This document shows, one piece after another, positions 1-64,000 of a stretch of 64,000 nucleotides of DNA. Made by a program: the position numbers and the translations under genes. How positions within the stretch are numbered: position 1 is the first letter of the stretch; each line of letters opens with the position of its first letter. This DNA is from a virus: IMG/VR virus record IMGVR_UViG_3300032268_001483, positions 32,001 through 96,000 of that record. One strand, 5' to 3'. The notes below the pieces were generated by a model that saw nothing but the letters and a program-made list of their open reading frames with translations, was not told the origin of the DNA and did not search any database.

Positions 1-510
1 TTTCCCATCTCCTAAAGTCAATGATATTTTACCAGATTCATTTACAACCTCACCATCTATACTTATGAAGTCAGTAATATCAGTTCCCAAGTTATTAACC
101 TTCTTTTTAGCACCAGCTTTTTTCGCCTCTGCTTCTGATATATATTTGCCTTTTCCAACAACTTCTGACGAAGTGCGTATAGCCTCCTCAATATCTTTTT
201 GATAAATTTCTACATAGTGAGTTGGTACACCAGCTTCTGGTGATGTGGGTAGATTTTCTTGTATATCTTTTATATTATGAGCCGGATTGGGTAAATTATA
301 ATAAACCTCATGATCCGATGTTCTCGCAACTCCAAATTCAATAGTTAATGTAGATTGTTGCATTGCTTGTTGAAGACTAATTGTGTATGGTGATGCTACT
401 TGACCAGTTGCTGTAATTGCCTGCATTATGAGCGCAATTTGCTCCATTGATACTTCTTCATTTATCATTTCACTTTCGAACTTTTTCAAGTGTTTCAATT
501 CTTTTTTCAT
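1..510 (-). CDS. Hypothetical protein, partial (runs off window start), with capsid-targeting-like leader
   Basis: Translated by hand from ATG at 510: MKKELKHLKKFESEMINEEVSMEQIAL..., open to base 1. TAATATATA on minus at 531-539. Not in the ORF track. Confidence 0.8.
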   Translation of the reverse strand, partial: MKKELKHLKKFESEMINEEVSMEQIALIMQAITATGQVASPYTISLQQAMQQSTLTIEFGVARTSDHEVYYNLPNPAHNIKDIQENLPTSPEAGVPTHYVEIYQKDIEEAIRTSSEVVGKGKYISEAEAKKAGAKKKVNNLGTDITDFISIDGEVVNESGKISLTLGDGK

Positions 511-530
511 ATTAATGGTTTATTTTATTG

Positions 531-539
531 TATATATTA
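531..539 (-). promoter_or_regulatory. TAATATATA putative late promoter
   Basis: Recurrent motif just upstream of ORF at 510; divergent partner at 582-590. Confidence 0.55.
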
Positions 540-581
540 AAAATAAATTTCATTTTTTAATTTTTTTTTTTTTAATTATTT

Positions 582-590
582 TAATATATA
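582..590 (+). promoter_or_regulatory. TAATATATA putative late promoter
   Basis: 18 nt upstream of ATG 609. Confidence 0.55.
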
Positions 591-608
591 TAAAAAAAAG
601 AAAACAAA

Positions 609-1631
609 ATGCGTTTAAAATCATTTGAAAACTATTTAATAGATGAAGAATTAATCTATAATCCCGAAGGCGTTAAACCAACAGGTACTGAGACTTCAAC
701 TTTTTCGAACAGACTTGTTTATTGGAATAACTTACCTAAAAAATTTAAACAAGAAACTCTAACAGAAGAAGAGAAAAAAGATTATAATAGAATTCTTAAT
801 GCGAGAACTTGGTGGTTGATGACTGATTTGGAAAATTCAAATATAGACGAAAAGAAAAAGAAAGAATATCAAAAACGTTTCAAAGATTTTGAGGAGGCTT
901 TGGATAGAGCATACAAACAAATACCCGATGATTTCTTTGTTAGAAAAAATAAAAAACACATATCAAGTTCACTAAGAAGAAGTTCTTTAAAAGGACCTGA
1001 AAAAAACATGAAATTTGAACCGACTTCATATAGCAAAATCAAGGTGAAAAGTTTTGCTAATGAAAAATTGAACTACACAGCACCTGTAAGACCAAAACCA
1101 AAAGAAGTTTCAGAAGTTTTACAAAAATTTAACGATTGGTTAGAAACTGTAGAGATGCCTTGGAATGAAATATCTTCATATTTGGGTGTAATAACAAAAA
1201 TAGATCAAAAAGAGAATCCAAGCTATGATACTGGCGAGATACCCAAATTAGTTGGAAAAACACTAAACATGCTAACAGATTTAGTACAATATTCTTCTGA
1301 ATTGGCTGTTGGAGATGATTTTAATATGTCAAAAAGCGAATATGAGGAAGCCAAATCACCTTTTGGTAGAGCAAAAAATGATGCGATGACTAAAATTGAA
1401 AAAATTGAAGAATACCTATATAGTGACTATTATATACCAAGAGGCGGTGAAAAGTATCGAGGTTTGATAGAAAATAAAATAAGAGAAATAGAAAGAACAT
1501 TCAAAACAAAAGATGCGGATTCCGTATTGAAATTAACCGAAGAACTTAAGAAATTAATCAATGAAGCCGACTTTAGATTCAAACAAAATGAAAGTTTGAA
1601 TAACATACTTAGATTTAATCAATTCGGGTAA
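609..1631 (+). CDS. Hypothetical protein with capsid-targeting-like leader
   Basis: 340 aa ORF, MRLKSFENY start, ends NESLNNILRFNQFG. Confidence 0.75.
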   Translation: MRLKSFENYLIDEELIYNPEGVKPTGTETSTFSNRLVYWNNLPKKFKQETLTEEEKKDYNRILNARTWWLMTDLENSNIDEKKKKEYQKRFKDFEEALDRAYKQIPDDFFVRKNKKHISSSLRRSSLKGPEKNMKFEPTSYSKIKVKSFANEKLNYTAPVRPKPKEVSEVLQKFNDWLETVEMPWNEISSYLGVITKIDQKENPSYDTGEIPKLVGKTLNMLTDLVQYSSELAVGDDFNMSKSEYEEAKSPFGRAKNDAMTKIEKIEEYLYSDYYIPRGGEKYRGLIENKIREIERTFKTKDADSVLKLTEELKKLINEADFRFKQNESLNNILRFNQFG

Positions 1632-1633
1632 TA

Positions 1634-2839
1634 TCAAAAAACTAGAGGTAATTCTTCCCAGGAAGTAGTATAATTCTTTGAAAGAAAATCTCTTCTTGTC
1701 ATCCATTTTTGAGATTCTACTTTTGGGACTATTGCCTCCTCAAAACTTTCATAGATTAAACTTTCCTGTTTAATTTCCTGTGGACTTAAACTATGTAAGT
1801 TGATACCTGCCTTATAATACAATCTAAGTGGCATAGAATCTAAATAATAAGAAATTTGATTCCATATTTCCTTTATATCCGAGGTTTGTTCTAATAGTCT
1901 GAGTGTTACACTCCAAACAAAGTAATTTTCATCAAAACGATTAGTAGTTGCAAATAAAGTAACTTTATACGATGTTAAATTTTCTCTTACTAATTTTAGA
2001 TGACAATTTTCTAAGAATGTCCAAAAGGCATTTTTAACTTGTTCGTGCTCCCAAACTGTGCTACCGAAAGTTCTTGATGAAGTAATCATCTTTGGTTTTT
2101 TAAAGTTTGTTTGTACATCATAACAAAGACCACCATTTAACTCAAGCCAAGTTCTTAGTCCAGTAACGTGTAAAAACTTTCTGACTATACCTGGATCTAA
2201 TTTAGTAAAATCTACAACATTAATTACCTCTAACTTTTGCAATCTTTTCTTATAGTTCCTACCAATACCCCAGACTTCATCTATATCAATTTGTTTAAGT
2301 AATTGTATATCTATATCATAGTAAGAACAAACACCACCATATTCTTCTCTTTTCTTTTTAGAAATGAAATTGCAAAGTTTAGCTAAGGTTTTATTAGGAG
2401 CAACACCAATAGAAACTGGTATTCCAGTTTGTTTTTGAATTGTATCTTTAATTTTTTGACACTCTTCCCAAACTTTATCATCTGAAATATGACTTAAATC
2501 TAAAAAGGATTCATCAATAGAATATACTTCAACTTTTGGAACCAATCTTTTTAAGATAGTTGCAATTCTATCAGAGATATCACCATAAAGTGTATAGTTA
2601 GAAGAGAATTTTTTTATTTTGTCTTTGATGGTTTTATCTAATTTAAAAAGTGGCTGGCCCATCTTAATACCCATATCTTTTACTTCTTGACTTCTGGCAA
2701 TAATACAACCGTCATTATTAGATAATACGACGGTTGGTTTGGTGTCAAATTGAGGATCGAAAAGTCTTTCACAGGAGCAATAAAAATTATTGGCGTCGAT
2801 TATTGCTATTTTTTTATTTGATTTTATATGCTCAAACAT
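1634..2839 (-). CDS. umuC: Y-family DNA polymerase V subunit UmuC
   Basis: IIDANNFYCSCERLFDP, VVLSNNDGCIIARS, YSIDESFLD, and C-terminal WMTRRDFLSKNYTTSWEEL tail typical of UmuC. Confidence 0.95.
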   Translation of the reverse strand: MFEHIKSNKKIAIIDANNFYCSCERLFDPQFDTKPTVVLSNNDGCIIARSQEVKDMGIKMGQPLFKLDKTIKDKIKKFSSNYTLYGDISDRIATILKRLVPKVEVYSIDESFLDLSHISDDKVWEECQKIKDTIQKQTGIPVSIGVAPNKTLAKLCNFISKKKREEYGGVCSYYDIDIQLLKQIDIDEVWGIGRNYKKRLQKLEVINVVDFTKLDPGIVRKFLHVTGLRTWLELNGGLCYDVQTNFKKPKMITSSRTFGSTVWEHEQVKNAFWTFLENCHLKLVRENLTSYKVTLFATTNRFDENYFVWSVTLRLLEQTSDIKEIWNQISYYLDSMPLRLYYKAGINLHSLSPQEIKQESLIYESFEEAIVPKVESQKWMTRRDFLSKNYTTSWEELPLVF

Positions 2840-3147
2840 TACTTTTTAATTTGTGATAATACCCAGGTGACTACTCCCCATACATTAGTTTGTGAATTAA
2901 ATTTTTCTAAAATAATATTATCTTCTTTAATTAGGACTAAATCATCTTGTGAGGGATTTAAGGATTTGTCTACTACTAAAATATCACCGGTTTTTGCACC
3001 ATATTTTGAGGTACCTTCATATTTAAAATAGTAAGTAGTGATAATATCTTTTGGAATTAATCGATTTAAGTCCAATCGATTTTGAACATAGTTTTCTGCG
3101 GGAGACCCAAATCCTGTTGTTTTAGTTTTGACTTCTAATTGTTCCAT
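2839..3147 (-). CDS. umuD: UmuD-like (S24 family) protein, short and degenerate
   Basis: GFGSPAENY..RLDLN, GDILVVDKS, VWGVVT motifs; directly upstream of and overlapping umuC. Confidence 0.8.
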   Translation of the reverse strand: MEQLEVKTKTTGFGSPAENYVQNRLDLNRLIPKDIITTYYFKYEGTSKYGAKTGDILVVDKSLNPSQDDLVLIKEDNIILEKFNSQTNVWGVVTWVLSQIKK

Positions 3148-3347
3148 TTTTGTAATAATTGATCGATGTTGGTAATACAGTCATTAGCAAAAGCAAGTTC
3201 TTCGATTTGCTTTCTAAGTTCTTCCATAACCTGTGGATGCTCACCGATACCAGCAGCATTTGTAAGATAAACTTGAATTGTTTCTTCAGCTTCCGCAACT
3301 CTGGCTTCGTAGTGTTTTTTGGCGGCTTCTAATCTACTTAATTTCAT
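3135..3347 (-). CDS. Small conserved phage protein (GIGEHP motif)
   Basis: 70 aa, overlaps umuD start, first gene of the umuDC unit. Confidence 0.65.
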   Translation of the reverse strand: MKLSRLEAAKKHYEARVAEAEETIQVYLTNAAGIGEHPQVMEELRKQIEELAFANDCITNIDQLLQKWNN

Positions 3348-3448
3348 TTTTAATAAAGTATTTTCTTTTTTTTATAATACTGACACATTAAAGTTTAATA
3401 AATAAGGAGAGTTTTAGTATGATTTAATAAAAATAACCTTGAATTTTT

Positions 3449-3781
3449 ATGACAATTATTAGACTAATAAGCTATTTAGAGGATACCTCTAGAACACTAA
3501 GTGAATTTGGTGTAAACGTGGAAAGAATACCGATTAATACTGGAACAAGATTTCATAATAAATTAGGCGTCTCTTTCAATATTAAAATATTTAATCAAGA
3601 CTATTCAATTGGATTTTATCAAGAGACTATCGATAAAGAGAATTGGAAATTTTCAGAGACTAAGTTAAAATCTTGGTGCAAAAGAAATTCTGAAAAATAT
3701 TCATCAAAATCTTTATATTACTTATTGGAAAACTTCAAGACAATTAGTAGAAATCGAAAGATTAATCAAATATTGAAATGA
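3449..3781 (+). CDS. Hypothetical protein
   Basis: 110 aa ORF followed by terminator; C-terminal RNRKINQIL. Confidence 0.65.
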   Translation: MTIIRLISYLEDTSRTLSEFGVNVERIPINTGTRFHNKLGVSFNIKIFNQDYSIGFYQETIDKENWKFSETKLKSWCKRNSEKYSSKSLYYLLENFKTISRNRKINQILK

Positions 3782-3783
3782 AA

Positions 3784-3811
3784 AAAATCCATCTTTTTAT
3801 CGATGGATTTT
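3784..3811. terminator. Bidirectional intrinsic terminator
   Basis: aaaatccatc-loop-gatggatttt between convergent genes. Confidence 0.7.
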
Positions 3812-3847
3812 AGAGAGAAAAAAAAAATAAATGAAACACTTAAAACC

Positions 3848-4102
3848 TTAAATCTTTTCGATTTCTTCAACAAGTTCGAAATCTTTTTTTGTAATTATAT
3901 CACCTCTATCGTGAGTTGTTGTTTTTACTTCAACAGTATTATAATTAATTATTATAGTTGGATGATGTTTTAATTCGCTAGCAATTTTAGCTACTTTATT
4001 TACAAAGTCGATTGATGAGTCAAAATCTCCAAATTCAAATTTTTTATAAAGGTAGTTATTAATTTCTAACCAATCGTTTTGGATTTGTGAAAATCTTTTC
4101 AT
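3848..4102 (-). CDS. phhB: Pterin-4-alpha-carbinolamine dehydratase
   Basis: KKFEFGDFDSSIDFVNKVAKIASELKHHPTI..TTHD..IT.KDFEL motif; start reassigned to ATG 4102 (MKRFSQ), just downstream of an ATATATA motif. Confidence 0.9.
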   Translation of the reverse strand: MKRFSQIQNDWLEINNYLYKKFEFGDFDSSIDFVNKVAKIASELKHHPTIIINYNTVEVKTTTHDRGDIITKKDFELVEEIEKI

Positions 4103-4222
4103 ATCTTTATATATTGAAATATAAAAGGTCACAATATCTATTTTGAAAAATAAATTATAAAAAATTTCGATTTTATAAAGTATTTTATTATCTTTACATA
4201 ACAAACATTAAAACAAAAAAAT

Positions 4223-4573
4223 ATGAACTTAATATTAATCGATTTGAAACAATATAATCATCCTAAATTAAAGGAATTAGCTGAACATTTTGATTTTAAT
4301 GCTGAATCTTTAGTTTTGTTCAAAGATAATGGTGTTGCAAAAATATGGGTTGATTTAGATACTAAAGATGTAGTTACTTTTACTATAAAAAAAGATAACA
4401 CTATTAGATTGGGTGACCAGTTTATGGAAAAACTTCTCTCTTTGAAAGCCTTTGAATTACCAAAAAAACCTAAATCCCTTTCTTTAGATTCTATATTAGA
4501 AAAAATATCTAATCTTGGAATTAACTCACTAACAACTGATGAGAAAAATTATCTCGATAATTTAAATAAATAA
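4223..4573 (+). CDS. Hypothetical protein with C-terminal LDSILEKIS..G..SLT.DEK motif (DUF6576-like)
   Basis: 116 aa ORF; motif recognised by eye. Confidence 0.6.
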   Translation: MNLILIDLKQYNHPKLKELAEHFDFNAESLVLFKDNGVAKIWVDLDTKDVVTFTIKKDNTIRLGDQFMEKLLSLKAFELPKKPKSLSLDSILEKISNLGINSLTTDEKNYLDNLNK

Positions 4574-4653
4574 AAATAAAAAATCAGTAAAAAATTGTTT
4601 AATTAAATTTTAATCACTATATTTGTACTATTAAATTGTAAAAAAAAAAAATT

Positions 4654-4845
4654 ATGAAATCAATAAAATTCACCAATCGCGAAAAACTTTTACTACACAT
4701 TACTAATTTAGTAATTGGATTCTTTATATTCTACTTAATGGGTATATTAACTATATCTGGCTCTTTTTTATTGTTAGTAACCGTTTTATTGAGTACGGAA
4801 TTGGGATTTTTTTTACTTCAAAAAAATAAAAAAATGAATCAGTAG
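4654..4845 (+). CDS. Small two-TM membrane protein
   Basis: 63 aa, two hydrophobic segments. Confidence 0.55.
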   Translation: MKSIKFTNREKLLLHITNLVIGFFIFYLMGILTISGSFLLLVTVLLSTELGFFLLQKNKKMNQ

Positions 4846-5003
4846 ACACCCAACAAATAAAAAAAAAATTAAAAATCAAAAAAAATCAAAAAATCAATTT
4901 TTTGATTTTTTTTTTGTTATATATAGATTATAAACCTTCAGGGAGAATTTAAAAATTTATTATCTTGAAAGTTTAATAAAATAACAAAAAAAAAAATTAT
5001 ATC

Positions 5004-5711
5004 ATGAAACATCTAAAAACCTATGAATCATTTAATTATGATGTTTATTCATTGAATGAAGAGGAAGAAATACTCGGTTTTCTTAAAAAAGTTGGATCTA
5101 CGATTGCTAGCGCATTCTCTTCTGTCGTGAATTTTTTCAAGAAAATGTTTAGTAAACTATTCACTTTCAACGTATCTGCTTATAAAGCAAAAGCAGAAAA
5201 ACTTGTAGAAGACGTTCAAAAGACTGAACAGTGGAAAAAATTCATCGAATCTATGGTCGGTAAATTAAGTTCTGAGCAAGTAGCAAATCTTGAGTCAACT
5301 GTCAAAACTACACAATTTTCAGAGACAGAATGTGAAAATATGGGAGAGGCAGTTAAATCACTCACAGGCGCACAAGAAAAAGTTGAAGAAGTAACAGAAA
5401 AATTGAGATCTGGGCTCATCACAGAAAGCAGAGGATATTATTTGCTTAGAGAGGCACAAGAACAAAAAGAAGATGCTGAAAAACAATTGAGACAGGAAAT
5501 TGAGAAAAAGATGGGTAAACTTCAGGCTGGTGTCTTCATAACTGGTCTTTCAGCTTTCATTGTGACTACTATTGGTCTTTTATCAGGTAGTTTTGCAGTT
5601 GCGGTAATCGGAGCAGGTGTATTAGTTGCTGGTCTTATAGCTGCAGCTATAGCTGCTGTTGCAATTGTAGCAAAGGGCGCAAAAACAGGTGAGTTACCAA
5701 GAGGTTTGTAA
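5004..5711 (+). CDS. Putative internal virion protein with C-terminal hydrophobic hairpin
   Basis: MKHLKTYESF leader, amphipathic helix, C-terminal Ala/Gly/Val-rich TM pair. Confidence 0.7.
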   Translation: MKHLKTYESFNYDVYSLNEEEEILGFLKKVGSTIASAFSSVVNFFKKMFSKLFTFNVSAYKAKAEKLVEDVQKTEQWKKFIESMVGKLSSEQVANLESTVKTTQFSETECENMGEAVKSLTGAQEKVEEVTEKLRSGLITESRGYYLLREAQEQKEDAEKQLRQEIEKKMGKLQAGVFITGLSAFIVTTIGLLSGSFAVAVIGAGVLVAGLIAAAIAAVAIVAKGAKTGELPRGL

Positions 5712-5749
5712 ATTAATTTGACTTTAATAATAAATTAATTACAGTAAAT

Positions 5750-5786
5750 AAAAAGAATAAAAGGGAATTACCCTTTTATTCTTTTT
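5750..5786. terminator. Intrinsic terminator
   Basis: Perfect 16-bp inverted repeat aaaaagaataaaaggg/cccttttattcttttt. Confidence 0.85.
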
Positions 5787-5827
5787 AATTTAAAATTTAA
5801 ATATATAATAAAATTATATGTTTAATA

Positions 5828-6346
5828 ATGAATTTCCTAAACTTTCTCTTAAACAACTCAGTTTTTTTGCTAGGATTAGCCACTTTGACAAAAGCTGTAT
5901 GGGAATATTCTCAAAAAAGAAGATTCGAAAAGGATCTTTTTCTACACCAACAGTTAGAAAGATTCTTCGCCATTGAAGAAGTTCAAGTTGTACATAGAAT
6001 TTTAGATTGGAACTCTATGAAAGTCACCTATCAATGCACTGACTACTATTTAGATGATGCAATTATCCTTGAAGGTATCAAAACTCACGATAAGAAAAAT
6101 AAGTTCAGTGAGAGGGAAGTCATGATTAGAAAAATATTCGATAGATACTTTGACGAATTGAATCACCTTATTATTCTTAAAGACTGTAATTTAATAGATG
6201 AAAAAAATCTTAGAAGATTCTTAAGATATTGGATTGATATACTTAGAGGTTCTAAGAAAAACAAATCGGACATAGTTATAACTTCTATACACCAATATTT
6301 AACATTCTATGATTATAAAGAAGTTAAAAAATTTATTCTAAAGTAA
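5828..6346 (+). CDS. Hypothetical protein with N-terminal membrane anchor
   Basis: 172 aa ORF, hydrophobic residues about 5-25. Confidence 0.65.
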   Translation: MNFLNFLLNNSVFLLGLATLTKAVWEYSQKRRFEKDLFLHQQLERFFAIEEVQVVHRILDWNSMKVTYQCTDYYLDDAIILEGIKTHDKKNKFSEREVMIRKIFDRYFDELNHLIILKDCNLIDEKNLRRFLRYWIDILRGSKKNKSDIVITSIHQYLTFYDYKEVKKFILK

Positions 6347-6529
6347 TTAATTCTTTCCGAGTTTTTCCTGAGCCATTTCTATAAGTTCAGGAAGTGAGTA
6401 ACCGTCATAATGACCGCTTTCTTGCCACCCATAAGCTAATTCAAGTACCTCTTTTGATGGTTCTTTTTTTGATGACCTCTTTTTTTCTTGTTCGTTTTCA
6501 AATACTTTAAATGATTTCAAATTTTTCAT
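6347..6529 (-). CDS. Small protein with capsid-targeting-like leader
   Basis: MKNLKSFKVFENE, 60 aa, in tight operon. Confidence 0.65.
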   Translation of the reverse strand: MKNLKSFKVFENEQEKKRSSKKEPSKEVLELAYGWQESGHYDGYSLPELIEMAQEKLGKN

Positions 6530-6545
6530 ATTTTTATAATTTTTA

Positions 6546-8174
6546 TTAACTTATAAATCTTATAACAAAAGTTCTAAACATTTCTAAGTCACTATTCAAT
6601 TTTCCCAAATCTTCACTCATTATTGAGTTTATAAAACTATCAGTATGATAAGTATATCCACACAAATTGTTAATTACACGTCTTATATATGCAAATTTTC
6701 GACTACCGTTAAATCCTGCTCTGATAGAATTAATTTTATAAAACAAAAATTCAGTATCATCAAAGGTATTTATTTCCTTCTTTTTAAGAATTTCATAAAA
6801 TTCGTTGAAAACTGCTTTCAATTTATCAACAAACTCGATATAAACTTTAGGATTATTTTCATTTGGCGAAGGCAACGAATTATTTGATGCCCTTTCCTTA
6901 ACAGATTTCTTGAATGTGTCAATACAATTTTCAAATTCTAAACTAAAGTTATTATTATTAGATATTCTAGTTTTGATAAGATTTATTAAATACCTTTGAT
7001 AATATTCTTTATCATCATCATCGATGAATAAATATAAATAATTTACGAATTGATTGAAATCATTAGTACTACCTGAGAGTGCAAAAGCTAATGCCTTTGG
7101 ACCACCACACATTTTTAGGACCGCACCTTTAAGATTCTTCAACTCTGGGTCGATTTGGACTCTTTTAGAAATTTCTTCGATGTATCTATTAATGTTTTTA
7201 GATTTAATCTGTTGGTCAGTCATAAGAGCAAGTGCTCCCTTTTTTCCAACTTCTCTTTCTTTTGAAGTATCACTCTTTTTTTTGTAGTCAGACTTTTGCA
7301 AATCTAGGTAATTCAAGACAATAGCAAAACTAGCTTTTTTGATTAGTGGTTCTATGTCACGATGTATTTCGACTTTCAAATATTGGTTCAAAATTCCATT
7401 CCATAGATAAGGATTCACTTCTTTGACAATATTTTCTTTAGTTTTTATTGGCTTAACTAGATAGGGTTCACCCGAATAATTATTAGTACTTGAAATTTGC
7501 CAACTACAATTACCATATTTTTTCCACTCATATCCAGAGGGTGACGAACCACAATATGAATTCTGTATCATATAAACACCATATTCTCTGTATACGGTTG
7601 CTATAAGGAGACTACCCCCGTTTTCTAATTTTATCAAAACTTTATCTCCAGTTTTCAACTCACTTAAGTCCATTAAACTAAGTGTTTTTACTTTTGTATA
7701 GTTTTCTATATTATCAGTGTTCTGAGCTTCCCTTATACTTCCATCAACACCAGTATATGTGATATAATTACCTTTAGTGTCAAACCAAAATTTTATCCAT
7801 TTCAAATTTTTTACTGATGACGGCTGAACACCGGTTCCTTTACAATTAGGGCACTCTACCATTCTTGTGCCGCTACCCCAGTTTCTTTTAATCTTACCCT
7901 GTTGACAGAATTCTCCCCTAATACCATTCTCGAATAACCCGAAACTTTCTGCTTCACAAGGCTCATCCTCATAGTTGATATTTAATTCGAGTGCCTTTTT
8001 AAAAGGTAAATATTGAAAAAAATCATCAGAAAATTGTGACATAGGAAAATCTATCCTACTTGCAATATTTTTTAGTTGATATAGGAATTGTTCCTTTCCG
8101 GTTGGAGAAAGAAATTTCATTGTTTTTCCTAAAATCTGAGATTCAAATGCTTCAAATAACTTTAAATATTTCAT
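6546..8174 (-). CDS. Hypothetical protein with leader and DnaJ-type Zn-finger segment
   Basis: MKYLKLFEAF; C..FCQQG..CPNCKGTG. Confidence 0.75.
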   Translation of the reverse strand: MKYLKLFEAFESQILGKTMKFLSPTGKEQFLYQLKNIASRIDFPMSQFSDDFFQYLPFKKALELNINYEDEPCEAESFGLFENGIRGEFCQQGKIKRNWGSGTRMVECPNCKGTGVQPSSVKNLKWIKFWFDTKGNYITYTGVDGSIREAQNTDNIENYTKVKTLSLMDLSELKTGDKVLIKLENGGSLLIATVYREYGVYMIQNSYCGSSPSGYEWKKYGNCSWQISSTNNYSGEPYLVKPIKTKENIVKEVNPYLWNGILNQYLKVEIHRDIEPLIKKASFAIVLNYLDLQKSDYKKKSDTSKEREVGKKGALALMTDQQIKSKNINRYIEEISKRVQIDPELKNLKGAVLKMCGGPKALAFALSGSTNDFNQFVNYLYLFIDDDDKEYYQRYLINLIKTRISNNNNFSLEFENCIDTFKKSVKERASNNSLPSPNENNPKVYIEFVDKLKAVFNEFYEILKKKEINTFDDTEFLFYKINSIRAGFNGSRKFAYIRRVINNLCGYTYHTDSFINSIMSEDLGKLNSDLEMFRTFVIRFIS

Positions 8175-9856
8175 ATTACTGGTCCAATTGTTTCTATTTT
8201 AATTCCCTTAGATTTAAGTGAATTAATATAATTCTTGTTTTCTTTTCCTGATGCTAAATCACCAGAAATAACTATTTTCTTAAGTTTCAATCCTTCAACA
8301 ATACCTTTGAATTCAATGAAATCTACCGTATAAATTAAGTGTAATTCCTCTAAATTTTTGAATACCGAAATATCTCTTCCTTCCAGTTCACAATTTATAA
8401 ATTCTAGTGATTTTATATTTGGGCAATTTTGATTCAGATCAGATAAAATTTCATTTTTAAATTGACATTTATCAAATGAGAATGTATTTGATTTCAAGTT
8501 TTTGAATGGATCTAAACTATTTAATTTCAAATATCTAAATCGGGTAATTTTTGGATCCAATTTCAAATCAAAAAAGTTTTGAGGCAACATAGTTGTATCT
8601 ATATTCATTTCCTCAATTCTTGCTTTTGGTGATATAATACATTGTGACCAATCTGAATCTTGAGCGAATGTTATTGATTTTGCATTAATACCAATTAGTT
8701 TTCTTCTTTTGATTCCGAGTCTGTCCATATAAGGATCATCTATATAATTTATATCTTCTGGTATATCAGGTGAGAATATATACGTATCGGCTCCTCCTCC
8801 TGTTGATGACTCCATTCCTGTGTACTTTTGAATTATCTCATTCATCAATAACTGCATTCTATCCGGATAAGCTCTATCAAAATATAATCGAAACTTTTTA
8901 TCATCTTTAGATTGAGGCATATCGATATTTCTAATCATCATTCTACTCAAAGGCAATTGTTCAGAAATCAGTACACCTTTAGAATCCAAAATTGGACTAT
9001 CAAAAATTAAGAAAGCCGGAACAGAATTTGGATCGAAGACATTTCCCATAACTTGAGTTCTATATCCACCTCTATACAAATGTTGACAAGAACCATAAAA
9101 TCTCGAAACAGACATATTTAAAATATCTTTTGCATTATGTTTAATAGAAAGGAACATATCTCTAGCATATACATCGACTTCTACAAGGTAACTATCACCA
9201 CCAAAATCTTCCTTAGAAGCAGAAATTACTCTCAACACTTCGCCAGAAGAGAATTTGAAAGCATCAACTGTTTTATCAGGATATAATCTATTATAATCTT
9301 CTACAAATCCATTAATATTTACTAAGTTTTTCGAGAAAATAATCTCATCTTTCTCTCTTTTTCTTTTTATTGGTTTCTTAGTTTCTTCATCAAGTATAGG
9401 TCTACCACTTTCATCTCTAATCATGATTTCGTCAGCTTGAGTTTCACTCATAGATATTTTTTTAAAAATATTTTCTGAAAGAACTGAGATTTGATTAATT
9501 GTTGGTTTATGTATATCAAAATTATTTAAAATTTTTCTAAACTTATCATTATCGTTTTTGATTAAGTCTAAATCTATAGATTTTTCTAAACACTGTTTGA
9601 ATTGATTCGGTAGTCCACCAAAGAATTCATATACAACATCTAATCTAGCACTAAAAAAGGTAGAAAGAGCTTTGATCTTATCTTCTTCTGTCAATTTCCA
9701 TTTACCTTGTATAATATTATCGGTTGCTTCGATTTCTTCTAAATCTAAAATCCTTTCACCCCAGAGAGCTTTCACTACTTCTTTTTGTGGTGGTAAAATA
9801 GAATCTCCGATTTTAGCCTCGCTTAAAAATTTTTCTCGAGATTTAATCCACTTCAT
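8171..9856 (-). CDS. Hypothetical protein: SC(Q/M)-family domain plus C-terminal leucine-rich repeats
   Basis: GSCQHLY..FDRAYP core; LKSLEFINCEL/LEELHLIY LRR-like repeats. Confidence 0.65.
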   Translation of the reverse strand: MKWIKSREKFLSEAKIGDSILPPQKEVVKALWGERILDLEEIEATDNIIQGKWKLTEEDKIKALSTFFSARLDVVYEFFGGLPNQFKQCLEKSIDLDLIKNDNDKFRKILNNFDIHKPTINQISVLSENIFKKISMSETQADEIMIRDESGRPILDEETKKPIKRKREKDEIIFSKNLVNINGFVEDYNRLYPDKTVDAFKFSSGEVLRVISASKEDFGGDSYLVEVDVYARDMFLSIKHNAKDILNMSVSRFYGSCQHLYRGGYRTQVMGNVFDPNSVPAFLIFDSPILDSKGVLISEQLPLSRMMIRNIDMPQSKDDKKFRLYFDRAYPDRMQLLMNEIIQKYTGMESSTGGGADTYIFSPDIPEDINYIDDPYMDRLGIKRRKLIGINAKSITFAQDSDWSQCIISPKARIEEMNIDTTMLPQNFFDLKLDPKITRFRYLKLNSLDPFKNLKSNTFSFDKCQFKNEILSDLNQNCPNIKSLEFINCELEGRDISVFKNLEELHLIYTVDFIEFKGIVEGLKLKKIVISGDLASGKENKNYINSLKSKGIKIETIGPVI

Positions 9857-9878
9857 TTTTATTATTTGAATTTAATTC

Positions 9879-9887
9879 TATATATTA
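9879..9887 (-). promoter_or_regulatory. TAATATATA putative late promoter
   Basis: Heads the 9856-6347 minus-strand unit. Confidence 0.55.
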
Positions 9888-9927
9888 AATTATTTTTTTC
9901 AAAACTTGTATTTTTATATATACATCT

Positions 9928-10743
9928 ATGAATATTAGAAAACTATCAGATAAAAAACCTAAAATATTATTATTTCAGGGTTCTCCAAGGAAAATTGATT
10001 CCTGCGCAAATCAAAAATCTAAATCAGAACGAGTTATAGAATACATTTTAGATAAATGGATGCCCTTTGTAAACTTCCAAGTCATTGATTTAGGTATCAG
10101 TGATGTCAGAATACAACCCTGTAAAGGTTGTGTATCAACTGCTAACGGAATGCATTGTCATTGGCACTGTGATTGCTTTGCCAAAGGAATGGAAGAAAAT
10201 CCGGATTTAATGCACGAAGCTGATATCTACACCAAATTAGAGGAATGTGATGGATTCATCGTTGTTTCACCAGTTCACTGGTATTCAGTATCTTCACAAG
10301 TAAAAGCTATGTTTGATAGATTAGTTTGTGCTAACTTAACTTTGACTAAAGAACAAGCTAGAGAAATATTCGGAAAAGGTAATACCAAAAATTCAGATTT
10401 AACTGGTAGAGCAGAATTATCAGGTAAATATAAACACTTACTAAAAAATCATTTAGAAGGGAAATGGGCAGGATTCATAGTTCACGGTGATAATGGAGCC
10501 AATGATTATGGTAATAATCCGCCTGATATTGGAGACCAGTTTTGGTCTGTGAGAAATAATGTAATGCCACTTGTTTATCAATGTAGATTTTCGGGAATCA
10601 ATTGTCCAGATGACCTAGTTGAGGCAATTTATATGAATGAGGGAATGCCTTATTATCAAGCTAATTTGTCACCATTGGATCAGTTATTTGAATTATCAGA
10701 TGGTGTTGTAGAGAGAATGATAGATTATATTAATAATTTTTAG
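9928..10743 (+). CDS. Flavodoxin-fold NAD(P)H-dependent FMN reductase / iron-sulfur flavoprotein family
   Basis: FQGSPRK, IQPCKGCVS..CHWHCDC, DGFIVVSPVHWYSVSSQVKAMFDRL. Confidence 0.85.
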   Translation: MNIRKLSDKKPKILLFQGSPRKIDSCANQKSKSERVIEYILDKWMPFVNFQVIDLGISDVRIQPCKGCVSTANGMHCHWHCDCFAKGMEENPDLMHEADIYTKLEECDGFIVVSPVHWYSVSSQVKAMFDRLVCANLTLTKEQAREIFGKGNTKNSDLTGRAELSGKYKHLLKNHLEGKWAGFIVHGDNGANDYGNNPPDIGDQFWSVRNNVMPLVYQCRFSGINCPDDLVEAIYMNEGMPYYQANLSPLDQLFELSDGVVERMIDYINNF

Positions 10744-10784
10744 TTTACTAAAATAATATATACTTAAAATTAAATATTTAAATT

Positions 10785-11360
10785 ATGGCTTTAGATTTAG
10801 CAAACGGTTACATAAGAAAAGACGGCTCATCTGCCTCAAACGTTTATTTTGGTTATAGTTATAACCAAAATGCTGGTGATAATGATAAAGTCTTCGCAAT
10901 AAGAAAAGTCTCAACAGTTGCTGGTGTAGAAACAATAACTTGGACTAATGGTACGCAACAATCATACATAAATGATTGGTCAGGTAGAACTTATAGTTTT
11001 TCGGCACCTGCTGGAAGTCTTGGTTTGACTTATGCAACAACTACATTAACAGAAACTGTTACTTCTGGTTCTTATTCATTTACATTTGCTAAGTCAAGGT
11101 TTGCATCTTTTACTTGGTCAACTATAAATGGTGTTAGTAAATATTTAATTACATCAAAAGACGGATCCGGTAACCTCCTGAATGTGGATGGGGCTCCCTT
11201 AAGAGGTCAATATGTAACAAGAAATTACACAACAGAAGTATTCAATTTAACGAGTTATTCACAGGGATATTTAGATGCAGGTACTTATACCTTGACAGTA
11301 ACAGCAGTTAATGTCGCAGGTTCAATTTCTTCTACGGCTACTTTTAATTTTGCGCTATAA
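10785..11360 (+). CDS. Probable virion structural protein (beta-rich, FN3-like C-terminus)
   Basis: Ser/Thr/Gly-rich, GTYTLTVTAVNVAG. Confidence 0.55.
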   Translation: MALDLANGYIRKDGSSASNVYFGYSYNQNAGDNDKVFAIRKVSTVAGVETITWTNGTQQSYINDWSGRTYSFSAPAGSLGLTYATTTLTETVTSGSYSFTFAKSRFASFTWSTINGVSKYLITSKDGSGNLLNVDGAPLRGQYVTRNYTTEVFNLTSYSQGYLDAGTYTLTVTAVNVAGSISSTATFNFAL

Positions 11361-11362
11361 AT

Positions 11363-11911
11363 ATGAAATATATTTTACTATTCGAAAACTTTTCTGATAA
11401 TACAATTTATGGAGAAGATTGGAAAAAATTTGTACCCGATAGCTTAGTAGTCATCAAAGGAGATACTACAGATCTAAATGGTTATATCTTAGATGCAAAA
11501 ACAAGAAAACCAACAAATCAATTGTGTAAGTATAAGCTCGGTAATTTAATGGCAAATCAAGTATATCAGATTACTTACGACAGAGATTTTGATATTTTAG
11601 GAATACCCGATACACTTGAAATGGATGTCTCAATATTAAACTCAGATGATGGAAAATTTAAACTTTCGGTTGAAATTACTTTTGGTGACTTAGTCGCATC
11701 AGGATTCACAGTCCAAAAACCGAATAAAGTTGATATTTTTGAGTATACATCATATCACTCACAAGGCGATCCTAGCGATACAGTTTTCGCCTTCAGTGAA
11801 AGTAGTCTAAAAAAGTTAATTCCGTTCATAAATCATTTTGATGGATTAAACGTTACAAGAGCTGATTTGAACTTTTTAGATAATAGAAGATTTAGTTATC
11901 GACCTAAATAG
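11363..11911 (+). CDS. Hypothetical protein with capsid-targeting-like leader
   Basis: MKYILLFENF. Confidence 0.7.
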   Translation: MKYILLFENFSDNTIYGEDWKKFVPDSLVVIKGDTTDLNGYILDAKTRKPTNQLCKYKLGNLMANQVYQITYDRDFDILGIPDTLEMDVSILNSDDGKFKLSVEITFGDLVASGFTVQKPNKVDIFEYTSYHSQGDPSDTVFAFSESSLKKLIPFINHFDGLNVTRADLNFLDNRRFSYRPK

Positions 11912-13166
11912 GAAGATCATCACAATCTATACTAACCCATCTAATATCATTTTCACTTCTAAAAATTTTACCAACTTTATTTCTTGAATCAGTTATTATA
12001 TTTTTTCTAACAGATAACTCTAACAATAATAAATTCATATCATCATCCAAATCTAAATCTAAATCAAGTTTATTTTTTTCCAAAACTGAAATAGCAATGA
12101 TTGGATCATTCTTGAACTTGTCGATAATAGTATTTACCCATTCAAATTGTTGTGAAATTGTAAATCCTTTTATATTTTTAACTATCAGTGGTGCGTGATG
12201 TATTAATCTCGCTAGTAAATAAATCTCATCGTTACTTACTCCCTTATCTAAGTATTCACTAATTGAAAATTTTTTATCAATGATAAGATTCAAATTCAAC
12301 CAAATCAATTTTTTTGTATCTTCATTTTGAATGTTTCTATAATAATACATAAAGTCATCTGGCATGAATCCACTATTTTTCTTAAAATCCATTATTTCAC
12401 CGATTGGCTCTAAACAATAAATATTATCTTCAACACCATAGAGTGATTTTATATTTTTTTCTGAGTCTAAATCTCTATCTAATTTAAATTTATCTCCTAA
12501 AATATCGGAGAATTTTTCAAACTCGAGTTTATACTTCTCCTTGAATCTATACTTTTGAACATTCATTATATTTTTATATTTTAGGACATATTTTGCTATC
12601 CCAAATTCATCTTCATTGACATTTGCCCCTAATTCAACTTTCTTTTTAGCTAATCTGATTGCTGTATGAGCAGGTGTTCGTAAATCAATTATTTTGATTT
12701 CTCCTGTATTTAAAAATTCAATGAATTCTTTCGACCAATAAAATTTATTTTCAGATAAATCATATCCAACTTGGCAACAATTCAAATCAAATGAATCAAT
12801 TATAATTTGAGGACTTTTTGTATCTGAACAGTAATAGATTTTATTAAAAATGTCTTCTCTAACTGAATCCTCTATGTAATATTTGATTTGATTCCTATAA
12901 CCGAATCTAATACCGTTATAGTCCTCTGAAACTTCTTTGGTGACAGTCTTAGCTGTAAATTTATTATAAAGGTACATATTACTCATATTAGTTTGTAATT
13001 CCTTTAAAATAAAAATATCAATATCATTAATAATAGCTTCTTTACCAGAAACTTCTTCCCAAATTAGGTTTGCGATTGAACCACCAGCTAAAAATCCTTC
13101 AGTGGGTAAAGTGAATTTTGATTTTAGTTTTTCTAAAGCTTTTGAAAAAATTAGATTTGTATCCAT
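11904..13166 (-). CDS. Pol-beta-superfamily nucleotidyltransferase (CCA/poly(A) polymerase head-like)
   Basis: GFLAGGSIAN..INDIDIF and IIDSFDLNCCQVG motifs. Confidence 0.7.
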   Translation of the reverse strand: MDTNLIFSKALEKLKSKFTLPTEGFLAGGSIANLIWEEVSGKEAIINDIDIFILKELQTNMSNMYLYNKFTAKTVTKEVSEDYNGIRFGYRNQIKYYIEDSVREDIFNKIYYCSDTKSPQIIIDSFDLNCCQVGYDLSENKFYWSKEFIEFLNTGEIKIIDLRTPAHTAIRLAKKKVELGANVNEDEFGIAKYVLKYKNIMNVQKYRFKEKYKLEFEKFSDILGDKFKLDRDLDSEKNIKSLYGVEDNIYCLEPIGEIMDFKKNSGFMPDDFMYYYRNIQNEDTKKLIWLNLNLIIDKKFSISEYLDKGVSNDEIYLLARLIHHAPLIVKNIKGFTISQQFEWVNTIIDKFKNDPIIAISVLEKNKLDLDLDLDDDMNLLLLELSVRKNIITDSRNKVGKIFRSENDIRWVSIDCDDLPI

Positions 13167-13203
13167 GACTTTTTTGATTTAGTTGTCATGATATTTAGAA
13201 AAG

Positions 13204-13626
13204 TTAAGAAGTTGGTAATTCCAGTAAAGTTTTTGAAGATAAATATCCTAACACTTCTTCCCATTCATCAGCTTCATAATATTTGTATTGAGGGTCTTCC
13301 GGAAAATCATCTTCATCATATAGCCTTAATATTTGAGTTATGATGTAACGATCGTCACCTAATTTTCTTATCAAGATTTCTTCTGGTATATCCGAATTTA
13401 GTGACAAAATTGACATCCACATTTCACTTGGGCTAAAGCCTAAACCATCTTTGGGATAAAGATAATCATCTACTAATCTTCTATTTTTTTCCACTAATTG
13501 TACAAAAAAATTTTTCTCAGTTTCTAAAAATTCCTCTCTACCAAATAAATTCAATTTTGTTCCTACTTCACCACTGGTGATCTGACTTGGTTGCCTAAAA
13601 GATTCAAATAATTTCAAGTATTTCAT
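13204..13626 (-). CDS. Hypothetical protein with capsid-targeting-like leader
   Basis: Start reassigned to ATG 13626 (MKYLKLFESF); the longer track start overlaps the divergent gene. Confidence 0.7.
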   Translation of the reverse strand: MKYLKLFESFRQPSQITSGEVGTKLNLFGREEFLETEKNFFVQLVEKNRRLVDDYLYPKDGLGFSPSEMWMSILSLNSDIPEEILIRKLGDDRYIITQILRLYDEDDFPEDPQYKYYEADEWEEVLGYLSSKTLLELPTS

Positions 13627-13628
13627 AT

Positions 13629-13640
13629 TAATATATATTA
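13629..13640. promoter_or_regulatory. Overlapping bidirectional TAATATATA/TATATATTA element
   Basis: TAATATATA at 13629-13637 (+) and 13632-13640 (-) between divergent ORFs 13626 and 13660. Confidence 0.55.
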
Positions 13641-13659
13641 AATAAATTAAATTAAAACT

Positions 13660-14022
13660 ATGATAAGATTTACACAAATTTTAGAAAACAATAACTCCTA
13701 CGTAGAAGTAAAATCTCAACCACTCAATACTGAGCTAGTTTATATCTGTGAGTCAGGTGGACAAGTTGGTAGTCTTCTACTTGTTTTCAATGGTAGAGAA
13801 GCTTCTATCTATTCAGTAGAAGTCCTTCCTACACATAGAGGTAAAGGATATGGTAAAAGATTAGTTGAAAGTGCTATTGAAGCTTGTAAACAAAAAAGCT
13901 GCAACTTTATTGAATTGAATACAGAAGTAGATAATACTGTAGCAAATAATCTCTACCAATCTCTGGGATTTGAATTGATGGGAAATAAATTTACATTTAA
14001 TAACTATAGAAAATATTTATAG
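13660..14022 (+). CDS. GNAT family N-acetyltransferase
   Basis: VEVLPTHRGKGYGKRLV, NTVANNLYQSLGF. Confidence 0.9.
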   Translation: MIRFTQILENNNSYVEVKSQPLNTELVYICESGGQVGSLLLVFNGREASIYSVEVLPTHRGKGYGKRLVESAIEACKQKSCNFIELNTEVDNTVANNLYQSLGFELMGNKFTFNNYRKYL

Positions 14023-14247
14023 TAATTTATCTATCTTAAAGTCTCTTAATTCAACAGTCAAATAATCAATAATTTCTTGACTATTCCTCGATGAAATTAT
14101 GACTTTATCAGATGAGTCAGTTATTAGTATTTTACCACTCATTGTAGATGATGCTTTATATAGAATTTCTCCTCTAAATGAAAATGTCCATATATCAGAC
14201 CAGCCTAATCCATAAAGTTTAAAACCAAGTGGTTCAAGGAAATTCAC
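14017..14247 (-). CDS. Hypothetical protein
   Basis: 76 aa, GTG start, C-terminal RDFKIDKLL. Confidence 0.55.
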   Translation of the reverse strand: MNFLEPLGFKLYGLGWSDIWTFSFRGEILYKASSTMSGKILITDSSDKVIISSRNSQEIIDYLTVELRDFKIDKLL

Positions 14248-14307
14248 AAAAAACTTTTTCTTTTTATACTAAAATTTAATACTTAGTTTTTTAATATATA
14301 CTCTATT

Positions 14308-15729
14308 ATGAATAAAATATTCAACTTCCAATCATTTTTAGAATCGGTATCTTCTGGTAAATCTCACCTCTTTTATTCAGAGAGATTTAGAAATCTAATC
14401 GGCAAAATAGCAATGTCAAAAGATCCAGTTGCACAATTCCTAAGACAAAGTGAGTGCAGGGAGGACTTTGAAGATGATATCACTTTTATTGATATTACAG
14501 ACAAAGAAGATATGGTATCTTTTATTCAAGTAAATAGATTAGATAGATTACGCCAAAGTGACAGAAATTTTTACAAAAATATTGTATATCATAGTTCTGA
14601 TAAATATGACTTAACACCGATACCAGAGCTCGATAAATATATTCAGAGAGTTTGGAAGGCAACACAGAAAAATTTAGAGCATGATAGCTGGAAAAAACAG
14701 AGAACTGAAATAGGAATTGGTAGATTTGTAAATAGAGTTTCTTCTTTACAATTAATTACTATTAAATCCGAACAATTAGAAAAGTTTGTTAATTCTTATA
14801 AAGCGCATTGGAAACAATTAAATAAAATAGAAGAGAATTTTGAATTGGTAAGTGGAGAAGAAATTAGAAGGTGGTATCACCAACAAAATTATCAAGAGTC
14901 TAAAGGACAATTATTTTCTTCTTGTATGAAATATCCGGATTGTCAACCTTATTTTAATATCTATGTTGAAAATCCAGAAGTTTGTCAACTTTTAATATTG
15001 AAAGACAAAGATCCGGATAAAATTTCTGGAAGAGCCTTAATATGGACACTTACATCTGGTGAAAAATATATGGATAGACCCTATACTAATCACGACGCTG
15101 ATATAAATTTATTTAATGATTACGCTAGGAAACATAAAATTAAAACCAATGCTTACGATTTAGAAGTAAAAGTAAAAGCTAAAGATTATGGACAATATCC
15201 ATATATGGATTCTCTTCATTATTTTAACCCTAAGACTGGGATTTTAACTACTGATGATGATGTTTATCCACATCCTGATTGGATTATGTTAAAGAAGACT
15301 GATGGTTCATATCAATCTGGTGAATGTGTTTTCTCTAAATACCTTGATAGATATATTCTTGAGGAAGAAGCGGTGTGGGCAGAAGATTTAGAGGACTGGA
15401 TTACTAAGGATGATGCAGTCTATGTTGATTCGGAGGATGCATGGTATTCAGAAGAATACATGGATAATTCAAAATCTAATGTAGTCTATTGTAGTTGGGC
15501 AGATGTAAATGAATTTGAAGATAAGTGTATTTATTCAACCTATTTGAATAGTTGGTTGATTAAAGATGATTCAAAAGAAGTTTGGGTAAATAGAAGTCAA
15601 GAAGAGTGGGTACCAAAAACTGCAAGAAGATATCTGTCAACAGTGGTAGAAATAGATGGTGAAATGAAAGATTGTTTGGTTAGTGCAATAATTCAGGATG
15701 AAAATGGTAAATGGAAATTTAAATCTTAA
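14308..15729 (+). CDS. SCM-family phage protein with acidic aromatic C-terminal repeats (paralogue of 37633-39465)
   Basis: SSCMKYPDCQPYFNIYVENPEVC..GRALIW..YMDRPY. Confidence 0.7.
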   Translation: MNKIFNFQSFLESVSSGKSHLFYSERFRNLIGKIAMSKDPVAQFLRQSECREDFEDDITFIDITDKEDMVSFIQVNRLDRLRQSDRNFYKNIVYHSSDKYDLTPIPELDKYIQRVWKATQKNLEHDSWKKQRTEIGIGRFVNRVSSLQLITIKSEQLEKFVNSYKAHWKQLNKIEENFELVSGEEIRRWYHQQNYQESKGQLFSSCMKYPDCQPYFNIYVENPEVCQLLILKDKDPDKISGRALIWTLTSGEKYMDRPYTNHDADINLFNDYARKHKIKTNAYDLEVKVKAKDYGQYPYMDSLHYFNPKTGILTTDDDVYPHPDWIMLKKTDGSYQSGECVFSKYLDRYILEEEAVWAEDLEDWITKDDAVYVDSEDAWYSEEYMDNSKSNVVYCSWADVNEFEDKCIYSTYLNSWLIKDDSKEVWVNRSQEEWVPKTARRYLSTVVEIDGEMKDCLVSAIIQDENGKWKFKS

Positions 15730-15781
15730 TAAAAAGTAAACTTTTCTATAGACTTTTTATATGTATTTAAATTTAAAAAAA

Positions 15782-16012
15782 ATGAAATACCTATTAGTAA
15801 CTCTATCTTTACTGACTTTGTCTTGCACTCAAAAAGAATTCAAGTATAAAATCCACAATCCCAAATACTTGGATTATAATAACTCTGCCACTTTTTTTAC
15901 AGATACAGTCCAATTCAAATCTGATACTGCCTTCTACATTAACTCAGACAACTCAATTGTTATCATTTCAATTGATAGTTTAAAAGATTGTAAAATTGAC
16001 ACTTTAAAATAA
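15782..16012 (+). CDS. Lipoprotein
   Basis: Start at 15782: MKYLLVTLSLLTLSC signal peptidase II-type leader. Confidence 0.7.
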   Translation: MKYLLVTLSLLTLSCTQKEFKYKIHNPKYLDYNNSATFFTDTVQFKSDTAFYINSDNSIVIISIDSLKDCKIDTLK

Positions 16013-16018
16013 TTAAAT

Positions 16019-16441
16019 ATGCAAAATAAAATTAATGGTTTTTTTGGAAAGTGGCGATTCCTATCTAACTTTTGGGAATGCCCTATAACATTCGAGGGTC
16101 TTGAGTATCCATCAGTTGAAAATGCTTATCAAGCAGCAAAAACTTTGGATATAGAAGTTAGAAAACAATTTCAAAATATCACACCTAAAGAATCAAAATC
16201 TTTAGGAAAAAAAATAGGAATTAGAGGGGATTGGGAAATGGTAAAACTTGATATAATGTTGAATTTATCATTAGAAAAATTTACAAGACATCCCCACTTA
16301 GGCACACAATTAATCGAAACAGATGATTCCTATTTAGAGGAATCTAACTGGTGGCGAGACACCTTCTGGGGAACACATAATGGTATTGGTGAAAACAATT
16401 TAGGAAAAATACTTATGAAAGTAAGAGATATTATAAAATAG
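16019..16441 (+). CDS. NADAR (YbiA-like) family protein
   Basis: FLSNFW..YPSVENAYQAAK, KFTRHPHL, WWRDTFWG..GENNLGKILMKVR. Confidence 0.93.
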   Translation: MQNKINGFFGKWRFLSNFWECPITFEGLEYPSVENAYQAAKTLDIEVRKQFQNITPKESKSLGKKIGIRGDWEMVKLDIMLNLSLEKFTRHPHLGTQLIETDDSYLEESNWWRDTFWGTHNGIGENNLGKILMKVRDIIK

Positions 16442-16449
16442 TAAATGAA

Positions 16450-16662
16450 ATGAACGCACAAGTAATAAATAAAATAGAGGATTTGATACAAACATTGAAT
16501 CAAAAACAACAGATGATTGCTAATAAAATTAAGTTAGAAAAAAATTATCGTTTTTTTGAATCATTAGTTAGGGGCAATTCAGAAATATTTTTTGAGGATT
16601 TATCTACAAAGAATATTTATCATTTAGTAACGCACATAAAAAACACCTGTCAGTGTGATTAA
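16450..16662 (+). CDS. Hypothetical protein
   Basis: 70 aa ORF in operon. Confidence 0.5.
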   Translation: MNAQVINKIEDLIQTLNQKQQMIANKIKLEKNYRFFESLVRGNSEIFFEDLSTKNIYHLVTHIKNTCQCD

Positions 16663-16718
16663 AAACAAAACTCTTTTTTTTTAATATAATTTTTATCAAA
16701 AAAATAATAGAAAAATAA

Positions 16719-17207
16719 ATGAGAATTTTTATAACACCAGAAGACATAGTCAAAAGATGTCTCTACGATAGTTGGGCATACTATATTGTTGGTTCGGATA
16801 AAGAGGCAGAAAGACTATTGAAAGAGAATACCGAGTTTGAACTAAGTGAAAGAGATGCTATTGTAATTGGACTACTCAAAGTAATTGAAACAGATAACCT
16901 AATTCATAGATTCAATGACTATCTAACTCACTTCTTAACTGTAAGAGCAGTAAAAGAAAAAGAAACTTTCTTAATTAGAAAGAAATCTGTAGAAACAAGT
17001 ATTGAAAAATTTCTTGATAAATTCCCAGAAAGTTGGGAAGCAGAAATGTCTTATAAAAATGCCCTAAAAGATTTGAAAGTGTATGTTGAGGAACTTAACA
17101 AGAATCTTTTAAAATTAGACATTATTAAACTTACTATTCAAAACATTAATTATGAATTTTATAATGCAAATAATATAAAAAAACTTCTAAATTTTAATAA
17201 CTACTAA
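16719..17207 (+). CDS. Hypothetical protein
   Basis: 162 aa ORF coupled to grpE. Confidence 0.7.
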   Translation: MRIFITPEDIVKRCLYDSWAYYIVGSDKEAERLLKENTEFELSERDAIVIGLLKVIETDNLIHRFNDYLTHFLTVRAVKEKETFLIRKKSVETSIEKFLDKFPESWEAEMSYKNALKDLKVYVEELNKNLLKLDIIKLTIQNINYEFYNANNIKKLLNFNNY

Positions 17208-17208
17208 T

Positions 17209-17682
17209 ATGGAACAAGAAGAACTATTCGAAAATTCAGATAAAAACAATATTGAACCTACTAAAATCTATACACAAGAACAATTTGACGAAGTAAAGAA
17301 GGAGGGGGAAGATAAATACCTCAGACTTTTAGCCGAATTCGATAACTATAAAAAAAGAATTTCTAAAGAAAAGGAGGATTTAAAAATTAATACAAAGACT
17401 CAAATGCTTTCTACAATCTTGGATATGGATTCTGATTTAGCACTGGCTAAAAAGAATATTAAAGAAGAAAATGAAGGGTTGAATCTAATTCTTTCTAAAT
17501 TTGATAGTTTTCTAAAATCTTTAGGTGTGGAACCTATTCAAACCGAAACTTATGATTCTGATTTACACGAAGTAATATCCGTCATTGAAATCGGTGAAGA
17601 AAAAATCGTCGATGTTATATCAAAAGGATATACGATTAATGGTAAACCATTCCGATATCCAAAAATTATCTTGGGTAAATAA
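17209..17682 (+). CDS. grpE: Nucleotide exchange factor GrpE
   Basis: YLRLLAEFDNYKKR, YDSDLHEVI, KGYTINGKPFRYPKI. Confidence 0.93.
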   Translation: MEQEELFENSDKNNIEPTKIYTQEQFDEVKKEGEDKYLRLLAEFDNYKKRISKEKEDLKINTKTQMLSTILDMDSDLALAKKNIKEENEGLNLILSKFDSFLKSLGVEPIQTETYDSDLHEVISVIEIGEEKIVDVISKGYTINGKPFRYPKIILGK

Positions 17683-17687
17683 AATAA

Positions 17688-17710
17688 AAAGTCCGATTTA
17701 GTCGGACTTT
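17688..17710. terminator. Bidirectional intrinsic terminator
   Basis: aaagtccga/tcggacttt between convergent genes. Confidence 0.75.
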
Positions 17711-17719
17711 ATCTATTTT

Positions 17720-18361
17720 TTAATATCTGTTAAATTTTTTGTATCGGTATCCGATAGACTCATTACTTTTTTGGTATTCGTTAAATAAATCTTGCACTAT
17801 TTGTTTACCTTCTTCTTTAACTTCATTTACATCAGTCAACTCTCCATATCTCAAGTAGTCACGAGTTTTTCCCTTTTCTTGTAAACGGTTTAAAATTCTT
17901 GCAGATAAATCATCCGCAGCACCTACTAATTTATCTAGTTGCCTAAAATCTAAATCCTCCCCAAATTTTGATTTAAGATACCTTTCAATATCTTCTGCCT
18001 TCACACCCTTTAATAGTAAAGACTTATAAATTGTAGCTGGTTTACCATATTTTTGACACCAATCCATCCACATTTTGAAATTGGCATCATCAGTCGGAGC
18101 GTTTTTGAGAGCATACCTGTCGTAGCCACGATTCAACATCCAAACCACAAAAAAGTCGATGTCCGCTAAATTTATTTTAGAGTTACTTATTGTTTGTTCA
18201 ATCGGATCTTTATCATTCACCACATCTTGTGCAATTGTATTTGCAACGGGACCCATTAATCCAACTGATAATGCTGCTCCGATTAGCCATTGTTTTAGAC
18301 CCTCGTCTACCGATTCAAAATCTTGATAGGAAAAATTCTCATACGTTTTTAAATGTTTCAT
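17720..18361 (-). CDS. Hypothetical protein with leader and early hydrophobic segment
   Basis: MKHLKTYENF..DEGLKQWLIGAALSVGLMG. Confidence 0.7.
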   Translation of the reverse strand: MKHLKTYENFSYQDFESVDEGLKQWLIGAALSVGLMGPVANTIAQDVVNDKDPIEQTISNSKINLADIDFFVVWMLNRGYDRYALKNAPTDDANFKMWMDWCQKYGKPATIYKSLLLKGVKAEDIERYLKSKFGEDLDFRQLDKLVGAADDLSARILNRLQEKGKTRDYLRYGELTDVNEVKEEGKQIVQDLFNEYQKSNESIGYRYKKFNRY

Positions 18362-18375
18362 GTAATTATTTTTTT

Positions 18376-19176
18376 TTAGGCTAATAAAGCTATAAATTTT
18401 TTAAATTCCGATTGTCTGTGAGCCAAACCATTTGTACCACCATTTACTCTTTTTGTAAGAGCCAACACGTTTTCATCAGATGATCCCGCATCACAAATTG
18501 GCCAAAGCTTGTTGCTATCAAAGAAGTATGCAGCTGATGATAAGGGATATTTAGTAGCTACTAAATCGGGATTCGAAACTAAGTCAACTCCAAGAAAAGC
18601 ACCAAGTCTTTTATAATTCTCTTTTCCGGTGGTTTGTAGATAACCTCTTCCTCGGAATTTCCAACCTTCTTTTGAAGTCTCATCACCATTACCTATTCTA
18701 TTACCATAAACACGAGAAGCAATCATCTCTGGTTTGAAAGCATATGATTCAGCCAAATTACCCGGAAAATATCCACCAAAAATTTTCATTAATCCATCTT
18801 TCGAATAATTCAAATTTTCAACAACAGCTTTGAAATTACCAGATTCGTGGGAACACTGAGAGAGGAAATGCGCCAAACGAAGGTTTGTAATTAGATTGAA
18901 TTTCTCAGCAATTATCCCAATTTCTGCAATTACTGAATCAGGAATATGTCCCTTTAATTTATCAGTTTTTAGAACCTCTTTTTCTACTTTTGGTAGAGAG
19001 ATTCCTAATTTTGCCATTGTGGCTTCACCTACAATACCATCAGCAATCAATCCATTTTTTGATTGCCATTCTTTTACAGCCCCTTCAGTACCAGGCCCAA
19101 AATTACCATCAGCACTAATACCGAGTTTTTGTTGAAGTAGCCTAACTAATTCACCTTTAGAACCTATTTTTAACAT
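18376..19176 (-). CDS. Endolysin: peptidoglycan-binding domain plus GH19 catalytic domain
   Basis: LKIGSKGELVRLLQQKLG..ADGIVG; HFLSQCSHESG; FRGRGYLQTTGKENY; RVNGGTNGLAHR. Confidence 0.92.
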   Translation of the reverse strand: MLKIGSKGELVRLLQQKLGISADGNFGPGTEGAVKEWQSKNGLIADGIVGEATMAKLGISLPKVEKEVLKTDKLKGHIPDSVIAEIGIIAEKFNLITNLRLAHFLSQCSHESGNFKAVVENLNYSKDGLMKIFGGYFPGNLAESYAFKPEMIASRVYGNRIGNGDETSKEGWKFRGRGYLQTTGKENYKRLGAFLGVDLVSNPDLVATKYPLSSAAYFFDSNKLWPICDAGSSDENVLALTKRVNGGTNGLAHRQSEFKKFIALLA

Positions 19177-19192
19177 AATTTTTTATTTTTAT

Positions 19193-19543
19193 TTATATAT
19201 TAACTACCGTAATCAATATTTTTCTAAATTTACCACACTTTAACTCAAGAGCCATCTGTGCAGACTCCCAAGATATCAAAATATTTCTTTCAAAGTTCGT
19301 CGAGTTCGTAACTATCCAAATCTTAGTGTCTAAAAAATCTACTCCATCTGTAATTTTGTCATATTTTAAAAAGAATATTTTACCAGAATATCTCTCTATT
19401 CTGAAATCTAATATCTTAGTCAAGGAGTTGGATTCAATTGCTAGTTTGTGACCCTTATAGATGACATCTCCTTCAAAATCCACACCTTCTTTATAAAGTC
19501 TAATCTCCTGTCTACCTTCGGCTTTTAAAATTATATAATTCAT
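19193..19543 (-). CDS. Hypothetical protein
   Basis: 116 aa ORF. Confidence 0.55.
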   Translation of the reverse strand: MNYIILKAEGRQEIRLYKEGVDFEGDVIYKGHKLAIESNSLTKILDFRIERYSGKIFFLKYDKITDGVDFLDTKIWIVTNSTNFERNILISWESAQMALELKCGKFRKILITVVNI

Positions 19544-19616
19544 AAATTTTTTAACTTCAACAAAAGTTGTTTTTTTTAATATATTTATATATCAAAAAAA
19601 TTTTTACATCATTTAT

Positions 19617-20657
19617 ATGGATTATTATGACATTTTAGGAGTAACCAAGGGAGCGTCACCCGATGAAATAAAACGGGCTTTTCGAAAAAAAGCTGTTGAA
19701 CATCACCCGGATAAGGGCGGAGACGAGTCTAAATTCAAGGAAATATCAGAAGCTTACGAAACTTTATCCGATGAAACAAAACGTGGAGAGTATGATAGAT
19801 TCGGAAAATCTGGAAATCCATTCTCAGGGAGAGGTGGGGGACACGGGTTCAACATGGATGATATCTTTAGTCAATTCGGAGACATGTTTGGCGATGGATT
19901 TGGAAGACAACAACATCAACACCCACCAAAAAGGAGGGGTAATGATTTAAGAGTACAGATTCAAGTCACCATCGAAGATATACTTTTTGGATCTTCTAAA
20001 AAATTAAAATTTAAAAGACAAACACCCTGTCAACCTTGTGGTGGAAAGGGTGGCACTGGTAAAAAATCTTGCCCACATTGTAATGGATTCGGTAGAAAAA
20101 ACATCACACAACATACACCCTTTGGTGTAATCACTTCTACCCAACTTTGTAATAATTGTGAAGGCACTGGACAAGTGATTTCAAATCATTGCCAAACCTG
20201 TAAAGCTTCTGGTACAAATGCAGTCGAAGAAACAATCGATATTAATATACCAAAAGGTGTTAGTAATGGAATGTCATTAATCATGGATGGTTATGGTAAC
20301 CACGTAAGAGACGGTATACCTGGAAATCTACAAGTGATTATTAGTGAGGTTCCGGATCAGAAATTCAAACGCGAAGGGAATGATATAGTCTATGAACATT
20401 CAATTACAGTACCTCAAGCCGTTTTGGGTTCTAAAGAAACTATCCAAACATTAGAAGGCAATTTATCAGTAGATGTAAATCCAGGATGTGAAAGCGGTAA
20501 AGTATTTAGTTTTCCTGGAAAAGGAATTCCAATTTTATTAAACAATGGAACAAATAGTGGTAGAGGCGCTCTCTATGTGAAGGTAAATGTTAAAATTCCT
20601 AAAAATATTTCAGAAGAACAAAAGGCACTTTACCTACAATTAAGTAAATTTGACTAA
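19617..20657 (+). CDS. dnaJ: Chaperone DnaJ
   Basis: J domain with HPD, G/F-rich linker, four CxxCxGxG-type repeats, C-terminal domain. Confidence 0.96.
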   Translation: MDYYDILGVTKGASPDEIKRAFRKKAVEHHPDKGGDESKFKEISEAYETLSDETKRGEYDRFGKSGNPFSGRGGGHGFNMDDIFSQFGDMFGDGFGRQQHQHPPKRRGNDLRVQIQVTIEDILFGSSKKLKFKRQTPCQPCGGKGGTGKKSCPHCNGFGRKNITQHTPFGVITSTQLCNNCEGTGQVISNHCQTCKASGTNAVEETIDINIPKGVSNGMSLIMDGYGNHVRDGIPGNLQVIISEVPDQKFKREGNDIVYEHSITVPQAVLGSKETIQTLEGNLSVDVNPGCESGKVFSFPGKGIPILLNNGTNSGRGALYVKVNVKIPKNISEEQKALYLQLSKFD

Positions 20658-20673
20658 AAGAGATTTAAAAAGT

Positions 20674-20682
20674 TAATATATA
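20674..20682 (+). promoter_or_regulatory. TAATATATA promoter in front of structured RNA
   Basis: About 12 nt before the first stem of the 20693-20771 element. Confidence 0.5.
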
Positions 20683-20692
20683 CTTTATATCT

Positions 20693-20771
20693 AAAACCAC
20701 ATTTTAGGACCGTGGTTACGCACCGGGCAGGTGTCAGCTAAAAACCCAGACTTCGCTCCTCTGGGTTTTTT
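20693..20771 (+). ncRNA. Candidate H-type pseudoknot RNA followed by intrinsic terminator
   Basis: P1 aaccac/gtggtt; loop ttttag+gac pairs with gtc..ctaaaa; inserted cacc/ggtg hairpin; terminator aaaacccaga/tctgggtttt; GC-rich island. Confidence 0.55.
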
Positions 20772-20835
20772 CATTTTAAAACTTTTTTAAATTTATAAAT
20801 ACATTTAGTACTATTATTAACTTAAATATTATTTT

Positions 20836-21144
20836 ATGAAACACGAATTGAAAATTGAATTCAAAGAAAAGAGTCAACTCGAAGAAGTAATCCAAGGTTC
20901 CTACTTTAACGAATCCAACAACGGTAAACTAATTGGAAAAAAACACTCAATTAATATAAACCAAGAAGATCCACTTTTTATAGCCTTTAAAGGGCTAAAC
21001 AATAACACTGTCAAACTAATTAATGAAGAAATGATTGAGGGTTCTATGCGATGTATAGTAGTACAAGAAAATGACTCCTACATCGAATTATTTCCAATCA
21101 ATAACTACTGCATCATTCAAGAAAAAAAATACTCATTCTATTAA
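20836..21144 (+). CDS. Hypothetical protein
   Basis: 102 aa ORF directly before guaC. Confidence 0.6.
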   Translation: MKHELKIEFKEKSQLEEVIQGSYFNESNNGKLIGKKHSININQEDPLFIAFKGLNNNTVKLINEEMIEGSMRCIVVQENDSYIELFPINNYCIIQEKKYSFY

Positions 21145-21151
21145 AAAAATT

Positions 21152-22090
21152 ATGAAATTCGATTTTAACGACATTAACCTAAAACCAAGAAAGAGTATAG
21201 TTGACTCCAGAAGCCAATGTGATACATCTCTAAAACTTGGTAAATACACGTTTCAATTACCAATTGTTCCTGCAAATATGCAAGCCATAATTGATGAAGA
21301 TATTGCTATTAAACTATCTGAAGGGGGATATTTTTATATACTACATAGATTTGATATTGATGTAGTTGAATTCATCAAGACAATGAAATCATATAACTAC
21401 CCAACATCTATATCAATTGGTGTAAATAGTGATTCATACGAACTAATTAACCAATTAGTAGAATTGGATTTAATACCAGATTTTATTACCATAGATATAG
21501 CACACGGACATTCCATCAAGATGGAAAAAATGTTGCAGTTTCTAAAAGAAAAATTACCACAAACATTCTTAATTGCTGGAAATATTTCCACACCAGAAGG
21601 GGTAGAAGATTTACAAAATTGGGGAGCAGACGCACTGAAGATAGGAATTGGCCCGGGGAGCTCCTGTACAACTTATCCAGCAACCGGTTTTGGTTCAAGA
21701 AATTGTCAAGCTTGGACTATCTATGAATGCGCAAAAATAGCTAAAGTTCCAATTATCGCCGATGGTGGAATAAAAGTACCTGGGGATATCACTAAATCAC
21801 TTGTCTTAGGTGCAACTATGGTAATGGTAGGTGGAATGTTAGCTGGTCAGTTAGATTCTCCAGGCAAAACTGTACAGATTGATGGTAAACCCCACAAAGA
21901 GTTTTGGGGAAGTGCTTCATCACATCAGTCGGGTAAGAAAAATAGAATTGAAGGAAAGAAAAATTTAATACCACTAAAAGATAAGACAATTTCACAAGAG
22001 ATGAATTATCTAAAGGAGTGTTTACAGTCTTCTATATCTTATGCAGGTGGAAAAAACTTAACTGTTTTTGAAGAAGTAAGTTGGTTTTAA
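21152..22090 (+). CDS. guaC: GMP reductase
   Basis: Start reassigned to ATG 21152 (MKFDFNDINLKPR); IDIAHGHS, KIGIGPGSSCTT, ADGGIK, LQSSISYAGG. Confidence 0.92.
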   Translation: MKFDFNDINLKPRKSIVDSRSQCDTSLKLGKYTFQLPIVPANMQAIIDEDIAIKLSEGGYFYILHRFDIDVVEFIKTMKSYNYPTSISIGVNSDSYELINQLVELDLIPDFITIDIAHGHSIKMEKMLQFLKEKLPQTFLIAGNISTPEGVEDLQNWGADALKIGIGPGSSCTTYPATGFGSRNCQAWTIYECAKIAKVPIIADGGIKVPGDITKSLVLGATMVMVGGMLAGQLDSPGKTVQIDGKPHKEFWGSASSHQSGKKNRIEGKKNLIPLKDKTISQEMNYLKECLQSSISYAGGKNLTVFEEVSWF

Positions 22091-22094
22091 AAAT

Positions 22095-22487
22095 ATGGAA
22101 AGTATGATATTACCAGAAAACACAGAAGAGAAATTTCTATTTATGAAGGAGAAAATTGAAGAAAGATTTTCCAAAGTAAATGCCTCATTTCCATTCACAA
22201 AGCCCGAGATTGATGAAGAAACATCAAATACATTAAAGTATATATCTAATTTCTGGCAAGTCTATTATTATACAGATAGACCTTTTATTCAAGATTCAAT
22301 TAACGATCGAATTCTATCTTGCTCAACACTCCCAATTGGTGGTTTTGAATTTCTTATAAACAAAAATAAAGATAAGTTATTTGTTTTTTATTCGTCTACA
22401 GGTAGTTATATACGTGGTGAATTTATCCAATCACCCGAAGTAATAAATAGACATAGAGATGTGACTATTGATAAATTATTGGATTAA
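22095..22487 (+). CDS. Hypothetical protein
   Basis: 130 aa; C-terminal RDVTIDKLLD. Confidence 0.6.
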   Translation: MESMILPENTEEKFLFMKEKIEERFSKVNASFPFTKPEIDEETSNTLKYISNFWQVYYYTDRPFIQDSINDRILSCSTLPIGGFEFLINKNKDKLFVFYSSTGSYIRGEFIQSPEVINRHRDVTIDKLLD

Positions 22488-22975
22488 ATTTTTCTAGCTT
22501 CTAATGAATATGTAGTCTTGCACTCATAAACTGAATTCCAAGCAAATCTTCTTATCTCGTAACCAAATCGCTCTATTTTTTGTAAAGTCAATTCTAAGTC
22601 TTCTTCGAATTGACTTTTATCTTTATTGTCAAATTCTTCAGTTAATTGTAAACCAATATGTATTGCATATGAAAACTGGACTGATACATGGCCTTTTCTA
22701 TCTTCACTACCATAACTACCACTTATTAAATCATAGACACTCAGATAATATTTGTCAGCTAGTTCAACCATCAAATCCTCAATCAAGTCCCTATTATCTT
22801 CGGAGAGATTTTCATTTATGAATTCTTCAAATCTAAGTATGACAGACTCTTTCTCTAAATGAGTCCATTCTTCACCCCAAACCCATTTCCATTTTTTTGG
22901 TGTCTTAGATTTGGTTTTATATTTTCTTCTGATTGCCCAAATCAATCTTAATTGTTTTTCACTTTTTGCTGGCAT
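22484..22975 (-). CDS. Basic MPAKSEKQ-type peptide fused to domain paralogous to 24536-24916
   Basis: NENLSEDNRDLIED..KIERFGY matches NESLTEDDRLQIED..RIKRFGY. Confidence 0.65.
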   Translation of the reverse strand: MPAKSEKQLRLIWAIRRKYKTKSKTPKKWKWVWGEEWTHLEKESVILRFEEFINENLSEDNRDLIEDLMVELADKYYLSVYDLISGSYGSEDRKGHVSVQFSYAIHIGLQLTEEFDNKDKSQFEEDLELTLQKIERFGYEIRRFAWNSVYECKTTYSLEARKI

Positions 22976-23731
22976 TTACTTTAACAATTTTATTATTTGA
23001 TTTATAATTGCCGATTTACTTCTTCTTGCATCAGTTTTTGTAAATACTTCTATGATATTATCAGTTAAACTTCTATTGATTTTATCATGACTTTTCGTAT
23101 AGTAATTTTTATATTTAGTCCAGCCCTCTGCCCAATGTGTACCACCTTTTACTTGGTCACCAAGTTTTTTTACTGTTTTCTTAGGTATATCAGTCCGTTT
23201 TAATTTACCACCACTACCACCAATCATAGCTTCTACTAACTCTATCAACCTCCTCTTTTTTGATTCAGAAAACTCACAATCTTCACTTTTCAAATCTTTT
23301 AATATTTGTTCCAAAGGTTTTATCCCATGATAATCAATTCTTCTTTCATGTGACTTCTTCAATAGTTCTTGACTTTTCTCAAAGTCATTTGATGGTACAA
23401 GGACAAAAACATTTTTATAATCCTTAATTAATTTTTTTACATCACCTTGATAGATGTGTCCTCCACCGAAATCTAATATACTCGGTTTATTATATTTTTC
23501 AAAATCTTCTGATAGAACATGCTCCACACATTTGATTTCATTTTCGTTACCATACCCGAAATCTGGTTGTAGTCTATCTAAAGATATTACTTCTAAACCA
23601 AGTTTTTCACCTAATTCTTTTGAAATAGTTGATTTTCCAATAGTTGGCGCACCTAAAAGAATAATTCTATCTTTTTGGCAATATTTCTGATTTTTTGACT
23701 CAAATACTCTGTATGATTGTAAATATTTCAT
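22976..23731 (-). CDS. P-loop kinase, shikimate-kinase-like fold
   Basis: ILLGAPTIGKSTISKELGEKLG..ISLD..DFGGG; MKYLQSYRVFES leader. Confidence 0.75.
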   Translation of the reverse strand: MKYLQSYRVFESKNQKYCQKDRIILLGAPTIGKSTISKELGEKLGLEVISLDRLQPDFGYGNENEIKCVEHVLSEDFEKYNKPSILDFGGGHIYQGDVKKLIKDYKNVFVLVPSNDFEKSQELLKKSHERRIDYHGIKPLEQILKDLKSEDCEFSESKKRRLIELVEAMIGGSGGKLKRTDIPKKTVKKLGDQVKGGTHWAEGWTKYKNYYTKSHDKINRSLTDNIIEVFTKTDARRSKSAIINQIIKLLK

Positions 23732-23777
23732 TTTTAATAATTTTTTTTTAAACTATATAATTCGAATGTTTCACTTC

Positions 23778-24539
23778 TTAGATTTCGAAATCATCATCAT
23801 CATCCTGTGTCTGCTCGTTTATAAAATTGATTAGTTTTATAAAATCACTCTTTAATTGACTATCAAATAAAATTTCATTAAATTTATCAACGGCTATATT
23901 TACAGCTGGTAATAATTTATCATAGTCAAATTCATTTCCCTCAAATTTATACTTCTTACTATATCCACTCACAATTCTTTTATTAAAATCACCAACATTA
24001 AAGAACATCTCAGGAATAATACTAATCTCATTTATTTCTTCATCCATCGAATTTTCACTAACAAACAATATTAATGAGAAGCGTATATAAATATTATCCG
24101 AATTTATTTCTCTAATGAATTTATATGAACCATCTTCAAAAGACCCAATACTCTTATTTTGACGCACAGGAATCAAAGGACTACTAATTTGTCTATATTT
24201 AGGTATGTCCATCTTAAAATCTATATCAGAAAAATTAGAGAAATTTTCAACCTTTAAATGATTTATAATTAAATCAATTAGTTCTTCTAATGTAATAGAA
24301 GAACATCTCAAAATATTATTTATGTTATTAACAATTAAAGTATATCCACTTCTTTTATCACTCACATCATAATAATCTTCACTTCCAATCATGTTCAAAG
24401 CCAGTTCAATACTTTCTTGGTTTTCGGATAAAAATAGTTTGAACAAGTTTTCTACCTCATACTTATCAAATTTTTCATCTCCATCAAAAGATTCAAACAG
24501 CAAAAAATCTTTAAAATTTTTAATCTTTTTCATTTTCAT
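23778..24539 (-). CDS. Hypothetical protein with capsid-targeting-like leader
   Basis: MKKIKNFKDFLLFESF. Confidence 0.7.
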   Translation of the reverse strand: MKMKKIKNFKDFLLFESFDGDEKFDKYEVENLFKLFLSENQESIELALNMIGSEDYYDVSDKRSGYTLIVNNINNILRCSSITLEELIDLIINHLKVENFSNFSDIDFKMDIPKYRQISSPLIPVRQNKSIGSFEDGSYKFIREINSDNIYIRFSLILFVSENSMDEEINEISIIPEMFFNVGDFNKRIVSGYSKKYKFEGNEFDYDKLLPAVNIAVDKFNEILFDSQLKSDFIKLINFINEQTQDDDDDFEI

Positions 24540-24916
24540 ACATTATTTTTTTTGTTTATATAAATCGAATATAACATATTTTTTTCTTCACTAAAATCAA
24601 AAGGATTCACAATTTTTTTTAAATAACCCCAAGTATTTATCTCTATATAATACCCAAATCTTTTAATTCTCTCAATTACTAATGTTAATTCCTTTTCAAA
24701 TAAAGTCATATCTATATTGGTATTTGTTATTCTAATAACAGTAATAATCCCAGTATCATATAAGGATATATTTATATGACCATTTTTATCTAATTCTGAA
24801 TCTAAACTGAAATTAAAATCATCAGAAAGAAAAACAAAGGTATCCTCTATTTGCAACCTATCATCTTCTGTCAAAGATTCATTTATTCTGTAATATTCCA
24901 AATATTTCATTTTCAT
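24536..24916 (-). CDS. Hypothetical protein with leader (paralogue of 22484-22975)
   Basis: MKYLEYYRINES. Confidence 0.65.
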   Translation of the reverse strand: MKMKYLEYYRINESLTEDDRLQIEDTFVFLSDDFNFSLDSELDKNGHINISLYDTGIITVIRITNTNIDMTLFEKELTLVIERIKRFGYYIEINTWGYLKKIVNPFDFSEEKNMLYSIYINKKNNV

Positions 24917-24918
24917 TT

Positions 24919-26076
24919 TTATTTATATTTCCAAATAAATCCATTTGAATGTTTATATTTACCCACACAACACATTTGAATACAACTACCTCTACTTCCT
25001 GTTTTTTTAGCAGCCTCTACAATTGAATCAAATTCCATTATGAAGTTACCATCTAAATCATACTGACAAACAGATTTTAAAGTCTTATTTGAATATTTTT
25101 TAGGTGGATTATCACCATAATATCTCCATATATATTTACCTGCAGATTTGTATTTTCCTCTACAACACTCACCTATATTACCATGATTTATACCAGTAAC
25201 TTCCGAAGCCCCAAACATTGAATCAAAATCTCTAATCCAATTACCATCTAAATCATACTGACTAACCTTTTTAGAATTTTCATCTAACTTATCCAGATTT
25301 AAATCAAACCACTCATCCTTATATCTCCAAATAAATCCACCACAAGTTTTTTGTTTTCCAATACAACAACCAGAAACATAGAGATTCAAATCTTTTTGAA
25401 TCCTTTCCGCACTCTCCCACTCACCTACTAAATTACCCACTAAATCATACTGTAAGACTACCTTTTGACCAGTAGCGAGCTGTTTCATCCACTCAGATTT
25501 ATCTTTCTCTATTCCCCATTCCTTTAAACTTCTGAATACTTTTGTCTCACTACAATTTAACTTCTCTGATATCTTTGGCATTGATAAGTTTTCCACAATG
25601 TAAAGTTCATATAATAAATCTTTATCAATAAATGTTTTTGGTCTATTATTATAGCCAGGTGTTTCTAAATATTTTTCTTTTAACTTTTCAGAAATTTTTT
25701 TCTTATGTTCATCAGAAAGTTTTACACCTCTTTTAGATTCACTCATTCTTTTCTTGGTTTCTTCGGTGTGTGAATATCCATTACCACCTTGTCCACCCTC
25801 AGTGAGATTTGTGAGATTACATCCTTCATTTCTCAATTTTTCTATCCAATATTTTTCCCAGTATTCCCAATTATCCTCTTCAACAGTATCCAATGTAGAT
25901 ATTATGGGTCGCTTTTCATTTTTTAATAGTGATTTGATCCATGATATTTTATGTGACTTTCTACCTGAATAACACTCTTTTATGTGGGAATATAATCTCT
26001 GTTTCAAATATTGTTTTGTCTTACCCACATATCTTATTTCACCAGATTCATCTGATAGTGCATAAATAATTACCAT
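24919..26076 (-). mobile_element. Free-standing GIY-YIG homing endonuclease with NUMOD3 and three NUMOD1-like repeats
   Basis: IIYAL..IRYVGKT..RLYSH; HTEETKKRMSES; QYDLxGN repeated three times. Confidence 0.88.
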
Positions 26077-26118
26077 AATATAATATAATATTTTTATTTA
26101 TATATTAAATATGGTAAC

Positions 26119-26877
26119 CTATCTTTTTATCATTACAAAAAACGACGAAGTCGACATCGCTTTTATATCCTCTTCTACCTTCCCCATTTCTTCTTTCCCA
26201 TCTGACACCAAATCAGCACTATTGTAGGTAATTCCACCGGGAAGTGTAAAATTAAATTGACCTAATAATCTACCTTGTTGCATCTTAGCCCACCCAGTAC
26301 AATATCTCAGAAAATAATGATCAGCCATTAAAGTCTCCAAAGGAATATTGACATAAGCTTCTAATATTAAGTGGTGTTCTACATTTGTTAAAATATTCAA
26401 TCTATGAGTTAATTGATTGAAGTGAAATTTAGTAGTATATAAATTCAATTGATTCAACATATCCGCCATTGAGTCAATCTGTGTTTTGTAAATACCCAAC
26501 TCACCGATAGTTGTTATATAGGATGAAAGATATGGTTGATTTGTAACTCCCAGATTTACAGACAAGTTAGGAACATTGATGCCCAGCTGTAAAAGATTTT
26601 GATTGCTTAATTTGTAAATCCAAGTTACCGATTGAATTTCACAAGGTAACTCTATATACTTATAGTTGACGTATTCAGCAGTCGAAAAAGCTGTTTTGTC
26701 AATGAAATAATACATTTTACCTACTGCATATTGGTAGTTTTGCCAAAACCATTTTGCGGCTCTTGTTTCTACGAATTGTCTGATTGAATGATCTGGTAGA
26801 TTTTTTGGAAGAGCTCCCCCAACCGTAACATCGGTTTGAACTAAATCTATAAATTCTTCGATAGTAATTTGACTCAT
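26119..26877 (-). CDS. Neck/head-completion protein, T4 gp13-like
   Basis: C-terminal RYCTGWAKMQQGRLLGQFNFTLPGGITYN..GKEE resembles the gp13 family. Confidence 0.75.
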   Translation of the reverse strand: MSQITIEEFIDLVQTDVTVGGALPKNLPDHSIRQFVETRAAKWFWQNYQYAVGKMYYFIDKTAFSTAEYVNYKYIELPCEIQSVTWIYKLSNQNLLQLGINVPNLSVNLGVTNQPYLSSYITTIGELGIYKTQIDSMADMLNQLNLYTTKFHFNQLTHRLNILTNVEHHLILEAYVNIPLETLMADHYFLRYCTGWAKMQQGRLLGQFNFTLPGGITYNSADLVSDGKEEMGKVEEDIKAMSTSSFFVMIKR

Positions 26878-26950
26878 AAAATATTTTTAATTTATAGTAT
26901 ATATTAAAAAATTAAAGTAACATAAACTCCAATTTTAGATATATAGTAGT

Positions 26951-28759
26951 ATGAATACGATACTTCAAGATATAACTAACAGAACTTCCAATATAGGGTC
27001 ACTTGTACTCCTGGTAAAAAATAATTCTGAATACTTAGATTTTATTAATCATAATGTTCCAGAATCTATTTTAGATAGACAGCTATCTGAAAAAATTTAT
27101 TATTTAGTTAATAATATAAACACACCTCAGTTATGTAGATGTGGAAAACATCTATCTTTTATTGGCTTTAAAAATGGTTATAGAAAGAGTTGTGGTGATA
27201 GGGAATGTTATGTGAGTTCAAGAAAAGAAACTTGTATTGAAAAGTTTGGTGTAGATAATCCAAAAAAATCTAAAGAAATTTTGGAGAAAGAAAAAGAGAA
27301 CATTCGTAAAAAATGGAATGGTGAACATTTCATGCTGAATAAAGACATAAAAGATAAGTTTAAGAAAACAATGATTGATAACTGGGGAGTTGAATGGGCT
27401 CAACAAAACAAATCTATTAAAGATAAATCCCTAGAAACTTGGAATAATAATCCAGAAAAGGTGAGTGTAATAGAATCGAGAAAAAATAAATTATTGAAAA
27501 AATCCGATGAGGAGAAAAGTATCATAGAAAATAAAAAAAGAGCAAAGATAATTGATAAATTCAGTACCTATGAAAACTTCATAAATTTCAGAAAAGAAAA
27601 GATTGAAGAGGCTTCTATAGAAAAGTATGGAACTCAACACCATCTTTCTTCTCCAGAAGTAATTAAATTGAGAATTGATAAATATAAAGAAAAAATCACC
27701 CAAAAGATTTTAGAGAAATTACCCAATACTTTAACTTATTTAGATAGGTTTCATAATAAGAATCTTACTGACCACTACATTAAATTGCATTGTCAAAATT
27801 GTGATAGTGAATTTTCTATAACAAGACAATTATTAGTAAATCGAATTAACTCCGGAATAGAAGTGTGTTTGAATTGTAATCCAATATTAGTTGGTAAGTC
27901 TAAAGGAGAAGAAGAAGTATTTGAATTTATATCATCAATTTATAGTGGACAAATTTTACAGAGATATAGAATTGATGGAAAAGAAATTGACATTTACTTA
28001 CCGGATTTGAAAATAGGATTTGAATATAATGGACTATTTTGGCATTCTAACTTACACAAAAGCTCACAATTTCATTTAGAAAAAACAAAATTTTTTGAGG
28101 AAGTTGGAATTAAATTAATTCATATTTGGGAAGATGATTGGTTATATAAAAGGGAAATTATAAAATCAATAATATCAAATAAGATAGGTGCTACTAAAAA
28201 TAAAATCTTTGCAAGAAAATGTCAGGTAAGAGAAGTTGATAATAGTCAAGTTCGTAGTTTCTTGGAAAGTAATCACATACAGAGCTTTGTGGGCTCACGA
28301 GTTAAACTTGGACTTTTTTATAAAGATGAATTAGTTAGCATAATGACTTTCGGTAGTCTTAGAAAATCTTTAGGTTATAACAATGTCGAAGGCAATTGGG
28401 AATTGTTGAGATTTTGTAATAAATTAGATTGTTCTGTAGTCGGTGGTGCCTCTAAATTATTCAATTATTTCTTGAAAGTATGGAAGCCAAGTCAAGTCAT
28501 AAGTTTTTGTGATTATAGTAGATCAGATGGGAATATCTATAAAACTTTAGGATTCGAGTTACAACATCTTTCAACTCCTAACTATTACTACATCGTAGAT
28601 AGTGTTAGAAGACATAGATTCAATTATAGAAAGGACAAATTAGTTACTAATGGATCTGATTCTAATCTAACAGAATCACAAATTATGCAAAATTTAGGTA
28701 TAAATAAAATTTATGACTGTGGTATGCAGAAATGGATTTTTATCCGAATTGAAAGTTAG
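26951..28759 (+). mobile_element. Free-standing putative homing endonuclease (Zn-binding N-terminus, xGVDNP repeats, Vsr/PD-(D/E)xK-like domain)
   Basis: CRCG..SCGDREC; EKFGVDNPKKS; EIDIYLPDLKIGFEYNGLFWHS; IHIWEDDW; paralogue of 33166-34980. Confidence 0.75.
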
Positions 28760-30246
28760 CCAAACTACAAATCTTACCTTTTACAAGTCCTTTTTCACAA
28801 CAAGTTCTAACTAGTTGAATTGAGGCTACAACTAAAAGTGTATATTTCAAAATAGTTAAAACTGGGCCGATTTGTGTTTCTAAAATTGCTACCAAACTTG
28901 CACCTATAATTGGAGCAACTACTTTAGCAAATCCGCTAAAAATAGACTTTAATTTTTGATTTTTATTTATCGATACTTCACCAGCCTGTTCAATCGATTC
29001 CTGTGCTTGTTGAGTAGGATCACCCTCATCTTCTGCCTCTCCCGAAATAATTTCATCTACTTTAGGCAAAACTTTACCAAATGCTTTATATTTATATGCT
29101 TTATCTAATCCCCTTCTAGCAACTCCTGATATTAGATATAGAGCGCCATTTGTTCCATACTTCAAAGCCTTCAAAACAAGATAGTCTATAGGTCTAATAA
29201 TTAATTTAAAACATTCTAAAACCCAACCCATTACACCCATTCTACCTTTAACTGCCTTTTCTTCACCACCCTTTTCACCAGATGATTTTGAAACTATATC
29301 ACCTTTCTCTTTGTAGAATTCATTTTCTTCTTTATCTTTAAAATAGAATTTATCACCTTCTATCTTTGTTATTTCTTTTTCTATTTCTTCTCCAGTTTTA
29401 GATTTATATTTTACTTTATCACCAACATTATATTCTTGAGCTTCTTGTACCTCATTTATTATCATATCAACATCACTCAGATTACCACCTTCAACTAAAA
29501 AACCTTTGAGTGAATAGTAAACTCTTTCGAAATTAAATTTACTATAAAGATTGAATGAGTCCTTAACTAAATCTTCAATTTTATCTAAATCATCAACTGC
29601 ATCATATTCTGATGCCTCCTCTTCTAATTTCTTTTTTACTTCATCAGAGGTGTTACCTATCTCACCTTTTGAAAATCTACTTTTGATACCGTTCAAGTCT
29701 GATACAACTTCACCTGTTTCAGTTGAGAAAGTTTCATCTAAAATAATTTCAGATAAGGCTTCTACTGATGGATTTTTTTGATTTTCTATTATCCATCCAC
29801 CTACACTTTTAACTAATGTGATCCCGGCAGTTTTTGTGATTTCCCAAAGAGCTATAAATACTTGACTTATTTTTTTAAAGATATTTGATATGGTATCTTT
29901 TATATTTTTTAAAAATTCAGTAAAACTATTATAAGCTTTTCCAACAATATTAATACCGCCTTCCCAAGCATTTTTTGTTGCGTTCCATATTTTACCAAAA
30001 ATATTTTCTTCTTCTAAAATTGAACTATCACTATTTAAAAAACTTCCATAAATTTCTTTAATGATAATTTTATCTAATTTTTTAAAATTTATATTTTTTT
30101 TTGAATTGTGTCACGTCAATTCTTTCTGATATAAGACAACTTTCAAAAATTGATTTATTCGATTCTCTACCTATATTATAAAAATAGTATAGATTATCAA
30201 CCTTTCTACTTTGACTAAAACTTGAATAATTTTTTATATATCTCAC
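28740..30246 (-). CDS. About 501 aa membrane-associated putative internal virion protein interrupted by a +1 frameshift at an A9 tract
   Basis: GTG 30246 gives [10 protein letters not shown]...TQFKKKYKF*. The next frame is open from the A9 run (plus-strand T9, 30094-30102) into track ORF 28740-29696. Contains a KOW/SH3-like segment and a C-terminal TM pair. Confidence 0.65.
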
Positions 30247-31178
30247 GCCTTTTTCATTCTTTTTTTCTCTGCAAATACACTCGCAGCTTCTCTAACCCAT
30301 TCACCTTCATCATATGCCCTCTTTCTTGTCTTTAGTCTTTGTTTATTACAAGGTCCGTTTCCCCCAACGACTTTCCAAAATTCATCCCAATCAATATCTC
30401 CGAAGTCATAGTGTCCCCTTTCTTCATTCCACTTCAACTTTTCATCTGGAAGTTCAACTCCTAAATAATCAGCTTGTTTAACGGTTGCATCTACAAAATC
30501 CTGTCTTAACTCATCGTTGGATTTTCTTTTTATTTTCCAATCCATAGATTTTTGAGAATGCACCGATTGGGAATCATTAGGACCAAACATCATTAAGGCA
30601 GGCCACCACCATCTATCAACAGCATCCTGTAACATCCCCCTTTGTTCTTCATTACCTTGACTCAATTTTACAAGAATTTCATAACCTTGCCTTTGATGAA
30701 AACTTTCTTCTTTACAAATTCTAACCATTGCCCTTGCATAGGGCCCATAGGAAGTTCTACATAACATGACTTGATTCATAATGGCAGCGCCGTCAACTAA
30801 CCAACCAATTGCACCAATATCTGCCCATGTTAGGGTAGGATAATTAAAAATACTTGAATACTTTGCTGAGCCATTTAGGAGTTGTTTATAAAGTTCATCT
30901 CTACTTATGTCTAATGTTTCTGCTGCACTATAAAGATATAGTCCGTGACCAGCTTCATCTTGAACTTTGGCTAATAGACCGACTTTTCTTCTGAGAGTTG
31001 GTGCTCTAAGTATCCAGTTTGCTTCTGGTTGCATCCCAATGATTTCAGAATGTGCGTGTTGGGATATTTGACGAATTAGATTCCTTCTATATTCGTCTGG
31101 CATCCAATCTTTTGGTTCTATTTTTATGTCAGCATCAATCTTTTTTTGAAAAATTAATTCGGTAGATTTTGTTTCCAT
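30243..31178 (-). CDS. paaA: 1,2-phenylacetyl-CoA epoxidase subunit A
   Basis: [44 protein letters not shown]: di-iron ligands present. Confidence 0.95.
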
Positions 31179-31180
31179 TT

Positions 31181-31906
31181 TTAAATCTTCTTTAATTGAA
31201 CTACAACTTGATTATCACCACCAGTGAGTTCACATCTAAATCCACCTTGTGTCACTCTTGTTGCCCACTGAATTAGATCAGCATCTCTGGTAGCATCTAA
31301 TTGATTATTAAAAGATCTCCTAATTTTTTGATTAAGTGCATAATCGTTTCCATACAATCCACCACCTTTTACAGGTGTTCTTATTTCTAACCAATTAGAA
31401 CGTTTTAGATTTACTTTTTTGTAATTATATTTTGTTTTCAAAATTATTTCTAATTCTTTCAGAAAATTTTCTATTTGTTCTTTTACATCAAATTCAGAAC
31501 TTTCTACAAGTCCACCAACTATGTAAAATTTTATTTCTAAATCTTCCCAACTTGGTTTAACTCGGAAGTTTGGAGACTCACCGCTTCGATGATAAAATTG
31601 TTCGATTTCTGATAAAATTTTGGAAAGTACTTTAATATCGGTCAAACATCTACCACCACCACTATGAGGCTGGATACCATCAGCTACACCTTTTAAATTA
31701 ATTGTAATTTCTTTACATTTTTTTGTATCTTTTTTTACATTAGCAACATCAGTAAAAAATCTATTATCAGAAGAAACAAATCCTTCTACAAGTCTAAATT
31801 GTTTATTGTCAACGTAGTCGATAAATAGATCTTCTATATCTTCGTTATCTAATTTGAAACTTTCAAATAGACTTTCAAAGTTGTTAAATTTTTTTAATTT
31901 TTTCAT
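31181..31906 (-). CDS. Hypothetical protein with capsid-targeting-like leader
   Basis: [17 protein letters not shown]. Confidence 0.7.
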
Positions 31907-32085
31907 GACTTATATTTTCCTCCTCTTTTTTTCCTTTTACAATATTGCCTTTGAGAAAAGCCTAAATTAGGGTTACTACAATTTATTGATTTTTTGTATT
32001 TTACAGACCATCTTTTTTTACCACCCGCTCTTGGCTTATTGTAACTTTCGAATAAAAATTCTTCAAAATTTAATATTTTTTCCAT
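31903..32085 (-). CDS. Small basic protein (WSxKYKKSINCSNP..GFSQ motif) with leader
   Basis: 60 aa; motif recalled from T4-like phage small proteins. Confidence 0.65.
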   Translation of the reverse strand: MEKILNFEEFLFESYNKPRAGGKKRWSVKYKKSINCSNPNLGFSQRQYCKRKKRGGKYKS

Positions 32086-32087
32086 AA

Positions 32088-32621
32088 TTAACTCTTAAAT
32101 AAATCATTTACATTAAATCCTTCTAATGATGCTCCCAATAGATTCGCTGGTGGATCTAAATTGACATAACCTTCCAAATAGTCTATGAAGAATTTTCTAA
32201 GCTCTGTAGCATTCAATCTAGCCTTTTTATAGTCATTAATATCAAAACGAAAATCGTATGAATATCTTAAAACTAAAACATTGCCTTCTTTCTGAATGTA
32301 GAAAACCAAAGGTATTTTCTTCTGGCTTCCCCAATTTGATTCTAATATTATTTCGAAAATAACCCTACTACCAACTACCTTCTGTGCCGGGAGTGTGAAA
32401 GGTTTGACATCAATTATACTAAAAAATTCTCCATCCGGACTAATTTCGAAGATAAATCTAAATGGCCAAAGTCTAGGTTTGGATGTAGGCATATCTGTCC
32501 CTAATTCAGTTGCATGTTTCAGTAATTGTTCTTTTCTCTTGGGGTGGTGGTGACCAAGTCTATCAGCAGCACTTTTATAAGTAGATTTGAATAATTCATT
32601 TAATGTTTTTAAGTATTTCAT
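32088..32621 (-). CDS. Hypothetical protein with leader
   Basis: MKYLKTLNELFKS; TAATATATA on minus at 32652-32660. Confidence 0.7.
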   Translation of the reverse strand: MKYLKTLNELFKSTYKSAADRLGHHHPKRKEQLLKHATELGTDMPTSKPRLWPFRFIFEISPDGEFFSIIDVKPFTLPAQKVVGSRVIFEIILESNWGSQKKIPLVFYIQKEGNVLVLRYSYDFRFDINDYKKARLNATELRKFFIDYLEGYVNLDPPANLLGASLEGFNVNDLFKS

Positions 32622-32700
32622 GTTAAATTTAATAATTTTGTATTATAATTCTATATATTAATTTATCTTTGTAAAATATTATATATAAAAACAAAATACA

Positions 32701-33177
32701 ATGAAACATATTAAACTATTTGAAAACTTCAATTTGGAAGACATACTTTATCAAATAAATCTTATTTGTGATAGAGATAATTACCATAATCCACAAATAA
32801 GAACTTCGAATAAATCTTACAATGAGGAGTTTATTACCTATCTCTGGGAAATAGCTGAAATTAAGAGAATTGACGCTCTTGGTGGTACAGAATCTAAATC
32901 AGGCTTTAGAAGATATGATATTTCTAACAAAGTGAATTTTGAAGATATTATACATATGGCTCCGACTGGCATAGCAACTGGTATAAAAATAGTAAAATAT
33001 CCAATGGCTAAAATGTTAGATTATGAGACCTGGTCCGGTGGTTATATTGAAGGTTTTATCAGAATGGATAGTGATGATAGGAGATTTGGTGAGTATTTTA
33101 TTTGGACTTATATTAAGATGGATAGACTTAAAGATATAATTGAAAAATTTAGTGATAAGTTGAATTTAGATTTTTGA
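32701..33177 (+). CDS. Hypothetical protein with leader
   Basis: MKHIKLFENF. Confidence 0.7.
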   Translation: MKHIKLFENFNLEDILYQINLICDRDNYHNPQIRTSNKSYNEEFITYLWEIAEIKRIDALGGTESKSGFRRYDISNKVNFEDIIHMAPTGIATGIKIVKYPMAKMLDYETWSGGYIEGFIRMDSDDRRFGEYFIWTYIKMDRLKDIIEKFSDKLNLDF

Positions 33178-34980
33178 AAAAAACCACTTTTTATTGCCTG
33201 AATCAAATATTTTAAAATATCCCTTGGATTCCATAATTTTTTCCTCTGTTAAATTTGGATCTGCACCCTCTTTAACCAACTTATCTTTTCTAAAGTTAAA
33301 TCTACCTACTCGTTTACCACCAATTACATAATAGTAATTTGAAACTGTTTCACCAACAAATTCGAAGTCCAATATTTTATAAATCTTTCCATCAGAATAA
33401 TCATTTTTCGAATAGGAAATAATTTCATTGACATCATCTCTTTTGATAAATCTTTTGAATAACTTGGTGGCTGAACCAACTACATTATAACCAATTTTAT
33501 TACAAAATCTTAATAGTTCCCAGTGACCGAATTTACTTTTTTGACCAAGTGATTTTCTCAATTCACCAAACGTCATGAGACTAACTAATTCATTTCTATA
33601 AAAGAGGCCTAATTTTATTTTTGAACCAACAAATCCCTGTATATGATTATTTTCTAAAAAATCTCTGACTAATTTATTATCCTCGATTATTCTGACATCA
33701 CATTCTCTAGCACCAATTTTAATGTTGGTATTACCAAGTTTATGTCCTATCATAGACTTTAATATTTCTCTTTTCAAAATCCAATCATCTTCCCAAATTT
33801 GAAAAATTCTAATGTTTTTATCTTCAAAGTGTTTTAACTTGTCGGAGTGATAACTTTTATCTTTAAACTTTGTGGAGTGCCAATAAACACCATTGAACTC
33901 AAATCCAATTTTTAATACGGGTAAATAAATATCTATTTCTTTTTTATCTATTTTATGATTTTTTATAATTTCACCTTTATAAATCTCTGAAATAAAATCA
34001 TATAATGAATTTTCAAAAAATGAAGATTTTGTTTTTAGTGGATTGCAATGTATACAAATCTCATTTTCAAATCTTTTTCTAACGGAAAGTGTCGATTTGT
34101 GCATAGTAAAATCTTTTCCACACTTTTTACAATTTAAGTGAAAAGTATCTTTGATATCAATCATCTCTAAATAGAAATTGTTTGAATTAAAAAAATTATT
34201 ATATTCATTGATTATCTTTCTTTTAATTCTGTTCTTTATTATATCTGATTTACTAATATGATCTACACCCCATTTTTCTAAACAAGTTTCTTTAAATTTA
34301 TTTTTAATTTCTGGGCTTTTCATTGGATTATCAACACCAAAATTCTTCAGAATTGTTTCTTTCTTTTTTTTCTTTATTTCATCTGAATGAGCTGGATGAC
34401 TGACTCCAAAATTTTCCAGTAAAGTATTTTTAATTTGTTTTTTTATTGCCTCATTTTGGAATGGATTCTCAACACCCCAATTTTTGAGTGTCGTTTTTGA
34501 TTTTTTTTCTTTAACGCTCTTCAACTTGGATGGATTATCAACACCCCACTTCTCCAAGAAATTCTTTTTAAATGTCTCAGTTCTTTTTTTATATCCTGCC
34601 TTTGTCTGATTCTCAATTAGTCGATTTTTTATCCCCTCATTTTTCATCGGATTATCAACACCCCATTTCTCCATGAAGTTTTTTTTGAAACTTTCTAGTT
34701 TTTTATTATTCAATTCAATATCGTTATTCGAGCAAGTTTTAGAACAATAAGTCCTATAACCTCTTTTTATTGATAAGAATTGAGTTTGATTTTTACAAGA
34801 TTTACACTTACCAACATCTAATCCATCGTTCAAGTATAGATAAATTTTCTCTGATAATGTCGATCCATCCCGATCATTGAAAAAAATGTATAGATTAGGT
34901 AAATTTGAAATTACCCAAGATTCCTTTACAATATATTTTGATAAATAAATTTCTAACTCAGATTTTTGAATTTCAGTCAT
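33166..34980 (-). mobile_element. Free-standing putative homing endonuclease (WGVDNP repeats, Vsr/PD-(D/E)xK-like domain)
   Basis: CKSC..YCSKTC; six (W/F)GV(D/E/S)xP-type repeats; EIDIYLPVLKIGFEFNGVYWHS. Confidence 0.75.
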
Positions 34981-35101
34981 AAAATACCTTTTATTGTATA
35001 TATTAAAAATATCATCGTAGGCTACAAAAAAACAAAATAAATTATCAACTAAACATTTACTATTTTAATAAATATAACTATACAAAAAAAAGAAAAAAAT
35101 T

Positions 35102-36067
35102 ATGACAGTACAAGAACCAATATTAATACCAAATCCAAACAGATATGTTATATTTCCCATTAAACATCACGATATTTGGGAATCATATAAGACATCCGAA
35201 CACCTCTTCTGGACAGCAGAAGAAATAGATTTGGCCCAAGATTTAACAGATTGGAAGGATAAACTTAACGATGATGAAAGACACTACGTTAAAATGGTTC
35301 TGGCGTTTTTCGCGGCGAGTGACGGAATTGTGAATCAAAATCTGGCACAAAACTTTGTAAATGAGGTACAATATCCAGAAGCAATGTTCTATTATGGATT
35401 TCAAATCATGATGGAAAACATCCACTCTGAAACTTATTCTCTTCTAATTGATACTTATATCAAAGATGAGGAGGAAAGAAATAAACTGTTCAATGCCATC
35501 GAGCACTTCCCATCTATTCAGAAGAAAGCAAAGTGGGCACTTAAATGGATTGATTCTCCGAATTTTACTGAAAGATTAGTTGCTTTTGCTGCTGTTGAAG
35601 GTATATTTTTCTCTGGTGCTTTTTGTTCAATTTATTGGTTAAAAAAACGTGGTTTGATGCCGGGTTTAGCATTCTCAAATGAATTAATTTCAAGAGATGA
35701 GGGAATGCATTGTAAATTTGCGACTTTACTATATACAAAACACATTGTAAATAAACTTTCAGAAGAAAGAATTAAAGAGATTATTTGTGATGCAGTTGAA
35801 ATTGAAAAAGAATTCATTACTGAATCTTTACCTGTATCATTGATTGGTATGAATTCTAATTTAATGAAACAATATATTGAATTTGTTGCTGATTATTGGT
35901 TAGTAGAACTTGGATGTTCAAAACAATATAATTCTGCAAACCCATTCGACTTTATGGATATGATTTCTCTACAAGGTAAGAGTAATTTCTTTGAGAAACG
36001 TGTTGGTGAATATAAGAAAGCAACAGACAGAAAGTTTGATTGGGATAATATGGATACAGACTTTTAA
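35102..36067 (+). CDS. nrdB: Ribonucleotide reductase class Ia beta subunit
   Basis: [57 protein letters not shown]. Confidence 0.96.
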
Positions 36068-36082
36068 AATTAAATATAAATT

Positions 36083-36259
36083 ATGAAAAAATTAGTATTA
36101 GTTCTACTTGGGTTAATTATTTTAGGAACATCTTGTTCAAGTCCTTATAAAAGGAGAAAAAGATGTAGAGGAAATGGAAGTTGGTATGGTAATAGAAACT
36201 TAGGTGAATCTACAAAATCTGAAAATACTTATCTATTTGTTAACAATTTAAATAAATAA
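36083..36259 (+). CDS. Small basic lipoprotein (58 aa, below ORF-track cutoff)
   Basis: MKKLVLVLLGLIILGTSCSSPYKRRKRCRGNGSWYGNRNL... Confidence 0.7.
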   Translation: MKKLVLVLLGLIILGTSCSSPYKRRKRCRGNGSWYGNRNLGESTKSENTYLFVNNLNK

Positions 36260-36263
36260 AAAA

Positions 36264-36425
36264 ATGCTTTATATACTTTCTTGGGTAATGATTTTAATTT
36301 GCGTATCAATCACAGCTTTAGCTGTTGGGGTTTTTTTAGTAAACAGAAATCCCCATACTAAATTCGCAACTTGGTGGAAAGAAAACATTATTGATAGAGA
36401 ATCAGAAGATAAATTTTTTGATTGA
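36264..36425 (+). CDS. Small single-TM membrane protein (53 aa)
   Basis: MLYILSWVMILICVSITALAVGVFLVNRNPHTKFATWWKENII... Confidence 0.6.
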   Translation: MLYILSWVMILICVSITALAVGVFLVNRNPHTKFATWWKENIIDRESEDKFFD

Positions 36426-36478
36426 TGTCTGATTTTTACTTAAAAATAGATGTATAGAAAAAAGGGAAGTTAGATGGA

Positions 36479-36720
36479 TAATATATAATCTTCCATAGTT
36501 TTTAGAAACCGAGGGTAGTTTAAAAAAATACAAAGTATAATATGAACTGAAAACCTTTCCCAGACTTAGAATTTTAATGAGGAATGAATTTACTACCCTA
36601 TTCATTCCTTAAATTCAATCAAATTATTGTTTAACTACTTTTGTAATCTTTGATGTTCTTCAAAGATTATAACACCAAGTTTTAAATTTTTTTAAAATGG
36701 TGAGCTTGAAAAGGCTAAGA
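36479..36720 (+). ncRNA. Candidate structured 5-prime leader of the SLT gene
   Basis: TAATATATA at 36479, then four hairpins and an 8-bp loop pairing (agggtagt/actaccct). Confidence 0.45.
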
Positions 36721-36739
36721 TAAAAATTTAAAAAAAATT

Positions 36740-37612
36740 ATGTTAAAATTTAGATTAAAGAAATTAGAAACAAAATTGATGTTTAATGAGAAAAATCTCA
36801 CATTTTTCGAACGACTATTTAAAAACCAAATCAGAGTACTTATTAAATGGTATCTCTACCCAGAATTCAGAAAAGGTAATTTATTTATAAAATCCATCAA
36901 AGAAAATAGACTCTTAATAGGTATCTTAGCATTCTTTGTTATTTGGAATATCACACTTTTTAACTTCGGTAAATTGTCCAATCTAAAACAAGTTAAAAAT
37001 TTAGAATCAGAACTTAGTAAAACTACTTCAACACTCCAATCAACTTACCGATTACTAAATCACAAAATTACTACAATTGATAACCTAAGAAAACAAACTC
37101 AAACTCGTCAATATTTGGAATATATCATCAAAAGAGATTGTTATCTTAGATGCCCAGACGCACTCAGTAAATTACCAGACGTTGTCTTTTTCACAATGAT
37201 CGAAGAAATTGAAAGTTACGAAATCCCATATACTATATTTTTTAGAGTAGTAGATTTAGAATCAGGATTTGAATTTATTACTAATACTAGTTCAGGAGCA
37301 TATGGTTATTGTCAAGTAATGCCTTCTACATTCAACCACGTATCTAAAATCTTAGATTTAAAAGAACATTCCCCAGTGAATAATGTAAAAGTAGGAGCTT
37401 ATGTACTAAAAGACGGATTCAAAAGACACAAAGCTAGAGGATTAGATGATAAAGATGCTTGGTTTCACTCTTTAGTTAATTATTGTGGAGGAAGTCATGA
37501 AATTGCAAAAAAAGAAATGATGTATTATAAAGAAGGACTATTAGATACTAAATCCATACTTATAAAAAATCCAGATTCAACTGAAACAAAAGTAAAGGTG
37601 AAAGGGGCTTAA
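36740..37612 (+). CDS. Membrane-anchored lytic transglycosylase (SLT domain)
   Basis: TM helix, coiled coil, VVDLESGF..SSGAYGYCQVMPSTF..NNVKVGAYVL. Confidence 0.85.
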   Translation: MLKFRLKKLETKLMFNEKNLTFFERLFKNQIRVLIKWYLYPEFRKGNLFIKSIKENRLLIGILAFFVIWNITLFNFGKLSNLKQVKNLESELSKTTSTLQSTYRLLNHKITTIDNLRKQTQTRQYLEYIIKRDCYLRCPDALSKLPDVVFFTMIEEIESYEIPYTIFFRVVDLESGFEFITNTSSGAYGYCQVMPSTFNHVSKILDLKEHSPVNNVKVGAYVLKDGFKRHKARGLDDKDAWFHSLVNYCGGSHEIAKKEMMYYKEGLLDTKSILIKNPDSTETKVKVKGA

Positions 37613-37615
37613 AAT

Positions 37616-37651
37616 AAAAAAAAAGAGGATTTTTAAATCCTCTTTTTTTTT
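37616..37651. terminator. Bidirectional intrinsic terminator
   Basis: A-run gaggattt/aaatcctc T-run between convergent genes. Confidence 0.8.
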
Positions 37652-39465
37652 ATTCTAAAATAACGATTTAAGTCAGTCATAAATTTACTACACCTAAGTG
37701 ATTTTGCATAATTCAATTTACTATCTCCATCAGTCGCAACTTCAAAAAAGTTTCTCTTTTCTGTAGCTAATTTTTCTAATTCTTCAAATCCTATTTCTTC
37801 TAACAATAGATTATAATATTCTAATACATCGAAAACTTTTTCATTTACACCTAATTCTAAACCTAAAATCAATGCAGTTGCAGAGTCGCAATATTCTAAA
37901 TTAGAATATGGATTATCACCTACTATGTCCCACAATACGATTACGAAATCCTTCAATATCCACCCGCCTTTCCAATCTTTTACTAACAGTCTTTCCAATA
38001 TCCCATAATGATTCTCCCAATTTGAATTTCTTTTTTCTGATAAATGATTATACCAAAAAGTATTTTTTATATTTGAATTACTAAATCTTAAATAACAACT
38101 ATCGTTTTCATGTACCCAACAAGGTTCTTCATTACAATTACCATTTTTGTAAACATAATCAACTACATCAACCGATTCATCTGCTAAAATATATCCACCA
38201 TAGTAATCAGAATAATAAGCATCATTAATATGTATTGAATCTTGGTGCCAATGGTCAAAAACAATACTATCGTGATCTTGAGGCCACCAACCTACATACA
38301 TTCGACTACCCTTACTTATATAAATTGCATCACTTTCATAAAGGTAACTATCTACATGATCTGACCAAACTGATTCATCTTCTGGAATTGTTTCTCCATG
38401 CCATTCGGAATAAACACCACCTGTGATCTCAGTATGACCTCCGGATGTATCATTCAAGAGGTAATCACCTTCACAGTCTTGATCCTCATCATTATACAAT
38501 TTTGAATCTTCAGTACCAAATCTTCTAAATGTATCTACATACGGAAAGAATCTATATCTCTCATCTTTTAACTGAACAGTCATATTTATCTTGAAATTCT
38601 CTTCATTGAATGTGACTCCTGTAAAACCACCAAAACTATTACTTGATTTATAAGCATAACCTTCTTTTATAGCCCATTCTCTTAAATATTCTACATCAGC
38701 ATCTGAAATAGCATATTGTCTATCCATAAACCATTCGAATTTTGGATTTCCTTTCCAAGATTTAATTGAATCGATTTTCCAAAGTAGGGCTCTTGCTCTC
38801 AATTTCGGTTGATTATTCTCATCTTCGTCTAAAAGACAAACCATTTTACAAACTTCTGGGTTTTTTGTATAGATATCAAAATAATTTTTACATCTTTCAT
38901 ATCTCATACAAGAAGAACCAAGACTTGAATCTTTATTCAGATAGTTTTTTCCATCATACCAAAAAGCAATTTCATCACCTTCAACAACCTTTATTACCAT
39001 TGAAGTCTCACCTTTTTGAACAGCTTTAAACTTATCTGTAAACTTCTCAATATCACCAGGAGTCCATTTACCAGGTGAAAGAATATTAACAATTTTACCT
39101 ACTTTGACTGGATTTCTAGCCTTATTCCAAGATGGCAATTTAATCAGATAACTATCTGAATAGGCTTTGATGAAATCATTCTCTACCCTTTTTAGTGTAT
39201 CTTTTACAAAAGAATCATCACCATCTTCTTCTATACCCTTTAACATGGATTTCATAGTTTTAAAGGTAACATATCCTTCTCTCGAATCAACATCTAAAAA
39301 TGTCACATCTTCTTTAGGATTTGTTCCCTCTTTTGATAGGATATCTTTTGCGATAGGATGTTTTACTTTAGCTAATTCTTCTCTCAATTTAGGAGAAAAA
39401 TAAACAATAGACTCATTAATTGATTCTATTTGCTTTTCAACTAAAAATTCATAATAATTTTTCAA
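37633..39465 (-). CDS. SCM-family phage protein with acidic aromatic repeats (paralogue of 14308-15729)
   Basis: MKNYYEFLVE leader; LGSSCMRYERCKNYFDIYTKNPEVC..RALLW..FMDRQY. Confidence 0.7.
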   Translation of the reverse strand: MKNYYEFLVEKQIESINESIVYFSPKLREELAKVKHPIAKDILSKEGTNPKEDVTFLDVDSREGYVTFKTMKSMLKGIEEDGDDSFVKDTLKRVENDFIKAYSDSYLIKLPSWNKARNPVKVGKIVNILSPGKWTPGDIEKFTDKFKAVQKGETSMVIKVVEGDEIAFWYDGKNYLNKDSSLGSSCMRYERCKNYFDIYTKNPEVCKMVCLLDEDENNQPKLRARALLWKIDSIKSWKGNPKFEWFMDRQYAISDADVEYLREWAIKEGYAYKSSNSFGGFTGVTFNEENFKINMTVQLKDERYRFFPYVDTFRRFGTEDSKLYNDEDQDCEGDYLLNDTSGGHTEITGGVYSEWHGETIPEDESVWSDHVDSYLYESDAIYISKGSRMYVGWWPQDHDSIVFDHWHQDSIHINDAYYSDYYGGYILADESVDVVDYVYKNGNCNEEPCWVHENDSCYLRFSNSNIKNTFWYNHLSEKRNSNWENHYGILERLLVKDWKGGWILKDFVIVLWDIVGDNPYSNLEYCDSATALILGLELGVNEKVFDVLEYYNLLLEEIGFEELEKLATEKRNFFEVATDGDSKLNYAKSLRCSKFMTDLNRYFRIKKKRI

Positions 39466-39473
39466 AATAAAAT

Positions 39474-39893
39474 TTAATTTTTTATTCTATATACCATTTG
39501 AAACTCTTTCTTTGAGAATCCGACCTTTTCATAAAATGGTATATTATCTAAACTACAATCCAATATAATTTTATAACAATTTTTTTCCTTAGATATTTCT
39601 ATAGCCTTATTTAATAATTGCTTGGATATACCTTTGCCCCTACAATCTACATCGGTTACAACATCTTCGATGTGCATAACACATGAAAAACTTCTCTGTA
39701 TTTTTTGCTCTACCAAATAACTAACACATCCTACAACCTTTCCATCTAATTCATAGACTAAAACTTCAAAGCTTTCGCCTTGAGATTCTACGAACTTTTT
39801 AAATTGGTTTTCTGTAACTTCACCAACTTGAGTCAATTGCGATAAAAGATTTAAATAATCTTTATAATCTTCTTGTTTCAATAATCTAATCAT
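39474..39893 (-). CDS. Glucosamine-6-phosphate N-acetyltransferase (GNA1 type)
   Basis: IRLLKQEDY..LLSQLT, VEQKIQR..HIEDVV, CYKIILDC..NIPFYEKVGF: GNA1 signature. Confidence 0.85.
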   Translation of the reverse strand: MIRLLKQEDYKDYLNLLSQLTQVGEVTENQFKKFVESQGESFEVLVYELDGKVVGCVSYLVEQKIQRSFSCVMHIEDVVTDVDCRGKGISKQLLNKAIEISKEKNCYKIILDCSLDNIPFYEKVGFSKKEFQMVYRIKN

Positions 39894-39905
39894 ACAACTA
39901 TATAT

Positions 39906-39938
39906 AAAAAAAAGAGGATGTATTTTAAATACATCCTC
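39906..39938 (-). terminator. Intrinsic terminator after aaRS-like gene
   Basis: gaggatgtatt/aatacatcctc with T-run on minus strand. Confidence 0.8.
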
Positions 39939-39957
39939 CGGTACACAAGATTTGAAA

Positions 39958-40818
39958 TTAAGCTAATTCAGACTCCAACTTTTCCTGTTTCATAAGTTCG
40001 TATGCCCTTGCAAGACGAGTCATACCAATTCCACCACCGAACCTGTCAAAGAACTTATATGATAAAAACTCATCTAGTTCCTTTTCGACTCTGTCTTTCC
40101 CAAAGAGTTCGAAAAGCTTTGAGGAATAAGCACCGTTCTCTATTTTGTAGAACATTTCCCTCATTACATTCACATCGGAACTTCTCTGAGCCGACCCAAT
40201 CGTTTCTTGTCCATATAGTATTACATCTACTTTATTAAACAAACCCGTTTCTTCGTTCATTTTCATGTTAAAGAATGGATTTGTGCGCAACGGAAAATTC
40301 TGAAGAGACACAACTGGACTTTTTTCTTTCCACATTCTTGATTCATGTTCATCCTCAAGAATTGATACCCCACCATATTCTTCACAAACGTCGTCATAAT
40401 TAACTTCTACAGGTGAATCAAATCCAAGGTGTTGAAGAAGTTCAGATTCCAATTCTACCATATCCTTCATTGTACCCTTTGATTCGAATTCAAACATAGT
40501 GAATACTTTTTTATGTCTACCAGGAATCGGATTTTTTTCATCTCTATATGATGTAGTTATACAGAAACAACCCGGAATTTCGGGATTTGATAATAATACT
40601 TCTTCGAGTATCATTTGGCCTGTTTGTTGAAGTGGCCAAATATCACCATCAAAATTAAATTTTGCGATAGAGTGAGGGTTTTCACAGGCTGCTAGTATGG
40701 TAAGATTTGCCTGAGTGGGTACTTCAATGAACCCTCTTTTTTGGAAGAATTCTCTGAGTAGATTTATCAACGAATTATAAGTTTCGATTGATTTAAGGTT
40801 TGTTCTTTCTTTTGACAT
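39958..40818 (-). CDS. Class II aminoacyl-tRNA synthetase catalytic-domain paralogue lacking anticodon-binding domain (EpmA/AsnA-like)
   Basis: REFFQKRGFIEVPT (motif 1), SYRDE..GRH..FTMFEFE (motif 2), GGGIGMTRL (motif 3); only 286 aa. Confidence 0.8.
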   Translation of the reverse strand: MSKERTNLKSIETYNSLINLLREFFQKRGFIEVPTQANLTILAACENPHSIAKFNFDGDIWPLQQTGQMILEEVLLSNPEIPGCFCITTSYRDEKNPIPGRHKKVFTMFEFESKGTMKDMVELESELLQHLGFDSPVEVNYDDVCEEYGGVSILEDEHESRMWKEKSPVVSLQNFPLRTNPFFNMKMNEETGLFNKVDVILYGQETIGSAQRSSDVNVMREMFYKIENGAYSSKLFELFGKDRVEKELDEFLSYKFFDRFGGGIGMTRLARAYELMKQEKLESELA

Positions 40819-41002
40819 AATAATTTTTTTTTTATTAATTCAATAAAACTACTGAATTTTCAAATTTTTACAAATAAATCTTTCTATATATAAATCAAAA
40901 TAACGAATAGTTCAAAAAATAGTAAAAAAATTTTTTAAATAACTAAATCTTGATTAAATCTCCCAGTAAAATATAATATATACACTAAAATAAATTATCA
41001 AT

Positions 41003-42850
41003 ATGTGTGGAATAGTAGGTTTTTTAGGTTCACAGAATTCTTTTGAAATATTAATAAAAGGTCTACAAAGACTCGAATACCGTGGATATGATAGTTCTGG
41101 TATTGCTATTTTGGACAATCAAAATAATATAGTTGTTAAGAAGAAAAAAGGGAAGGTAAAGGATTTAATTGATATTTGTGAATCCGAAAACTTAAAATCA
41201 ACTATCGGAATCGGACACACAAGATGGGCAACTCACGGAGAACCTAATGATGTTAATGCACATCCACATCTTTCTCAAAATTCAGATTTAGCATTAATAC
41301 ATAACGGAATAATTGAGAACTATTCATCAATAAAAGAAACACTGAAAAGGGAGGGCCACCAATTCCAAAGTGATACAGATACAGAAGTATTAATACATCT
41401 TATAGAAGAAATTAGAAATAAAGAAAATTTAGAATTGGAAGAAGCTCTTAGAATAACTTTACAAAGAGTCGTCGGTGCCTATGCGATTGTAATTTTAGAT
41501 AAAAATAACCCAGATAAACTTTTTGCAGCTAGAAAAGGAAGTCCTCTAGTTTTAGGTATTGGTGAAGGTAATAATTTTTATATTGCTTCTGACGCTTCAC
41601 CAATCATTGAATATACAAAAGATGTAGTTTATTTAGAAGAAGAACATATTCTTACAATAAGTAGAAATGGAGAAATTGTGATTAAGGATATCCAAAATCA
41701 GTTACAAACACCTTTCATACAAAAATTGGATCTTGAAATAGAGAATATAGAGAAGGGTGGATATGCACATTTCATGATAAAGGAAATATTTCAACAAAAT
41801 GTAACTATTGCTGATGCAATGAGAGGTAGAATAAATAGTAAATTGGAATTTGCTCAATTAGGCGGTTTGTTAAAGTGTGAAGATAAAATATTGAAATCGA
41901 ATAGAATAATAATAGTTGGATGTGGAACATCTTGGATTTCTGGATTGATTGGTGAATACCTACTTGAAGATTTAGCAAGAATTCAAACAGAAGTAGAATA
42001 CGCTTCAGAATTTAGATATAGAAACCCTATTGTTGGTGAAGGAGATGTAGTAATTGCTATTTCTCAGTCTGGTGAGACCGCAGATACTCTAGCAGCTATC
42101 GAAATAGCTAAATCGAAAGGTGCGTTTGTATTTGGTATATGTAATGTGGTGGGATCATCTATAGCACGAAATTCGGATTCTGGTTCATATATACATGCCG
42201 GACCTGAGATAGGTGTAGCCTCAACAAAAGCATTTACTGGACAAATAGCTATATTAACACTTATGGCTCTTCAATTAGGTATGAAAAAAGGAACTTTGAC
42301 AAAGGAATACTACCTAAAATTGGTTGAAGGATTAGAAAAAATTCCAGATAAAGTTTCTCAAATTCTAAAAAATTCAGAAAAATTATTAGAAATCGCAGAA
42401 GCTTGGAAAGATTCAACAAATTGCCTTTATTTAGGTAGGGGATATACATTCCCTGTGGCATTAGAGGGAGCATTGAAACTTAAAGAAATTTCATATATAC
42501 ACGCTGAGGGATATCCAGCAGCAGAAATGAAGCACGGACCTATAGCTCTAATAGATGAAAATATGCCGGTTGTGGTGATAGCAACAAATCAAACTAATAG
42601 AGAAAAAATAATCAGTAATATACAAGAAGTCAAAGCTAGAAAAGGAAAAATCTTCTCTATAATTAGAGAGGGAGACGAAGAAATTAAAAAACTTTCGGAT
42701 TTTAGTTTTGAGTTACCAGAAACTGAAGACCCTCTAATGCCAATATTATCAGTCATTCCCCTACAGTTACTTTCCTACTACATTGCTGTACTGAGAGGTT
42801 GTGATGTAGATCAACCTAGAAATTTAGCGAAGTCGGTAACAGTTGAATAG
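41003..42850 (+). CDS. glmS: Glutamine-fructose-6-phosphate aminotransferase
   Basis: MCGIVG, LEYRGYDSSG, GHTRWATHG, SQSGETADT, EGALKLKEISY, RNLAKSVTVE. Confidence 0.98.
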   Translation: MCGIVGFLGSQNSFEILIKGLQRLEYRGYDSSGIAILDNQNNIVVKKKKGKVKDLIDICESENLKSTIGIGHTRWATHGEPNDVNAHPHLSQNSDLALIHNGIIENYSSIKETLKREGHQFQSDTDTEVLIHLIEEIRNKENLELEEALRITLQRVVGAYAIVILDKNNPDKLFAARKGSPLVLGIGEGNNFYIASDASPIIEYTKDVVYLEEEHILTISRNGEIVIKDIQNQLQTPFIQKLDLEIENIEKGGYAHFMIKEIFQQNVTIADAMRGRINSKLEFAQLGGLLKCEDKILKSNRIIIVGCGTSWISGLIGEYLLEDLARIQTEVEYASEFRYRNPIVGEGDVVIAISQSGETADTLAAIEIAKSKGAFVFGICNVVGSSIARNSDSGSYIHAGPEIGVASTKAFTGQIAILTLMALQLGMKKGTLTKEYYLKLVEGLEKIPDKVSQILKNSEKLLEIAEAWKDSTNCLYLGRGYTFPVALEGALKLKEISYIHAEGYPAAEMKHGPIALIDENMPVVVIATNQTNREKIISNIQEVKARKGKIFSIIREGDEEIKKLSDFSFELPETEDPLMPILSVIPLQLLSYYIAVLRGCDVDQPRNLAKSVTVE

Positions 42851-42851
42851 A

Positions 42852-43628
42852 TTAATCTTCATCAAAATTTGTTTCAAAACTGAGCATAAGATTTGAATTA
42901 TCCTCTTTAACTAAGATAAAAGTCTCAAAAACGATGAACTGAATGTAGTCATTACTTTCGTTAATATTTGATAAATATTTTTTATTAAATATTAATTGTT
43001 CATTTTTATGTTCGATTCCATCTATCTCCAATTCCCATTTAGAAGGCTCATTCATAGTGACCTTCCCATTCATTACATTTATATAAAGAGTTTTATCTTC
43101 ACTATTAATTGAAGATAGTTTCTTAACATCTGAGAAATCGGATCTACTAATTTTGAAGCTCCACTTAGATAGTTTTGGATTCATTCTTGATTCAAGGATA
43201 GAATTAGTAATATCCCTTATTTTAAACTGTTCTCCACCAATACAGGATATTTTTAATTTTTCATTTGAAAATTGAGCAGAACGAACTTGCATCAAATCTT
43301 CTTTTTCCGGCATCTGTTTATAAACAATATCCAATTTGATTTGTTTGTCTGGGTTAAAAAATTTGAGGTTCTTAACGAATTTGCCTGCAGAAGTAATAAT
43401 GAAATCAAATGTTGAATCACTTTTGAAGTTTTCAAAGTAATCGTTAGTTTTCAGTGTATAACTTTTGAGTGCTAATACTGAAACATCGTTACTTAACATA
43501 GAATAAATTAGAGTCTTTTCAGACTCTAATTTTATTTTAACGGTGTCATCTATATGACTTAAATCTTGTAATTTACTAACTAAATCTAAGAAGTTGCTAC
43601 CTTTTATTTTTAAACTTAATTTGCTCAT
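42852..43628 (-). CDS. Probable sliding clamp (gp45/PCNA-like)
   Basis: 258 aa, alternating beta/alpha pattern, acidic tail, next to UvsY-like gene; inference. Confidence 0.55.
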   Translation of the reverse strand: MSKLSLKIKGSNFLDLVSKLQDLSHIDDTVKIKLESEKTLIYSMLSNDVSVLALKSYTLKTNDYFENFKSDSTFDFIITSAGKFVKNLKFFNPDKQIKLDIVYKQMPEKEDLMQVRSAQFSNEKLKISCIGGEQFKIRDITNSILESRMNPKLSKWSFKISRSDFSDVKKLSSINSEDKTLYINVMNGKVTMNEPSKWELEIDGIEHKNEQLIFNKKYLSNINESNDYIQFIVFETFILVKEDNSNLMLSFETNFDED

Positions 43629-43936
43629 AATAAACTTGAAATTAATTGTGCTACTTTATAACCTGTGAATGCTCCAAGTGAAGCTGAAACTGGTAGAACT
43701 ACAAACCTACCTAATCTTGTTTTATATTTATCTCGATTTACTACATAAGAAATCAATAAGTAATAGAGAAAGAAGTTTATAAACACTGCTAAATCAAATT
43801 CTTTAGCCATAAAAACTACTATTGAGTTGCCAACAAAACCCCAACAGAAATTTATTAGGGACTCAACGGTAAGTTCAGAAATTGATGTTTTTGCACCAAA
43901 TATATCAATTTCTCTTTTAAATAAATTATTACTCAT
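43625..43936 (-). CDS. Small multi-TM membrane protein
   Basis: Three hydrophobic segments. Confidence 0.6.
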   Translation of the reverse strand: MSNNLFKREIDIFGAKTSISELTVESLINFCWGFVGNSIVVFMAKEFDLAVFINFFLYYLLISYVVNRDKYKTRLGRFVVLPVSASLGAFTGYKVAQLISSLL

Positions 43937-44424
43937 CTTCCTAAATAATTCATTAATTCAATAATATTTTTAATTGTATATCCTAAACTCTCTAAGTTTT
44001 TAGAAGTGCTTCTCAAAAATTCAATATAGTTTTCTATTAGTTGAATGTTTCTTTCATTCTCTGAGATATGCGCATCAATCAAAGTATTCTTTTCACCTAA
44101 AGAAGTTTTGAGTCCGATACCAAGTGCATAAAACATAAACTTATCTTGTTTTACTTTTTTTAGTTTGACTTCTTCTTTACTTCTCTTATTTAAGAAGAAA
44201 GAAATTTGTTCATTAATCCTTTGTCTAAAAGTAAGTGAAGTTGCTTGAGAATCTATAACTTTAGAGTAACTTTCTAAAGTGAAGTTACTTTTAATGACAT
44301 CAAAAAGAGGCTCAACATTTTTAGTCCATTCTTCTCTTTTATCATTGAAGAATTCTTCTAATTTATCATTAGTCTCTTTGATTTTATTTATTCTGTCGAG
44401 TTCTTCTTGTGGGTAGAGGTTCAT
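43933..44424 (-). CDS. UvsY-like recombination mediator
   Basis: Helical; C-terminal YIEFLRSTSKNLESLGYTIKNIIEL resembles the UvsY tail. Confidence 0.55.
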   Translation of the reverse strand: MNLYPQEELDRINKIKETNDKLEEFFNDKREEWTKNVEPLFDVIKSNFTLESYSKVIDSQATSLTFRQRINEQISFFLNKRSKEEVKLKKVKQDKFMFYALGIGLKTSLGEKNTLIDAHISENERNIQLIENYIEFLRSTSKNLESLGYTIKNIIELMNYLGR

Positions 44425-44449
44425 AAAAATTTAAATTAGGCATTAGAAA

Positions 44450-44479
44450 ACAAATAAACTGATTTCTCAGTTTATTTGT
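44450..44479. terminator. Intrinsic terminator-like hairpin
   Basis: 13-bp stem acaaataaactga/tcagtttatttgt. Confidence 0.7.
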
Positions 44480-44496
44480 AAATTTTTGTAAAAGGT

Positions 44497-44667
44497 TTAC
44501 TTTTTAGTGCAACAACTTTTTTCTGTTTTTGTACAAGTTTTTGTAGTTGTTTTCTCACAAGCTTTTTCACATTTAGTTTCACAATTTTTTTCCTTGTGAG
44601 CACAATGTTTGTTTGATGTACAAGATGTCATAAAGACTACAAGTGCGAATAGAATTAATTTTTTCAT
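44497..44667 (-). CDS. Cys/His-rich small lipoprotein (56 aa, missed by track)
   Basis: MKKLILFALVVFMTSCTSNKHCAHKEKNCETKCEKACEKTTTKTCTKTEKSCCTKK. Confidence 0.75.
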   Translation of the reverse strand: MKKLILFALVVFMTSCTSNKHCAHKEKNCETKCEKACEKTTTKTCTKTEKSCCTKK

Positions 44668-44676
44668 AGTTTTTTT

Positions 44677-45579
44677 TTAAATTTTATTTTCAAATATAAA
44701 TAGGTCAAAGATTGCATTTCCTTTAACACCTTTTATTCTTTTCAAAACATCACCAGAAGTTGAGTCCAAAACTTTAAAAATACCAATATTAACACCTTTT
44801 TCGTCTAAAAGTTTTACTGTATTGCCTGGTTGACCTAAAGCTCCCAATATTGCAACATACTTCGTTCCATAAATACTTTTCACGAATGAAACTCTAAGAT
44901 TGGCAAAATCTTTTAGATTATTGATATAGGGGTTATCCATTACTTTATTTAAATCTAATTGTGTTTCTGTATTTCTTGCTTTGACAGTTGCGAATTTTCT
45001 TTCTTCTGTTCCAAGCATTACATCTTCTTTATTTTGTATTGTTTGAGCTTTAAGAAGTGCTTGTTGATTTTTTCTAATTTCAATAAAGTCTGCCTTAGCA
45101 ATTATACCACCTCTCATACCTCTATCATTCATATTATATCCCATTGGTGGTAGTCTATAAAAAGAACCGGTAAAAGTAATAGAAAGAATTCTATCAAAGC
45201 GAAACATCCTCCAAATTTTTTCGATACTCCTACTGTTAGAAACTGAGTAACCATTCAAGTGGTATCCCCTAATGAGAAAATTTCCTTTAGAAGATTTACC
45301 TAAAACCATAGGATAGATTACTCTTTCGTGACCGGCAAAGGCAGTATCTTTTTCCCCTTTGTAACTTATCAAGAAAATCATTCCATATTTAATTGCTTTA
45401 AGAATATTATCTTGAGTTGGTTTTACTGGTTCATTGATTTTGATGTCTGCTATTTCTTTAACATTTTTTAGTTGAAATCTAGGTATATAGAGATTATCTT
45501 CTCTAAGTTCATAATTTTCTCTAATTATAAACTCAACAGGTTTTGTATTATAGTACTGTCTGTGATCGTGTAAATTCAT
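44677..45579 (-). CDS. WYL-domain-containing protein
   Basis: ERVIYPMVLG..LIRGY..WRMFRFDRILSI. Confidence 0.65.
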   Translation of the reverse strand: MNLHDHRQYYNTKPVEFIIRENYELREDNLYIPRFQLKNVKEIADIKINEPVKPTQDNILKAIKYGMIFLISYKGEKDTAFAGHERVIYPMVLGKSSKGNFLIRGYHLNGYSVSNSRSIEKIWRMFRFDRILSITFTGSFYRLPPMGYNMNDRGMRGGIIAKADFIEIRKNQQALLKAQTIQNKEDVMLGTEERKFATVKARNTETQLDLNKVMDNPYINNLKDFANLRVSFVKSIYGTKYVAILGALGQPGNTVKLLDEKGVNIGIFKVLDSTSGDVLKRIKGVKGNAIFDLFIFENKI

Positions 45580-45602
45580 GATAATCTATATATAATAAAA
45601 TT

Positions 45603-45632
45603 GAAGTCAGAAATAAAAAAATTTCTGACTTC
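45603..45632 (-). terminator. Intrinsic terminator-like hairpin
   Basis: 12-bp stem gaagtcagaaat/atttctgacttc downstream of lipoprotein gene. Confidence 0.7.
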
Positions 45633-45688
45633 TTTAGGCCGACAGTAAAGTCTCTCCACCAATTTGTTTTTATATAAAACAAATAAAA

Positions 45689-45862
45689 TTATTTGTGTGC
45701 CTTTGCTGTGTCAACTTTAGCTGAGTCAACTGAAGGAGTTGTTACAGTTGTAGTAGAAACCGATGTTGAATCACCTTCAGTTTTAGTTTCTTCAGTTGTT
45801 GAAGCCGTGTTACAAGAAGCTAAGAAAGTAACTACAGCAAAGATAAAAAGTACTTTTTTCAT
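45689..45862 (-). CDS. Thr/Ser-rich small lipoprotein (57 aa, missed by track)
   Basis: MKKVLFIFAVVTFLASCNTASTTEETKTEGDSTSVSTTTVTTPSVDSAKVDTAKAHK. Confidence 0.8.
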   Translation of the reverse strand: MKKVLFIFAVVTFLASCNTASTTEETKTEGDSTSVSTTTVTTPSVDSAKVDTAKAHK

Positions 45863-45993
45863 AATAATTATAATTTTTGTTTTTTTTTGTTCTAACTATA
45901 TATATTAATTCTTATATTAAGTTTATTTTTTTTTAATTTTTTTTTTTTGGAATCGAATTTATTTTTATAAATAATATAAAATAAATTTGTTGT

Positions 45994-46260
45994 ATGAAGA
46001 AAATAGAAAATCGTCAAGAACTTTCACAGTTATATTATCTAGTTCAGTCCAAACTCGAGGGTTATTTAACAATCCATAAAATAAGTGTAACTGAATTACA
46101 CAATTACGTAAGTCACAATATTGAGGATTTTATCAAAGAATGTGATTTGGATAATGTCTTGGGTGTCTCGAGCATAATTTATGACGTGATAGAACATTTG
46201 AAGAACAACGAAGGGGACTCTATCGAAAAATTTGAGTCGTTCAGGTTAAAATTCATGTAA
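45994..46260 (+). CDS. Hypothetical protein
   Basis: 88 aa, ends IEKFESFRLKFM. Confidence 0.6.
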   Translation: MKKIENRQELSQLYYLVQSKLEGYLTIHKISVTELHNYVSHNIEDFIKECDLDNVLGVSSIIYDVIEHLKNNEGDSIEKFESFRLKFM

Positions 46261-46297
46261 GATCATGATACTACATAACTTACTGAGTTTTCAATTT

Positions 46298-46306
46298 TAA
46301 TATATA
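46298..46306 (+). promoter_or_regulatory. TAATATATA putative late promoter heading the structural block
   Basis: 22 nt upstream of ATG 46329. Confidence 0.55.
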
Positions 46307-46328
46307 TAGATAAAATTTAATAAATTTA

Positions 46329-47279
46329 ATGGCAACTTATGGTACTCCTGGTTCACCTACTTATGCAGTAGCAATAAACAACTTAGTTGGCATGTTGGAT
46401 GTTTTGCCTGACAACTCCTCTAACTTAATTGACGCTCAAGACGTCCGAGATGTTGTCTCTGGCTTGTTCGAAAATATTGAGAATTTCGGGGCGAGTCTTT
46501 CTTCTTTTTCTTCTGCTAGTGTAGTCTATAATAATCCTAACCCAACATCTGTAGAGTTGGGAGGTGTTCCTTTTAATTCCACCTTTTCTTCTGTTTCAGT
46601 ACAACAGGTTTTGGATGCTCTTTTTTATCCTTACTTACCACCTACTCTGTCTTTGTCCGTATCACCGGGAGTTATAGAATATGGCGATACATCATCAACT
46701 GCAACTTTAAATTGGAATGTAACTGGTGGTATTAACAACGTTATATCTACAATCCTATATAGATCTCTTAATCCTAATCAAATCTTAACTTCACCTGCTG
46801 CGTTTACCTCAAGTTCTGGTGTATTAGCTCCTAATACTCTAAACTCTACTATAATTTCGACTTTTACTCTTAGTGTAACTGAACCTACTGTTTATAACCT
46901 GACAGCTAGTGTAAATGTTAGTCATAGGAGGTATTGGGGCACTCTTCCTTCATCCAGTCCTTTGATAGGTGTTTCTTCTTCTGGTTTTAGTTTTTCAGAT
47001 ATTTCTTTCTTAAATTCAGAATTAGAAGAGGATTATTCTCAAACACGCGATATATATGGTAATAATGAATACGTTGTTTTTGTTTGGCCAACATCACAAG
47101 TTAATCTCTTGAGTTTTCCTCCAAAAGTTTATATAAACGGTCTTCATAATAACGATTGGATTAAAACTAGGGATTCAGTGATTTTCTCAAATAATTTCGG
47201 TTATACTTCAAGTTACGATGTTTGGAGATTTAACCATATTCAGGGTGGATACACATCATCTTATACTATTATAAGTTAA
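46329..47279 (+). CDS. Virion structural/fibre-associated protein
   Basis: Ser/Thr-rich, beta-rich; shares YxxPNP..F..VSxQ..L.Y module with 50210. Confidence 0.6.
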   Translation: MATYGTPGSPTYAVAINNLVGMLDVLPDNSSNLIDAQDVRDVVSGLFENIENFGASLSSFSSASVVYNNPNPTSVELGGVPFNSTFSSVSVQQVLDALFYPYLPPTLSLSVSPGVIEYGDTSSTATLNWNVTGGINNVISTILYRSLNPNQILTSPAAFTSSSGVLAPNTLNSTIISTFTLSVTEPTVYNLTASVNVSHRRYWGTLPSSSPLIGVSSSGFSFSDISFLNSELEEDYSQTRDIYGNNEYVVFVWPTSQVNLLSFPPKVYINGLHNNDWIKTRDSVIFSNNFGYTSSYDVWRFNHIQGGYTSSYTIIS

Positions 47280-47296
47280 AAAAAATTTAGAATCAA

Positions 47297-50137
47297 ATGT
47301 CATACGCAACAAATAGTTTAGGTAATTATAGTGGTACAATAGTTTCATCTCCAATTAGACCCTTTGGACCGAACGAATATATTGCTACAGCTTACTCAAA
47401 TGAAATCAAAGGTGGTCATCACACCTATGAGTTTCTATCCGAAAGAGATGGTATAATTGAGTCTCGTAGAGACTGGGGTATGCTTGTAACAATTTACAAC
47501 GATCCAACATCTTCAAACAATAAAACTTACAAATTAGAGTATAATTATTATAATACCAATATTACAGATAATTTCAATTGGATTGAATATAATCCTACCG
47601 GAAATTTTAATTTAGGAAACACTGAATGGGTGGATTCAGTACAAGAAATCTCGACGAACCCATCTACTTTTACAGATGGTTATAGATATCTCGTGGATAA
47701 CTCAGCTTCTGGTCTTTTTTCTGGGCAAGATGGTAAAATTGCTCAATACTCTACACTACTTTCTGCTTTCACCTTTTTTGAACCACTATATGGAACCACA
47801 TTACGTGTTGATAACCTCCCAAATCTCGTTTATAAATACTCTGGCACCTTCTCATCCGGATTCTGGGGAGTCGAGATACAGAACGGTGTGAGGTATTTGA
47901 ATGCCACTTCACCTGATGGTATTACTTATTCGTCAATTTCTATACAATCACCTCTAAGAGATTATTCTGATTCTATTTATTATGTCAATTTTGCTGTTAC
48001 ATCATCCGGTACAGTTTCACTTTCAATTGATGGATTATCATTTTCCTATATCTATAAGGTTGAAAACAATAATTTGAATGGAGTCACATCCAATGATATT
48101 GTACCAGGTATTCAATATCAATTGATTTGGAACGGCATTTCTTTTCAAACTACACTACCCTCTTCATCAACTACTACTATAGGACCAGCAGAAGATGGTG
48201 ACTACACAGACGGTCTTTTTACGGATTTCACTACACTCACACCTATTGGTACACCGATTGATAGATTTAACGAGTTTTTTTTGAATTTAGTACCACTTTC
48301 TAGTCCAGCACTCTCATCTTGGGATGCTCAGGGCAGTTTTGTTGATGGTGGTTTGTCTTTTGATGATTCTACTTCTGGATCATTTTCATCAGCTACCTAT
48401 TCGCCTTATGGACCTGTATTGGCTGGATCCACTTTTTCTCAATCAGATAATTATTATAGACTAGGGATTATGTCAAAAACATCTCAACCTATAACGGGTA
48501 CACAATACTATAGTGATATTACTGGAACACTCAATATAAATGTTTTAGAAAGTACCCAATTGCCCTATCCATCTTATACTACTCATTCCTTCGGTTTTGC
48601 TGACTCAGGTACAATCTCACTTTTATTAAACGGTGTTACCATTTCTAGTTTCGGATTGACTGGAGGATCAGTTGATACTACTCTTTCAGGAGCTACATCT
48701 GGTTTGAATATTAGCGCGCCAACATCTTCGAGATTCCCATCAGGTAATTATTTTCAAAATTACCAGAATAGAACTGGGACTTACTTATTGAAGAGTGATT
48801 GTTCCCAAATAGTCTCTGGATATAATTATTTTTTTATACAACATGAAACAAATCTAAATAATTACATATTGAGCCAATTTGAATTCGTATCAGATGACTC
48901 TATACTAGATGTAACGGTTTCTGCCCCTGCGATAACTACTGCTGTGACTCCTTTTCAAAAATATATATCAGGGATATCTTATTTTACAAGTCCTGCTAAT
49001 TTTGTTTACACTGGTACAATACAGAATCTTTTTTCAAATACTTTTAATCAAGACAGTGATGCAGTAACCTACTTAGATTTATCAAATGAATTGTCTTCAT
49101 CCACTAATAGTGTAACATCGACAATTACTAATGGATACACAAGTAGTATAACAATACCAACTAACTATATACAAAAATTAATACCATCGGGTATAATCGA
49201 CCCAACTTCTACTATGTTGATTAACATGACATACTCTATCAATTCACAAATTAGGAGAATTAATGATAGTATAGGTTTCGGAGTGCAAGTTAAGCGTACA
49301 GTTCAGGGTACATTTAGTGGTGGTACAAGTTCCAGTGGTCCATATCAAACTACTAATTGGTTTTTTGATACAGTCAATCCAACTTCTACAACACATTCAG
49401 AAAATTTTGATGATGAGGACTTCAGATTGATTAATGGTAGTACAAAATATAACACGTACAATTTTACGAGTGATATATTTGTCGGAACCTGGTCTTCAAT
49501 TGCTAGCCTTATTTCTGATTCAAATCACAACAATGGTTTGCAAGTAATTAATGGATTGTTAATATATCCAAATTTCGATTTTTCTTTTCCTGGACCAGGT
49601 AATTCTTTTACTAACCCTAATTATGGATTGGGTAGTCCAAGAAATTATTCTAATTGCTTCTCGATTAGTTCGGGATTCGGTACCTATTCACTATCACCAG
49701 CGACTAACAATCGAACATATACCCGTTGGTTTTTTTTAGGATCATCCAATTTTAGTAAGGCTAAACTTATAATCACCCATGATAATGTGAGTTTTGTTAA
49801 TACCACACAGCCCCTATCTGGACCTGGTTCCTCAAATCCAAACACAGATGTTTGGGTCGAATTGAAACTTCCTTATGATTCGGGGGTTGTGCCGGGCGGA
49901 ACTGTTTCTTCTGGATCAGTTACTGGTTGGATTGATGCTACATTACCTTTCATCGGTAGTTATGAAGATGGTGATGGTTGTCTATCAGGTATTGTTCCAA
50001 CATCTAGTGGAGGGGAATGGTTAGTCGACTTTGGTATAAAGGGTACAGAGTTTTCTGGTGGATATGTACTATTAAGAATCACAGCCGGTCAAGATTGGAT
50101 AGGAAATATAAATTCGATATCGATTTTACCTGATTAA
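47297..50137 (+). CDS. Large virion structural/fibre protein
   Basis: 946 aa, Ser/Thr/Gly-rich. Confidence 0.6.
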   Translation: MSYATNSLGNYSGTIVSSPIRPFGPNEYIATAYSNEIKGGHHTYEFLSERDGIIESRRDWGMLVTIYNDPTSSNNKTYKLEYNYYNTNITDNFNWIEYNPTGNFNLGNTEWVDSVQEISTNPSTFTDGYRYLVDNSASGLFSGQDGKIAQYSTLLSAFTFFEPLYGTTLRVDNLPNLVYKYSGTFSSGFWGVEIQNGVRYLNATSPDGITYSSISIQSPLRDYSDSIYYVNFAVTSSGTVSLSIDGLSFSYIYKVENNNLNGVTSNDIVPGIQYQLIWNGISFQTTLPSSSTTTIGPAEDGDYTDGLFTDFTTLTPIGTPIDRFNEFFLNLVPLSSPALSSWDAQGSFVDGGLSFDDSTSGSFSSATYSPYGPVLAGSTFSQSDNYYRLGIMSKTSQPITGTQYYSDITGTLNINVLESTQLPYPSYTTHSFGFADSGTISLLLNGVTISSFGLTGGSVDTTLSGATSGLNISAPTSSRFPSGNYFQNYQNRTGTYLLKSDCSQIVSGYNYFFIQHETNLNNYILSQFEFVSDDSILDVTVSAPAITTAVTPFQKYISGISYFTSPANFVYTGTIQNLFSNTFNQDSDAVTYLDLSNELSSSTNSVTSTITNGYTSSITIPTNYIQKLIPSGIIDPTSTMLINMTYSINSQIRRINDSIGFGVQVKRTVQGTFSGGTSSSGPYQTTNWFFDTVNPTSTTHSENFDDEDFRLINGSTKYNTYNFTSDIFVGTWSSIASLISDSNHNNGLQVINGLLIYPNFDFSFPGPGNSFTNPNYGLGSPRNYSNCFSISSGFGTYSLSPATNNRTYTRWFFLGSSNFSKAKLIITHDNVSFVNTTQPLSGPGSSNPNTDVWVELKLPYDSGVVPGGTVSSGSVTGWIDATLPFIGSYEDGDGCLSGIVPTSSGGEWLVDFGIKGTEFSGGYVLLRITAGQDWIGNINSISILPD

Positions 50138-50209
50138 ATTCTCAATTAAATGGCGATTTGTAGAAAGTAATTTTTTATATATAAGAAAATATAAAATTAT
50201 TTATCTAAG

Positions 50210-52357
50210 ATGTCCTTGACTTTTTCGACTCAATCACAAATAGCTTTTAAAAATCTATCGGGTAAATCTCAAACTACACCGAATAAAGGATTATTGAATG
50301 AATTTTATGGATTTTCATTTAATCTACCTTCGAATCATATTTGGAGTAGTGATTTATCTGATGATCCTTCTTTATCCCAAATACAAGGATTAACTATCGA
50401 AGTTATTGCCGATTTAGAATTGATACCTGGTAGTAATGGACATTCATACTTATCAAAATGGCCCTCGTTAGTACCCTCCGGAATTGATGTCACTACTGGA
50501 ACTTCCTATTCTTATGGATTGGGTTTACTCACGGGTATTACAGCTGGTGATTCTCTTAAGAATGTGATTTCCCCTTACTTCGGTTTTTCTTATTCATCAA
50601 TCCCATATGTCACTTACCCGAACTTGAGAGTTGAATTTTTAGATAACCGAGATTGGATTTACCAATATAATTCTGGAATTTTTTACCAGGATTTAGTTGT
50701 TGGTTTGACACCCTCTAAAATAAAAGTATATCCGTACCTTGGTAACACTCTTAACTTATCAACAAGTTATGAAAATATAAGAGTTTCCGCAACAGGTACT
50801 AATGATTATTATTCTTTAGTTTCGAATCCAAATATATCAACTTATTCAACTAATTACTTATTTTTAGTCGATTTTGCTAACTCTAACACATCTGGAACAG
50901 TTTCTCTTAACATATCTGGTATAGGAACTTATAGTATAAAGAAGTTTACTAATTTAGGACTTCAGGATCCAACTGTTGGTGAAGTATTAGGGGCTACTTC
51001 TGGATTGATATATTATCTTACATTTGATGGTAATAACTTTCAACTATTTTCTGCAAATCCAGGACAATCTGGAGTTTCATATACAAAACCTAATCCTTCC
51101 CTATACTCAGTTGGTACAATTGATAAGGGTACTTCTTTTTATGATGTTAGTTTTCAGAACTTATTCACAGATTTGATATACGGTAACGAACTTGCTAATA
51201 TAAATACTTTCAATATAGTTGGAACATCAGGTTATATTGATTCTTTGGAGGTAGGAGATATTTTACCAACTTCAACTTATACTTTCAGTTGGGTTACTGA
51301 AAACAGCCTTCTTTTAGAAAATAATACAACCTCAATAGAAAGAGTAGGTGATAGTATACTAGGATTTAGTCTTACCAACTCAGGTCCTTTCGAATGGATA
51401 CTTTCGAGTACTATAAGCTACGGTTATACACAATCAGAATATTTTATTCTATCGGTTAAAAGAACCAACGGAACTATTATTAGTAAACCTCTACAGTTAG
51501 AATGGAGGTACCCTATCTATTTTGGTTCAACTAATTCTTCAAGTATCTCAGGAATTGATTTTCCTGGTATTTTTAATAAAGTTTTAGCAACGAATTCAAA
51601 TTTCGTGACTAATATTCCAAATTCTGGATATAAATACATTGCTATACCAGATGGTTTCTCCTCAATCTATTCTCTAACAGTTGAAGGTGTACCTTTGGCT
51701 ATGGCAGGGACTGCAAACGGATTTACTTATCAGGAGACTAAAATCGGAAATTATAACGGCACGATAAGTTCTATTTATCATGATAAGATATTTGTTACTA
51801 GTTCATTTGGTATAGGTAAGACTTACAGCCTATATAGAACTCTCAACATTATTAATTCCGATGTTGATGTAATTTCAAATGAGATTGCTGATAGCAACTT
51901 CGGATTGATTGTTGGTAGAGACGGCTTTTCTGGACCTATTGGACCTACAGGTCCTATCGGTCCAACTGGACCATCCGGTGGACCAGTAGGTCCAACTGGA
52001 TCAACTGGGGCTCAGGGGGCAACAGGAGCAACTGGAAATGTGACTGATGTTGGTATAAAATTCATTACCGATTCTTTTTATAGTTTAATTCTATCTGATG
52101 TAAACAAAGTCATATCTGTGAGTCAATCTTCTATAGGCACAATTTCTATACCAACTTACGCTGATGTTAATATAGCCACTGGCTCTCAGATTATGTTTAT
52201 TAATTGGACTGGGGCAACTCTTTCAGTCGGACCAACTTCTGGGGTAACACTATTGAGCGCTGATGGTGCGACTAAAATTAGAACACAATACTCTGCTGCA
52301 ACGTTACTGAATATGGGTACCGATGTATGGATATTAACTGGTGATATAACAATTTAA
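50210..52357 (+). CDS. Virion fibre protein with collagen-like Gly-X-Y repeat
   Basis: GPIGPTGPIGPTGPSGGPVGPTGSTGAQGATGATG near C-terminus. Confidence 0.75.
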   Translation: MSLTFSTQSQIAFKNLSGKSQTTPNKGLLNEFYGFSFNLPSNHIWSSDLSDDPSLSQIQGLTIEVIADLELIPGSNGHSYLSKWPSLVPSGIDVTTGTSYSYGLGLLTGITAGDSLKNVISPYFGFSYSSIPYVTYPNLRVEFLDNRDWIYQYNSGIFYQDLVVGLTPSKIKVYPYLGNTLNLSTSYENIRVSATGTNDYYSLVSNPNISTYSTNYLFLVDFANSNTSGTVSLNISGIGTYSIKKFTNLGLQDPTVGEVLGATSGLIYYLTFDGNNFQLFSANPGQSGVSYTKPNPSLYSVGTIDKGTSFYDVSFQNLFTDLIYGNELANINTFNIVGTSGYIDSLEVGDILPTSTYTFSWVTENSLLLENNTTSIERVGDSILGFSLTNSGPFEWILSSTISYGYTQSEYFILSVKRTNGTIISKPLQLEWRYPIYFGSTNSSSISGIDFPGIFNKVLATNSNFVTNIPNSGYKYIAIPDGFSSIYSLTVEGVPLAMAGTANGFTYQETKIGNYNGTISSIYHDKIFVTSSFGIGKTYSLYRTLNIINSDVDVISNEIADSNFGLIVGRDGFSGPIGPTGPIGPTGPSGGPVGPTGSTGAQGATGATGNVTDVGIKFITDSFYSLILSDVNKVISVSQSSIGTISIPTYADVNIATGSQIMFINWTGATLSVGPTSGVTLLSADGATKIRTQYSAATLLNMGTDVWILTGDITI

Positions 52358-52369
52358 TCTATAGTAATA

Positions 52370-53260
52370 ATGATAACCACATTAAATAATAGTATATCTA
52401 ATTCTATTTTAGATTTTGACGCTAGAGAATTCATTGATACTTGTGGAATTACAAGTTCCAATATTATAAGGAATATCAATGATTGTTTTAAAGAACTTAA
52501 ACGGTCGGGAATTTGGGATAGTATATATTATGGATTTGCGATGATATATTCTGGAACATCACAAAGTATGTTAGTGGATATAAAATCAAGGCAATCACTA
52601 AATTCTTACATACCGATATCTGGACCAACTACGAGTGCGACTTATTCAACTACTGGTATACAATATAATGGTGGGGAATTTCTTGCGATTGATAATATTC
52701 CTTTTGGTAACATTATAAATTCTGACTCTGCACCAGGTCATATTTCGATATACAACCGAACTGATTATAACTCACTTGGACTAACACTTAGCTCTAAACA
52801 TGGATATAGAGAAATCTTCGGTGGTTATGAACAATCATTCTCGTTTACAAATACAGGTGTTTCAGGTTCACTCTGGAATGCTGCTGGTCCGATGGGCTTC
52901 TCAGTAAGTAATACATCTGGATTCTTTCTATTTAGTAATGTGGATGACAACGATGGTATACCTGCTTCCATTTCAAATCCGTATAAATTTTATATGAGTA
53001 GAAACGGACAAATATTAGGTTCTCAATCTAGCGTAAAAAATTATCATACATTTGGTTCCAATATCGTAATTGGTGCCTTTACTGAAAATCTATTAATTTC
53101 TTTAGAATCAAGCTTTGATGAAATTTGTTGGTATTCGATAGGTTCTGGTTTCGGATCTGAATCTCAATACGGAAGACAAATTGATATAGAAAAACAAGAA
53201 ATATATTTTCAAATCATACAAAAATTACAAAAGTCTCTCAGTAGAGAAAAGGATACATAA
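52370..53260 (+). CDS. Virion-associated protein (lectin/LamG-like, tentative)
   Basis: 296 aa in structural block. Confidence 0.5.
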   Translation: MITTLNNSISNSILDFDAREFIDTCGITSSNIIRNINDCFKELKRSGIWDSIYYGFAMIYSGTSQSMLVDIKSRQSLNSYIPISGPTTSATYSTTGIQYNGGEFLAIDNIPFGNIINSDSAPGHISIYNRTDYNSLGLTLSSKHGYREIFGGYEQSFSFTNTGVSGSLWNAAGPMGFSVSNTSGFFLFSNVDDNDGIPASISNPYKFYMSRNGQILGSQSSVKNYHTFGSNIVIGAFTENLLISLESSFDEICWYSIGSGFGSESQYGRQIDIEKQEIYFQIIQKLQKSLSREKDT

Positions 53261-53282
53261 TTAAAATTTTATATATAATGTT

Positions 53283-53984
53283 ATGGGAATTAAATTAACA
53301 GGTTTAGTAACTACATATAGTCCAGATGACAATTATCCAGTAATCGATCCACTCTTAGGCATCGATGGCTTGAGATGTGTATCCTCAATATCTGATATGT
53401 ATAATATACCTTTGGAAAGGAGAAGGGGTGGTATGGTAGTTGGTATACAAAATCTAATTACTAATGATACAAATTATTATAAACTCAAACCAGGTGTTAC
53501 TTGGAGTGTTGGAACTTTATCTGTTACTGATTGGGATCCTTTTCTTATATCTGGAACTGGTTCGTCAAATTCAAATATAAGATATAACATTGCTTCTGAA
53601 ACTGTTATAGTTTCACCGAACGAACAATACCTTCTATATGGAAATCTGAACATCGGAACAGGAGGTGTTTTCGAGACATACGGACAGGCTGTAATTATTA
53701 ACGGTTCTATTCTTCTATCGGGAGATGGTACCTATTCTATTGGTGGGGCTGGGAGCATTCAGTATGTCAGCTTATCAACAACTTTAAAATACAGCGGTAC
53801 TTTTTCGGCTTCACCTGGTTCAACTGTAAGTATAAATCATGGACTTTCATCAGAAGATATTGTTTTATCTGTTAGAGATGGTAGTAACTTTGTTTATCCA
53901 AACATTGAAATAATTGATTCTAACAATATTTTGTTGACTTTATCCGGCACAGTAAGTAATGGAAAGATAAATATTTTAATATAA
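53283..53984 (+). CDS. Virion structural protein
   Basis: IPLERRRGGMVV module also in 47297; INHGLSSED..LSVRD tail. Confidence 0.55.
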   Translation: MGIKLTGLVTTYSPDDNYPVIDPLLGIDGLRCVSSISDMYNIPLERRRGGMVVGIQNLITNDTNYYKLKPGVTWSVGTLSVTDWDPFLISGTGSSNSNIRYNIASETVIVSPNEQYLLYGNLNIGTGGVFETYGQAVIINGSILLSGDGTYSIGGAGSIQYVSLSTTLKYSGTFSASPGSTVSINHGLSSEDIVLSVRDGSNFVYPNIEIIDSNNILLTLSGTVSNGKINILI

Positions 53985-53985
53985 A

Positions 53986-56900
53986 ATGGCTATTAATAAA
54001 CTACTATTTATACCTCAGTGGCACACAACAGGAACAGTATCAATTCCTGATGCAAATTTCAAAGCTCTATATCCCAAATCTGGTGATAGCCATTGGTATT
54101 TCGTAGACTCGGATGGTAGTGAGAAAAGAATTGAGACTGGTTTAGATATCAGAAATGGTATCACAACTACAACTTTAGCAACCTCGAGTGTTTTTAGAGC
54201 TAGGATCGACCTATCAATTGGTTCTGGATTAACCTTTTCTGGTAACTTTGCTGGATCCTCTGTAAGTGTATTCGGAGTAACTACTGATATGTTACAATCA
54301 ATTGGATCAGCAACATCTGGATATGTATTAACCTCGAATGGAGCATCATTTAATTGGGTAACGCCTTCGTCATTGGTTGCTGGTATAAGCGGAACTACTA
54401 ATAAAATTAGTAAATTCACCACACCAACTACACTTGGAAACTCTTTAATTACAGATGATGGTGTAAAGGTTGTTATAGGAGTTACACCTTCTTTTGCAGT
54501 TGGATTAGTCAATGTGGATGGTGATTTATATGTCAGTGGAGACTTATTCTTAACCGATAATAATAATGTTTATATAAGACATTCTAATGGAATTTTAGTG
54601 CAGTCTGACGAAAACATAACATTTAGAGATGAATTAGCTTACAATTATTTAGATATGAAAACGGATAACATCTCTTCTTATACGTTTTCAATTTTAAATC
54701 AGACTTTACTTTTAGGTGATAATGGTTCTTACAGTTATCTAGTTGCAAACGATATAAATAATGTTTCCTTTGGTTCCACCTTGTCTACAATGACTTATTC
54801 TATTCTATCTAATACACCTGGTGTGTTAAGAATAAAAGACACTAGTGAAGGTATAAATAAAGTTTTTGTATCCGATTCTCAGGGTTATGGTAGATGGCAA
54901 AATCTTAGTGCTGGGTCTGGTTTAACAGTTAGTGGTCTTACTTATTCTATAAGATTGGGTGGTACTGGGTTAACTTTTAGTTCAGGTAATTTGTTATTTG
55001 ACTATTCAATACTTGGATCTACACTCACTCAATCTTCTGGCACAATAAACTTGAGCAACAGTGGAGTACTTGCTGGTATTTACGGTACATCAAATCAACT
55101 TGTTAGTTTAACTATCGATTCTTATGGTAGAATTACTCAAGTTAATACATTTACATTTTCTGGACCAACTACTTCGGGTATCAGTAGTGCGGATAATGGA
55201 TTGTCATCCATCGCAAATGTAGTCATTCTAGGTGGTACATTATCTCAGAATACTGTCATAAATTCGGGAGGTTATGATTTAACCATCGGTGCAGATATTT
55301 TAACAATAACTGGTTCTGTTTTTGATGTAGAAGCGGATGGTTTGATTAGTTTAGATGCTGGTACTGGGTCGGTTCAAATACTAGCAGATGATACAATTAC
55401 AGTATCAGCTTCTTCCTCTATCGATTTGATTTCAACTGGAAGTTTGAATATTACTAAAAGTAATTTAATATCAAACAATCTTTTAAGTTTGTCATATGGG
55501 GTCGAGGAATTTATGGTTTTACTTTCAACTGACACCACATCATCATCCTATGGAGCAGTTGCTGCCGGGACATTTGCAACAATATTCGTAGTCAATGATG
55601 GTGTAAATGAGAGTAGAATAGACATTACATCCAATGCAAGTGTATTATCTAATGATGGGTCGACTGATAGTACAATTTTGATACAAGATCAGATTGCTAA
55701 TAAAGGAATGGTTTATGTAGATGACTACAGTTCGAATTTTACACCTTACTCACTAATTCACAAACAATACCTTGAAAATTATGTATCTAATAATCTAATT
55801 CCTACATCTTATTCTAAGGAGTTGATTTCTGGTGGTGCAATCTGGAACTCAGGTTTGACTTTTGATGTTTCTCAATTAACATACACATTTAATGGAAATA
55901 TACAGACTACAAATGGTGCAACACAAGTAACCTTTAATGTTGGTGATCCTACTTATAGTAGAATTGACGCTCTTGTAGTGAATGATGATTTGCCCTATGG
56001 ATTGGTATCTATACTTCAAGGAGTTGCCTCACCTTCTCCAATAACACCTGAAATACCAAGTAACGAACTTTTAGTACAATATGTCATTTTACCTAGTGGG
56101 GCTACATCATTATCATTTAATCAAGACTTCATTTATAATGAAAATACTGAATGGGTTGGGTCTGTTTATGATTTATCGGGCGCACTTGGTACCTTTAGTT
56201 TTACTTCTTCAAACCCAACTGCCTTTTCTGGAACATATTCTTTGAGTGGTACTGGTATAAATAGAAAAAGATCAACAAGATTCACAAGAGTTTCACCTAT
56301 ACTTTCAAGTGATTATAGCTCTATTTCTTTTACTGTATATTATCCTGCTGCATTACCCACTTCGAGATTCTTAACTTTGAGATTTTTGTTAGGTGGAGTT
56401 TATATTGGTAACTTAGTAAATGTAAATCCGACATTTGCTAGTGGAACCGTAACCGGTAGTTGGCAACAGGTAGTTATACCACTATATCTTTTTGGATTAA
56501 CAGGTAATATTGATGGTTTGGAATTTCAGTTAGCTGGTAGTAGGGACTCGGATGTTAGAGACTTCTCAATAGATTATGTTCAACTACAAAGTGGTATCAC
56601 ACCAACATATTTATCATCATCCTCTGGAACACTGATTAACTCCAACTCAGCTGGTGACGGATTAACTTTTTCTAGTGCTAGTTTTGGTGTGAATGTAAAC
56701 CCTGATTCACTAGAAATTACTGCCGATTATTTAAGGTTAAAGAACTCTATAACTGGAAACAGAAATTTCACAGGTGGAGTTACAATAAGTAATAATTTTT
56801 CAGTAACGGGTAGCACTACATTAGTTGGATTAACAGCATCAAAAGGTTATATTTCTGGTACTGGTTCTGACATATTGACTTTAACAAGTACAGGTACGGG

Positions 56901-57363
56901 TAGTACTATATTTAGAGTTCAAGGTAACAGCGGTGAATTATTTAGTATTGTTGATGGATTAACAGGCTCTCTATTCTCCGTAAATGATATATCTGGTTTA
57001 CCTATATTAGAAGTTTTCTCCGATGAAACAATTTTGATGGGAGATTATGCTGCTCCTTCATTGAATACGACATCTAAAATTACTTCTGTTACTGGTTCGA
57101 ACACTATTTACTCTATTGATAAAACTCTATACACAGGTGCATTTTTCGAATATACAGTTACAAAGGGAACAAATGCTAGAGCAGGTAGGATTATGTCTGT
57201 ATGGAATGGACTAACGGCTTCTTATACTGAAAATCAGACATCCGATATAGGTAGTACTTCAGATATTGTATTTGTTATAAGTGCAACTGGTAGTAGTGCT
57301 GTTTTATCCGCCTCAGCTTCATCGAATAACTGGATTATAAAAACAATCATAAGAAGTATTTAA
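53986..57363 (+). CDS. Large tail-fibre-like protein
   Basis: 1125 aa, Ser/Thr/Gly-rich; AGxGLT linkers; VQGNSGELFSIVDGLTGSLFSVNDISGLPILEVFSD. Confidence 0.65.
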   Translation: MAINKLLFIPQWHTTGTVSIPDANFKALYPKSGDSHWYFVDSDGSEKRIETGLDIRNGITTTTLATSSVFRARIDLSIGSGLTFSGNFAGSSVSVFGVTTDMLQSIGSATSGYVLTSNGASFNWVTPSSLVAGISGTTNKISKFTTPTTLGNSLITDDGVKVVIGVTPSFAVGLVNVDGDLYVSGDLFLTDNNNVYIRHSNGILVQSDENITFRDELAYNYLDMKTDNISSYTFSILNQTLLLGDNGSYSYLVANDINNVSFGSTLSTMTYSILSNTPGVLRIKDTSEGINKVFVSDSQGYGRWQNLSAGSGLTVSGLTYSIRLGGTGLTFSSGNLLFDYSILGSTLTQSSGTINLSNSGVLAGIYGTSNQLVSLTIDSYGRITQVNTFTFSGPTTSGISSADNGLSSIANVVILGGTLSQNTVINSGGYDLTIGADILTITGSVFDVEADGLISLDAGTGSVQILADDTITVSASSSIDLISTGSLNITKSNLISNNLLSLSYGVEEFMVLLSTDTTSSSYGAVAAGTFATIFVVNDGVNESRIDITSNASVLSNDGSTDSTILIQDQIANKGMVYVDDYSSNFTPYSLIHKQYLENYVSNNLIPTSYSKELISGGAIWNSGLTFDVSQLTYTFNGNIQTTNGATQVTFNVGDPTYSRIDALVVNDDLPYGLVSILQGVASPSPITPEIPSNELLVQYVILPSGATSLSFNQDFIYNENTEWVGSVYDLSGALGTFSFTSSNPTAFSGTYSLSGTGINRKRSTRFTRVSPILSSDYSSISFTVYYPAALPTSRFLTLRFLLGGVYIGNLVNVNPTFASGTVTGSWQQVVIPLYLFGLTGNIDGLEFQLAGSRDSDVRDFSIDYVQLQSGITPTYLSSSSGTLINSNSAGDGLTFSSASFGVNVNPDSLEITADYLRLKNSITGNRNFTGGVTISNNFSVTGSTTLVGLTASKGYISGTGSDILTLTSTGTGSTIFRVQGNSGELFSIVDGLTGSLFSVNDISGLPILEVFSDETILMGDYAAPSLNTTSKITSVTGSNTIYSIDKTLYTGAFFEYTVTKGTNARAGRIMSVWNGLTASYTENQTSDIGSTSDIVFVISATGSSAVLSASASSNNWIIKTIIRSI

Positions 57364-57364
57364 T

Positions 57365-58069
57365 ATGCCTTTTCATTTTTCTCCAAAAATTGTAAATAAT
57401 GGATTGTCCTTGTGTTTCGATACCGCTAATACAAGAAGTTATTCAGGCACAGGTTCTAACTGGATAGATTTGGTTTCTCTTGATTATAGAGGAGTTCTCA
57501 CAAATAGTCCGATTTTTAATAGTTTAAATAGTGGTCATTTAATTTTTGACGGATTGAACGACTACGTTATTACAAATTATACTACGCCATTTGGTACAAG
57601 TAATTTAACTATCGGTTTGTGGATTTCCTATACCGATTCTCAACAAAGTGGAATTCTATCAAAAAGAACAAGTATAAACTTCGAACAATTAAGTATATTT
57701 ATAGGTGGTAATGTTAATGTGAGTACTGCTGGTACTAAAATAGTAATTAATGATTTCAATGGTGGTGTGAGTAGAAATGCAATTACTACCAATAGTTATA
57801 ATGACGGCTTATGGCATTATTTAGTTTTGGTTAGAGACACCAATGAAAACAGACTTTATATAGATAATCAATTAGTCTCAACTATAATCTCAACTAAACC
57901 CGATTTATCAAGTGCCACCACTTTATTTTTTGGTGTTGTGGGTAATGGAAATTCAGTTGCAGGATTTTATTTTAAAGGTAAACTTTCACTAATAAAACTC
58001 TACAATAGAGCACTATCGGTTAATGAAATACAACAAAATTATGACACACAAAAAACAAGATTTTCATAA
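57365..58069 (+). CDS. LamG/concanavalin A-like domain protein
   Basis: FDGLNDY, WHYLVLV..LYID, KLYNRALSVNEIQQNY. Confidence 0.85.
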   Translation: MPFHFSPKIVNNGLSLCFDTANTRSYSGTGSNWIDLVSLDYRGVLTNSPIFNSLNSGHLIFDGLNDYVITNYTTPFGTSNLTIGLWISYTDSQQSGILSKRTSINFEQLSIFIGGNVNVSTAGTKIVINDFNGGVSRNAITTNSYNDGLWHYLVLVRDTNENRLYIDNQLVSTIISTKPDLSSATTLFFGVVGNGNSVAGFYFKGKLSLIKLYNRALSVNEIQQNYDTQKTRFS

Positions 58070-58087
58070 ATATTAATTCTAAAACGG

Positions 58088-58786
58088 ATGAGTACATTAC
58101 AAAATGGTAGAATAGTAACTAATGGGTTAGTTTTTTATATGGATGCATCAAATAATAGGTGTTATTCTGGAACTGGTTCATCTTTTGAAGATATAAGTAA
58201 ATTTGAAAATAATGGTAGCTTGATAAATGGTGTATCTTATACTTCAGAATATTTGGGTGGATTTTCATTTGATGGAATTAATGATATGATAGATGTACCA
58301 TATAACGAATCAATTAACCCAGCCACCGCAGTTTCTATTAGCGCTGTTTTTAATGTCTCAGGGTTTTCTTCCTTTTACGGTCCAATTATCTTTAAACAAA
58401 ATGGTAGCTTAACAAACTATGAACAATACCAACTTGGTGTATATGGACTTGGACAACTCAGATTTTACGTCACTAGCCCTGGACTTACACAAACTTTCAC
58501 CTCTGTAAATAATGTATTCAATAATGTTATACATGCTGTTGGTACTTGCGATAGTACTACTGACAGAATGGACCTATATGTAAATGGTGAATTAGTTGAC
58601 TCCAAAACATTTTCATTCACATTTTTTACATCAAGTAATGCTGTAAATATTGGAGCGGTAACAATTTCATCGTTCAGTGGTTATACATCAGGGAAAATAT
58701 ATCAGGCACTTATTTATGATAGAGCTCTTACAGTGGAAGAAGTCAAACAGAATTACCAATTTACAAAAACTAGATTTGGTTTATAA
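58088..58786 (+). CDS. LamG/concanavalin A-like domain protein (tandem paralogue)
   Basis: FDGINDM, LYVNGEL, IYDRALTVEEVKQNY. Confidence 0.85.
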   Translation: MSTLQNGRIVTNGLVFYMDASNNRCYSGTGSSFEDISKFENNGSLINGVSYTSEYLGGFSFDGINDMIDVPYNESINPATAVSISAVFNVSGFSSFYGPIIFKQNGSLTNYEQYQLGVYGLGQLRFYVTSPGLTQTFTSVNNVFNNVIHAVGTCDSTTDRMDLYVNGELVDSKTFSFTFFTSSNAVNIGAVTISSFSGYTSGKIYQALIYDRALTVEEVKQNYQFTKTRFGL

Positions 58787-58803
58787 AAAAAAAATAATTT
58801 AAA

Positions 58804-59061
58804 ATGAGTTACGAAAATAGAATTTTTTATATTTTAGATGTCTCTGAGTTGGATTTAGTTGACTTCTCACAAGTTTTAGAATCTTCTAAAGAAACAGTTA
58901 GGAAATCTGTAGATGAAACTAAAACATTTATAAAATTTGATAGTGATGCGCCGAAATTTCTTGACAATTTGAAATCCGCAGATGGACCGTATACATATGG
59001 TGAAATTATCGATATTTTGTCTGGAACAGCTTGGACTCCAGAATTGAACACTGAGAACTAA
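58804..59061 (+). CDS. Small conserved phage protein following LamG genes
   Basis: ELDLVDFSQVLESSKETVRKSVD.TKTFIK..YTYGEII. Confidence 0.7.
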   Translation: MSYENRIFYILDVSELDLVDFSQVLESSKETVRKSVDETKTFIKFDSDAPKFLDNLKSADGPYTYGEIIDILSGTAWTPELNTEN

Positions 59062-59067
59062 AGTAAT

Positions 59068-59337
59068 CTATTCCGTATCTTTTCTTATTACTCTATCTAG
59101 ATTTGATTTGGTGAATCCGTGTAGTGGTATACCACCCTTTCCCAGATAGTGTTGATATAGACTTTGATAGTCATCATATGTATACATATGTCCATCGAAT
59201 CCCATTAAAACTTCAGTATCTGATGAAGATAAAGTAACTCTTAATTCTTGTTCAGGGTATCCTGGACCCATTACGTGTTGACCGACTAATTCCCATCCTG
59301 ATATTGATTCATATTGATGAAACCGTTTAATCCTCAT
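59068..59337 (-). CDS. Hypothetical protein with leader
   Basis: Start reassigned to ATG 59337 (MRIKRFHQYES). Confidence 0.6.
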   Translation of the reverse strand: MRIKRFHQYESISGWELVGQHVMGPGYPEQELRVTLSSSDTEVLMGFDGHMYTYDDYQSLYQHYLGKGGIPLHGFTKSNLDRVIRKDTE

Positions 59338-59791
59338 TTTTATCAATTGTAATTTTTTCAAAGTATTCGTCTTGTATCGTCAAGACATAATGATTCTTTT
59401 TAACATTATAGTTCAAATTATAAAGAAACTTTTCGTATAAATTAGCGGTTTCACCCTTTTCTAAATGTAGTATACAACAGTCCTCTTCGAAATTGTTCTC
59501 AATTTTTATAATACTCTCACTTAGTTTTCCGTTCCTATCTGTTAAATCACAGATTATCTTGAAATTTCTCGCCATCAAATCACTAATCAACTCAACACAC
59601 ATATTTTTGGACAAATATAAATAATCTTTGATTTTGTAATCTATAACATGCTCTAATTTATCTAAAAAAGCGTTTTCTTCTTTAGTCAATTTCCTACCAA
59701 TTAGGATTTTATCTAGTATTTGGTTAACTCTGATATCTTGAATAGAATCCCTAAGTACTAGATACTTTTTTAAGTTTTCTTTTGGTTCCAT
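59327..59791 (-). CDS. Hypothetical protein with N-terminal NQILDKI..LTKEE motif
   Basis: Start reassigned to ATG 59791; TAATATATA on minus at 59800-59808. Confidence 0.6.
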   Translation of the reverse strand: MEPKENLKKYLVLRDSIQDIRVNQILDKILIGRKLTKEENAFLDKLEHVIDYKIKDYLYLSKNMCVELISDLMARNFKIICDLTDRNGKLSESIIKIENNFEEDCCILHLEKGETANLYEKFLYNLNYNVKKNHYVLTIQDEYFEKITIDKNED

Positions 59792-59900
59792 TATAGTAGT
59801 ATATATTAAAGACATAATTCAATTTTATATATACATTATATTTTTATTCAATAATTTGATGTTGTTGATTAAATAAAAATTTTTTTAGCCTTGAAACTAA

Positions 59901-62900
59901 ATGGATAAGAAACTTTTAGACGCCCTGAATAATTTATCGTTTGCCTTAGAAGAATTAGTTACTTCTATGAGCGAATCGAAGAAAGATAAGAATAAGTCTG
60001 CTACTTCTACAGCTTTGACATCTGGTAAAATTGAGAAGAAGTTAGAATTAATTAACAAGGGTATAAAAGATTTAAAATCCGACAATAAGAAAATTCTAAA
60101 GAATCAAGAGGAATTACTAAAAATAGCTAAGTCTCAAAAAAAGGAGTCAGTTGTTGGTGATGCTGGAGACCCGAAACAAAAAAGTAAAATTAAAGATGGT
60201 GTAGCAACAATTATATTGATAGCTGTTGGTGTTTTAGCAATAGGATTAGCCTTCAAAATAATTGGGAAAATAAACATTGTCACCGTATTAGCACTTGCTT
60301 TTGTCCTACCAATTTTGGCATATTCGTTTGAAAAAATTGCCAAATCAAAGGATTTGAATCCCAAACGTATGGAAGAAGTTACAAAAGTCATCATATGGAT
60401 GGCAGTTGCTGTGACTGGAGCTTCTTTTATTTTGAGCTTAATGGTACCATTATCGCTTCCGAAACTTATTTCAGCTGTATTAATTTCAGGAGCTTTTGTT
60501 GGATTCTCTTATGCTCTCCCGAACTTGATTAAAGGATTCAAAGGGATAACTGCTACAAGTATCAAAAATATGGTACTTTTCGGTCCATTAGTTTTACTGA
60601 CTTTGTCACTTGCTATTTCTTTATCCTCTTGGGTATTGCAGATGGTTAAACCAGTTGGATTTTTTAAATTATTTACCGCCATAATGATATCCGCCGCTTT
60701 CGTCGGATTAGCTTACTCTTTACCAAAGATTCTGAAGGCATTTAAGGGTGTTGAACCGATGAGTGTTGCTAATATGGTACTTTTCGGTCCGTTAATATTC
60801 GTAGCATTATCAGCAGCAATCGCTGGGTCCTCATGGATTTTACAGATGGTTAAACCGGTTGGATTTTTCAAACTTGTAACGGTGATACTAATTTCAGCGG
60901 CTTTTGCGGCTTTAGGATATGGACTTAACAAAATATTAACATCTTTTAAAGGAATTAGACCCGATGAGGCAGCAATTGCAGCGGCACTTATGCCAATTTT
61001 GTTTGTTGCATTAGCTCTTGCGATTACAGCATCCTCACTCATTTTTCAAAACATAAAAGTAGTAGGATTCTTCAAATTATTGACGGCTTTGATTATTGGA
61101 GTAATTTTTATACCATTAGCTTATGCCTTACCCTTTATTGCAAGGGCGATAAATGAAATTGATATAACAAAGGCTTGGATGATTCCAGTTGCATTGGTTT
61201 TGTTGGCGACAGCAATAATGGCATCTTCTTACTTATTCGACTTGACAGTACCAATACCTTTTATGAAACTATTGAATATATTATTTCAATCTATATTATT
61301 AGCCGCCATTGGTTTTGTATTCTCATTTGTAATTTCCATAATTGCTAAAATTTCAATTGGAGATATGTTGAAGGGTAGTGTGGTACTAATTGGACTCGCT
61401 GCTGTGGTGATGGTGAGCTCACTGATATTCAATTTAGGAACATATGAAAATTATCCTGGTTTATTTTGGGTATTAGGTGTCGCTGCCTCACTCGCTGCGT
61501 TCGCTTTTGGAGCATTAGCTATTGGTGGATTGGTTTTTGGTCCTCAAGCACTAGTTGTCGCAGCTGGATTAGCCGCTATTTTGGTGATAGCTGGTACAAT
61601 TGTTGCCGCTTCTTATATACTAAATGAGGGTTCGTATGACGCATATCCTGGTTTGTTTTGGATTGCAGGAGTTGGAGCTTCACTCACTGTTTTTTCAGCA
61701 CTTGCTGTAGCACTCGGAGTGACTGGATTATTGGCTATGATAGGACTCCCATTTATGATTTCAATTGCTAACACAATTGTTGAAATTTCAAATATACTTG
61801 GATCGGGGAAATATGATTTACCGGGATTTACAAATTGGGCATTAAACGTAGCTCTTTTATATGGAGTATTTACGCCTATACTATTGATTTTAGCCCCGAT
61901 TGCGGTTGCAAACGCGGTTGCTAGTGCCTTCGGGGCTAATCCTTGGAAAATGGCTGGTGATATGATGATTTCTATTGCTCAAACAATGGTAGATGTTTCG
62001 AATGTTTTGGCTAAAGGTAATTATAAGGGAGGTCCTACAGTGGAATGGGCTGGTGGAGTGGCTATTGCTTTAGGGGCTTTTGCTCCAATTTATGGAATGT
62101 TAGTCAGTAATAAAATTATGGAATTTTTAGGTGGTGGTGGAATAGGTCCAGATGACTTTAATCAGGCTATACGAACAGTTGTTGGTGGAATACAGTTTGC
62201 TGCTGATGCTTTTGCTGGTTTTTCACAAAAGGCATATCCTAAGAAAGAATGGGCTGAAGGGGTTGGTTTGGCAATTGGTGCATTTGCTCCAGTATATGCT
62301 ATTTTAGCTGCAAGTAAAGATGGTATTTTTACTAAGGGAGGTCCTACACCTGAAGAATACACTCGTGCTATTATGGTAGTTTGTCAAGGTATTCTTGATG
62401 CTGCCAATTTCTTTGGTGAGAATATAGCTTCCTTTGATTTAGAAAAAGTTCCTAAAAAAGAATGGGGTGAGCGTGTTGGTGGTGCTATTAAGGCTTTCTC
62501 ACCTGCTCTGGATTTCATTACTAAGAATGCTTCTTGGTGGGCCGGTGCTGATCCTGAAATAATAGGAAAAGCAATCCGAGCCACCGCATACGCTATTAGA
62601 GACTCTTCTTCTATATTAATAGATGGTAATTACACAGATGGTGTAAAAAAAGAATGGGTAGACAATACGAGTACTGCTGTAAGAGCTTATGTGGATCTAG
62701 CCATGTGGATGAATAAACAGAACGGTATGACTAGTGCAATGAATTTCTTCCACAGTGTAAGTCGAAACATATCAAATGTTTCCAATACTCTTGCTAATGG
62801 TACTTATACTGATAGTTTTACTGCAGAATGGGTAAAGATGTTAGATGATGGAGTTACATCTTATGTGCATTTAGCTATGTGGATTAATAAACAAAAAGGA

Positions 62901-63554
62901 TTAAAGGCAGCTATGAGGTTCTTCTATAACCAAGTTACTTGGTATATACTTAAAACCTCTGAAAGATTTAGCGAAATTGGTAAAAACATGAAAACTGTTG
63001 ATAAAAATTGGATGACAAACGTTAGCGATAACGTTAAAGAATACGTCATGTTAGCTCAATGGATAACAGAAAATAATGTTGACAGCGGAACAATTATGGA
63101 TACTGTGGATAGTATGTATAAAATGTCATTCGGATATTCAGCACTAGCCACTTCGATCAAGAAATTGAATTCAACATTAGAAGAACTGGATGTTGAAAAA
63201 TTGAATGCTCTTAGAAATTTAAATGCCTCTGTTGTATTAATGTCACTTATGGATCCTGACCAGTTTGCATCAATGATGGATGAGTTAGAAGATAAAGGTG
63301 GGGTATTGATAGATGCGTTGGAAGGTCTGGAGAGTAAAGAAGGTGAGGCTGAAAAGAGTGGTAAAAAAGCAGCACCGTCGCCTAAGTTGAAGACTAGTAC
63401 TGGCGCGGTTGAATCTCAGAAAACAATTTCAGATTTATTTGGTGTTATGCAATCTGTTGAATCTAAATTAGCAGAAATAGCTAAGCACTCAGACAAATTA
63501 TCAAAATATGTTGATGAAATTAGAGGAGATGATAATTGGATGAGAAAAAAATAA
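59901..63554 (+). CDS. Tape-measure-like protein with many hydrophobic tandem repeats
   Basis: 1217 aa; repeated PVGFFKL..ISAAF, YPGLFW, and (K/V)EW..V..AI.AF.P units. Confidence 0.65.
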   Translation: MDKKLLDALNNLSFALEELVTSMSESKKDKNKSATSTALTSGKIEKKLELINKGIKDLKSDNKKILKNQEELLKIAKSQKKESVVGDAGDPKQKSKIKDGVATIILIAVGVLAIGLAFKIIGKINIVTVLALAFVLPILAYSFEKIAKSKDLNPKRMEEVTKVIIWMAVAVTGASFILSLMVPLSLPKLISAVLISGAFVGFSYALPNLIKGFKGITATSIKNMVLFGPLVLLTLSLAISLSSWVLQMVKPVGFFKLFTAIMISAAFVGLAYSLPKILKAFKGVEPMSVANMVLFGPLIFVALSAAIAGSSWILQMVKPVGFFKLVTVILISAAFAALGYGLNKILTSFKGIRPDEAAIAAALMPILFVALALAITASSLIFQNIKVVGFFKLLTALIIGVIFIPLAYALPFIARAINEIDITKAWMIPVALVLLATAIMASSYLFDLTVPIPFMKLLNILFQSILLAAIGFVFSFVISIIAKISIGDMLKGSVVLIGLAAVVMVSSLIFNLGTYENYPGLFWVLGVAASLAAFAFGALAIGGLVFGPQALVVAAGLAAILVIAGTIVAASYILNEGSYDAYPGLFWIAGVGASLTVFSALAVALGVTGLLAMIGLPFMISIANTIVEISNILGSGKYDLPGFTNWALNVALLYGVFTPILLILAPIAVANAVASAFGANPWKMAGDMMISIAQTMVDVSNVLAKGNYKGGPTVEWAGGVAIALGAFAPIYGMLVSNKIMEFLGGGGIGPDDFNQAIRTVVGGIQFAADAFAGFSQKAYPKKEWAEGVGLAIGAFAPVYAILAASKDGIFTKGGPTPEEYTRAIMVVCQGILDAANFFGENIASFDLEKVPKKEWGERVGGAIKAFSPALDFITKNASWWAGADPEIIGKAIRATAYAIRDSSSILIDGNYTDGVKKEWVDNTSTAVRAYVDLAMWMNKQNGMTSAMNFFHSVSRNISNVSNTLANGTYTDSFTAEWVKMLDDGVTSYVHLAMWINKQKGLKAAMRFFYNQVTWYILKTSERFSEIGKNMKTVDKNWMTNVSDNVKEYVMLAQWITENNVDSGTIMDTVDSMYKMSFGYSALATSIKKLNSTLEELDVEKLNALRNLNASVVLMSLMDPDQFASMMDELEDKGGVLIDALEGLESKEGEAEKSGKKAAPSPKLKTSTGAVESQKTISDLFGVMQSVESKLAEIAKHSDKLSKYVDEIRGDDNWMRKK

Positions 63555-63604
63555 AAAAATTTTACACATACTTCAACTAATTAAATAATTGATATATAAT
63601 TGGT

Positions 63605-64000
63605 ATGAAGAGAATCTCATATTTAAAGAGGATTAAACTTTTTTTGGAATTTAGATCGACATTAAAAAAACTAAAGTTCGAATTAGAAGATAATTTCAAT
63701 GCTAGGGTTGATAGATCGTCCAGAATCTATACAGTTATTAATATCCCACCTTCTCTAATAGAAGAACCCTACAACATCAGAAAAGAAGACATCGACTCAC
63801 TCGCTAAAAATTTCATACAAGACTATACAAAAAAACTTTCTGTTTTCTTGAACTCAAAGAACTTATTTGAGATGTATGACTTTTATGAAATTAGAAAAGT
63901 TGATAAGTATAGTTACCTATTAGTTTTTGGTTTTTCTCTATTTAACTCAACTAATTTCTTATTAAGATTTTATACACTCTTGTCTCTTTTGACAATATCA
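63605..64000 (+). CDS. Hypothetical protein, partial (runs off window end)
   Basis: Translated by hand: MKRISYLKRIKLFLEFRS..., open to 64000; ATATATA just upstream. Confidence 0.7.
   Translation, partial: MKRISYLKRIKLFLEFRSTLKKLKFELEDNFNARVDRSSRIYTVINIPPSLIEEPYNIRKEDIDSLAKNFIQDYTKKLSVFLNSKNLFEMYDFYEIRKVDKYSYLLVFGFSLFNSTNFLLRFYTLLSLLTIS

What the first reader, a model, noticed from the sequence alone, without database searches (positions are those of the whole stretch)
20674..20771. Compact promoter-pseudoknot-terminator RNA upstream of the GMP reductase unit: candidate new riboswitch or small RNA
Seen: a GC-rich island after TAATATATA. P1 is AACCAC (20695-20700) / GUGGUU (20712-20717). Its 11-nt loop pairs as UUUUAG (20702-07) with CUAAAA (20738-43) and GAC (20708-10) with GUC (20733-35), with an AG bulge. 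A CACC-GGGCA-GGUG hairpin is inserted in the linker. A terminator (AAAACCCAGA/UCUGGGUUUU) follows and shares three A residues with the pseudoknot strand. Known: SAM-II and SAM-V riboswitches are H-type pseudoknots with AUUU in the loop pairing to a 3-prime CUAAAA, and SAM-V carries an extra linker hairpin. Here the SAM-contacting UUGCA-type segment is not evident. Inference: a variant-ligand riboswitch gating read-through into 20836 and guaC, or a free 80-nt RNA. A TATAAATA at 20794 could give the downstream genes their own promoter.
Basis: partly seen in the sequence, partly recalled or inferred. Interest (0 to 1): 0.76.

Follow-up and report, generated by a model that had tools for sequence, protein, structure and literature searches.

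The report
Phage small RNA antisense to 23S
The spacer holds a real, conserved, roughly 80-base phage RNA with its own promoter box and terminator. It is not a SAM-type riboswitch: its unchanging bases are the complement of a universally conserved part of bacterial 23S ribosomal RNA (helix 69 and its neighbours), so the phage probably acts on the host's large ribosomal subunit RNA with an RNA, which is untested and which I found in no paper.

Summary
The element at 20674-20771 is real. A promoter-like box recurs across this phage. It is followed by three hairpins (P1, P2 and a terminator, P3). P1 and P3 are strongly supported by compensatory changes in 24 distinct relatives.

No Rfam family matches, SAM-II and SAM-V included. 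The RNA is not tied to guaC: relatives with the same gene order lack it, and it also occurs in unrelated gene contexts.

It belongs to a family of 101 distinct sequences from phage and metagenome contigs. None was found in 185,579 prokaryote genomes.

Its invariant bases are antisense to E. coli 23S rRNA:
- UUAGGACCGU in the P1 loop matches helix 69, 3' strand.
- GCACCGGGCAGGUGUCA in P2 matches the base of helix 68, 16 of 17 bases.
- UUCGCU(AC) in the terminator loop matches the bases just after helix 69.

Window 20704-20736 is 31/33 identical to antisense 23S with distal helix 68 removed.

Best reading: a trans-acting antisense RNA against 23S domain IV. Binding and expression are untested. 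This scan had already noted the same kind of RNA on other phage DNA; I reached the reading independently.

The parts
20674..20682 (+). Promoter-like box TAATATATA, about 12 nt before P1
   Evidence: TWATATATA occurs 32 times in the window against 7.2 expected. 29 of 32 are intergenic, mostly 6-30 nt before a same-strand ATG. An ATATATA or TATAAATA box lies 8-14 nt before P1 in nearly all terminator-type relatives. Function as a promoter is inferred.
20695..20717 (+). P1 hairpin: AACCAC / 11-nt loop / GUGGUU
   Evidence: Present in the minimum-energy fold. All 6 pairs show changes on both sides, 95% of cells paired. 10 different stem sequences were seen.
20704..20713 (+). Block A, UUAGGACCGU, in the P1 loop and the first two pairs of its 3' strand. 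It is antisense to the 23S helix 69 3' strand plus linker (annotated E. coli positions 1913-1922; about 1919-1928 in canonical numbering).
   Evidence: Invariant in all 101 family members by construction of the search. The exact antisense match extends to 12-19 nt in 79 of them.
20716..20736 (+). UUACG plus block B, GCACCGGGCAGGUGUCA. This forms the P2 hairpin (GCACC/GGUGU) and the following CA. It is antisense to the helix 69 5' strand and to 23S annotated positions 1821-1837 (base of helix 68).
   Evidence: 16 of 17 bases identical to antisense 23S. The one change (C to U) still allows G.U with 23S and makes an A-U pair in the RNA's own hairpin. The P2 3' strand GGUGU is invariant, and its partner strand varies on one side only.
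20740..20771 (+). P3, an intrinsic-terminator hairpin: 11-bp stem, 9-nt loop CUUCGCUCC, then a U run
   Evidence: Present in the minimum-energy fold. 8 of 9 pairs show changes on both sides, 98.6% of cells paired. 11 different stems were seen. Termination itself is inferred.
20752..20757 (+). Block C, UUCGCU, in the terminator loop. It is antisense to 23S GGUAGCGAA (annotated 1923-1931). This block is degenerate in the window's lineage (6 nt); it is 8-10 nt (UUCGCUACC) in most of the family.
   Evidence: Block C exact match length over the family: 9 nt in 51 members, 8 nt in 17, 10 nt in 13, 6 nt in 17.
20778..20786 (+). Conserved box (U)AAACUUUU just after the terminator; role unknown
   Evidence: Kept in all relatives of the window's lineage. 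Not enriched in the window.
20836..21144 (+). Small ORF (102 aa) that follows the RNA throughout this phage lineage
   Evidence: 53 homologues found. It lies downstream of the RNA in every relative of the lineage that has room for it. An AF2 model (pLDDT 92) resembles PUA-like RNA-binding domains, but only with middling scores.
21071..22090 (+). GMP reductase / IMPDH-family gene (context only)
   Evidence: Pfam PF00478, E = 3.5e-59, match starting at residue 31. Relatives encode 312 aa.
19617..20657 (+). DnaJ gene upstream (context only)
   Evidence: Pfam DnaJ, DnaJ_CXXCXGXG and DnaJ_C domains.

Best explanation
Positions 20674-20771 encode a stand-alone phage small RNA of about 80 nt. Transcription starts just after the phage's TAATATATA promoter box and ends at the P3 terminator.

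It is one member of a phage-only RNA family assembled from antisense pieces of 23S rRNA domain IV: the base of helix 68, all or part of helix 69, and the bases that follow helix 69.

The RNA folds on itself so that two antisense blocks sit in hairpin loops: UUAGGACC in P1 and UUCGCU(AC) in P3. A third block (AGGUGUCA) lies at the 3' side of P2.

The most likely mechanism, which is inferred, is as follows. The loops nucleate base pairing with the matching stretch of 23S rRNA, which is contiguous and universally conserved. This most plausibly happens on nascent or not yet folded 23S, or on free 50S subunits where helix 69 is exposed. Pairing then spreads, so that the intersubunit-bridge region cannot form, or the duplex becomes a substrate for a double-strand RNase.

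Shown here: the structure, its conservation, the covariation, the phage-only distribution and the complementarity. Inferred: transcription limits, binding to 23S, and the consequence for the host.
For: Structure and own transcription unit:
- Three hairpins in the fold, with covariation statistics.
- The recurrent promoter box.
- A stem plus U run at the 3' end.

Family and distribution:
- 40 distinct true hits in IMG/VR and about 70 more in metagenomes, giving 101 distinct members.
- One copy per locus.
- All 27 hits in 185,579 prokaryote genomes are chance coding matches.
- No Rfam family matches.

Complementarity, checked against a real E. coli 23S gene:
- Block A is 10-19 nt exact, block C 8-10 nt in most members, block B up to 17 nt.
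- Window 20704-20736 is 31/33 identical to antisense 23S 1906-1928 joined to 1827-1843.
- 12-36 nt per member are covered by antisense 8-mers from this 135-nt rRNA stretch. Shuffles give about 1, the sense control gives 0 for 13 of 16 members tested (8-9 nt for the other three), and shuffles reach the observed value 0-63 times in 5000.
- For 15 of 16 members tested, this stretch is the best window in the whole of 16S plus 23S.
- Where relatives vary, they vary towards the rRNA complement: an 18-nt match in L144, 19-20 nt in L212, and AAUUUCGC in L242.

Strand:
- The C-to-U differences from perfect antisense keep G.U pairing with 23S and repair the RNA's own hairpins.
- G.U pairs outnumber A.C pairs (27 against 14, and most A.C cases come from register errors).
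- P1 has U.G pairs.
- The element is always co-oriented with its neighbouring genes.

Accessibility: mean unpaired probability is 0.61 for UUAGGA and 0.74 for UUCGCU, against 0.42 for the rest of the RNA.

Feasibility: a synthetic antisense PNA against helix 69 strand-invades, blocks translation and inhibits E. coli growth (PMC10777018, citing Kulik et al. 2017).
Against: - No expression or binding data exist. No RNA run was listed for this sequence.
- In mature 70S ribosomes the target is base-paired and partly buried. An RNA acting one-to-one would have to be very abundant, or act only on nascent rRNA.
- Part of the antisense sequence is locked in the RNA's own stems (P2, and the 3' strand of P1).
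- In the window's own lineage block C is only 6 nt (CUUCGCUCC).
- The two loop blocks are in permuted order relative to the target: 5' block to 5' part, 3' block to 3' part. They therefore cannot form one continuous helix without opening the stems.
- In the other architecture (the pseudoknot type) there is no visible own promoter or terminator.
- In this lineage the RNA always precedes the small ORF, which would also fit a cis-acting leader.
- I found no member adapted to the actinomycete helix 69 variant. That would have been direct evidence of co-variation with the target.
Confidence: 0.5

Rival explanations
1. The RNA is a cis-acting leader (attenuator). The transcript from the TAATATATA box either stops at P3 or reads through into the small ORF and guaC. 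The conserved loops would sense a trans factor, in the manner of a T-box that reads a stable RNA at two sites. The factor could be free 23S/50S or something else.
For: - The RNA sits directly upstream of the small ORF in every member of this lineage with room downstream, even in L054 where the other neighbours differ.
- No TWATATATA box lies between the terminator and the ATG at 20836.
- Block C sits in the terminator loop, where pairing could affect termination.
Against: - L028 and L048-L053 keep the ORF and guaC without the RNA.
- Other terminator-type members (L193, L224, L236, L238, L247) have no such ORF downstream.
- Pseudoknot-type members have no terminator and are often followed by a separate TTGACA-17-TATACT promoter.
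- A conserved box after the terminator could be a second promoter.
- No alternative (antiterminator) pairing is conserved.
Confidence: 0.2
2. The functional molecule is the opposite strand, or the element acts as a decoy. It would be a miniature copy of the 23S helix 68-69-70 junction that titrates a protein which recognises that rRNA site, such as a modification enzyme, an assembly factor or a ribosome-targeting toxin.
For: - The complement of the element is by definition rRNA-like. In some members it includes a helix 69-like hairpin (L089 type).
- In the window type the terminator has A and U runs on both sides, so it could work in either direction.
Against: - The element is always co-oriented with flanking genes in about 50 loci, and the promoter box is on the + strand.
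- G.U pairs on the + strand would be A.C mismatches on the other strand.
- The rRNA's G.U pairs have been replaced. An antisense RNA needs this to fold; a mimic does not.
- The blocks are permuted and helix 68 is deleted.
Confidence: 0.07
3. The element is only a terminator plus a relic of captured, inverted rDNA, with no function of its own.
For: P3 is a good intrinsic terminator placed after DnaJ. The similarity to antisense 23S could reflect descent from a captured fragment.
Against: - 101 distinct members occur in very different phages, with invariant blocks and compensatory stem changes.
- There is a single copy per genome, at varied sites.
- The changes preserve both self-folding and pairing to 23S.
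Confidence: 0.05
4. The element is a small-molecule riboswitch with an H-type pseudoknot, a variant of SAM-II/SAM-V or preQ1, that controls guaC.
For: In the window itself UUUUAG/CUAAAA and GAC/GUC can pair, and a terminator follows.
Against: - No Rfam match at E <= 10.
- The pseudoknot strands are not conserved.
- The RNA is not linked to guaC or to any metabolic gene class.
- The conserved bases match rRNA instead.
Confidence: 0.02

Closest known systems
Loop-presenting antisense RNAs of plasmids (CopA/CopT of R1, RNA I/RNA II of ColE1) and trans-acting base-pairing sRNAs that end in an intrinsic terminator (own knowledge)
   Same: A small, stably folded RNA with its own promoter and a Rho-independent terminator. 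The bases complementary to the target are displayed in hairpin loops, which suits a kissing contact that then spreads.
   Different: The predicted target is 23S rRNA, not an mRNA or a replication primer. Two or three separate blocks address adjacent parts of one target in permuted order. The family is found only in phages and is conserved in sequence across unrelated phages, because the target is universal.
rRNA-complementary guide and chaperone RNAs of archaea and eukaryotes (C/D and H/ACA sno/sRNAs, U3) (own knowledge)
   Same: Short conserved antisense elements to rRNA, embedded in a small structured RNA. A bipartite contact brackets a specific rRNA site.
   Different: There are no C/D or H/ACA boxes, and bacteria lack the partner proteins. 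The topology of the two arms is opposite to that of an H/ACA pocket. The element is encoded by a virus, presumably against the host.
Synthetic antisense PNA against helix 69 of E. coli 23S rRNA (PMC10777018, citing Kulik et al. 2017)
   Same: The same target helix. The PNA shows strand invasion of helix 69, block of translation and growth inhibition.
   Different: It is a man-made 13-mer class oligomer, not a natural folded RNA. It says nothing about what the phage RNA does.
SAM-II (RF00521) and SAM-V (RF01826) riboswitches
   Same: Small size, an A-rich 3' strand in the window's own sequence, and a possible loop-to-3' pairing.
   Different: No covariance-model match, no conserved pseudoknot, no methionine or SAM gene context, and conserved bases explained by rRNA complementarity.
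T-box leader RNAs (own knowledge)
   Same: A leader with a terminator that reads a stable cellular RNA at two separate sites, with a 5' block to 5' part and 3' block to 3' part arrangement.
   Different: No T-box sequence, no specifier loop and no conserved antiterminator. The partner would be rRNA rather than tRNA. Many family members have no terminator.

Membership tests
SAM-II / SAM-V riboswitch | Match to the Rfam covariance models RF00521 or RF01826 | tested here: not met
   No match at gathering score in the window. Neither family appears among the 9 matches at E <= 10 in 20600-20900.
SAM-II / SAM-V riboswitch | Conserved H-type pseudoknot: the loop of P1 pairs with the 3' strand | tested here: not met
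   UUUUAG/CUAAAA is present only in the window's nearest relatives. The loop is AUUAG, and the 3' CUAAAA is absent, in L035, L038, L044, L054 and others.
SAM-II / SAM-V riboswitch | Location upstream of methionine or SAM metabolism genes | tested here: not met
   The downstream genes are a 102-aa PUA-like ORF and GMP reductase. Other members precede DNA polymerase, regulators and unknown genes.
Intrinsic (Rho-independent) terminator | G+C-containing stem directly followed by a U run | tested here: met
   An 11-bp stem at 20740-50 / 20760-70, then U's to 20771. The stem covaries in relatives. The consensus scan missed it because its loop limit is 8 nt.
Trans-acting antisense small RNA | Own promoter and terminator that delimit a short transcript | tested here: inconclusive
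   The promoter-like box is enriched and correctly placed, and the terminator is present. No transcript data exist (one search listed no RNA run).
Trans-acting antisense small RNA | Conserved complementarity to a defined target, displayed in accessible bases | tested here: met
   Blocks A, B and C match E. coli 23S. Loop accessibility is 0.61 and 0.74 against 0.42 for the rest.
Trans-acting antisense small RNA | Physical pairing with the target, and an effect on it | not testable with these tools
   This needs binding, crosslinking or genetic experiments.
Phage anti-23S (helix 69) RNA family, as noted earlier in this scan (undescribed in the literature I could search) | Invariant UUAGGACCGU-type block complementary to helix 69/70, in a conserved fold, phage-only, one copy per genome | tested here: met
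   The earlier notes were retrieved.

The most novel reading that the evidence does not exclude
Many unrelated phages carry a host-independent 'anti-ribosome' RNA: a small folded RNA made of antisense pieces of 23S rRNA domain IV. It would pair with helix 68-69-70 of nascent or free large-subunit rRNA and thereby block 50S maturation or subunit joining, or mark the rRNA for cleavage and nucleotide recycling. In the window's lineage it may work together with the adjacent PUA-like small protein.
Probability: 0.4. Interest if true: 0.9.

Novelty: categorically new. Interest (0 to 1): 0.85.

Why it matters
No natural bacterial or phage RNA is known, to my knowledge or in the papers I could search, that targets ribosomal RNA by base pairing.

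If these RNAs bind 23S rRNA, phages would have a way of acting on the host's translation machinery that does not depend on host species, because the target sequence is nearly universal. That would explain why the same 10-20 bases are kept in phages that otherwise share nothing.

It would also point to helix 69 and its junction as a naturally validated antisense target.

It is directly testable. The RNA is short and the predicted partner is known to the base. A related hairpin that presents the same block sits in the tRNA cluster of cultured Vibrio phages of the KVP40 group.

Tried and rejected
- **Rfam.** No match at gathering score (window; 12 family loci) or at E <= 10 (window 20600-20900; L065). 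Only chance-level hits, and no SAM-II, SAM-V or preQ1.
- **Relatives through DnaJ.** 24 loci, gene order not kept, no element.
- **Relatives through guaC.** None found in IMG/VR.
- **Exact 23-mer of P1.** No hit in IMG/VR.
- **RNA sequencing runs.** No RNA holder was listed for 20400-21200, so expression could not be examined.
- **Literature.** Searches by sequence words and by topic found nothing that describes such an RNA.
- **Actinomycete helix 69 variant.** Pattern scans for a version adapted to this variant (ACCAUC, seen in Kribbella) gave 0 hits and 10 chance hits. This is uninformative.
- **RNAduplex of whole RNAs against rRNA.** It gave meaningless long-loop duplexes.
- **blastn of the 80-92 nt motifs against cultured phages.** Too insensitive.
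- **Phage T4.** No TTAGGACCG.
- **A near-copy at window 7108-7124.** It lies inside a 542-aa ORF on the other strand and is taken as chance.
- **Gut-phage matches.** About half of the IMG/VR pattern hits (GGGCTGAAATAGCCC...) are coding false positives.
- **Minimum-energy comparison of the two strands.** It does not discriminate: -26.0 against -26.7 kcal/mol.
- **JGI label 'Dom34'.** This label for the small ORF was not confirmed by Pfam, PHROGs or fold search.

Full report
**What is there.**
The window is part of a 117-kb IMG/VR virus record, about half complete and about 30% G+C. The finding lies in a 178-nt spacer. Upstream is a complete DnaJ gene (19617-20657). Downstream is a 102-aa ORF (20836-21144), followed by a GMP reductase-family gene.

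The minimum-energy fold of 20674-20775 is three hairpins (-26.2 kcal/mol, z = -2.44):
- P1: AACCAC/GUGGUU with an 11-nt loop.
- P2: GCACC/GGUGU.
- P3: an 11-bp stem with a 9-nt loop and a U run.

The consensus terminator scan missed P3 only because its loop limit is 8 nt. No tRNA gene and no Rfam family were found.

**Relatives and conservation.**
Loci found through DnaJ relatives (45-50% identical) did not keep the gene order. The small ORF has 53 homologues. Their contigs gave the same DnaJ, spacer, ORF, guaC layout.

The spacers show the following:
- A conserved TAATATATA box.
- A covarying P1 around an invariant (A)UUAGGACC loop.
- A variable P2 that always ends in GGUGUC.
- A covarying terminator with a conserved loop, (A/C)UUCGCU(A/C)C.

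On a model-fitted alignment of 24 distinct sequences (models and search, counts):
- 93.3% of cells pair, against 76.0% in shuffles (0/500 reach this).
- 14 of 20 pairs change on both sides (0/500).
- Slid partners give 25-45% paired.
- P1 has 6/6 and P3 8/9 pairs with compensatory changes.
- P2 varies on one side only, because its 3' strand is invariant.

An independent arm-swap test gives 0.97-1.00 paired with the own partner against 0.43-0.51 with other partners, over 10-11 different stems per helix.

**Promoter.**
TWATATATA occurs 32 times in the window against 7.2 expected (0/100 shuffles). Of these, 29 are intergenic, and most lie 6-30 nt before a same-strand start codon. It therefore behaves as this phage's promoter box.

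The copy at 20674-82 would start a transcript a few bases before P1. Nearly all terminator-type relatives carry an ATATATA or TATAAATA box 8-14 nt before P1. The TATAAATA at 20794 is only weakly enriched and is not kept in relatives.

**Not a guaC riboswitch.**
L028 (30-nt spacer) and L048-L053 (68-nt spacer) keep DnaJ, the ORF and guaC without the element. L054, from a 629-kb phage contig, has the element with different neighbours and no guaC.

A pattern built from the three conserved blocks found 91 stretches in IMG/VR. About half are a coding false positive from one gut phage group. The remaining 40 distinct sequences form a second architecture. In it:
- ACACC/GGUGU encloses UUAGGACCGU and an inner hairpin.
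- A G+C-rich hairpin follows, whose loop pairs with a 3' tail.
- A third hairpin lies between these, with the loop AUUCGCUA.

These elements sit right after the stop codon of varied genes. They lie in DNA-replication and other modules, and are often followed by a TTGACA-17-TATACT promoter.

The tail pseudoknot has modest covariation in the main alignment. It also has wholly different but complementary versions in L129, L134, L088 and L112.

The metagenome scan added about 70 further distinct members, including many terminator-type variants. In total there are 101 distinct members, one per locus.

In 185,579 prokaryote genomes the same pattern gave 27 hits. All are unrelated coding matches. The family is therefore phage-specific.

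**The rRNA link.**
The invariant blocks recalled the I-CeuI site of 23S rDNA. I checked this against a real gene.

The matches are as follows:
- Block A (UUAGGACCGU) is the exact complement of 23S annotated positions 1913-1922. In the pseudoknot type the match runs 12-16 nt (ACCUUAGGACCGUUA). It reaches 18 nt in L144 and 19-20 nt in L212/L218.
- Block C (UUCGCUACC) complements annotated 1923-1931, the bases that follow directly.
- In the window, P2 plus the next bases (GCACCGGGCAGGUGUCA) complement annotated 1821-1837 at 16 of 17 positions.
- UUACG complements the 5' strand of helix 69.

Joined together, window 20704-20736 is 31/33 identical to antisense 23S 1906-1928 fused to 1827-1843. These are canonical numbers, taken as annotated +6. 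That offset rests on my recollection that helix 69 is 1906-1924. In other words, the RNA matches an antisense copy of the domain IV junction with distal helix 68 removed.

**Statistics.**
- A single 10-mer match is not significant. A 10 + 8 nt adjacent pair occurs in about 0.5% of shuffles.
- 15-18 nt matches were never, or almost never, reached by shuffles.
- Coverage by antisense 8-mers from the 135-nt rRNA stretch is 12-36 nt per member, against about 1 in shuffles. The sense control gives 0 for 13 of 16 members tested and 8-9 nt for the other three.
- This stretch is the best window in the whole of 16S plus 23S for 15 of 16 members tested.
- The matching blocks are exactly the invariant columns of the family.

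**Which strand, and the dual constraint.**
The element is always co-oriented with its neighbours. Its stems contain G.U pairs that would be A.C on the other strand.

The differences from perfect antisense are telling. Where the rRNA hairpins have G.U, the plain antisense would have A.C. The phage RNA has U instead of C at those positions. This restores A-U in its own hairpin and still allows G.U with 23S (P2 in the window; the inner hairpin of the L089 type).

The core bases of blocks A and C are more often unpaired (0.61 and 0.74) than the rest of the RNA (0.42). This is what one expects of an RNA selected both to fold and to pair with 23S.

**Mechanism.**
I commit to a trans-acting antisense RNA against 23S domain IV, with confidence 0.5.

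The two loops address adjacent parts of one contiguous rRNA stretch. The arrangement is 5' block to 5' part and 3' block to 3' part, as with the EBS2/EBS1 loops of group II introns or the two contacts of a T-box (own knowledge). They can nucleate two kissing contacts, but they cannot form one continuous helix unless the stems open.

The target is base-paired in the mature subunit. Nascent or late-assembling 23S, or helix 69 on free 50S, is therefore the more plausible substrate. That last step is inference.

Synthetic PNA against helix 69 strand-invades and blocks translation (PMC10777018), so the site is attackable.

The main rival, with confidence 0.2, is a cis-acting leader for the small ORF. 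The RNA precedes that ORF throughout this lineage, and no promoter box lies between them.

**Earlier notes of this scan.**
After I had reached this reading, a look-up showed 44 earlier notes on other phage DNA that describe phage RNAs antisense to 23S helix 69. They are unchecked AI notes and are not independent evidence, but they agree.

Two of them say that cultured Vibrio phages carry such an RNA. I tested that in part:
- KVP40 has exactly one TTAGGACCGT. By itself this is about what chance would give.
- It lies in an unannotated gap of the tRNA cluster, co-oriented with the tRNAs.
- It sits in the loop of a P1-like hairpin, GAUAC/GUAUC.
- The stretch is kept in 50 Vibrio phage records. In D482 the stem has a U.G wobble.
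- It lacks blocks B and C, so it is at most a different architecture of the same idea.

T4 has no such block.

**The neighbouring ORF.**
The AF2 model of the 102-aa ORF is confident (pLDDT 92, pTM 0.83). Its best structural matches are the PUA-like N-terminal domains of RsmE-type rRNA methyltransferases and other PUA/ASCH domains. Scores are middling:
- Foldseek E 0.13-0.9.
- VIA Z 6.6, rmsd 2.7 A over 68 residues for 1vhk; Z 5.0-5.2 for 1vhy, 3kw2 and 4j3c.

An RNA-binding role is possible but not shown.

Noticed in passing
window, 32 sites (e.g. 582-590, 10754-10762, 13629-13637, 46298-46306): TWATATATA is a recurrent intergenic box. It occurs 32 times against 7.2 expected, 29 of 32 are intergenic, and most lie 6-30 nt before a same-strand ATG. 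It is probably this phage's main (late-type) promoter consensus, and it differs from T4's TATAAATA.
   Followed up: partly
window 20836-21144: A 102-aa ORF with no Pfam or PHROG family. A confident AF2 model resembles PUA-like/ASCH RNA-binding domains (RsmE N-terminal domain, Z up to 6.6). JGI calls two homologues 'Dom34', which I could not confirm. It always follows the RNA in this lineage.
   Followed up: partly
L089, L065 and most pseudoknot-type loci (e.g. L065:2600-2615): The G+C-rich second hairpin (CGGCUGCUGGC) is an 11-nt exact complement of 16S rRNA 517-527 (the 530 loop). Its loop also pairs with the RNA's own 3' tail, so the 16S match may be chance.
   Followed up: partly
L299:900-1040 (-), Vibrio phage KVP40 178199-178339: In an unannotated gap inside the tRNA gene cluster, a hairpin GAUAC/GUAUC presents CUUAGGACC, followed by a stem and a U run. 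The stretch is conserved in 50 cultured Vibrio phage records. It may be a different architecture of the anti-23S idea, and it offers an experimental handle.
   Followed up: partly
window 20778-20786 and the same place in L029-L054: The box (U)AAACUUUU directly after the terminator is kept in all relatives of the lineage. It is followed 12-16 nt later by an ATACA or ATATG-like element. It could be a second promoter class or part of the RNA's 3' end.
   Followed up: no
L042:1808-3306, L043: In this relative the GMP reductase gene is called as two pieces (271 aa, then a further IMPDH-family piece after a gap of about 160 nt). The cause could be an insertion, an intron or a frameshift; I did not examine it.
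   Followed up: no
L284:1271-1340 (-), Kribbella 23S gene: Helix 69 of this actinomycete differs from the common form by compensating changes (GGUGGU...ACCAUC instead of GGCCGU...ACGGUC). This natural target variant could be used to test co-variation with phage RNAs.
   Followed up: partly
window 7108-7124: ACACAUUUUUAGGACCGC resembles P1 and block A, but it lies inside a 542-aa ORF on the opposite strand. I take it as chance.
   Followed up: yes
L049:1-19, L052:1-19 (neighbours of the DnaJ-ORF-guaC block): Relatives carry an adenylosuccinate synthetase gene next to this block. Purine-interconversion genes therefore cluster here in this phage group.
   Followed up: no
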